Virus record (IMG/VR): IMGVR_UViG_3300037634_002400
Coordinates: 1 to 34,497 of that record
Source of the DNA: a virus
Taxonomy: Duplodnaviria > Caudoviricetes
Direction: 5' to 3' (one strand)
Length of the DNA stretch: 34,497 nt
Positions 1-34,497 of the stretch are shown here, one piece after another (the first letter of the stretch is position 1; every line of letters begins with the position of its first letter). The translations under genes and the position numbers were made by a program. A model generated the notes under the pieces. It made no database searches. It saw only the letters and a program-made list of their open reading frames with translations, and was not told where the DNA came from.

Positions 1-2
1 CT

Positions 3-1868
3 GGAGATTCTTTTGACTCTTCTGATTCTACAGATTATTCTATTTATGAAACTGGACATATTACCGAAGAGGGATCTGGCCCCTATGGAGGATCTAATAC
101 GGATGTAGGAAACGTTTCTGGAGGTGGTTCAACTTCTGGAGGTGGTTCAACTTCTGGAGGTGGTTCAACTTCTGGAGGTGGTTCAGGATCAGCGCCAGGT
201 AGACCTGGAGTTATACCTGGAACAGGTGGAAACGCTCCTTTAGACATACCCAACCAGCAGTACGGCAACGCTCCTAGACAACTATTATCTATTTTAGGAG
301 GATCAATATTTAACAACACAGGTGGAGTTTCAGATCAAATGACAGAACAAGATTTACAAGATTTATTCGAAGAACTAGGGCTCCAAGGAGAACAAGGACT
401 CCAAGGACTCCGAGGAGAAGCCGGAGAACGTGGAGAAGCTGGACTTCGTGGCTTGGAGGGCCAACAAGGCTTACGAGGAGAGCAAGGTTTGCGAGGACTA
501 GAGGGGAGAGAAGGACAACGTGGCGAACAGGGTTTACGTGGCGAAGCAGGTCAGGCTGGAGAGCGTGGTCAGGCTGGAGAGCGTGGTCAGGCTGGAGAGC
601 GTGGTGAAGCGGGCCAACAGGGTTTACGAGGAGAACAAGGTTTACGCGGACAAGAAGGAAGGACGGGAGAGACTGGACTTAGGGGAGAGACTGGACTTCA
701 AGGCCTTACGGGAGACCGAGGGCTTCAGGGACTTACGGGGGACCGAGGGCTTCAGGGGCTGCAGGGCATCCAAGGGCTTATGGGCCAAACTGGAGCCCAA
801 GGAGTTCAAGGTATTCAGGGCATTCAGGGCTTTACGGGAGAAACTGGTGCAACTGGAGCAACGGGTGCAACTGGAGCAATAGGTGCAACGGGTGCTCAGG
901 GAATTCAAGGGATTCAAGGACTAATGGGTCAAACCGGTGCTACAGGAGCTACTGGTGCTACAGGAGCTACTGGTGCTACAGGAGCTACTGGTGCTACAGG
1001 AGCTACTGGTGCAACTGGTGCTCAAGGAATCCAAGGACTAATGGGTCAAACCGGAGCTACGGGAGCTACGGGTGCTCAAGGAATTCAGGGAGAAGCAGGT
1101 GCAACTGGGACGTTTGATACCAGTAGTTTTAAGGACTTGATGCCAGATCTACTTGCGTTTCAGCCAGGTGCGTATACATCTGATTTTCGAAGGGGAGAAA
1201 TCCTCCCAACTGCTACAGGACAGCAGCAAATGCCAGGAGGAATGCAAGATTACCTTAGCGGAGTAATGGACATGGAGTCCGTTATTAACCCAAGGCAAAC
1301 CGGCCAGATGGGTGCCGACTATCGTGCTTTAACGGGTCAAACGGGTACCGGAATGGGTGATCGAAACGACGCCATGCTACAAGGCGTTTTGGGTCAAGCT
1401 CAATCTCAATCACAAACGGCAGACCAACTTCGAAGTGGTGCTGGAATGCTGACTGATTTTGAAAAAATGCAAATGCGAGAAAACGCATCTGCTATAAGTG
1501 CGGGAAGGGGAAGAAGAGATGACAACGCATTGTTGGCAAACATCATGAATCGAACCCAAGCAGAGTCTCACAGAAATTATCTAAAAGACCTTGATCTTGC
1601 CAACAGAACCTCACAAGGGGCATACGGGGGATACGGTACGGCTTCCTCTATGCAAAGCAGAGGCTTGCAAGACATTTTGGGAACCGGACAGCAGGTTGGA
1701 ATTGACCCAGCTCAAGGCGTAAACATTGCAGGTGCAGACATTGCCAATGCCATAGGATTAGAAAACGCCCAAATGGTTGCTGATGCCGCCAGGAAATCGG
1801 GTCAGGCATCCTTTGGGAGCAAGATAGCCGGATCTCTTGCTGATTATTTGTTAAGACCAAAGGGCTAA
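3..1868 (+). CDS. Collagen-repeat virion protein with ejection/pilot-protein-like C-terminus (5' truncated)
   Basis: The frame of ORF 339..1868 is open back to base 3 ([12 protein letters not shown]...SGGGST repeats), so the true start is upstream of the window. 81 uninterrupted Gly-X-Y triplets at 378-1106; Gln/Ala/Gly-rich C-terminus; lies before two other putative internal virion genes. Confidence 0.75.
117..185 (+). repeat. 18-bp tandem repeat TCTGGAGGTGGTTCAACT, 3 full copies plus a partial, encoding (SGGGST)n
   Basis: Units at 117, 135, 153 and a partial at 171. Confidence 0.95.
378..1106 (+). repeat. Collagen-like (Gly-X-Y)81 coding repeat with internal 18-bp tandem duplications
   Basis: Gly at every third residue; exact DNA tandems such as GGTCAGGCTGGAGAGCGT x3 and GGTGCTACAGGAGCTACT x4. 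Confidence 0.95.
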
Positions 1869-1895
1869 CACAAAATTAAACTGGTAAAATAGATT

Positions 1896-2888
1896 ATGTT
1901 CAAAGGATCATCACAGATAAATCCACAGGCCCTTAAGGTCGATTACTCGGGCATTGAAAGAGCAGCTGCAATTAAGCAGCAAACTCTTGCTGATTTGGGT
2001 GGGGTCATTAGCCAAGGAATAAAATCTCACCAAAAGAGACAAGAGGAAAAGCTAAAGAAAGAATCTGCTATGGCCATTATTCGTGACCACGCGAAGCAGT
2101 CTGGCCGCACAATGAGCGAACAGGACGTTAAGGATATTTACGGTAATTCAGACTCTGAAACCATTCTTAAGCAAGGAGCAATATTGAGAGACTTGGCCCA
2201 ATATGACGCCTCAGAAAGAAAAAGAATAGCAGCAGAAGAAGCTACGATTACGGCTTTGAATAGGGCTAACGAAATAGCAAAAGCCCGAAATGCAATAGCA
2301 AAGAAACAAGCTGCCGCATCCAGAATGAATGCAAAAAGGAGTCTATTGGGAGCAAGAGCTGAGAAGAGACGCGATAGGGAAGAGTTTAATACTGGAAAGA
2401 AACACAGGATAGCTACTAGTGCTTCGATTCAGGCCATGAACACAACAGACGCACAAGGAAATCGTGTGACACCTTCCATTAATGCTGCTCTTGATGAGTA
2501 TAAAAGGCAAGGCGGAAATAAGGCTGGTGAATTTGCAAAAGAGTTTTACGCAACATATCCTGAAGCCAGGAAGTATAGTACAAAATATAAGGACGATCAG
2601 GGCAATGAAAAAACGGCCTTAGTAATAAATGGCCAACTAATTCCTACAGATAATCGCAGTACGGTACTTAAAGCCGTTGATAATCTAGTGAACCGGAAAG
2701 ACGCACAAGGAAATCCTTTGTTTAGCGAGGCAAAAAAGAACGAAATACTAAGGGAGCTTACAACAACATTAACTTCTAAAAGCGGAGGCGGAGCTGATGC
2801 CATTGATGCGATGATAGTTAGGCTTATAGAACCACAGTTAAGAAAACAACTTGGTTTAGATGAAATTCCAAGCGTACCGTACAAATAG
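1896..2888 (+). CDS. Putative internal virion (ejection) protein
   Basis: 330 aa, Ala/Lys/Glu-rich and probably helical; sits between the collagen protein and the giant protein, the usual position of podovirus ejection genes. Function inferred from position. Confidence 0.5.
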   Translation: MFKGSSQINPQALKVDYSGIERAAAIKQQTLADLGGVISQGIKSHQKRQEEKLKKESAMAIIRDHAKQSGRTMSEQDVKDIYGNSDSETILKQGAILRDLAQYDASERKRIAAEEATITALNRANEIAKARNAIAKKQAAASRMNAKRSLLGARAEKRRDREEFNTGKKHRIATSASIQAMNTTDAQGNRVTPSINAALDEYKRQGGNKAGEFAKEFYATYPEARKYSTKYKDDQGNEKTALVINGQLIPTDNRSTVLKAVDNLVNRKDAQGNPLFSEAKKNEILRELTTTLTSKSGGGADAIDAMIVRLIEPQLRKQLGLDEIPSVPYK

Positions 2889-2905
2889 CTTTAAAAAAAT
2901 GATCA

Positions 2906-5900
2906 ATGGCAGTAGAAGTAATTTTTCAAACTCCCGAAGGAGATAAAAGAGTTAATATTACAGGTGTTGATTCTTTCGATGACAGTCCAGAAGTTAAAGC
3001 TAATCTCCTAAAAATAGGAGAAAGGTATGGTGCTACTGACGTTGATTATCCCGTTCAGTCACCCGACAAGGTAGAGATGGCCCCTGAGGGGCCACCAGAT
3101 GCCCCAGGTGACGCTGAAGGCGATGGCTTTAGGGATTTGTCTAGCCTTGTAACAGGTGGGGCTACTGTGCCAGGAACAGTTAGGCCAGGGAGCGGTGTAA
3201 GCCCCCTTGAACAAAGCAGCCCAGACCTAATAACAACCGAAAACGCAATTAAAGTTGCTAAGTTTGGTGGTGGCCTTGGAACAGAAATAGCCACGGGTCT
3301 ATCTGGGCAAGCCCTGGGAACAGCAATTGGAGCCTTTGGAGGTCTCCCTGGCATACTTGCTGGATACACAATTGGATCACTTGCTGGTGGGTTCTTGGGC
3401 TCTTTGGCGGCTCAAAAGATAGAAGGACAAGACATAAACCTTGGTCGGGCGTTTGCCGCCGGTATAGTTAATTTGTTTCCGTCTGGAGCGGCAATAAAAG
3501 GAGGACTTAAGACCACTCAGGCAGTTGCTCCTGCAGCGATGAGAAAGATGGCAAGTAAGGAATTTGCCAAGGGAGTTACGCCATCTCTTAAAGCACTAAC
3601 TGCATTGTCTAAAGCTTCTGACGCACCGCTAACCAAGAAACTTACTGGAGGAAGAGTTTCAAGTCGAGTTGCAGATGCTGCTCTTAGAGGTGGTGGGATT
3701 GGTGCAGTATCTGTTCAAGCGGATATGCGCCTTGGTGGAGATAAAGATAAAGTAAAGAGGTTTGCTACTCCTTTAGAAACTCTAAAGGGCGTGGCCATTG
3801 GGGCGGGATTTGGAGCAGGACTTGATGTAGCAGCCAACAAACTTATGGGTGCAATAGCGAAAAGATCTAAGAAGGCACCAGTTGGAGAAACAACCGAACA
3901 ACAAATAAACCGATTAGCCTACGAAAGTCCTGAAACGGCTGACGACTTAGCTAAAAGCGTAAATTCTTTAATTGATGATGCGGCTATATCTAAGTTAAAG
4001 GAAAGTGTAGGCAAGCAAACATCTGCACTTCAGTCAATAAAGTCTGCTGCTCCTATTTCTAGGAAAGATATTAATACTCCCCAAGACCTAAGGAATAGCG
4101 AAAGGTTTGATCGTTGGGTTATGGGTGGGGAGGACAAGGGGTTGGGTCCTAACCCAATCAAGGACACAAGCCTTAATTCTTTGGCTGCAATAAATAAACA
4201 GAGTGGTCAAATTAAATTTAACTGGGAAAGGATTAAAGAAGATTGGGACAATGACTTAGCCTATCTAAGAGGAGAAGCAAATGATCTTCCAGTGTCTAAA
4301 CAAAAGGCTAAAGTCTTTGAAGATATTGACCTTGATAAATTTAAAATTGAGCTAGGTTCACCTGAGGCATATGCAAAATTTATTTTTGCTCATGAAATTG
4401 GTCACAAAACTCTTCAAAAAGATATTGCTTACCCCAAAGACTTAATGGCCCCAAAGACCATTGCTTTGGAGCGTCAGGCAAATGAAGAAGCTGCTAGATT
4501 GATGGGAATAGATTGGAGTTTATTATCTAAAGCTCCACCTAAGGCCACAAAAACCGACAGTGCCCCCGATGTATTTTCGGACCCCATATCTTCAGGATAT
4601 TTTAAGACAGGTGATCTTTTTGAAAAGCCCTTAATCAAGCCACCTAAGCTCAAAGCCACTGGGCACAAGGATGCCTACACCAAAAAGGGCACCATAGTTG
4701 CTGGTCCAAGGAAGGGAGAGACGTACTCTACAGAAATTCCAGAGACTCATGACTGGAAGATAGACATCAAGAAAGGTGAACCGTTTTCTGCTGACGTATA
4801 TCAAGGCAGGGGTAAGACCAGGGAAGAAATCTACTCTGAGAATAGCACAAGCAAATCTCCAGTGGCAGGGGAGGCTGAATACTATGCCTTAAACGAAAGC
4901 CATGCGTCAAATTTTGGTGAAGTAACCAAACACACTGTATCTCTATATAACCCATTTGTAATAAAGAGTGGCAAGGACCTAGATAAGATTCTTGAAGAAA
5001 TCAAGGCCGAGGGTGGTAATTTAAGGGGGTATGAGGAGTATTGGGGAGCTATTGTTGGAAAGATCAAGGATGCTGGACACGATGGAATCTATGTAGAGGT
5101 TGATCAGCTCAACGAGCTGGAGGGACGCAAGTACATTGCACAAACCTTTGGTGACTCTCAAATTATAAAGTTCAGAACCCCTAAACAGCAATCAGAATTT
5201 GAGGCAGCTTATTTGGGCAAAATAAAAGAAGTTAAAAGAGCTTACGGCAACATGATGGAAGATGGGGCCAACCAACAAATAAAAGAAGATGCATCTGATA
5301 CACTTAAAGCAGCTAATAGATCTGAAACAGTTCAAGACGAAAGAACTGCTTGGAAGAAGACCGTTGACTTCACTAACAGATTAATCGCTCCTTCCTTTGC
5401 TCTCAATAACGAAACTGCTAGGGCGGTTGAAAGGGCTATAAATTACCAAAAAGCAGTTAGTGCAGCGGGTACAAAGCACCTAAATGCTATAGCCGCTTAC
5501 GTTGAGTGGGGAAACTCTAAGTTTAACCAATCTAAGTTTAGCGGAAGCCAAATTGAAAGTGACGTAAATAAGTGGATTAACGGATACTCTGCAAAAGAAA
5601 ACAACCCTCCTGAGTCAATAAAGGGAATAACTAATGACTTGATTGGGTATAGAAATATAAGAAACCAATCACAGGCTAACATAGCCAACATTATTGGTCC
5701 AGATGGAGACCCCGTAAGGGGCGATTACGCTAGCCGCAAAGAGCTTCTCGACACAATACAAAAAAGTATTGTTGAGCAAAACTATGCAACAAACATATAT
5801 GGCGTCTTCATTGACAAAAACTGGAAGCGACCCTCTAAGGTTAGGACTCTTTCTGTAAACGAAAGGTTTGCTGCTATAGCTCTACAACTAATTAAACGAG

Positions 5901-8815
5901 AACAAGACTTAATAATGGGAGGTGCCGGAAGGCCAGCAGGTGTTGAAAAAAAATTACTAACTCAAGAATCTCGTGGACTTCAAACAGATTGGGCAGGAGC
6001 AAAAAAATCAATACTAGAGCAACGCAACAGAGAGTTAAATGTGTTGCTAGCAGATGTTGCAAAGAAAAAAGAAATAGCAGAGCGAACGGGAGACCGAGTT
6101 GATCAGGCAGCATACGACCTAGATTTTGAAAAATATAAAAAAGCCCAAGAAAATATTTCTCAAGTTTCTCTTGAATTGACTCAAGCTGAAATAGAACAAA
6201 TTTATAAAAAAGCCTACCAGCTCGCTCTGGCAGAACATGCAGAAAAAGAGGCACAGTCTTTTGCCGGCAGGGCAGCACAGCGTGGTAAGCTTGAAATGGT
6301 TAAAGCACTTGATGACTCAGAAGCAATAACCGCCAACATTTTAATGGCTCAAAGAAAGATGGGTCCAGCGGAATCGACGTATTGGGACAAAAAGGGAATT
6401 GGTCTAGAGGCAGCAAATATATCCCAGCAAAACATAGCAAGACTTGAGGCTGGCTTGATGCTAGACAGGGATTTAAACGAAATCTTTATACAAGCTGCTG
6501 GAGATCCTAACTCTCCTTTTGGTAAAGTATTTATTAACCAAACGGAAGTACCGGCGGGTGCTCCTAACTATCAGAAATTACTTCAAAGAACAAATCTTTT
6601 AGACAGGGGTATATACGTTGATAGTTGGGTTAATGGACAGCTTGCAAAGCTCCTCAATGAAAACAATGAAATTGTTTCAAGCAGCCAGGAATTGCAAGTT
6701 GCTATAGACGTACTCACGAGTGGCACTACCATTTGGAAGGGTATGAAAACCTTACTGAACGCTGCTACTTGGCCTGTTAATCTTGTTGGGTCCATTTGGA
6801 CAATGACGACAAACGGAGTTTTGCCTACCTTTAGCAATGCTAAATCATGGTTTAACGGTGTAAGGATTGGGCTAAACGAATACGAATGGCTTGACCAACG
6901 TGCATCTTCAAAGATGACAACGGCACAAAGAGTTCAAGCCGTAGAAGAGTACAAAGAGCTAGTCTCTTTAGGGATTTTTTCTGAAAACGTCTCAATGGCT
7001 GACATGATGAGAAGCAACCCACAGAACTTGATGGAAAAGGTACTAAAGGGCATTCTTACTCCAGCAGCTAAGGCGTACAACATTGTTGATAATGCCGCTA
7101 GATTAACCATATTTGTTCATAACCAAAAAGTTCTTACTAAAATGTTTCCAGGCATAGAGGGCGACCTCGGTGAACTAAAAAGAGTTGCAGCAGAAATGAC
7201 CCTAGCGGGTGCTCAAGCTTATGGAAGATTAAACAAAAACATAGGTACGGGTTCAAGGCTTGGTGCTTTGGATCAATTTGTAGCTTTTAATGCAGACCTT
7301 GTTAGATCATCAACCAACCAAGCCATAGGTGGTGCTAAGATGCTTAAGGCCGATGAAAAATGGCTAAGAAAAAAATACAGAATCAAGGGAGGAAGGTTTA
7401 ACGCAACACAATCAAGGATGCATGGCTTCCATATTCTATCAGCATTGTTGGCAGTTTCATATGGTGCAATTTCTGCGGTTCGCAGAAAAAATGAAAGGGA
7501 AGGATATGACAGAGAGGAGCAAGAAGCTTTGAGTCGTTCTTATGTTCCTTTTTGGATGAAGAACAAAGAAAATATTTTCAAGAAGAGAACAAAGGAAGAC
7601 CCCATGACTGTCAATGCCGTTCAGTCTGAATACCTTTTTCCAGCTGTTGGACTTGCTGGATTGTTTAAAGACTTAATAAGAGACCCAGCTAGGTTCGGCC
7701 AAGACGTTCCCGAAAGAATTAAAAATATGTTTTTGGGAGAAGGAAATCCTATGTTTAACATGATCTCCTCAATACATTCAGGAGACCCAGACCAGTTGGG
7801 TCCAGATGCAGAAGGAATGTTTCGCCGCTACGCCGAAGATTTAATTTCCGTTGGAAGAAGAGAAATGATGCCAGGGACCTTTAAGGATATTGCTAATTAT
7901 ATCTTAGCAAACCCCAAAGAATTCCAACTTGAAACAGTTAGGCTTGCTCAAGAAATAAGCCCTTCAGGAACTCGGTTAACCCAAGCAGAGCTTAAACAAA
8001 GATTATTGGGGTATAGAATAACAAAGGTTAGACTTGATGAAAGTTTCGCTAGAGAAGTTCGTGAGCAGTACACGGATTACAAAGAGTTGCTTCAGGAAAT
8101 GAAATCTCTGTATCAAGAAAGAATTGGTAATGAGCCAGACCTATCACCTAATGCGAATGCAACTAGGGATGAATTTATAGATTCATATTTGAAGTCCAAC
8201 AACAAAAAATTTGATTTAATTATAGACAGAATGTCTGTTTTAATTAAGGACACTGTTACGGCTAAAATATTTGATAATCCAGAATTGGGTGTTGATGACC
8301 GATACTTAGTTGAGGCTCTCAAAATGTCTTCAGCCAGTAATCCATTTAAATTAAAAATTGTTGAGGGCATAAGAAGCGGCAACTTTGAATTACCCCTGTA
8401 TAACAAAAAGGACATGAACCTTTACTTGACTGACTTTGAGTCATCTAGGCTTACCGGTGGAGAATTCGCAGAAGTATTTGCTCAAGGGGCTACTAGCATA
8501 GCCAAGGCGGACTCTGTTCCAGAAATGCTAGGAGAGGCTAAAGACTTTAAAACTAGAATTAGAGGAACAATTGAGGAAATGGTTGCCGGAGCACTCAGAG
8601 AACCTGCCGAAATAAGTATTTTAAAAGAAATGTCCGTTGAACAACGAGTTAATTACTTAGTAGAAGAAGGCATTGATCCAAACAGTAATAGAGGTTTGGA
8701 ACTAGGACAAGACGTAATAACAAAAGATGTAAGAAAGGCTTACGCCATCGCTTTAGGGCTTAATCAAGTTGACCAGACTATTCGCGAAAGACGTGCCAGT
8801 GGCGGCTCTTATTGA
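2906..8815 (+). CDS. Large internal virion / polyvalent protein with Gly-zipper segment, HExxH metallopeptidase and ART-like domains
   Basis: 1969 aa. Hydrophobic Gly/Ala-rich N-terminal segments; IFAHEIGH...ERQANEEAARLM (HEIGH at 4391-4405); VYQG...GEAEYYA...SLYNPF...AGHDGI...QIIKF (4793-5188). Last gene of the virion module. Confidence 0.65.
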   Translation: MAVEVIFQTPEGDKRVNITGVDSFDDSPEVKANLLKIGERYGATDVDYPVQSPDKVEMAPEGPPDAPGDAEGDGFRDLSSLVTGGATVPGTVRPGSGVSPLEQSSPDLITTENAIKVAKFGGGLGTEIATGLSGQALGTAIGAFGGLPGILAGYTIGSLAGGFLGSLAAQKIEGQDINLGRAFAAGIVNLFPSGAAIKGGLKTTQAVAPAAMRKMASKEFAKGVTPSLKALTALSKASDAPLTKKLTGGRVSSRVADAALRGGGIGAVSVQADMRLGGDKDKVKRFATPLETLKGVAIGAGFGAGLDVAANKLMGAIAKRSKKAPVGETTEQQINRLAYESPETADDLAKSVNSLIDDAAISKLKESVGKQTSALQSIKSAAPISRKDINTPQDLRNSERFDRWVMGGEDKGLGPNPIKDTSLNSLAAINKQSGQIKFNWERIKEDWDNDLAYLRGEANDLPVSKQKAKVFEDIDLDKFKIELGSPEAYAKFIFAHEIGHKTLQKDIAYPKDLMAPKTIALERQANEEAARLMGIDWSLLSKAPPKATKTDSAPDVFSDPISSGYFKTGDLFEKPLIKPPKLKATGHKDAYTKKGTIVAGPRKGETYSTEIPETHDWKIDIKKGEPFSADVYQGRGKTREEIYSENSTSKSPVAGEAEYYALNESHASNFGEVTKHTVSLYNPFVIKSGKDLDKILEEIKAEGGNLRGYEEYWGAIVGKIKDAGHDGIYVEVDQLNELEGRKYIAQTFGDSQIIKFRTPKQQSEFEAAYLGKIKEVKRAYGNMMEDGANQQIKEDASDTLKAANRSETVQDERTAWKKTVDFTNRLIAPSFALNNETARAVERAINYQKAVSAAGTKHLNAIAAYVEWGNSKFNQSKFSGSQIESDVNKWINGYSAKENNPPESIKGITNDLIGYRNIRNQSQANIANIIGPDGDPVRGDYASRKELLDTIQKSIVEQNYATNIYGVFIDKNWKRPSKVRTLSVNERFAAIALQLIKREQDLIMGGAGRPAGVEKKLLTQESRGLQTDWAGAKKSILEQRNRELNVLLADVAKKKEIAERTGDRVDQAAYDLDFEKYKKAQENISQVSLELTQAEIEQIYKKAYQLALAEHAEKEAQSFAGRAAQRGKLEMVKALDDSEAITANILMAQRKMGPAESTYWDKKGIGLEAANISQQNIARLEAGLMLDRDLNEIFIQAAGDPNSPFGKVFINQTEVPAGAPNYQKLLQRTNLLDRGIYVDSWVNGQLAKLLNENNEIVSSSQELQVAIDVLTSGTTIWKGMKTLLNAATWPVNLVGSIWTMTTNGVLPTFSNAKSWFNGVRIGLNEYEWLDQRASSKMTTAQRVQAVEEYKELVSLGIFSENVSMADMMRSNPQNLMEKVLKGILTPAAKAYNIVDNAARLTIFVHNQKVLTKMFPGIEGDLGELKRVAAEMTLAGAQAYGRLNKNIGTGSRLGALDQFVAFNADLVRSSTNQAIGGAKMLKADEKWLRKKYRIKGGRFNATQSRMHGFHILSALLAVSYGAISAVRRKNEREGYDREEQEALSRSYVPFWMKNKENIFKKRTKEDPMTVNAVQSEYLFPAVGLAGLFKDLIRDPARFGQDVPERIKNMFLGEGNPMFNMISSIHSGDPDQLGPDAEGMFRRYAEDLISVGRREMMPGTFKDIANYILANPKEFQLETVRLAQEISPSGTRLTQAELKQRLLGYRITKVRLDESFAREVREQYTDYKELLQEMKSLYQERIGNEPDLSPNANATRDEFIDSYLKSNNKKFDLIIDRMSVLIKDTVTAKIFDNPELGVDDRYLVEALKMSSASNPFKLKIVEGIRSGNFELPLYNKKDMNLYLTDFESSRLTGGEFAEVFAQGATSIAKADSVPEMLGEAKDFKTRIRGTIEEMVAGALREPAEISILKEMSVEQRVNYLVEEGIDPNSNRGLELGQDVITKDVRKAYAIALGLNQVDQTIRERRASGGSY

Positions 8816-8820
8816 TCTCT

Positions 8821-8841
8821 AAGCCCGCTGAAGGGGCTTTT
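8821..8841 (+). terminator. Possible intrinsic terminator after the giant virion gene
   Basis: AAGCCC-gctgaag-GGGCTT followed by a short T run, 5 nt after the stop codon. Confidence 0.4.
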
Positions 8842-8917
8842 GTGCTCGGACTAATACCTTAGTATGGGTATGACCCCCAAGGACCCCTAGAGGGGCTGTG
8901 AGGAGGTAGTTAGACAC

Positions 8918-8949
8918 AAAAAAGGGGGCTCCTGATGGGGAGCCCCCTT
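8918..8949 (-). terminator. Intrinsic terminator of the replication operon
   Basis: Minus strand: AAGGGGGCTCC-ccatca-GGAGCCCCC-TTTTTT, between convergent modules. Confidence 0.8.
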
Positions 8950-9066
8950 CGACTGAGTATGAACATGCATAAGGGGTTTAAATGGGACCTACACCAGCCC
9001 CCGCTAACATTACTGTTTCGCTTACCCACAAGCCATCATGATGGTAAATTGTCTTTGGTCAAGTAG

Positions 9067-9435
9067 TTATTTTTTCCTAGAGATTAAAAACCTAAGTATC
9101 CTTAACGCTAAATCCCCCACTTCACCTGTGTCTATTTCGTTATCTTCTTTGCAATAATTTTTATTTGGAAGCTCGTTCTCAACAAGGATATCATGGCACT
9201 CTTTGTAGATCATATCACACTCATAACTGTCTTCGTGGCAATTCTTATGTTTGCTTATGTTCCCCCTAGTTCTTTTAAATAATTTGGCCAAGTCAAAGAT
9301 GTAGTGAAACTGACTCATGTAAGACATCAATGCCTTTCGGCAGGTGGCAAGGGGTTCTGATCTGTCTCGACTTCGGATAGACCCTATGTCGTATCCCAAG
9401 TGACCCGCTAATCTAATTAAGATTTCTTCTCCCAT
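9067..9435 (-). CDS. DnaA C-terminal (domain IV)-like HTH protein
   Basis: SRDRSEPLATCRKALMSYM...DLAKLFKRTRGNISKH fits the Bac_DnaA_C pattern (s..R...i...R...mY.......ig..f.RdH.tv.h), with a degenerate signature. Confidence 0.55.
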   Translation of the reverse strand: MGEEILIRLAGHLGYDIGSIRSRDRSEPLATCRKALMSYMSQFHYIFDLAKLFKRTRGNISKHKNCHEDSYECDMIYKECHDILVENELPNKNYCKEDNEIDTGEVGDLALRILRFLISRKK

Positions 9436-9480
9436 TACTTTGCCTTGTATCCGTTGAGTAGCTCTCTTTTGGTAAGTTAA

Positions 9481-10152
9481 TCATAAAAACATTCTTTCTG
9501 TAGATGGCTCTCCATTTATTACTACTCCGCATCCTAGAAGTGGACGTTGAGAATAAACCCTAGAATATCTCATAGACGGATGGTTTGGGGCAACTCCGCA
9601 ACCCACCTGCATACCCCATATGGCCCTATTGTGGTTGGCCGCAAACTCCATTCCAAGTTGACTGTGGTAATGTCCTTGCACCAAAGAACAATGTTCGTCT
9701 TTAGCGTTTGGAAGTGCAGCCAAACGTTGGCCACCCTTCCCCTTGTCTCCGTGTCGATAAATTACGTTGTCTAATCTTAAATCCGCAAACCGCTCATGTA
9801 TTTTCCATCCGCCTAGTCCCCATAGTTCCTTAAACGGAATCATAACTTCGGTCGGTAAACCAACTAAAGCTGCCTTTCGGGCCGGAAGATCACTGTGGTT
9901 CCCAATCATGTAATCAACCTTGGGGAACGCTTTGTGGATTTTGCTCACTTGCTTACGAGCTGTTTTGTACTCCTCCACTGCTCCTGGCATTGATGGGTCC
10001 TTTTCGTGAAAGCTAATTGCACTCCAGTCTACCAAATCACCAATGTGAACAACTCGATTGCAGTTGTATTTTCGTTCTATTTTTTTTAAAAATGAGATGT
10101 ATTTTGGGTGCATGGCAGGGGCATGGGTATCTCCAATGACTAAAACTCTCAT
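9481..10152 (-). CDS. Calcineurin-like metallophosphoesterase
   Basis: All five motifs present: IGDTH, HIGDLVD, GNH, HGD, GHYH. Confidence 0.9.
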   Translation of the reverse strand: MRVLVIGDTHAPAMHPKYISFLKKIERKYNCNRVVHIGDLVDWSAISFHEKDPSMPGAVEEYKTARKQVSKIHKAFPKVDYMIGNHSDLPARKAALVGLPTEVMIPFKELWGLGGWKIHERFADLRLDNVIYRHGDKGKGGQRLAALPNAKDEHCSLVQGHYHSQLGMEFAANHNRAIWGMQVGCGVAPNHPSMRYSRVYSQRPLLGCGVVINGEPSTERMFL

Positions 10153-10179
10153 GTTGAATATGCGGTTGGGGGTTAGGTT

Positions 10180-10659
10180 TTACTTGGTTTTGTTATTAAG
10201 CTTTTTAAAAAGTTTAACCCTATAATCTTTGCTTGAAACAATTTTAAAATCAGCACCCATTTGCTTTAGCACGTCCCACTGTTCGTCTACGTGCAAGTTG
10301 CTAAAGGCAGTGACCTCTGACTTTCTTTTAGATGGATGCCAGTCGGCGTCTTCGTACCCAATTTTCGACCAAGGTATTTCATCGCTATAGTTCCAGACGT
10401 AATGATGGACATCAGGAAAAGAATTTTCAAGCGTCTCCCAACTCGTGCCCGTTCTGACTCTAGCGTTTTCTAGTTTGCCTATGGCGATGTTGCACCAATT
10501 ACAAATAACCCCACGTACTTTATCTTTCCAGGGCCCCATGTGAGCATGGTCAAGGCAAGGCTTCTCACAGTCTTCTCCGCAAAATGCACATTTACCGTTT
10601 TGACCTTCAAGCATTTTTTCTCGATATGCTTTTATTTCTGACTGTTTTAGTTTTTTCAT
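10180..10659 (-). CDS. Recombination endonuclease VII-like (Holliday junction resolvase family)
   Basis: QNGKCAFC...LDHAH...VRGVICNWCNIAIG matches the EndoVII signature CxxC-DHxH-RGxLCxxCN. Confidence 0.88.
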   Translation of the reverse strand: MKKLKQSEIKAYREKMLEGQNGKCAFCGEDCEKPCLDHAHMGPWKDKVRGVICNWCNIAIGKLENARVRTGTSWETLENSFPDVHHYVWNYSDEIPWSKIGYEDADWHPSKRKSEVTAFSNLHVDEQWDVLKQMGADFKIVSSKDYRVKLFKKLNNKTK

Positions 10660-10859
10660 AACTGATTATCGTTCCCATAGGTTTCCCTAACATAACAACC
10701 CCTCTTGTCGTCAAGTATAGGGATGTCATGCTCTTCCATTCTTCTAGTGTCTGACCAATCTAGTGAAATTAAATTAACATCTCTTCTCCTAAGGTCTGAT
10801 TTGGTTAGCTTGTAGGCCAAGGAATCTGGAAGACTAATTTTTGCGGATACAACAATCAT
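10656..10859 (-). CDS. Hypothetical protein
   Basis: 67 aa; fills the operon gap with a 4-nt overlap to the next gene. Confidence 0.6.
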   Translation of the reverse strand: MIVVSAKISLPDSLAYKLTKSDLRRRDVNLISLDWSDTRRMEEHDIPILDDKRGCYVRETYGNDNQL

Positions 10860-10865
10860 AGATTA

Positions 10866-11606
10866 TTATAACCCGTTAATTGCGTCGTAGAAATTACTAC
10901 ATGCCACAAAGTTAGATAACCCCTTGAGCTGGGCTTCATGAGTCCACTCCTTGACATATAGCTCGGCAGTTGATGAATCAATCAATGCACTGTAAATCTT
11001 TGGCTGGTACCCCAGGTCGTGGTTTCTGCTGTAAATTGCAGAACAAGCTGAAAGTTGAGCTGCATCCTTGGGATAAGACTTGGATTTTAATTTTCCCTTC
11101 CCGTCCCTTGTTTTAAAATCCATAATTGCTGTCTTTCCGTCTGGAAGCTCTACAACTAAATCAATTGTTCCAGCAGTGTTTAGAGCACTGTCAGCAACTA
11201 CAAGTTCAGTGAACAATGTTTTAATGTTTTTGCCGTCTATGTATGACAGAAACGGAACAACATAATCAGCCCAATTGGGGTCAAAGTCGCTTCCGCTTAA
11301 TGCGTTCTCAAGGGCCCTGTGGCATTGCGTACCAAATTCAGAGGAAGACATTGATTCTCCGCTAGGGCTAATCCTTTCCCCCCACATAGCATCTTTGGCA
11401 TCACCAAGAGATATGCCTTTGTTTTTGCTGACTATTTCGTGCATCTTCATGATTTTCCATTCATCAAGAAACGAGGGCATTACCCCTAGCTTAGTCGTAA
11501 TCGAAGCTACGTGTTTGCCTGTGGCTTTCTTTGCTTTAGCGGGAGTAGAGACGACACTGCTTAACTCAACAGTGTCGTCTTCATTAACTTTGTAGAAATG
11601 ACTCAT
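10866..11606 (-). CDS. PD-(D/E)xK phage exonuclease
   Basis: SITTKLG, GTQCHRALE, AGTIDLVV...IMDFKT, QLSA motifs. Confidence 0.85.
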   Translation of the reverse strand: MSHFYKVNEDDTVELSSVVSTPAKAKKATGKHVASITTKLGVMPSFLDEWKIMKMHEIVSKNKGISLGDAKDAMWGERISPSGESMSSSEFGTQCHRALENALSGSDFDPNWADYVVPFLSYIDGKNIKTLFTELVVADSALNTAGTIDLVVELPDGKTAIMDFKTRDGKGKLKSKSYPKDAAQLSACSAIYSRNHDLGYQPKIYSALIDSSTAELYVKEWTHEAQLKGLSNFVACSNFYDAINGL

Positions 11607-11607
11607 T

Positions 11608-12327
11608 TTAGAAAGGCTTTCCGTTTATTTCTGAAATGTCAGTATCAATTGCGACCTCTATTTTTTGAGTGGCTGCTATTTCGTTATAGGTCCGAGGGCG
11701 ACTAGCCTTTCTATCCTCCTCGATCTCGCTAACGCGACCAATAAAGACCTCGATTTCCCTTTCCATGAAATCTTGCTGCTCGCTTTTGTCATACTTTACA
11801 CGACCCATGCTGCTCTTGCGTTGAATCTCTGGCATATCCTCAACGCCGTCTGGGGCACACCAACGCTTTTCCTCTTTGTTCCTATTGAAAACCCAAGAAA
11901 CCTGCTTGCCCTCTTGCAATATTTTGATTCCTGCAGGAACAACTGAAATGCCATCCCTGTTAGTGTAAGCACCCCTTGAATTCACAAACGCCTCCACCCT
12001 CAATGGCTTGTCTAGGTCAATGTTTCTAAAGGCCTGAACCAATTGAAAGGTATCAGTGTATAGCTTGTTCTTAAAAACCGCTACTCCTCCATCGGGTTGC
12101 TGTAGACCAATGTTAAAGTAAACATCGTCCCCGAAGTCGGAAACAAACGCACTTTCTATTAACCCCTCTATGCCACGTTGCACCCAACCCCAGGTTGAGC
12201 CCGATTTACCCTTAAAATTCCACTGACGCTCTATCGCCCCGTGTGATGCGGGATCTTTAAGATCCTTTGATACCCTTGCGAAGAGGATGCCATCCTGCTT
12301 CTTTTCATAATATTTTGTGTCTGTCAT
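11608..12327 (-). CDS. Putative ssDNA-binding protein
   Basis: Lies between exonuclease and primase-helicase; aromatic, beta-rich N-terminus; partly acidic tail ending in PF (DTDISEINGKPF), as in SSBs. Confidence 0.5.
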   Translation of the reverse strand: MTDTKYYEKKQDGILFARVSKDLKDPASHGAIERQWNFKGKSGSTWGWVQRGIEGLIESAFVSDFGDDVYFNIGLQQPDGGVAVFKNKLYTDTFQLVQAFRNIDLDKPLRVEAFVNSRGAYTNRDGISVVPAGIKILQEGKQVSWVFNRNKEEKRWCAPDGVEDMPEIQRKSSMGRVKYDKSEQQDFMEREIEVFIGRVSEIEEDRKASRPRTYNEIAATQKIEVAIDTDISEINGKPF

Positions 12328-12340
12328 TGTTTTATTTTGG

Positions 12341-14140
12341 TTAAAATCCCATTACTTCGGGATAAGTCATTGGTTCTACGCTAAACCTTCTAGTCCTCTT
12401 GTCAAACCAAATGTCACGATAAATAGTAATACCGTTGGCTCGTTGTTTGGGTACATAGAATTTCCCATCTGGAGCATCCTCCCATTTTTCAACTTCTTCT
12501 CCAGACTCTATTTTCTTTTCCTTCTCCTTGTTACGCCAAAGCATAACAGCTGCATGACAAGCCGCACCAATACCCTGTCCTCCCAAAATATCCTCTAGTT
12601 CTGGAACATGACCACTGCCGGCCTTTTTGGCGTCACAGTGGCAAATCATTAAGATTGTTACGTCATGATCGACGCAAAACTTAGCAGCTTGCTTTGCTAT
12701 CTTTTCTTGGCCACTGTAATCATCTTTGTTGGATATGTGCATTAACGCATCAACTACAAAAAAGTCGCAACCGTAACGCTTGTGAGCGTAAAGAAAGTCA
12801 TCTTTAAGTGAGTTCCACGTTGTAGTGCTTCCCTCTTGTCCCTCAATAAACCAAGTGTTGCCAACAAAAGCCTTCATCTGATGCCTGAATGTTTCCACAG
12901 TAGGCCTTCTGCCCGAGTTCATCCACATCATGTTAAACAACATGCTCTTTGCAGGAATCTCAAACGAAGCTATGCAAGCCTTTCTGTGATTATTCATAAT
13001 CTCGTTTAAGGTACTTTGATACACCCACTGGCTTTTACCGTGACCTGGGTAGCCCCCCACAACGGTCAACTCCCCTCTGCGATGACGGTACCTAAGCTCG
13101 GGCCAAAGAAATGGATTGCTCTCTTCTTCAGTCTCATGGCGATCAATCTCCATAGAGATGTCGAACTCCATGTCATCTACCGAACGAAGTTGTTTGGGGT
13201 CGTATGTCGATGCACTCTCAAATAATTCGTCAACGTCAACATTATGTTGAGCAACAAGCATTTCGTTAATGTCGTTAAACTGGGCTGGTATCTCAATTCT
13301 CTTGCATCGAGTTATACCCAATCTTTTGGCGACCTCTCTGCTTGCTTTTTCTCCAGCAGTGTCATTGTCAAATGCCAAGTAAATGTTCTCGAACCTTTCG
13401 AGGGCTTCAAAGTCATTCTCTATCCAACCCAAGTTAGAGCAACCGCTAGGAACAGACAAGCAGGGAACTGTTGCACCCAACTGGTAAAAAGACATAGCGT
13501 CAATCTCTCCCTCACAAATAGTAATGCTTTTTGTATTTGCGTCACAAATGTTCCAGTTCCAGAGCGTAGAGTAAGCGGCAGTAGACCAAATGTCCTTTTT
13601 GTCCTTGTCTGTTTTGTTTATGCCAGTGCTCTTGATCATAACCAAATCACCACTGGGATCATAAAATCTAGCAGCCCAAAAGTTTTCATTGTGTCTGCTA
13701 TTGCGCTTATGTGTGCGAACTTCGTATTTCATCAAGGTAGACTCTGAGAGGCCCCTGACGGAGTTTAGATACTTAAAGGTGTCAGTACCCCTAATTGCAC
13801 CCAAATCGTCTTGAGCGGGCTCCTGTGGCTTCTCAGACACCATTATGGGTTTAACGTCTACAATCCCACAAAGCTTTCGACACTCGTCGTGGGTCTCAGC
13901 CCAAGAGGAAAACTTGCGACTCATTAAGTTAAGAATGTTAGTACAATCTCCGGTTGCGTTATCCTTAACCAAATACACACCGCCAGAACCACGATACACT
14001 CCGGTTGAGCTTCCTGCTGAACCGTCTAGGTCTCCCATACTGTAGGAAGCTCCACGCTTTTTAGCCAAAGGAAAATAATTCCTCATAACAAGCTCTATAT
14101 TGGACGATAATTCTCTATTTAATTCTTCGGGAGTAGCCAT
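12341..14140 (-). CDS. Primase-helicase (TOPRIM + SF4 helicase, T7 gp4/Twinkle-like)
   Basis: TOPRIM ICEGEIDAMS and AFDNDTAG, FNDINEML; Walker A GGYPGHGKS; SFE; Walker B FFVVD; KQR arginine-finger region. Confidence 0.92.
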   Translation of the reverse strand: MATPEELNRELSSNIELVMRNYFPLAKKRGASYSMGDLDGSAGSSTGVYRGSGGVYLVKDNATGDCTNILNLMSRKFSSWAETHDECRKLCGIVDVKPIMVSEKPQEPAQDDLGAIRGTDTFKYLNSVRGLSESTLMKYEVRTHKRNSRHNENFWAARFYDPSGDLVMIKSTGINKTDKDKKDIWSTAAYSTLWNWNICDANTKSITICEGEIDAMSFYQLGATVPCLSVPSGCSNLGWIENDFEALERFENIYLAFDNDTAGEKASREVAKRLGITRCKRIEIPAQFNDINEMLVAQHNVDVDELFESASTYDPKQLRSVDDMEFDISMEIDRHETEEESNPFLWPELRYRHRRGELTVVGGYPGHGKSQWVYQSTLNEIMNNHRKACIASFEIPAKSMLFNMMWMNSGRRPTVETFRHQMKAFVGNTWFIEGQEGSTTTWNSLKDDFLYAHKRYGCDFFVVDALMHISNKDDYSGQEKIAKQAAKFCVDHDVTILMICHCDAKKAGSGHVPELEDILGGQGIGAACHAAVMLWRNKEKEKKIESGEEVEKWEDAPDGKFYVPKQRANGITIYRDIWFDKRTRRFSVEPMTYPEVMGF

Positions 14141-14178
14141 TGGTTTTATTTGGTTTTATTGTTAAGGGCAGAAAACGG

Positions 14179-14493
14179 TTACTTTATCAGCATTTCTGAT
14201 AACTTCCACCCATTTTTATTGAACTTATCGGCCTCAACATAAGAGTCAAACAAATAAACATGAGAACAGATATAAGAATCTAGATTCATCCTTCTTCCAC
14301 TTCGACCCTCCACAGTAAGAGAACAATCTGGAATCTTGTACCCGTGTTTATAATGAGTAGAACCCTTTTTAATAACCCTTCCAACAAGTCTTTCACTTCC
14401 TGATTCTGGAACAAAAGATGATATTTTGCCAATTATGTCACCCAATGGGTCGATGTCCCTGCCTTCTTTGGAATATTTTTCTTGGACATTCAT
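14179..14493 (-). CDS. Hypothetical protein
   Basis: 104 aa directly downstream of a consensus sigma70 promoter. Confidence 0.7.
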   Translation of the reverse strand: MNVQEKYSKEGRDIDPLGDIIGKISSFVPESGSERLVGRVIKKGSTHYKHGYKIPDCSLTVEGRSGRRMNLDSYICSHVYLFDSYVEADKFNKNGWKLSEMLIK

Positions 14494-14504
14494 ATTAATT
14501 TAAT

Positions 14505-14533
14505 ATTATACTCCCAACTAAAAACACTGTCAA
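14505..14533 (-). promoter_or_regulatory. Consensus sigma70-type promoter of the replication operon
   Basis: Minus strand TTGACA-17 nt-TATAAT, ending 11 nt before the ATG at 14493. Confidence 0.85.
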
Positions 14534-14628
14534 GACAATAATAAAAAGAATTGAAATTACCTCATGAATTAAGGCAATCCTCCTCTCTCTTTCAATATGT
14601 TTCATTCGTTCTCTCCGTGTTTTCATAC

Positions 14629-14928
14629 TTATTTTGACGCTATCCTCAATAAATCTCTATTTAATTGCTCCACGTTGTTAAACTTTTCAACACGTTCTTT
14701 TTTATCAACAAAGCTAATCACCTTGTTCATGTCCACTCCAATAAAGTTTGGGTCAACGGGCTCAATCTCTTTCTTTTTCCAGTCAGACTTCAAATAAACG
14801 GCACACTTACCATTAATTTTCTTTTTTCTAAAAAGATTTTTTACTGCATTTTCTCTGGTCTTGTGCCTTGATAGTATCACATGGTCGCTTGCAATGATCC
14901 AATCCCATTCTTGTTTTAGCTTCAGCAT
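14629..14928 (-). CDS. Hypothetical protein
   Basis: 99 aa Lys-rich ORF with a promoter-like sequence just upstream. Confidence 0.6.
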   Translation of the reverse strand: MLKLKQEWDWIIASDHVILSRHKTRENAVKNLFRKKKINGKCAVYLKSDWKKKEIEPVDPNFIGVDMNKVISFVDKKERVEKFNNVEQLNRDLLRIASK

Positions 14929-14934
14929 GTCCCC

Positions 14935-14962
14935 ATTCTAGAAATAAAAACAAAAAAGTCTA
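14935..14962 (-). promoter_or_regulatory. Possible promoter giving a leaderless mRNA
   Basis: Minus strand TAGACT-16 nt-TAGAAT, 6 nt before the ATG at 14928. Confidence 0.4.
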
Positions 14963-14981
14963 GTTTTTTTCTAAAAAACAA

Positions 14982-15896
14982 CTTCAGCATGTCCGCCGCG
15001 CGCTTTGCTTTGGCAAAAACTAGCAATGCCGCTCCGCTGGCTGGTGGATCGCCACCAAACCCGACTTCTCACTCATCGTAGTTGCGTTATCGACTACGCT
15101 CAAACAGACTACGACGAGGAGTAGCTAGACTGTGCCGCGCTGCTATTAAATGCCAAGGTGACAGGAACGAGCACAAGCTCGTAAGGGAGCTTCTAGTGCC
15201 TTCGTCTACGCTTCAATGCGTAAACGACGAGGGCACCCTCTGATGAGGGTGTATTTAGCGAGGCCGTCTCACGCTCCCGCTATGTTCGACTAAAAATGTT
15301 TGAGGTCGGGGACCGACCATCATTTTTACCTCCGTCACTCGCTGTTCACCCTAATCAATTTGTTTGATAGCTCGTCGGGGCAAAGCCCTAGAGCCAAATG
15401 GATGATGGCTCCAACGAGAAAATAATATCACAACCCGTCCAAAAAAAAGAAGCACAAGAGACCGTTAGTTTTAGATGCGCGAGCGCAACAAGAAATAGGA
15501 GTCTTCACAAACCTCACTCCCTAAACGAGTGAGGGGAGGTGATGTTTGATCGACTGGTCTTTGTACTTCTTTCAAGCAAATCTGATGATTTGTTTTTTTC
15601 CTCGCTGACCCTAAACTATCAAGACTTTTTTATTCTTATCTTGAGAGCACTAAAGTGCAGTCATATGAGCGAAAAAATAGCAAGTCTCGTTACCACTCGC
15701 TAGCCCCAAAACAAAATGCCTAGTTTGTGTCGATTCATTTGTAAAAAGTTGTAACCGCAGTCGATATAATTTGCACTTACAACTTTTTACAAATAATAGC
15801 CAAAACTACAACAACGAGGTGCCCCGTTGCATAAAGAAGGGCATTTTGCCACGGGGTCTTGATAGTCCAGGGAACCCTTGTGATTACTATTTTTTT
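14982..15896. other. About 0.9-kb highly structured non-coding region (large ncRNA or structured origin candidate)
   Basis: No credible ORF; many local hairpins and nested long-range helices (15446-15463/15556-15572; 15615-15625/15856-15866; 15712-15720/15840-15848; 15737-15754/15777-15794). Lies between divergent operons. Confidence 0.6.
15737..15794. repeat. Perfect 18-bp inverted repeat with 22-nt spacer
   Basis: ATTTGTAAAAAGTTGTAA ... TTACAACTTTTTACAAAT. Confidence 0.95.
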
Positions 15897-15935
15897 GAAA
15901 TATATGACGATTAAGTTGTATATAAGGATAATAAT

Positions 15936-16163
15936 ATGATAATAAAAACCAACATAAACAACTGCAAGATCACGGTCGAAGCAGACTACACTCCAGAGCA
16001 ATCTGGGGACCTCGAGACCGAGTGGATAGATGAGGATCTAGACATTCGATCTATAGACATAGCGGCAAACGGTGAGCAAATCGCCGACATGCTACAGGAA
16101 TACGCCCCGGATTTAGTTGATCTGATCTGGGTAAAATCAATAGAAACAATAACCAAAAAATAA
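15936..16163 (+). CDS. Hypothetical acidic protein
   Basis: 75 aa; its stop abuts the start of the amidoligase gene. Confidence 0.7.
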   Translation: MIIKTNINNCKITVEADYTPEQSGDLETEWIDEDLDIRSIDIAANGEQIADMLQEYAPDLVDLIWVKSIETITKK

Positions 16164-17681
16164 ATGACATACATAACTCCACCAAACATTGACGACCCAG
16201 TAAAGGTAGCAACCCCACTGGACTACAACCTGGTATTCTTCCAGGGTAGCAACGATCAAATCAAGATACACCCAGCAATCGGAGTTAATCTCCCGATACA
16301 CAACTTGTTACTCAGAGACTATGAGATGACAAGCCGCCAAGCTCGAGAGATAATATATGAAATATCTCAGGAAAAAGTGGAAAAACAACCAGCTCTTTTG
16401 GCCAGTGCTATCCAGCAATGGAAATGGATGATGGACCACACAAGACTGGGCAAAGTCATCAAGACATATAGAGACGAAGCCCTCCTAGAGAAGTGGGGAT
16501 GCGGATCCTTTGTATGGGATGAAGATACAACAGTAAAAGAAATAGAGGCTATATTGCAAGAGGCTCTGTTCGATCCACTCAAAAAATGGAGATGCCTGAA
16601 TTGGAGAGCAATATGCTCAAAGTATGAGGACATCGTTATCGCCCAAGCAGTCCACAGAGAAATCAGTGCCTATGGGTGGAGGGTCGCAAAACTGGAGGAT
16701 ACGAGGTATAATGATTATCGGGAAATCCACATGATCGAATCAGACTGCAAGTGGTGCGAAGAATTGGAGGAGTATGACCTAAAGGACAACCTGTGGTGGT
16801 CAGAGGAAAACGCCCAATGGATAAATACATCCAGGACCGAACGTTTTTGTTACTGCGAAGACGTAGAGCAGTGGTTGAATATCGATGAATGTTTCTACTG
16901 TGACTACACGGACACATGGAGAACCACACCAGCAGAGAGTAGGGTTCTATCATATCACAGTAGGACACCAGTCCCTATCAAAGAACCACAAGAAGCCCAA
17001 TGGACAATTGGATTCGAGGTGGAAAAGGAGTCAGTCTATAACGAAGAGGCTGGCCATACAGTTACAAACGAGGGCGACATAGTAGAAGAACAACCCTTCT
17101 TCTGGAAGTGGGAAACAGATTCGTCTTGCGGAATCGAAGGCGTGTCGAACGTTTACGACCTCTTCAACTCAAAGGAAATCAGACAGGACATAACACTGTC
17201 AGATTACATCGACGCCCCAGTCGACACAAGGAGAGCAGGAGGTCACGTCTCAATCAAATGCAATGAATACACACGCTCGTTTGGTCTAGCTGAGATAAGA
17301 CCATACGCAGGTCTCATATACGCTCTATGGCGTTATCGACTAAAGTCGGAGTATTGTTCCAAAAACAAGAAACTAGACGAAGCTGCCTACCAAGACAGGT
17401 ATGACGTCATACGTGTAAGAGGAGTAAACTTCTTAGAGTTCAGACTGCCGTCCAGAGTAAAAAGCAAAAAGCAATTGATCTGGAGATACAAGCTCTTTCA
17501 CTGTACAATCCGTGCAATGAAAGAGTCAAGGCCATTCGACGACTATCTTCGAAACGCGTCTTCGCTCCTTGACGAAGTATACGGGCTAGAAAAGAAGGAC
17601 AAGATTCTCACCCTAGCAAAGTCGTTTGAAAATTATCTAATCAACGGAGTTATAAACTCCGAAATCTCAGAATTCATCTAA
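16164..17681 (+). CDS. Putative amidoligase (COOH-NH2 ligase, glutamine synthetase/GCS-like fold) with Cys-rich N-terminal repeats
   Basis: IGFEVEKE, ETDSSCGIEGVS, AGGHVSI, RY...FLEFRL motifs; CKWC/CYC/CFYC repeats upstream; adjacent to a GATase gene. Confidence 0.8.
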   Translation: MTYITPPNIDDPVKVATPLDYNLVFFQGSNDQIKIHPAIGVNLPIHNLLLRDYEMTSRQAREIIYEISQEKVEKQPALLASAIQQWKWMMDHTRLGKVIKTYRDEALLEKWGCGSFVWDEDTTVKEIEAILQEALFDPLKKWRCLNWRAICSKYEDIVIAQAVHREISAYGWRVAKLEDTRYNDYREIHMIESDCKWCEELEEYDLKDNLWWSEENAQWINTSRTERFCYCEDVEQWLNIDECFYCDYTDTWRTTPAESRVLSYHSRTPVPIKEPQEAQWTIGFEVEKESVYNEEAGHTVTNEGDIVEEQPFFWKWETDSSCGIEGVSNVYDLFNSKEIRQDITLSDYIDAPVDTRRAGGHVSIKCNEYTRSFGLAEIRPYAGLIYALWRYRLKSEYCSKNKKLDEAAYQDRYDVIRVRGVNFLEFRLPSRVKSKKQLIWRYKLFHCTIRAMKESRPFDDYLRNASSLLDEVYGLEKKDKILTLAKSFENYLINGVINSEISEFI

Positions 17682-17685
17682 TACA

Positions 17686-18765
17686 ATGTGCATAATAATA
17701 CATAAAGAACGCGCAAAGACGCAAATACCAGAGCTAATCATCGACAACGCCGAGCAAATCAATCCAGATGGATTCGGTATTGTCTTCCTAGACGACGGTG
17801 AGCTAGTCAAAACCACGGACTACGACAAAGCACGCAAACTAATGGCAATGAAACGGCCATACCTAGCACACTACCGCTTCGCTACCGTAGGCAAGGTCAA
17901 CAAAGACAACTGTCACCCGTTCCCGATACCCAACTCGGACGACGTACTATTCTCCAATGGTACAGTTCCACTGGGATCAAAGGACAAGACGGACACGGAG
18001 TGCGTAGCAGAGCTCCTTGAGGGTGAATGCCCAGAGGTTGTAGAAAAGATACTGTCCATGACAGAAACTCGATTCGCAATCGTAAACAGAGGTGTTTCAC
18101 AAAAGCCATCAGTCAAACGCTACGGCACTTGGCACAAGAAAGAAGGCGTGTGGTACTCCAAGTCCAACTGCTTTGCAAAACAAACACCAATGGGCTACTT
18201 CTGGAATGGAACGGTAAAGTCATACACAAGCAAAAGCGTCGAAGATGATTATGACGAGTTCGAGTGGGACGCCTACTCAAGTCATTACACATACAAGAAA
18301 GCTGAACCATTCCCTGCATATGGATGGAACGGTAATCACAAGGTTGCAGTCTACGGCACACTCAAAGCCGGACACGGTAACCACCATCTACTTCAGAAAA
18401 GAAGCGCGTTTGGTTATTCCAAAGACGGCTCAGAGTTCATCGGGTCAGGCTTCACCAACCAAGAATACAAGATGGAAATCATGGGATGCCCAATAGTCTT
18501 CAAGGATAAAACCGTCAAAGGATCACAAATCGCGGTTGAGATCTACGAAGTAAACAGCCCAACAGCCAGAGAAGCAATAGATATACTGGAAGGACATCCA
18601 CACACATACAGAAGAGAAATCATAGACTGCGTAGACCTAGAAGGTAACGTACACTCTTGTTGGCTATACTTCGGAAATGACGTAGAACCGTCAGAGTATA
18701 TTCAACACTCACCAGAATACACAAAGAAATCATATAAAATGCAAGAATACAACCTACAGGGGTAA
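17686..18765 (+). CDS. Class II glutamine amidotransferase fused to a gamma-glutamylcyclotransferase (GGCT/AIG2-like) domain
   Basis: N-terminal nucleophile M-C, NPDGFG, HYRFATVG, NCHPF, SNG, TDTE; C-terminal VAVYGTLKAGHGNHHLL...EIYEV...DILEGHPHTYRR. Confidence 0.88.
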   Translation: MCIIIHKERAKTQIPELIIDNAEQINPDGFGIVFLDDGELVKTTDYDKARKLMAMKRPYLAHYRFATVGKVNKDNCHPFPIPNSDDVLFSNGTVPLGSKDKTDTECVAELLEGECPEVVEKILSMTETRFAIVNRGVSQKPSVKRYGTWHKKEGVWYSKSNCFAKQTPMGYFWNGTVKSYTSKSVEDDYDEFEWDAYSSHYTYKKAEPFPAYGWNGNHKVAVYGTLKAGHGNHHLLQKRSAFGYSKDGSEFIGSGFTNQEYKMEIMGCPIVFKDKTVKGSQIAVEIYEVNSPTAREAIDILEGHPHTYRREIIDCVDLEGNVHSCWLYFGNDVEPSEYIQHSPEYTKKSYKMQEYNLQG

Positions 18766-18860
18766 AGATCTGGCAGTTGATCGAAGAAGGTATCATCACC
18801 ATACTTCTAGCGTTATTAACGCTAGTTAGCCTAGCTTCGATCGTACTCTCAGGATAACAC

Positions 18861-18906
18861 AAGGTAGCCACATCCAGTCAAGCATTGGGTGTGGTTGCTT
18901 TTTTTT
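18861..18906 (+). terminator. Intrinsic terminator of the amidoligase operon
   Basis: GGTAGCCACATCCAG-loop-TTGGGTGTGGTTGCT followed by a T run; G.U pairs fit a + strand RNA. Confidence 0.8.
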
Positions 18907-19415
18907 ACTGGTGACTCAAGAAACCCGCATAATGCGAGGGAATCCATATTTGTAACAAGACAAAGAATAATCACTCAAAGCGTTTAAACGTCACACAATT
19001 ATTTGAAACGTTTCTTACACGAACGTTTGGGAAGCACGTTTGGTTACATTTATTTTCATTTTTTTTTCAATTTTGTTACAACCGCTTAATGACCAACATT
19101 TTAATTTCAGCATGTCTAGCGCCTGGAGCCCTCCCGATAGTCGGTAGCTAGTGCTTGCTCGCTTACGGACGGCTGGTCCACTTCGTCGTTCCTCCTCGCT
19201 AGGAACCACCATCCGCTCACAAGGCTGCGCTTCTACCAATGGGTCGTCGCAGGGCCCGTGAGGAACTCGCTGCGCTCGTTATCAATGTTCCATTGATTGA
19301 TACGTCGTTCCTCCGCATCCCTCACTAACGGCCCAGCTCCTCCCCCTACGTTGTCCTCCGTGCCCCAGGCACGTCGACAGCCGCCCCAGGCGGCCCAGTC
19401 CTCCCGTTGGTCGGG

Positions 19416-19507
19416 CCTCGCTGCGCTCGGCCTCGCTTCGCTCGGGTTGCCTCGCTGCGCTCGGCTCTATTTACCTCGCTACGCTCGGGTCGCCTCGCTG
19501 CGCTCGG
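19416..19507 (-). repeat. Cluster 1: five copies of 15-mer CCTCGCT(G/T/A)CGCTCGG
   Basis: Units at 19416, 19431, 19450, 19474, 19493; minus strand reads CC-GA-GC-GNA-GC-GA-GG. Confidence 0.95.
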
Positions 19508-19672
19508 CTCAGAGACAGCTGTCTTTCTCTCTCTCTCTCCTCCCCTTCCCTAATTTTATCACATCAGTCAAGGTAGTATCGCTGCGCGATCTCCACCTTG
19601 ACTCGCTGTGAACAATGAGTACAGTTGAGAAGACACGACGTCAGGCTCAGAAACGATAACGCTAATAAGACA

Positions 19673-20038
19673 ATGAATAACGATACATACACAAAAGAAC
19701 GCAGACGGTGGGTACGCGACCAACAAGACATGATAAGCATTACTCCGTTAGGATATGAAGATCCAACGCTAGCAGATCTAGCGCTAGCAGACATAGACAG
19801 GCAGATACTAAATTCCCCAGAGACAGCTAGAGTTGAGGCCGCTGGGCAGCTTATCATCAACGAGATGCTACAAGAAAGGCACGAAGCACAGTTCGATGAA
19901 GATCACGAAGCGGCGTTGAGAGTTAACGACCTCTTCGATACCCTCCAGAGTATCCTAGACTACAGCCCTCACAAGCACCTGCAGATCATCCAGAATCTCC
20001 AAGAAGACTGGATCGTAAAGGCCTGTATGCGCCAGTAA
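19673..20038 (+). CDS. Orphan hypothetical protein (121 aa) between two repeat clusters
   Basis: ATG at 19673 preferred over the TTG at 19625; acidic helical-looking protein followed by a terminator. Confidence 0.7.
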   Translation: MNNDTYTKERRRWVRDQQDMISITPLGYEDPTLADLALADIDRQILNSPETARVEAAGQLIINEMLQERHEAQFDEDHEAALRVNDLFDTLQSILDYSPHKHLQIIQNLQEDWIVKACMRQ

Positions 20039-20041
20039 TTC

Positions 20042-20059
20042 AAAGGCTTCGGCCTTTTT
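20042..20059 (+). terminator. Intrinsic terminator with C(UUCG)G tetraloop
   Basis: AAAGGC-TTCG-GCC-TTTTT, 3 nt after the stop codon. Confidence 0.7.
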
Positions 20060-20131
20060 AAGAAGAGCAGCCGACGGCTGCAACCATTGAGGGATTTTCC
20101 TATCATCGGTGCCTAACGGCACCCCTGGTTA

Positions 20132-20189
20132 CCTCGCTGCGCTCGGGTTGCCTCGCTGCGCTCGGCTCTATTTACCTCGCTGCGCTCGG
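20132..20189 (-). repeat. Cluster 2: three copies of the 15-mer; 58-bp direct repeat of 19431-19488
   Basis: Units at 20132, 20151, 20175 with the same spacers (GTTG, CTCTATTTA); differs from 19431-19488 at only two loop-centre bases. Confidence 0.95.
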
Positions 20190-20292
20190 ATTGCCACTGC
20201 AGTCCTCTCACTGGGCATTCGCGATGCGATACCTTCGGTCCCTGCGCAAGCTCAGGCTGCCCGGTGCCGGCCAATGAGTAGCATAAAGGAAA

Positions 20293-20335
20293 GGGGGGGA
20301 GGGGGCCATTTTTTTTTTCAACCTGGGGCAAAAAA
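20293..20335. other. G-run/T-run element, candidate packaging (pac/terminus) region
   Basis: GGGGGGGAGGGGGCCATTTTTTTTTT...GGGGCAAAAAA at a sharp GC-to-AT transition about 0.7 kb upstream of the terminase genes. Role is inferred. Confidence 0.35.
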
Positions 20336-20407
20336 TTCATTAACTCTCTAATTTAAAAATAATTTACTCATGAGGCCAATGTTTTGTTGATATTGAAACT
20401 AAGTCTC

Positions 20408-20447
20408 ATTATTGTCTTGACATCAATAGGTCGTTGTTGTTTATCTT
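20408..20447 (+). promoter_or_regulatory. Putative promoter upstream of the packaging/late region
   Basis: TTGACA at 20417-20422 and TATCTT at 20442-20447 (19-nt spacer, long); shares the 15-mer ATTATTGTCTTGACA with the replication promoter. Confidence 0.5.
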
Positions 20448-20452
20448 GGTTA

Positions 20453-20716
20453 ATGAACATCAAAAAAGGAAATAAGGTCGTACTGAAAACAACAAGAGTA
20501 GGTTCTAGTGGAAAGCCAGAGAAGGCTAGGGTGAACTACCCCTATCAGCCAGAGGAGATCAAAAAGATGCAAACTGAACCTATGGTAGTGTTTAGTGTCT
20601 CGGAGGCCCCTGACAGCGTGTACGTAGACGTTAAAAGCTATCTAGGTAGGCCGATGATCCAAAAGCACGGTTATATGTGGTTCCTCATGTCGGACTTAGA
20701 TATAGTCAGCAATTGA
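20453..20716 (+). CDS. Hypothetical protein
   Basis: ATG at 20453 (MNIKKGNKVVLK...) preferred, since the upstream extension overlaps the promoter. Confidence 0.65.
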   Translation: MNIKKGNKVVLKTTRVGSSGKPEKARVNYPYQPEEIKKMQTEPMVVFSVSEAPDSVYVDVKSYLGRPMIQKHGYMWFLMSDLDIVSN

Positions 20717-20799
20717 GAAATAACATAGTACCCATATTAGGACACTTAAACCACAATTAAAGAGTTAATGAGCCATATTAGGAAACTCTAGATGATATC

Positions 20800-20967
20800 A
20801 TGAAGAACACATTTAAAATACAGATTCAACACTACGGGCAAACCACAAGCATTGAGCTAGACCACGGGGATGTTCCAATGGATGAGTTAGCCATTATCTT
20901 TAAGCAATTGGCCCTATCGATGGGGTATCAACCAGACACAGTTGCAGACTTCATCACAACGGATTAA
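20800..20967 (+). CDS. Small hypothetical protein (55 aa, absent from the ORF track)
   Basis: MKNTFKIQIQHYGQTTSIELDHGDVPMDELAIIFKQLALSMGYQPDTVADFITTD, translated by hand. Confidence 0.65.
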   Translation: MKNTFKIQIQHYGQTTSIELDHGDVPMDELAIIFKQLALSMGYQPDTVADFITTD

Positions 20968-20994
20968 GTTAAAATGAATTTTACGGCGCATACT

Positions 20995-21035
20995 TTTTTT
21001 TGAGCCAAATGCGTACTGTTATTGGCTCAAAAAAA
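20995..21035. repeat. 14-bp inverted repeat upstream of the putative terS
   Basis: TTTTTTTGAGCCAA-13 nt-TTGGCTCAAAAAAA. Confidence 0.85.
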
Positions 21036-21052
21036 CATATTAACGACACAAA

Positions 21053-21640
21053 GTGAATAAAGATTTGAATATGTCAGAAGATAAAGACTTAGAGTTAGAT
21101 TTGTACTCAGATATAAGTGCTCGGGTCATTGAGAAAAAGCACTCAAAAGAAATGAGTGAATTTTTTGCCAGGAGCGACATGACTATATCGAACCCTGATC
21201 GGGTTACTGAGATTTTGTTTTTGTGGAGCCAAGGCTGGAGTCAAACAAAGATCTGCAAAAAGCTCAAGGCAGACCCTTACAGTGTGGGCACAATAATTGT
21301 AGAGTATGCCGACTTTGTTGGAAATTGGCGTGAATTAGGCGGAAAGTTGGCCGCTAGAGTTTATTTAAGGTTTGCTGATTTAGAAAATCAATTAATAGAC
21401 AAGGTTTCCGCCAAGCTAGAAAGCGGTGATCTGCAAGTTGGGTTTAAAGATTTAAAAGAGTTAAGCATAGCCAAAGCAAATGCAAGTAGAGAGGCATTAA
21501 CTGCTCGGGGTGAGGCCAGTAACATAAACGAAGAAAGGGTGGTTTACACCCAAGAGGATTACGAAAAGGCCGCAATGGACGCTGCCGAAAAGTTAAAACA
21601 AATGAAAAAAGCCAAAGTGGAGGGAATAACAGATGTATAG
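21053..21640 (+). CDS. terS: Putative terminase small subunit (HTH)
   Basis: HTH-like SQGWSQTKICKKLKADPYSVGTII plus helical body; two genes upstream of terL. The start may be the ATG at about 21070. Confidence 0.5.
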   Translation: MNKDLNMSEDKDLELDLYSDISARVIEKKHSKEMSEFFARSDMTISNPDRVTEILFLWSQGWSQTKICKKLKADPYSVGTIIVEYADFVGNWRELGGKLAARVYLRFADLENQLIDKVSAKLESGDLQVGFKDLKELSIAKANASREALTARGEASNINEERVVYTQEDYEKAAMDAAEKLKQMKKAKVEGITDV

Positions 21641-21851
21641 ATTTGCTGACGAAGACGAAGACGAAGACGAAGAACCAAATGAAAAAATACATGAAGGCCT
21701 AGGCCCAACTCTTGAAGAACTGTCAAAGTTGCATCTTGAAGAGTCTTGGGTTGTTGCCATTGATAATGGAAATCTAATAATCGTTGGCTCGTCTCCAGAG
21801 CAGCTGTTTAATGCTTTTTGCGCTGCCATTGAAGAAAATCTAGGGGGTTAA
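21633..21851 (+). CDS. Small acidic hypothetical protein
   Basis: 72 aa, DEDEDEDEE tract; overlaps both neighbours. Confidence 0.6.
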   Translation: MYRFADEDEDEDEEPNEKIHEGLGPTLEELSKLHLEESWVVAIDNGNLIIVGSSPEQLFNAFCAAIEENLGG

Positions 21852-23509
21852 TGAATTTAAAGTTTACAAAACACCCAGTGTTGCGAAGCCCAACTGATGA
21901 AGAAATAGTTTTTCTTGGTCAGACTGATTCTGCTTCTTTGAAGGCCCTGCACGAAGCCCACGAGGGGCGAATAGCTAGTGCTAATCGTGATCCATTGCGT
22001 TTTGGCTTTGAGTTAGAAGGCTGGGAAAGAATGCGCTGGGGGCTAGCGAACTATGGGGAATGTTTAACCCTTGGGGGGAATCGCAGCGGAAAAACAACCG
22101 GTTGTGCTAAAATGGTTATGGAAGCAGCGACTGAAAGTATGGATGGGCACATCGTATGTTTTAGTCAAAACGCTGATACTAGTGTAAAGATTCAACAGGC
22201 TGCGGTTTGGGAAATGATGCCCAAGGAGTTTAGGAAGAAGACCAAGGGCATTGAGGGGTACATTAATTTTTCAATGAAGAACGGTTTTACTGGTAGTAGT
22301 TTTATTTACCCAGATACTAGGACTAGGGTTGACTTTAAGACTTACACTCAATTTTCAAATAACCAAACAATTATAGAGGGTTTTCAATTTGGATTTAAGG
22401 AGCCCAAGGGTCTCAACATAGGTGTTTGGCTAGATGAGTATTTGGGTGATTCTACATTGGTAGACACCCTACGCTTTAGGCTAGCTACTAGAGACAGTAA
22501 AATGATTATTGGCTTTACGCCAATTGATGGGTACACCCCGTTTGTTTCTGATTATTTAAAGGGGGCTCAAATTCTTGAAACAAAGCCCGCGGAGCTATTG
22601 GGCGGCAGAGAGCTACCAGTTAAGCAGTACAGTCCAAACAGGGATGCTGCGGTAACGTATTTACATTCAATCGAAAACCCCTTTGGGGGATATCCTAGAT
22701 TAGCAAAAGATTTATCAAATCGTCCAGAAGAAGAAATATTAGTTCGGGCCTACGGTATGCCCGTTAGGTCTATGACAACCCTGTTGCCCCTTTTTAGTCC
22801 TGAAGTAAACGTACTATCTGACAAAACAAACAAATATGGGATGAAGTTCCCAGACATTAGCAACAACAAAAATTTCACCCACTACCAAGTAGTTGACCCT
22901 GCTGGTGCTAGAAATTATACGGCAATATGGGCTAGTGTTGATAAAACAGGAAACGTTTACATTGGACGGGAGTGGCCAGATAGAGACACCTACGGCGAGT
23001 GGGCGGTGTTTGGTGACCCTAAATGGAGGGTTGGCCCAGCTTCTAAGAAAGAAGGCTACGACGTAAAAGGATATGTTGATTTGTTCAAAGAAATCGAAGA
23101 AGAAATGGGGATCGAGGTTTTTGAAAGAATAGGAGATTGTCGTTATTTTGCTAGGGAAAACGAAAACAACGACGATTTGTTTACTTCGTTTGACGAAGAA
23201 GGAATGATTTTTTATCCAAGTGATGGCCGAAGCGAAGAAATTGGAATTACGGCTTTAGACGAATGGTTTAGCTACAATCCAAATGCCGAAATTGATAAAG
23301 CAAATAGACCTAGATGTTTTATTCACGCTAGTTGCGGCAACCTAATTGATTCCTTGGTCCACTATGGCGCTATGGGAAGAAGCGACGAGGCTTTAAAGGA
23401 TTTTTTTGATTTAATTCGTTATTTGCGAATGACGAACAGGGGAGAAGGACCAGATCACGTAACAAACAAAAGATTAGAAACAATTAAGATGAAAACAGGA
23501 GGATATTAG
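21851..23509 (+). CDS. terL: Terminase large subunit
   Basis: Walker A GGNRSGKT, Walker B VWLDE, coupling motif FTP, nuclease VVDPA and DFFDLIRY. Confidence 0.92.
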   Translation: MNLKFTKHPVLRSPTDEEIVFLGQTDSASLKALHEAHEGRIASANRDPLRFGFELEGWERMRWGLANYGECLTLGGNRSGKTTGCAKMVMEAATESMDGHIVCFSQNADTSVKIQQAAVWEMMPKEFRKKTKGIEGYINFSMKNGFTGSSFIYPDTRTRVDFKTYTQFSNNQTIIEGFQFGFKEPKGLNIGVWLDEYLGDSTLVDTLRFRLATRDSKMIIGFTPIDGYTPFVSDYLKGAQILETKPAELLGGRELPVKQYSPNRDAAVTYLHSIENPFGGYPRLAKDLSNRPEEEILVRAYGMPVRSMTTLLPLFSPEVNVLSDKTNKYGMKFPDISNNKNFTHYQVVDPAGARNYTAIWASVDKTGNVYIGREWPDRDTYGEWAVFGDPKWRVGPASKKEGYDVKGYVDLFKEIEEEMGIEVFERIGDCRYFARENENNDDLFTSFDEEGMIFYPSDGRSEEIGITALDEWFSYNPNAEIDKANRPRCFIHASCGNLIDSLVHYGAMGRSDEALKDFFDLIRYLRMTNRGEGPDHVTNKRLETIKMKTGGY

Positions 23510-23926
23510 ATGAAGATTAGATTAACTGAAATTGCTAAAAAATTAAACATTTCATTTGAAGAAGCAATGAAACTAAAGGAAGAAAAGCTTTGTAGCGACA
23601 TGGCTAAGGGAAAGGGTAAAAACACTTGGATCGACGAAGAGGGGCAGTCAATACTGGTTGATTCTATGGATGTCCCTGAGGCTGTCCCAAAGCATCATAG
23701 AGGAGTTGTTCAGAGTCATTGTCGCAACCCTAATTATATGTATGTAATAATACCTAATCCCCCCAGAAAAGTTGCCACTGCGGTCCCAAGAAAACTTTAC
23801 AATAAAATGAGGGGTAAAAAAGTAACAATAGAGGAAATAGTAGATGTCAATGGATCAAGTTTTAGATACGTCCCCGCAAGTAGATATAACCAAGGACAAA
23901 GCTTGGATTCAAGAACAAATAGATAG
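23510..23926 (+). CDS. Hypothetical protein with HTH-like N-terminus
   Basis: RLTEIAKKLNISFEEA; SD-like AGGAGG upstream; abuts terL. Confidence 0.65.
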   Translation: MKIRLTEIAKKLNISFEEAMKLKEEKLCSDMAKGKGKNTWIDEEGQSILVDSMDVPEAVPKHHRGVVQSHCRNPNYMYVIIPNPPRKVATAVPRKLYNKMRGKKVTIEEIVDVNGSSFRYVPASRYNQGQSLDSRTNR

Positions 23927-24083
23927 GTTTGTTGCTTGGGAAATATTTATTAGAATAGTAAGGGGAGAAGAAATGCTCCCTATGGCTCCTCTTGATTTGT
24001 GTGATAGAATAGGGGTAAACAAGGAGTATGTGTATGACCTCATACAGCAAATCAATCAAAGAAAAAAAATAGATGCAAAATGA
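23844..24083 (+). CDS. Hypothetical protein
   Basis: 79 aa bridging to the portal gene; overlaps the upstream ORF by 83 nt, so the start is uncertain. Confidence 0.55.
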   Translation: MSMDQVLDTSPQVDITKDKAWIQEQIDRFVAWEIFIRIVRGEEMLPMAPLDLCDRIGVNKEYVYDLIQQINQRKKIDAK

Positions 24084-26145
24084 TTCATTAACATACGTGG
24101 GGAAAGAGCCCGACATTAGGGCTCTAGCAAAAGCCTATGATCAATCTACGCTAGAGCTAGAGTCCTATTTCCAATTATGCCGCAACGCATACGACGATAG
24201 ACGAAATTGGTGGCCAGGAAAATCTAGGGATTTAAGAAAGCATGGGGCAGACGCCTTCCCCTGGGAGGGAGCCTCGGATATGGAGAGCCATGTTATCGAC
24301 GAGCGAATCACACGATTGGTTAGCATGTTTATGAGTGCGTTGCAGGCCGCAAACATAGTCGCGTTTCCTACCGAAGTTAATGACATTGGAAGGTCAAAGA
24401 TTGTTTCTAATTTTTTAAAATGGATGGTTAGTAGCGGGTACATCCCTCGTTTCATGAAGGAAATGGAGCTAGGCGCCAACTATCTGTTAGAACGAGGAAT
24501 ACTTATAACCTATGTTGGCTGGAGGAGAGAAGACCGCAGCTTCTTGCAACGTCTTGGTCTTGATGAAATAGCACGCCTTAACCCACAACTAGGACAACAA
24601 ATTGCTAACGGTTCCGATGGAGCAGCTATAGCCTTATTGCAACAAGTATTTCCAGAAGTAAGCGAAAAAAGGGCTCGAAAGGCAATGAAGGGCTTACGAG
24701 ATACTGGATTTGCGGAACTTCCTATTGTTAGAAGGCAAGTTGACGCTCCAGACGTCAAAACATTGGCACCAGACGGCGACTGGGTTTTCCCAGCATATGT
24801 GACAGATCCTCAACGCGCTCCTTACGGTTTTTACCGCACTTATTTATCAGCTCAAGACCTTAGGCTAAAGGTTAAAACCGACGACTGGGACGAAGACTTT
24901 GTTGACTATGTAATAGAAAAATATAGTGGAGTAAACATTGATTCCATAGAAAGGGAACAAGAGGGTCGTCGAACAATTTCTTTAACAGACATGAACTACG
25001 AAGCCGAAGAGCTAGTAGAAATTGTTTACGGCTATCAACGCCTTATTGACCCAGATGATGGATCAGAAGGGATTTATTGCACCGTATTCCATAGAGAGTT
25101 TAGTGGAGACGAAACGGCTCCTGGATATGCAAAATTTGAACTTTTAAATGGCTACGAAAATTATCCAGTTATAGTATCTAAACTGTCTGAAGACAGTAAA
25201 AGGCTGTACGACACTTTAACAATCCCTGATTTGCTTAGGGGGATTCAAAATCAAGTAAAAATTGAAAGAGACTCCAGAATTGATCGCAACTCTCTAGCCA
25301 CACTTCCGCCGTTAATTCATCCAGTAGGGCAAGCACCTACGGACTGGGGACCAGGACGTAAGGTGGCTAGACGGCGACCAGGAGACATTGAGTTTGGTCC
25401 AGTGCCAAGGTTTGACAGTGGGTCGCTAGAAATGGAAAACACCATGATGGCACAAGCTGACCGGTTGGTTGGGCTAGACGAAACGTCCGGTTCTTCTCAA
25501 GTCAGAAGGCAATTTTTAGTAAACAAATTCTTGCAACATGCAGGAGAAGTAATGGCGTTGTGTTACCGTTGCTTTCAAAGATTTGGGCCAGACAAAATAT
25601 TTTTTCAAGCTACTGGAATTCCAGATCCTCAATCTTTTGAAAAAGGAGACCCCGACGAAAATTACGACGTAACAATTAGCTACGACGTAATGAATTCAGA
25701 TGCAGAAGCTCAAGAAAAAAAGCTAGAAAGACTAGTTTCTTTAGTTTCACTTGATCGAAACGGTAGAATTAATATGGATAAACTTCTTGGTGTAATTGCC
25801 AATAGCATTGATCCAGTATTGTCCGATTCGGTCATGGAGCCAGCACAACAATCTCAAGAAAAACTTTTAAAAAATATTACTGATGACTTATCGAAAATTT
25901 ATGCAGGTATTGAAGTACCGGCACGTCCTAATGGCTCTCAAGCAGCTATGCAAATTATTCAACAATACGCATCTCAGGAAGATATTGCCCAACGTTTACA
26001 GCAAGATCAAAAGTTTGCTGAAAGGCTTCAAAAATATGCTGGTCAATATCAGTTCGCGATGCAGCAAGCTCAAAATGCCCAAATAGGGAAAATTGGCACC
26101 CCTCCAGCCACAATGGGTGGGGCCCAGACCCAAGGAATGCAATAA
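24073..26145 (+). CDS. Portal protein
   Basis: 690 aa downstream of terL; FPWEGASD N-terminal motif and Gln-rich C-terminal tail typical of podovirus portals. Confidence 0.85.
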   Translation: MQNDSLTYVGKEPDIRALAKAYDQSTLELESYFQLCRNAYDDRRNWWPGKSRDLRKHGADAFPWEGASDMESHVIDERITRLVSMFMSALQAANIVAFPTEVNDIGRSKIVSNFLKWMVSSGYIPRFMKEMELGANYLLERGILITYVGWRREDRSFLQRLGLDEIARLNPQLGQQIANGSDGAAIALLQQVFPEVSEKRARKAMKGLRDTGFAELPIVRRQVDAPDVKTLAPDGDWVFPAYVTDPQRAPYGFYRTYLSAQDLRLKVKTDDWDEDFVDYVIEKYSGVNIDSIEREQEGRRTISLTDMNYEAEELVEIVYGYQRLIDPDDGSEGIYCTVFHREFSGDETAPGYAKFELLNGYENYPVIVSKLSEDSKRLYDTLTIPDLLRGIQNQVKIERDSRIDRNSLATLPPLIHPVGQAPTDWGPGRKVARRRPGDIEFGPVPRFDSGSLEMENTMMAQADRLVGLDETSGSSQVRRQFLVNKFLQHAGEVMALCYRCFQRFGPDKIFFQATGIPDPQSFEKGDPDENYDVTISYDVMNSDAEAQEKKLERLVSLVSLDRNGRINMDKLLGVIANSIDPVLSDSVMEPAQQSQEKLLKNITDDLSKIYAGIEVPARPNGSQAAMQIIQQYASQEDIAQRLQQDQKFAERLQKYAGQYQFAMQQAQNAQIGKIGTPPATMGGAQTQGMQ

Positions 26146-26366
26146 TGCTTGCTGAAAAAGAAATAGAAATACTGGGCCACAACGAACAGTTTGCCCTGTA
26201 TCTTAATCAATTAAACTTTGTCAAACAAGATTGCATACAAGAAATGCGTAATGCTGGAACTGAAAGACTCCAGCAAATTAGTGGTCAAATTATAGCAATA
26301 GATGATGCCTTAGACCTAGGAAACTGGGGAACGGTAAGGATTCGTTGGAAAGAGATTCTTCAATAA
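26145..26366 (+). CDS. Small conserved-position protein between portal and scaffold
   Basis: 73 aa, ...RLQQISGQIIAIDDAL; translationally coupled to the portal gene. Confidence 0.65.
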   Translation: MLAEKEIEILGHNEQFALYLNQLNFVKQDCIQEMRNAGTERLQQISGQIIAIDDALDLGNWGTVRIRWKEILQ

Positions 26367-26373
26367 AAAGATG

Positions 26374-26382
26374 TGATATACT
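26374..26382 (+). promoter_or_regulatory. Extended -10 promoter for the scaffold-capsid transcript
   Basis: TG-a-TATACT followed by a small GC-rich hairpin leader. Confidence 0.45.
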
Positions 26383-26407
26383 TCGTCTTAGCCGTCGCTC
26401 GGCGTAA

Positions 26408-27460
26408 ATGAGTGGAGTAATTATGTCAGAAGAAATCATCGAAGCCCCAGCAGAGGCTGAACCAAATCTTGCGGAACCAACTAATATATCAGCAGAGGAT
26501 TTTGCAATCCAACGCTTGGAAAAACCTCAGGTAGAACCAGAAGCCGTAGAACCGGTAGAAGGGGAAGAGTCTGAGGAATCTCCAGAATCAGGTGAAGAGG
26601 CTCCCGCAGCTGAAACGCCAGATGTTCTTTCACAGTTCAACTTGGATGAAATGTCCGAGGGCGAAATCAAGGAGCTATCCAAAGCACTTGGCAGCAGAGC
26701 AGTAGACCGTTTTGGCGAACTGACTAAGCGAGCCAAAGGAGCCGAGGAGCGACTTGCAGAATTAGAGGATTCTCTTAAAAACAATCCGTTAAGTCCACAA
26801 AAGGATATTAAAAACAATCCTTTTGACGACATAAGCGATATTGAAACATTAAGGGAAAAAGCCAACGAGATAAATGACGTTATCGAGTGGGCTGAAGACA
26901 TCCTTTTTGAGTCCGACGAATATGGACCTAATGCAGAAGTAGCAGAGGTAGAAGGCAAAGGCATGACAAAGGCTGAGGTTCGCTCGGCTTTAAAAAATGC
27001 TCGCAAGTCCAGAGATTCATTTCTCCCTAGCCAATTAAAAAAAATTCAAACGATAGAGCATTCAGCTAAAATTAAATCAGATTTTGGCCGTAGAGCAATC
27101 GAAGAATTTGATTGGCTTAAAGATGGGGGTGACGAAACGATGAGAAATCGTTTTATGGAAATCGCTGGAAATCCAGATCTTCAAAAGTTCTACAAGGACT
27201 CACCGAAGGTTGGTGCTCAAATGCCATATATTCTAGCTCATGCTGTAGACAGCATGTACAACAGGAGGGTAATAAAAGATACTGCCAAAAAGGCAAAGAT
27301 CAAACCTCCCAGCCCACTAACCACTTCAGCCAAGTCTGAAAAACAAGAGAACAGATCCTCCAAGGCCTTAAAAGACCTAGGAGCGAGATTCAAATCTAGC
27401 GGAACCAACGATGATTTTATTCAAATGAGAACCAAACAGCTAGCATCAAGGCTAGTATAA
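26408..27460 (+). CDS. Capsid scaffolding protein
   Basis: Acidic Glu/Pro N-terminus, coiled coil (RFGELTKRAKGAEERLAELE), basic C-terminus; directly before the capsid gene. The start may be 26423. Confidence 0.75.
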   Translation: MSGVIMSEEIIEAPAEAEPNLAEPTNISAEDFAIQRLEKPQVEPEAVEPVEGEESEESPESGEEAPAAETPDVLSQFNLDEMSEGEIKELSKALGSRAVDRFGELTKRAKGAEERLAELEDSLKNNPLSPQKDIKNNPFDDISDIETLREKANEINDVIEWAEDILFESDEYGPNAEVAEVEGKGMTKAEVRSALKNARKSRDSFLPSQLKKIQTIEHSAKIKSDFGRRAIEEFDWLKDGGDETMRNRFMEIAGNPDLQKFYKDSPKVGAQMPYILAHAVDSMYNRRVIKDTAKKAKIKPPSPLTTSAKSEKQENRSSKALKDLGARFKSSGTNDDFIQMRTKQLASRLV

Positions 27461-27483
27461 CTTAAACTTAGCTAAACAACATA

Positions 27484-28476
27484 ATGGCTTTTTCACCAAC
27501 ATACGACACAACAAACCCAGGAGCGGCGGTTTCTAATCGTGAGGACCTAACAGATATTTTGACTATCTTGGCCCCCGAAGAGACTCCCGTCCTTTCGTCT
27601 GCTTCTAAAACGCAGGCAAACGCAACATTCGTAGAATGGACCGTTGATTCACTCGACGCTCCTAGCACCGCCGGAACTGCTGAAGGTTCTGACGTTACTG
27701 CATTTTCGGATAAATTCAGTGGTCGCGCTCGCCTCGGCAACTACGTTCAAAAGTTTCGCAGAGACTACATGGTCTCGGATCTTCAAGACGCAGTTGAATC
27801 CGTAGGCCCTGCAAAGACTGCTCAAGCAGAAGCAAAGGCACTTCGAGAACTCAAGAGAGACATCGAAGCAACTCTTTGTTCTACTAATGACCGTAGTGCC
27901 GAAGATGGTGCTGGAACAGTTTACAAGCTTCGTGGCTTGGGTGACTGGATTGATTCTTCTGGACCGTCTGACGTTCCAGCTGATTACCGCACTCCTGCGG
28001 CTTCCATTCACGCTACTGGAACGTTTACTGAAACAGTGCTTAACAACCTCATTACTTCCATTTACCGCGTAAATGGTGGATCAAACAACCTGACTCTAGT
28101 TGCCGATACGGCCCTACGTCGCGTTATTAGCGACTTTGCTCGCCTTGATCCAGATGGTGATGCCGCTGGAACTTCTATCCGCAATGTAAACTACAACGGT
28201 GGATCTGCTCAAATTAAGCTCAGTGTTGAGCTTTATCAATCAGATCACGGAGTTGTTTCGATTGTAAACATGAATCCTGATTGTGCTCCTGATACGACCA
28301 ACAAGGATACCGGATATTTGATGCAGCCCGAGTACATGTCTGTTGCAGAACTTATTCCAACTGGTTCTACTCGCTTGCCAAATCTTGGCGGTGGTGAACG
28401 CGGAATAGTTGACTCAACCCTCACCCTTTGCGTAAAGCACCCAGGTGCTTTTGGCAAAATCACGGCTCTTAGCTAA
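27484..28476 (+). CDS. Major capsid protein (DUF5309/SU10-like)
   Basis: NREDLTDILTILAPEETP, EWTVDSL, NYVQKFRR, ELKRDIE motifs; 330 aa. Confidence 0.88.
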   Translation: MAFSPTYDTTNPGAAVSNREDLTDILTILAPEETPVLSSASKTQANATFVEWTVDSLDAPSTAGTAEGSDVTAFSDKFSGRARLGNYVQKFRRDYMVSDLQDAVESVGPAKTAQAEAKALRELKRDIEATLCSTNDRSAEDGAGTVYKLRGLGDWIDSSGPSDVPADYRTPAASIHATGTFTETVLNNLITSIYRVNGGSNNLTLVADTALRRVISDFARLDPDGDAAGTSIRNVNYNGGSAQIKLSVELYQSDHGVVSIVNMNPDCAPDTTNKDTGYLMQPEYMSVAELIPTGSTRLPNLGGGERGIVDSTLTLCVKHPGAFGKITALS

Positions 28477-28496
28477 ACTACAGGAGGTACATTAAA

Positions 28497-28973
28497 ATGG
28501 CTATCGAACTAAAACAAATTGGCGACATCCAAACATTAGCATTGGGCTATACCCACGAAGCGTCACTTGATGCTTCGGAATTGTCAGCTTCAACAGGGTC
28601 ACAAACGACCGCTGTTCAGGTTGGCGAAGCCGCAATGGCTGGAGTTATTGCTAAAGCAGCAATTATTGTTGACGAACTAGTAACTGCTGATGTTAGCACT
28701 GGTAGTGCTGTCAGCGATGCTACTATTGCACTTGGCGATGATGGGGACGACAATGGTTTTGTTGCCGAAGTAAACTGCTTCACGGGCGACACTGCTAATC
28801 TTATCTATGAGAACACTGGGGCTCTTCTAAATGGAGCAACCTCTACTTCTCATCTTGTAAGTGCAGTAAATATTGACTCCAATGGAACCGGCAATGGTTT
28901 TGGAAACGCTACTAAAGGTAAATTTAGAATCCTTGTAGCTTATTACCCAACCGCTGGTAAATTGCACAGTTAA
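28497..28973 (+). CDS. Putative capsid decoration/minor structural protein
   Basis: Strong SD (AGGAGG); Ala/Thr/Gly-rich; after the capsid gene and before a terminator. Confidence 0.55.
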   Translation: MAIELKQIGDIQTLALGYTHEASLDASELSASTGSQTTAVQVGEAAMAGVIAKAAIIVDELVTADVSTGSAVSDATIALGDDGDDNGFVAEVNCFTGDTANLIYENTGALLNGATSTSHLVSAVNIDSNGTGNGFGNATKGKFRILVAYYPTAGKLHS

Positions 28974-28997
28974 TAATTCTTTTAAATAAAATTATTC

Positions 28998-29035
28998 AAA
29001 GGGAGGTCAGGCCGGTTCTGGCCTCCCTTTTTTTT
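28998..29035 (+). terminator. Intrinsic terminator after the capsid genes
   Basis: GGGAGGTCAG-gccggtt-CTGGCCTCCC-TTTTTTTT. Confidence 0.9.
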
Positions 29036-29060
29036 ATAAAATTTATTAAAACCCTAGATA

Positions 29061-29366
29061 ATGGAAATAATTACAAAGCTACCTACTTATTCTGACGGCG
29101 AAATTAATCGAGCGTTTATGCGTGAAATTAAAAACGGATTTAAGCTAGAACGCGAAACCGAAGACGCTAGGGAAGCTGCTGTTGCTAAAGAAGCAAAAGA
29201 AAACGTAGGAGTTGAGCATCCTGTTCTTGGTCGCCCAATTGCCAGTTTTGACCCTCGAACGTTTTTTAGATTAACTCAAAAATACGGACAAGAAGAAGTA
29301 CACAGTGTAGAGTTTTTAAAAGATTACCAAAAAAGATTTCCACATCTTTCTCCTAATGCAATTTAA
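29061..29366 (+). CDS. Hypothetical protein (head completion region)
   Basis: 101 aa; overlaps the next gene. Confidence 0.65.
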   Translation: MEIITKLPTYSDGEINRAFMREIKNGFKLERETEDAREAAVAKEAKENVGVEHPVLGRPIASFDPRTFFRLTQKYGQEEVHSVEFLKDYQKRFPHLSPNAI

Positions 29367-29982
29367 AACTAATAAATCTTTATACGATTTAATTTCTGCA
29401 CTAGCAGGAACAGATAATTTTACATCTACTGAGCGTGATTTTTTGCTTAGTATGGCTAATCGTAGATTTTACGAAGCATATCAAACATCAGATATTTGGC
29501 CTAGATACTTAACGGTTGGGGAGGCTAGGGCAATTTCCTCTTCAGTTGTTCCATACACTGAAGGATCTCTTAACGAAATTGCTCAGTTTATGAGAATACA
29601 TAGACTTGAGCCTTTTCTTAGAAATTCAACAATAGAATTTGATTTCTTTGTTGATTCAAATGGTGCTCATGTTGAGAATTTAGTCCCTACAGACAGCACC
29701 ACCGTATATGTAACATACAAAAAGGTTTTAACTGATTTGACTACGTTAGACTACGATGGAGAACTGGGAACCCAACTGGTTCCAATTGAGTTTTTTCATT
29801 TTATGGGACACGCTACATATGCAGACTTTTTAAGAATGGATGGACAGCTAGAAAAAGCTATTACCGAAGAAAATATTGCTAAACAGTATTTAGATACTGA
29901 ACTAGAGAAGGCTGAATCAGTAGCTAACATAAACGCTCTTAACACAAGAATTAACACACACGTAAACCGACAATCACGATAA
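29356..29982 (+). CDS. Putative head-tail adaptor / tail tubular protein A
   Basis: 208 aa; helical N-terminus with ...ANRRFYEAYQTSDIWP and C-terminal VP..F...M...YAD pattern; position after the capsid genes. Confidence 0.55.
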   Translation: MQFKTNKSLYDLISALAGTDNFTSTERDFLLSMANRRFYEAYQTSDIWPRYLTVGEARAISSSVVPYTEGSLNEIAQFMRIHRLEPFLRNSTIEFDFFVDSNGAHVENLVPTDSTTVYVTYKKVLTDLTTLDYDGELGTQLVPIEFFHFMGHATYADFLRMDGQLEKAITEENIAKQYLDTELEKAESVANINALNTRINTHVNRQSR

Positions 29983-30291
29983 ATGAATAGTTTAGTCACA
30001 AACCTATATCCTCACCCAAACTCAACGGTTGCTGGGGAAAACCTATCCTGTGCCACAACAGGATCTGGTGTTTCTTTTGCTGCTTTTGACAGCGACACAA
30101 AATACGTAATGATCGATGTACAAGACAATAATGTCATTGTTACATTTGATGGTAGCGTCCCTACCGCATCTAATGGTCATCTTCTTCTAAAAGAGAAGGG
30201 ACTCATTACCCTTAGCTTTCAAGCTGCTAAGGCTGCTAAATTTCTAGGTGTATCTGGTGCTTCAATAGTTCACGTTTCACAATTTGTGTAA
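29983..30291 (+). CDS. Small beta-rich virion protein
   Basis: 102 aa, VTFDGSVPTASNGH motif; structural context. Confidence 0.5.
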   Translation: MNSLVTNLYPHPNSTVAGENLSCATTGSGVSFAAFDSDTKYVMIDVQDNNVIVTFDGSVPTASNGHLLLKEKGLITLSFQAAKAAKFLGVSGASIVHVSQFV

Positions 30292-30455
30292 TGCACCCCG
30301 AAATAAACAAACTTGGAATTGGGACGGCAGGGTCAATACTTGCTGTATCTTTTCAAGGTGTTAGCGAGGTAATGTCTATTCTCGCTTCGGTGTGTACCAT
30401 TGCGTACATGGGTCTTTGGGTATATAAAACAATAGTAGAATTAAGAAAGCGATGA
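30291..30455 (+). CDS. Small membrane protein, holin/antiholin-like (54 aa, absent from the ORF track)
   Basis: MHPEINKLGIGTAGSILAVSFQGVSEVMSILASVCTIAYMGLWVYKTIVELRKR; TAATG and ATGA overlaps with its neighbours; hydrophobic with a basic tail. Confidence 0.7.
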   Translation: MHPEINKLGIGTAGSILAVSFQGVSEVMSILASVCTIAYMGLWVYKTIVELRKR

Positions 30456-30862
30456 GTGGTGAGCTAGTGGCAATGCTTGGAGGAGGGGTCACGGGATTTG
30501 TAATGAAACTAATCTCGGCCCAAATGAACATCCAAGCCAATGCCATTAAGTCCATGATTCAGAAGCAGGGGGTTTCGGATGCTTCAGCAGACAGAGCAGC
30601 AGAACGATCAGGAGAAAGCGGAGCATGGGTGCGTAAACTCATTGCCATGTGTATCCTTTTTTCGGTGGTATTTGCTCCCTTCATCATGGCATTCTTTGAC
30701 ATACCAGTAACGGTGGAGGCAAACAAACTGGGTATATTTAAATTTTTAGGAATCGGATCAGATAAGTGGAAACATTTAGAGGGCTTTGTATTATTGCCTG
30801 AAGTAAGGCAAGGGATGCTGGCTCTACTAGGTTTCTATTTTGGAAGTTCACAAGTTAAATAG
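30452..30862 (+). CDS. Putative holin (3TM GTA-holin-like)
   Basis: Hydrophobic segments, WVRKLIA and terminal LLGFYFGSS motif. Confidence 0.65.
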   Translation: MSGELVAMLGGGVTGFVMKLISAQMNIQANAIKSMIQKQGVSDASADRAAERSGESGAWVRKLIAMCILFSVVFAPFIMAFFDIPVTVEANKLGIFKFLGIGSDKWKHLEGFVLLPEVRQGMLALLGFYFGSSQVK

Positions 30863-30925
30863 GAAATAAAAAATCTGTCCACTTTTTTGTTACAAAAACT
30901 GGACATTATTTGTCACAATTGTTAA

Positions 30926-33100
30926 ATGGATAGGTACGAACAATACGGAAAACTAGATGATCGTCCAATAAAGGACATAGAGTCTGGATTTAAAGGGTTT
31001 AACAATCGACTAAGACCAGACCAACTTCCTAGCGGAGTGCTTGAAGAGTCTCTTAATGGAAGATGTGATTTGGGTGGAGAGTGGCAAACTAGAAAGGCTA
31101 TTCAGATTAAGTTAGCACCATTCGCAATCCCTAACTTTGTTCTTCCATTTAATTTATATGCAAATGTAACTAGCAGTAGTCTTTCTGGCCCATCTACTGG
31201 TGTTATTACTATTAATTTTTCATCTGCTCACGGAATTACAGATCAAACTCTAGTTAATGTAAGCGGAATTACTGGAGTAACCCCCGATCCAAACGGCAAT
31301 AAAATTGCAACCGTAACTAGTGCAACAGCTTTAACTATTGCTGAGACTGGAGCAACTGGAACAGCAGGTGGAACTGCTACGGTTGGATCTGCCCATTTAG
31401 ATGACAATGCCATTGTTAAAATATATGGTTCTATGTCTTTTTATGATGACGCAAATAACAATGCTTCATACATTTTAGTTGCCGGAAACACAAGTGCTAC
31501 CGCATTTAACCTAAGCACAAACGCAACAAGCAGCATTGCGTACCCGACTGGAGTAACCATATCCCAAGATGTTGATATGATCCAGTTTGATAATAAGGTG
31601 TATATCCATCAAGACGGTGTCACCGCAATGGAGTGGGACGGTGACTTTACTGGAACACCGGCATTTACAAATGTTCCTAATGGAGATTTTACTCAGCCTG
31701 TATCATTTTCGGTAACTGCTTTTGAGATAACCAATGGAGTTGGGAAAGTAACGGTATCAACTCCATCTACTCACGGATTAAGTGTTGGCGATAAAGTTGT
31801 TTTGACTAGTGTCGGGTCTAGTGGTTTGTCAAAAAATGATGAGTTTTCTGTATCTGAAGTTGGATCAAGTAGTATATTTTTCTTTTCTGTTACGTCTCCA
31901 AACTTGGGCAGCATAAGCGACACAAAATGGACCCAGGCTATATCTCAGGGAATGGGATTTACTCATAGTCCCGCTCCTCCGTTTGCAGTTGTTCATCAAA
32001 AAAGAATGGTTGTTCCATTTAACTATACGATGACTGGATCTTCGGGGAGCCCAACGATAACAGATCGGAAAGTTAGAGATGAACTTTTATTTTCTCTAGT
32101 TAGCGATTCTGATGTATTTGATTACATCTATGGGCAGTTTAAATTCATGTCTAAGAAATCAGATTTTGTAGTTGGGGTTCATAGTTTTTCTGATGACCAA
32201 CTTGTTGTTTTAAATCGAGAAAGTATTTTTGTAGTAAGCAATTCATTGGATTTAAAAGAAGCTCAAACAACTTTACTGAGTAGCGATTTAGGCTGTATTG
32301 CTAGATCTTCAATTCAGCAAATTGGAAATAAATTAATGTTTTTATCGGACAATGGAGTATACGCATTAGACTTTAAAGATCTTTACAATTTAAGAGGTCA
32401 AGATATTCCCCTTAGCGAATCAATTAATTCTTCCATAAAGAGAATTAATCAAGACGCTGTTGAAAAAGTAAAATCAGTTTACTTTGATAACAGATATTAT
32501 TTAGCCGCTCCTATTGATGGATCTTCTGAAAACAATGCTGTTTTTATATTTAATTTTTTAAACAAAGAATGGGAAAGCATAGATACGGTTGATGACTCTA
32601 AATGGGATTACAGAGACATTCTTGTAGCAGGAGATGGAAATAACCGTGGGGTGTATGCCGTAAATCAAAATGGCGGAATTCACAGGTTAGACGCTTTAGA
32701 TGCTGGGAGTGATAACATTATTACTCAAATTGGAGGAAGCCTAACTTCTGTTTCGATTAAGGGAGTTGCAAAGACTAGAGCAATACATGGAGATGACCTA
32801 GATCGTAAAAAATGGAAACTTTGGGATTTGCATGTTGAATCTAGTGCTAGTGCAAATTCAAACGCTACACTATCTGCTATTACAGAGAACATTGATGGTA
32901 CAATAGCATTAGGGTCCATAGAGTCTTTTCATAAAGGAGTGCTTGCTAGCGGAGAGGATATCTCAATTAGGGGAAGGTTTGGACCAAATAGGGCATACAG
33001 TATTCAATTTAAATTGGAAAGCACTCAAGGTAGACCAAAAATAAGAGCAGTTAAAATTAGTGGTAGCAAAACCTTTAGAAGTACAAACGAAGCAATATAA
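30926..33100 (+). CDS. Tail nozzle / tail tubular protein B (P22 gp10-like)
   Basis: 724 aa beta-rich; GFKGFNNR N-terminus, LGCIARSSIQQIGNKLMFLSDNGVY, YFDNRYYLA; two inserted HG-motif beta domains. Confidence 0.7.
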   Translation: MDRYEQYGKLDDRPIKDIESGFKGFNNRLRPDQLPSGVLEESLNGRCDLGGEWQTRKAIQIKLAPFAIPNFVLPFNLYANVTSSSLSGPSTGVITINFSSAHGITDQTLVNVSGITGVTPDPNGNKIATVTSATALTIAETGATGTAGGTATVGSAHLDDNAIVKIYGSMSFYDDANNNASYILVAGNTSATAFNLSTNATSSIAYPTGVTISQDVDMIQFDNKVYIHQDGVTAMEWDGDFTGTPAFTNVPNGDFTQPVSFSVTAFEITNGVGKVTVSTPSTHGLSVGDKVVLTSVGSSGLSKNDEFSVSEVGSSSIFFFSVTSPNLGSISDTKWTQAISQGMGFTHSPAPPFAVVHQKRMVVPFNYTMTGSSGSPTITDRKVRDELLFSLVSDSDVFDYIYGQFKFMSKKSDFVVGVHSFSDDQLVVLNRESIFVVSNSLDLKEAQTTLLSSDLGCIARSSIQQIGNKLMFLSDNGVYALDFKDLYNLRGQDIPLSESINSSIKRINQDAVEKVKSVYFDNRYYLAAPIDGSSENNAVFIFNFLNKEWESIDTVDDSKWDYRDILVAGDGNNRGVYAVNQNGGIHRLDALDAGSDNIITQIGGSLTSVSIKGVAKTRAIHGDDLDRKKWKLWDLHVESSASANSNATLSAITENIDGTIALGSIESFHKGVLASGEDISIRGRFGPNRAYSIQFKLESTQGRPKIRAVKISGSKTFRSTNEAI

Positions 33101-34497
33101 TGGCAAATAAACTTATTACTGGAAACTCTTTTAGTACAGGCGATCAAGTTACATCAACTAAACTAAATGCATCAATCAACTCAGCAACTTTTGATAGTGG
33201 TGCAGTAGATGACTCTACAACTGCCATTAGCTCTGGTGCAATAATTGTTAAAGACGCTGGTATAACTCCTGCAAAAATTAGCACAGGTGGTCCGTCTTGG
33301 GATTCTAGCGGAAATGTTTCAGTATCTGGAAATATTGATGTAGATGGAACCACTAATTTAGATGCTGTAGATGTTGATGGAAATGTACAAGTTGACGGCA
33401 CCGTTACCGTAGGCGTAAATGACACAGGACATGATGTTAAGTTTTTTGGCGATACCTCTGGAGCATACATTCAGTTTGATGCTAGTGCAGACAAATTACT
33501 AACTGCTGGTGGCGCTACCGTTGATGTTGTAAAAGACAAGTTGCTTATTGGTGGAACAGCGGTAACAACAACCGCTGCTGAATTAAATGTACTTGATGGT
33601 GTTACTGCAGGAACAATAACGGCAAGTAAAGGAGTAGTCGTAGACAGCAACAAGGACATTGCTAGCTTGCGGAACATAACGCTTACCGGTGAGCTAGATG
33701 CTGGTAGTCTTGATGTCAGCGGCAATGCTGATATTGATGGAACTCTTGAAACCGACGCTTTATCAATTGATGGAACAACAGTTACCTCTACCGCAGCCGA
33801 ATTAAATATTCTTGATGGAGTTACTTCTACTGCCGCTGAACTAAATATTTTGGATGGAGTTACTTCTACCGCTGCTGAAATAAATCTTTTAGATGGTTCT
33901 ACTGCAAACACTGTAGTAAACTCAAAAGCCGTTGTGTACGGATCAGGTGGGCAAGTTGCCGTAACATCTCTTTCTGGAACATTAGCTGACGGCGTAACGG
34001 GAACTACTCAAAGCTCTGGTGATAACTCTACTAAGGTGGCTACCACTGCTTACGTTGATGCTCAGGTTGGAACTTCCGATACTTTGGCTGAAGTTCTTGC
34101 TAACGGTAACACTACTGGATCTACAAACATTGTTGTTAGCAATGGTCAGTCTATAACCACTAACACTATTGCAGAAACCACTTCTGGCTCTGGTGTAACC
34201 ATTGATGGAGTTCTTATAAAAGATAATGCAATTACAGCATCTGGAGAAATAGATGGTGGATCACTAGACATATCTGGTGACGCAGACATAGATGGAACTT
34301 TAGAGGCCGATGCAATAACAGTTAATGGTACAGCTTTAGATACAGTTATTGCAGGAACAACAGTTACAAGCGCAACAAACTCTGCTCATGTTTTAGTAAC
34401 TGACAACGAAAGCACTAACGAAGAAAACCTAATTACTTTTGTAGAGGGGGCAACCTCAAGCACAGGCAATGTTGGTTTGGAGATGGATGGAAATCTT
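33100..34497 (+). CDS. Tail fibre protein (3' truncated; absent from the ORF track)
   Basis: ATG at 33100 overlaps the upstream TAA; open to the window end (MANKLITGNSFSTGDQVTSTKLN...); STAAELNILDG repeats, DNSTKVATTAYV, LDVSGNADIDGTL motifs. Confidence 0.85.
   Translation, partial: MANKLITGNSFSTGDQVTSTKLNASINSATFDSGAVDDSTTAISSGAIIVKDAGITPAKISTGGPSWDSSGNVSVSGNIDVDGTTNLDAVDVDGNVQVDGTVTVGVNDTGHDVKFFGDTSGAYIQFDASADKLLTAGGATVDVVKDKLLIGGTAVTTTAAELNVLDGVTAGTITASKGVVVDSNKDIASLRNITLTGELDAGSLDVSGNADIDGTLETDALSIDGTTVTSTAAELNILDGVTSTAAELNILDGVTSTAAEINLLDGSTANTVVNSKAVVYGSGGQVAVTSLSGTLADGVTGTTQSSGDNSTKVATTAYVDAQVGTSDTLAEVLANGNTTGSTNIVVSNGQSITTNTIAETTSGSGVTIDGVLIKDNAITASGEIDGGSLDISGDADIDGTLEADAITVNGTALDTVIAGTTVTSATNSAHVLVTDNESTNEENLITFVEGATSSTGNVGLEMDGNL
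33781..33897 (+). repeat. Three 39-bp degenerate tandem repeats encoding VTSTAAE(L/I)N(I/L)LDG
   Basis: Units at 33781, 33820, 33859. Confidence 0.9.

Follow-up and report, generated by a model that had tools for sequence, protein, structure and literature searches.

A fold-back of the minus strand at 19553..19615 is, with a probability that we put at about 0.55, a single-strand initiation or promoter signal that lies in a probable terminal repeat and is insulated by mini-hairpins. The window, by which we mean the whole stretch of DNA analyzed (34,497 nucleotides), is an entire viral contig of 34.5 kb from marine metagenomes. Its 33 ORFs include an SU10-type capsid, terL, collagen tail fibres, a T7-like primase-helicase, an exonuclease, endonuclease VII and gamma-glutamyl cyclotransferase, and no DNA polymerase, RNA polymerase or initiator gene was detected among them. 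The region of hairpins and core sits between the early operon (15936-18765) and the terminase genes, a plus-strand block at 21053..23509 that comprises a putative terS (21053-21640, assigned by position only), a small ORF, and terL (21851-23509; phrog_2). Within the region lies ORF 19673 (19673..20038, plus strand), whose acidic, helical product of 121 aa has a conserved N-terminus and a variable remainder, and for which no protein family, atlas or fold match was found (folds at E<=0.001). We dropped the reading of this product as an Ocr-like mimic: it has 23 D/E versus 12 K/R, but the atlas held no match and the structural model is of low confidence (pTM 0.27), again with no fold match at E<=0.001. 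The closest GenBank phage is C75C1 (terL 71%); none of the GenBank phages searched has a region homologous to the hairpin region of the window, and the open-licence literature yielded nothing on the host or termini of C75C1. The early block (15936-18765) is oriented towards the terminase genes in the window and away from them in C75C1 (L088 20149-22830), and the replication modules of the two differ (primase-helicase in the window, DnaB plus initiator in C75C1).

The initial annotation had drawn attention to eight exact copies of CCTCGCTNCGCTCGG and a divergent ninth, folding on the minus strand only. All are present, at 19416, 19431, 19450, 19474, 19493, 20132, 20151 and 20175, with the ninth at 19265 (two mismatches), against a mean of 0.11 and a maximum of 1 in shuffled sequence; a direct repeat of 64 bp (19431-19494 and 20132-20195) contains some of the eight, which therefore did not all arise independently. 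A parser for triloops on tandem GA/GA stems, run on both strands of 19106-20290, found 11 hairpins, every one of them on the minus strand (500 dinucleotide shuffles of the segment: mean 0.02, maximum 1), in agreement with the proposed strand specificity; the remaining 33,312 bases of the window hold one such hairpin per strand. The left array (19107..19508, minus strand) consists of shuffled words from a small set of GA/GA-stem mini-hairpins, namely six GC-GNA-GC units, a CC-AAC-GG word (19400-19414, overlooked in the initial annotation), two G-GAA-C words and GC-rich stems; the G-GA-G-GAA-C-GA-C words that had been recorded are found at 19185-19195 and 19303-19315. The right array (20040..20290, minus strand) has three units and other hairpins, and holds the 64-bp repeat of 19431-19494. 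The left array is not unusually stable by ViennaRNA (z of -0.7 on the minus strand and +0.3 on the plus strand), a modest value that is expected if the model leaves sheared tandem pairs unscored. Searching Rfam at gathering thresholds matched only tRNAs in the window, with chance matches alone in the hairpin and core region, and a scan of viral contigs for tandem units returned seven loci.

We compared eight relative loci (L008, L009, L010, L106, L113, L122, L145 and L147), of which L008/L113/L122 and L009/L147 are near-identical here. Their arrays likewise draw on a small word set that changes in number and in the side of the ORF on which it lies (L106, L145): the word CC-GA-CC-loop-GG-GA-GG carries loops of AAC, GAA, GCA or AAA, and the word GA-GC-loop-GC-GA carries GCA, GTA, GAA, ATG or ATA. 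Pairs adjoining the GA/GA steps flip between relatives with pairing retained, and no GA/GA hairpin word occurs on the plus strand across the nine loci formed by the window and its relatives. This covariation, with the strict strand bias in the eight relatives, strengthens the earlier proposal that folding as minus-strand single-stranded DNA is under selection. The grammar that accompanied the proposal, a GNA loop in which only the centre base varies, does not cover every loop, as AAC, AAA, ATA and ATG loops also occur. ANA and ANC loops closed by sheared pairs are known in DNA. Among GCNNNGC sequences, the portion of PMC13037366 available to us reports mini-hairpins for GNA loops only, so the additional loops weaken a strict GNA rule. 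Nor did the search of related genomes extend the arrays beyond close relatives, strict though the strand bias is in those: in the wider family (defined at about 70% for terL), a minus-strand GA/GA cluster is present at 2 of the 35 loci with enough upstream DNA (L008 and L010), and the exact unit has one copy in three close relatives. Little of the left array remains in L010 and L106, where the core stem persists. Judged by these comparisons, the arrays are a strain-variable accessory part and the conserved signal is the adjacent core.

The core is a 32-base fold-back motif, with its conserved part inside 19553-19615, made of a AGTCAAGGT/ACCTTGACT stem, an invariant GGTGGAG/ACTACC internal loop and an ATCGC-GCA-GCGAT tip. 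The hairpin previously noted at 19578-19590 is indeed there, as the one hairpin that had been recognized of a larger conserved core (19566-19603). Folding z scores are -5.0 on the minus strand and -3.5 on the plus strand, and in L008/L113/L122 and L106 GAA-capped GA/GA hairpins take the place of the tip while the stem is retained. The stem-loop lies on the template strand of the downstream ORF 19673, as it does in copies of the core in integrative conjugative elements (ICEs; discussed below). It is adjoined by a (CT)n/(GA)n pyrimidine-purine tract (19520..19551), and a CT tract of 12-18 nt is found in the window and in seven of the eight relative loci, the eighth (L009) starting inside the tract. 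The 3' arm of the core reads TTGACT, 7 nt, TAAAAT. Its right arm also holds a weak sigma-70-like double-strand site on the plus strand (19598..19625; TTGACT, 16 nt, TACAGT), which is degenerate in L008-L010, where the minus-strand TAnnnT is kept. We dropped readings of the core as an attC, dif-like, IS200/IS605-end, oriT or LexA-box element, given that the length of the tip varies; the repetition of the core before several genes and the existence of a separate oriT-like site (below) also count against all five.

The core recurs in other viruses. Looser scans of viral contigs gave at least 128 unique matches with flanks, of which a folding rule, set after the first batch had been inspected, labelled at least 23 as structured; the loosest scan contributed one new structured locus among the matches listed (L290). 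Among the matches listed, the structured set includes five inoviruses that encode Zot and Rep, each with the core on its coding (viral) strand, and four inoviruses have a TTG hexamer, 16 nt and TA(A/T)AAT. In microvirus MH572451 the core occupies an intergenic gap on the coding strand, and in a Rep-G2P element (L134) it is on the displaced, or viral, strand. Among the other structured matches listed, 10 of 18 have terL within 5 kb of the core, compared with 7 of the 73 unstructured matches listed with at least 4 kb of DNA (Fisher p 7e-5); the Walker-A prefilter used for the control missed 2 of 10 known terL genes, and with the prefilter applied on both sides 8 of the 18 structured matches listed are near terL (p 0.0015). 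Four near-structured matches (the second copy in L199, L232, L246 and L251) were left out of both control and test set; terL is nearby in L232 and in L247, a duplicate of L246. Relative to terL, the folding strand of the ten has the same sense in seven and the opposite sense, as in the window, in three. On this comparison the core recurs near terL in unrelated phages. The -35/-10 spacing is 16 nt in 7 of 21 unique core loci in other carriers, and most other cores lack neighbouring GA/GA arrays, with no more than one hairpin (0-1) inside 500 nt at 26 loci; the same is true of nearly all the TerL-linked cores. Short-query BLAST of the core in GenBank returned a single microvirus, all other matches being chance ones in coding DNA, and no cultured tailed phage of known ends was among the carriers.

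A scan of metagenomes with the conserved flank of the hairpin at 19578 found 46 core loci, 40 of them unrelated to the phage; the tip varies among these, and many loci are identical over 31-32 bases. A scan of GTDB found 27, of which 26 are labelled Verrucomicrobiota. Most bacterial cores are found some 200 nt upstream of RadC or DUF6573 genes, with an integrase and TrbI close by, and a paralogous copy stands ahead of DUF932. The folding strand serves as template for these RadC, DUF6573 and DUF932 genes, and the elements that bear the core encode integrase, TrbI and TrwC. The Termitidicoccus plasmid NZ_CP109797 has two copies. On the folding strand, TAnnnT follows TTGAnn by 5-8 nt in 57 of 60 unique contexts (2% in shuffles; L177 was excluded for too little flank), with variation mostly in the middle bases, and the stem beside this box covaries, with double changes at five of seven pairs, mostly between two subfamilies. 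A GAGC-loop-GCGAG mini-hairpin unit lies 51-56 nt 3' of the core in 51 of the 60 contexts, making the unit flagged in the initial annotation a regular companion of the core in these elements. These bacterial counts overstate independence, because the contexts come mostly from two ICE subfamilies.

The strand on which the bacterial cores fold is consistent. Of 16 copies in five genomes, 15 have a TrwC relaxase on their contig, and all 15 fold on the strand that is sense for the closest relaxase. In Opitutaceae MOBF ICEs (L182, L184, L187 and L189-L193) an oriT-like hairpin followed by TTGCGTCT precedes the relaxase by about 170-200 nt, on its sense strand; it is invariant in eight of eight relaxase upstream regions and lies on the folding strand for 15 of the 15 copies. 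According to PMC2943615, the transferred strand is recognized by MOBF relaxases through a hairpin that it forms 5' of nic; given this geometry and the strand of the hairpin and TTGCGTCT, the folding strand is probably the transferred strand. That reading depends on a nic placed from sequence and implies an unusual, relaxase-first geometry, and under the usual relaxase-last geometry the folding strand would be the retained one. Three bacterial cores lie within a long stem beside an HTH gene (L162 8001, L168 98 and L164 3928), two of them accompanied by a primase and integrase module and, by the template logic, lacking a gene downstream; cores of this type are candidate origins of a satellite-like element. 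The exact-tip version of the core hints weakly at a marine Opitutae host for the phage.

Depth values, read from assembled contigs and unitigs, place the core within a raised segment (19451..20169) that is probably a direct terminal repeat or a tandem amplification of a 701-bp unit. In X1 the segment stands at 20.3 and its flanks at 13.1 and 12.3; in X2, from the same sample and possibly the source of the window, the values are 28.5 versus 13.8 and 12.9, giving a ratio of 1.6-2.1x in the likely source sample. A second sample (X3) gave 8.2 versus 2.8-5.2, about twofold; among four low-depth samples at 2-5x, near the floor, X4 has no depth rise and X5-X7 no clear rise, and X11 is another strain. 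The raised unitig is bounded by a 42-bp exact repeat with depths of 33.8 and 45.9, close to flank plus segment, which disfavors a second phage sharing the segment and fits a terminal repeat or a tandem amplification alike; the two account equally for the doubled depth. To the right of the core is a G7AG5 run (20293..20305, plus strand), a candidate packaging or nicking signal that is kept family-wide upstream of terS/terL: a loose G-run is found at 42 of the 60 family loci in which 1 kb or more of DNA precedes terL, C75C1 included. Across the family the form is a G6-7[A/T]G5 run (L088 23095 in C75C1) with a C-run about 40 nt later, and to its left are strain-specific short repeats; a tRNA-Thr(TGT) lies upstream of terS in L008 (4800-4971), L009 and L147 and is missing from the strain of the window, and the approximately 90 nt preceding it resemble, by eye, what we take to be joined tmRNA 5' and 3' ends. 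Contig ends of the relatives showed no pile-up at one base. It is probable that the hairpin and core region adjoins a genome end.

A second GC-rich non-coding block (14984-15935), ahead of the early operon, is partly conserved in L010 and has folding z scores of -5.9 and -7.8 on the minus strand versus -4.2 and -6.7 on the plus strand, with a stem-loop of about 300 nt at 15600-15935. TCAGCATGTC occurs three times (14922, 14984 and 19107), and two of these copies start exactly where a GC-rich folding block begins. The block may be a further single-strand promoter or, near 14950, the true genome end, and the exposed stretch may be the whole early arm.

That the phage exposes its minus strand here is suggested by the core lying elsewhere, wherever its strand can be assigned, on the viral or the probable transferred strand, which is or would be single-stranded. 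Most simply, a nick or cut close to the G7AG5 run would let the minus strand be displaced while the terminal repeat is duplicated; alternatively, a left end situated just beyond the core could expose it as a 3' overhang. The exposed strand would then fold into the core and mini-hairpins, as sequence comparison suggests, and a host enzyme (most likely RNA polymerase, else a primase or primosome) would start RNA at the core, priming the plus strand rightwards through the repeat of about 0.7 kb, expressing ORF 19673, or both. Displacement from a nick at the G-run would fold the core some 0.7 kb away, and priming back to the nick would regenerate the repeat, which would match the size seen in the depth data. 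The arrays, which may be amplified and shuffled by recombination between short repeats, would exclude SSB, resist 3' exonucleases and slow re-annealing, in keeping with the poor SSB binding and exonuclease resistance of mini-hairpins described in the accessible part of PMC13037366. Host RNA polymerase serves both transcription and priming at Frpo and many sso elements, according to the portions of PMC9849209, PMC12672017 and PMC4595007 at hand. The -35-like and -10-like boxes of the core are separated by 7 nt in the window and by 5-8 nt in the ICE copies, rather than by 16-18 nt, a short spacing that may be tolerable because sigma region 4 is reported, in an excerpt of PMC7948647, to be dispensable at the M13 origin. 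Host RNA polymerase at the core is a candidate only, because six of the nine tabulated TerL-linked cores are without a -10 box at 14-19 nt. Of the three roles that the initial annotation had offered for the arrays (a priming or origin platform, an ejection or packaging signal, and a protein-binding decoy), the first fares best, with the amendment that it belongs to the conserved core and that the array is accessory.

Two other explanations seem to us unlikely, and about equally so. One is that the arrays only shield a left-end 3' overhang against nucleases, as a telomere-like cap to which the core is incidental. Three linear Streptomyces plasmids carry arrays of the same unit (2, 13 and 4 copies) within their initial 700 nt, with GNA on the 3'-overhang strand, and Streptomyces telomere loops are described, in the available parts of PMC5449611 and PMC7205883, as GNA with sheared G:A. 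Yet in L010 and L106 the left array is nearly gone with the core stem still there, neither a terminal-protein gene nor a Tap primase family was detected among the 33 ORFs of the window, and a right array is also present 0.7 kb inward. The other is that the region is a captured fragment of a host mobile element carrying an ordinary double-strand promoter, with the arrays as slippage by-products and the depth as tandem amplification. The TTGACT-16-TACAGT site ahead of ORF 19673, the hypervariable and lineage-specific arrays and the 42-bp repeat bounding the raised unitig are as it would predict; however, the double-strand promoter is the part that degenerates in L008-L010 as the minus-strand TAnnnT is retained, the covariation and the zero plus-strand hairpins in nine loci need selection, and the core is found near terL again in unrelated phages.

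Considerably less probable is an internal origin or promoter that involves no end, in which the minus-strand structure would be extruded through supercoiling, the CT tract and SSB bound to the unstructured plus strand, N4-like with host enzymes: the conserved CT tract beside the core, the strand asymmetry and the failure to detect an initiator gene in the window agree with it, but extrusion would be costly with imperfect stems, and the terL link and depth rise are left unexplained. Least probable, by a small further step, is a structured non-coding RNA running leftward from an extended -10 site (TG-A-TAAAAT, 19556-19564), for which speak the retention of TGn-TAnAAT in the window, L008-L010 and L106 and the ability of tandem GA pairs to form in RNA too, and against which stand triloops instead of GNRA/UNCG tetraloops, the lack of an Rfam match, the absence of TGn from most ICE copies, and the presence of the core on the viral strand of single-stranded DNA viruses.

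More tentatively than the signal itself, at odds that we would place below even, the observations might be joined into one reading: an undescribed single-strand initiation motif (GGTGGAG...ACTACCTTG) would be common to inoviruses, microviruses, conjugative elements and many unrelated tailed phages, the last of which would set it beside the packaging site and regenerate a terminal repeat, or read their first genes off the displaced strand via host RNA polymerase; the early arm of the window (14984-20300) would then be a plasmid-like leading region in which the G-run replaces oriT. To our knowledge, terminal-repeat duplication and the start of expression at the incoming end are poorly understood in polymerase-less tailed phages outside T7, and a short motif common to single-stranded DNA viruses, conjugative elements and terminase-proximal DNA makes the question testable. 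The core also offers a marker by which single-strand origins can be searched for in inoviruses and in Verrucomicrobiota ICEs. A text search of the open-licence literature found nothing specific on the core motif or on such signals in tailed phages.

Several known systems resemble parts of this arrangement. CGAGCGTAGCGAG occurs in ColE1 at 1331, presumably within the primosome assembly region (pas), and the core motif is absent from ColE1. The G4 origin, RSF1010 ssiA and the N4 promoters share the GC-GNA-GC mini-hairpin chemistry (PMC13037366, in the part available), but here the hairpins form arrays of shuffled words. The N4 promoter analogy drawn in the initial annotation loses its footing, as no virion RNA polymerase was detected; a 1969-aa ORF matches nothing in Pfam or PHROG and nothing relevant in the PDB, and part of the genome may be missing from the contig. 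T7 has the SRL/SRR short repeats and an M-hairpin. Its type of terminal repeat likewise has a doubled segment, bordered by variable short repeats and located between the early and the packaging genes (PMC5923468, in excerpt), whereas the repeat here would be about 0.7 kb or more and would include an ORF and an sso-like core, with no phage RNA or DNA polymerase detected. Streptomyces telomeres have one-strand GNA loops with sheared pairs, as here (PMC5449611 and PMC7205883, both in part), and the hairpin grammar of the arrays is identical to that of the Streptomyces plasmid ends; those ends (L089 1-300, L090 1-700 and L091 1-300) are atypical telomeres of rep_cluster_1789 linear plasmids with the GA/GA-GNA unit, the L090 end being tandemly repeated. 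The window differs in having no Tap/Tpg-like gene or Palindrome I, and in belonging to a terminase-packaged genome, in which a 3' overhang on the hairpin strand is putative; the likeness is convergent chemistry of exposed single strands, not homology.

The closest likenesses are to rolling-circle and conjugative systems. As with rolling-circle sso elements, ICEBs1 sso1 and the M13 minus-strand origin (PMC4595007 and PMC7948647, available in part), a homologous core is intergenic on the viral strand of inoviruses and a microvirus, and several inovirus cores have canonical -35/-10 spacing; in contrast, no sequence match to a described sso was found, the tailed phage has its own primase-helicase, and sso activity is putative. 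With Frpo1/Frpo2 of F, ssi1-3 of ColIb-P9 and the class 2/3 single-stranded DNA promoters of pESBL, the core shares a template-strand fold-back before establishment-type genes, repeats within one element, and promoter boxes on the 3' arm (PMC9849209, PMC11541004 and PMC12672017, to the extent of the text available). It differs from them in its non-canonical box spacing of 5-8 nt, and in sitting beside the terminase genes of a tailed double-stranded DNA phage, flanked by mini-hairpin arrays. Core and unit are absent from the F leading region (NC_002483.1, 50-68 kb), giving no homology to the F Frpo, and a search of 10 text supplements of PMC11541004 did not find the motif. The core would work like Frpo or sso but is not homologous to Frpo. 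On the sequence evidence, we regard the feature as real, with a predicted Frpo/sso-like function in an unexpected setting, set apart from the known systems by its box spacing and by homology.
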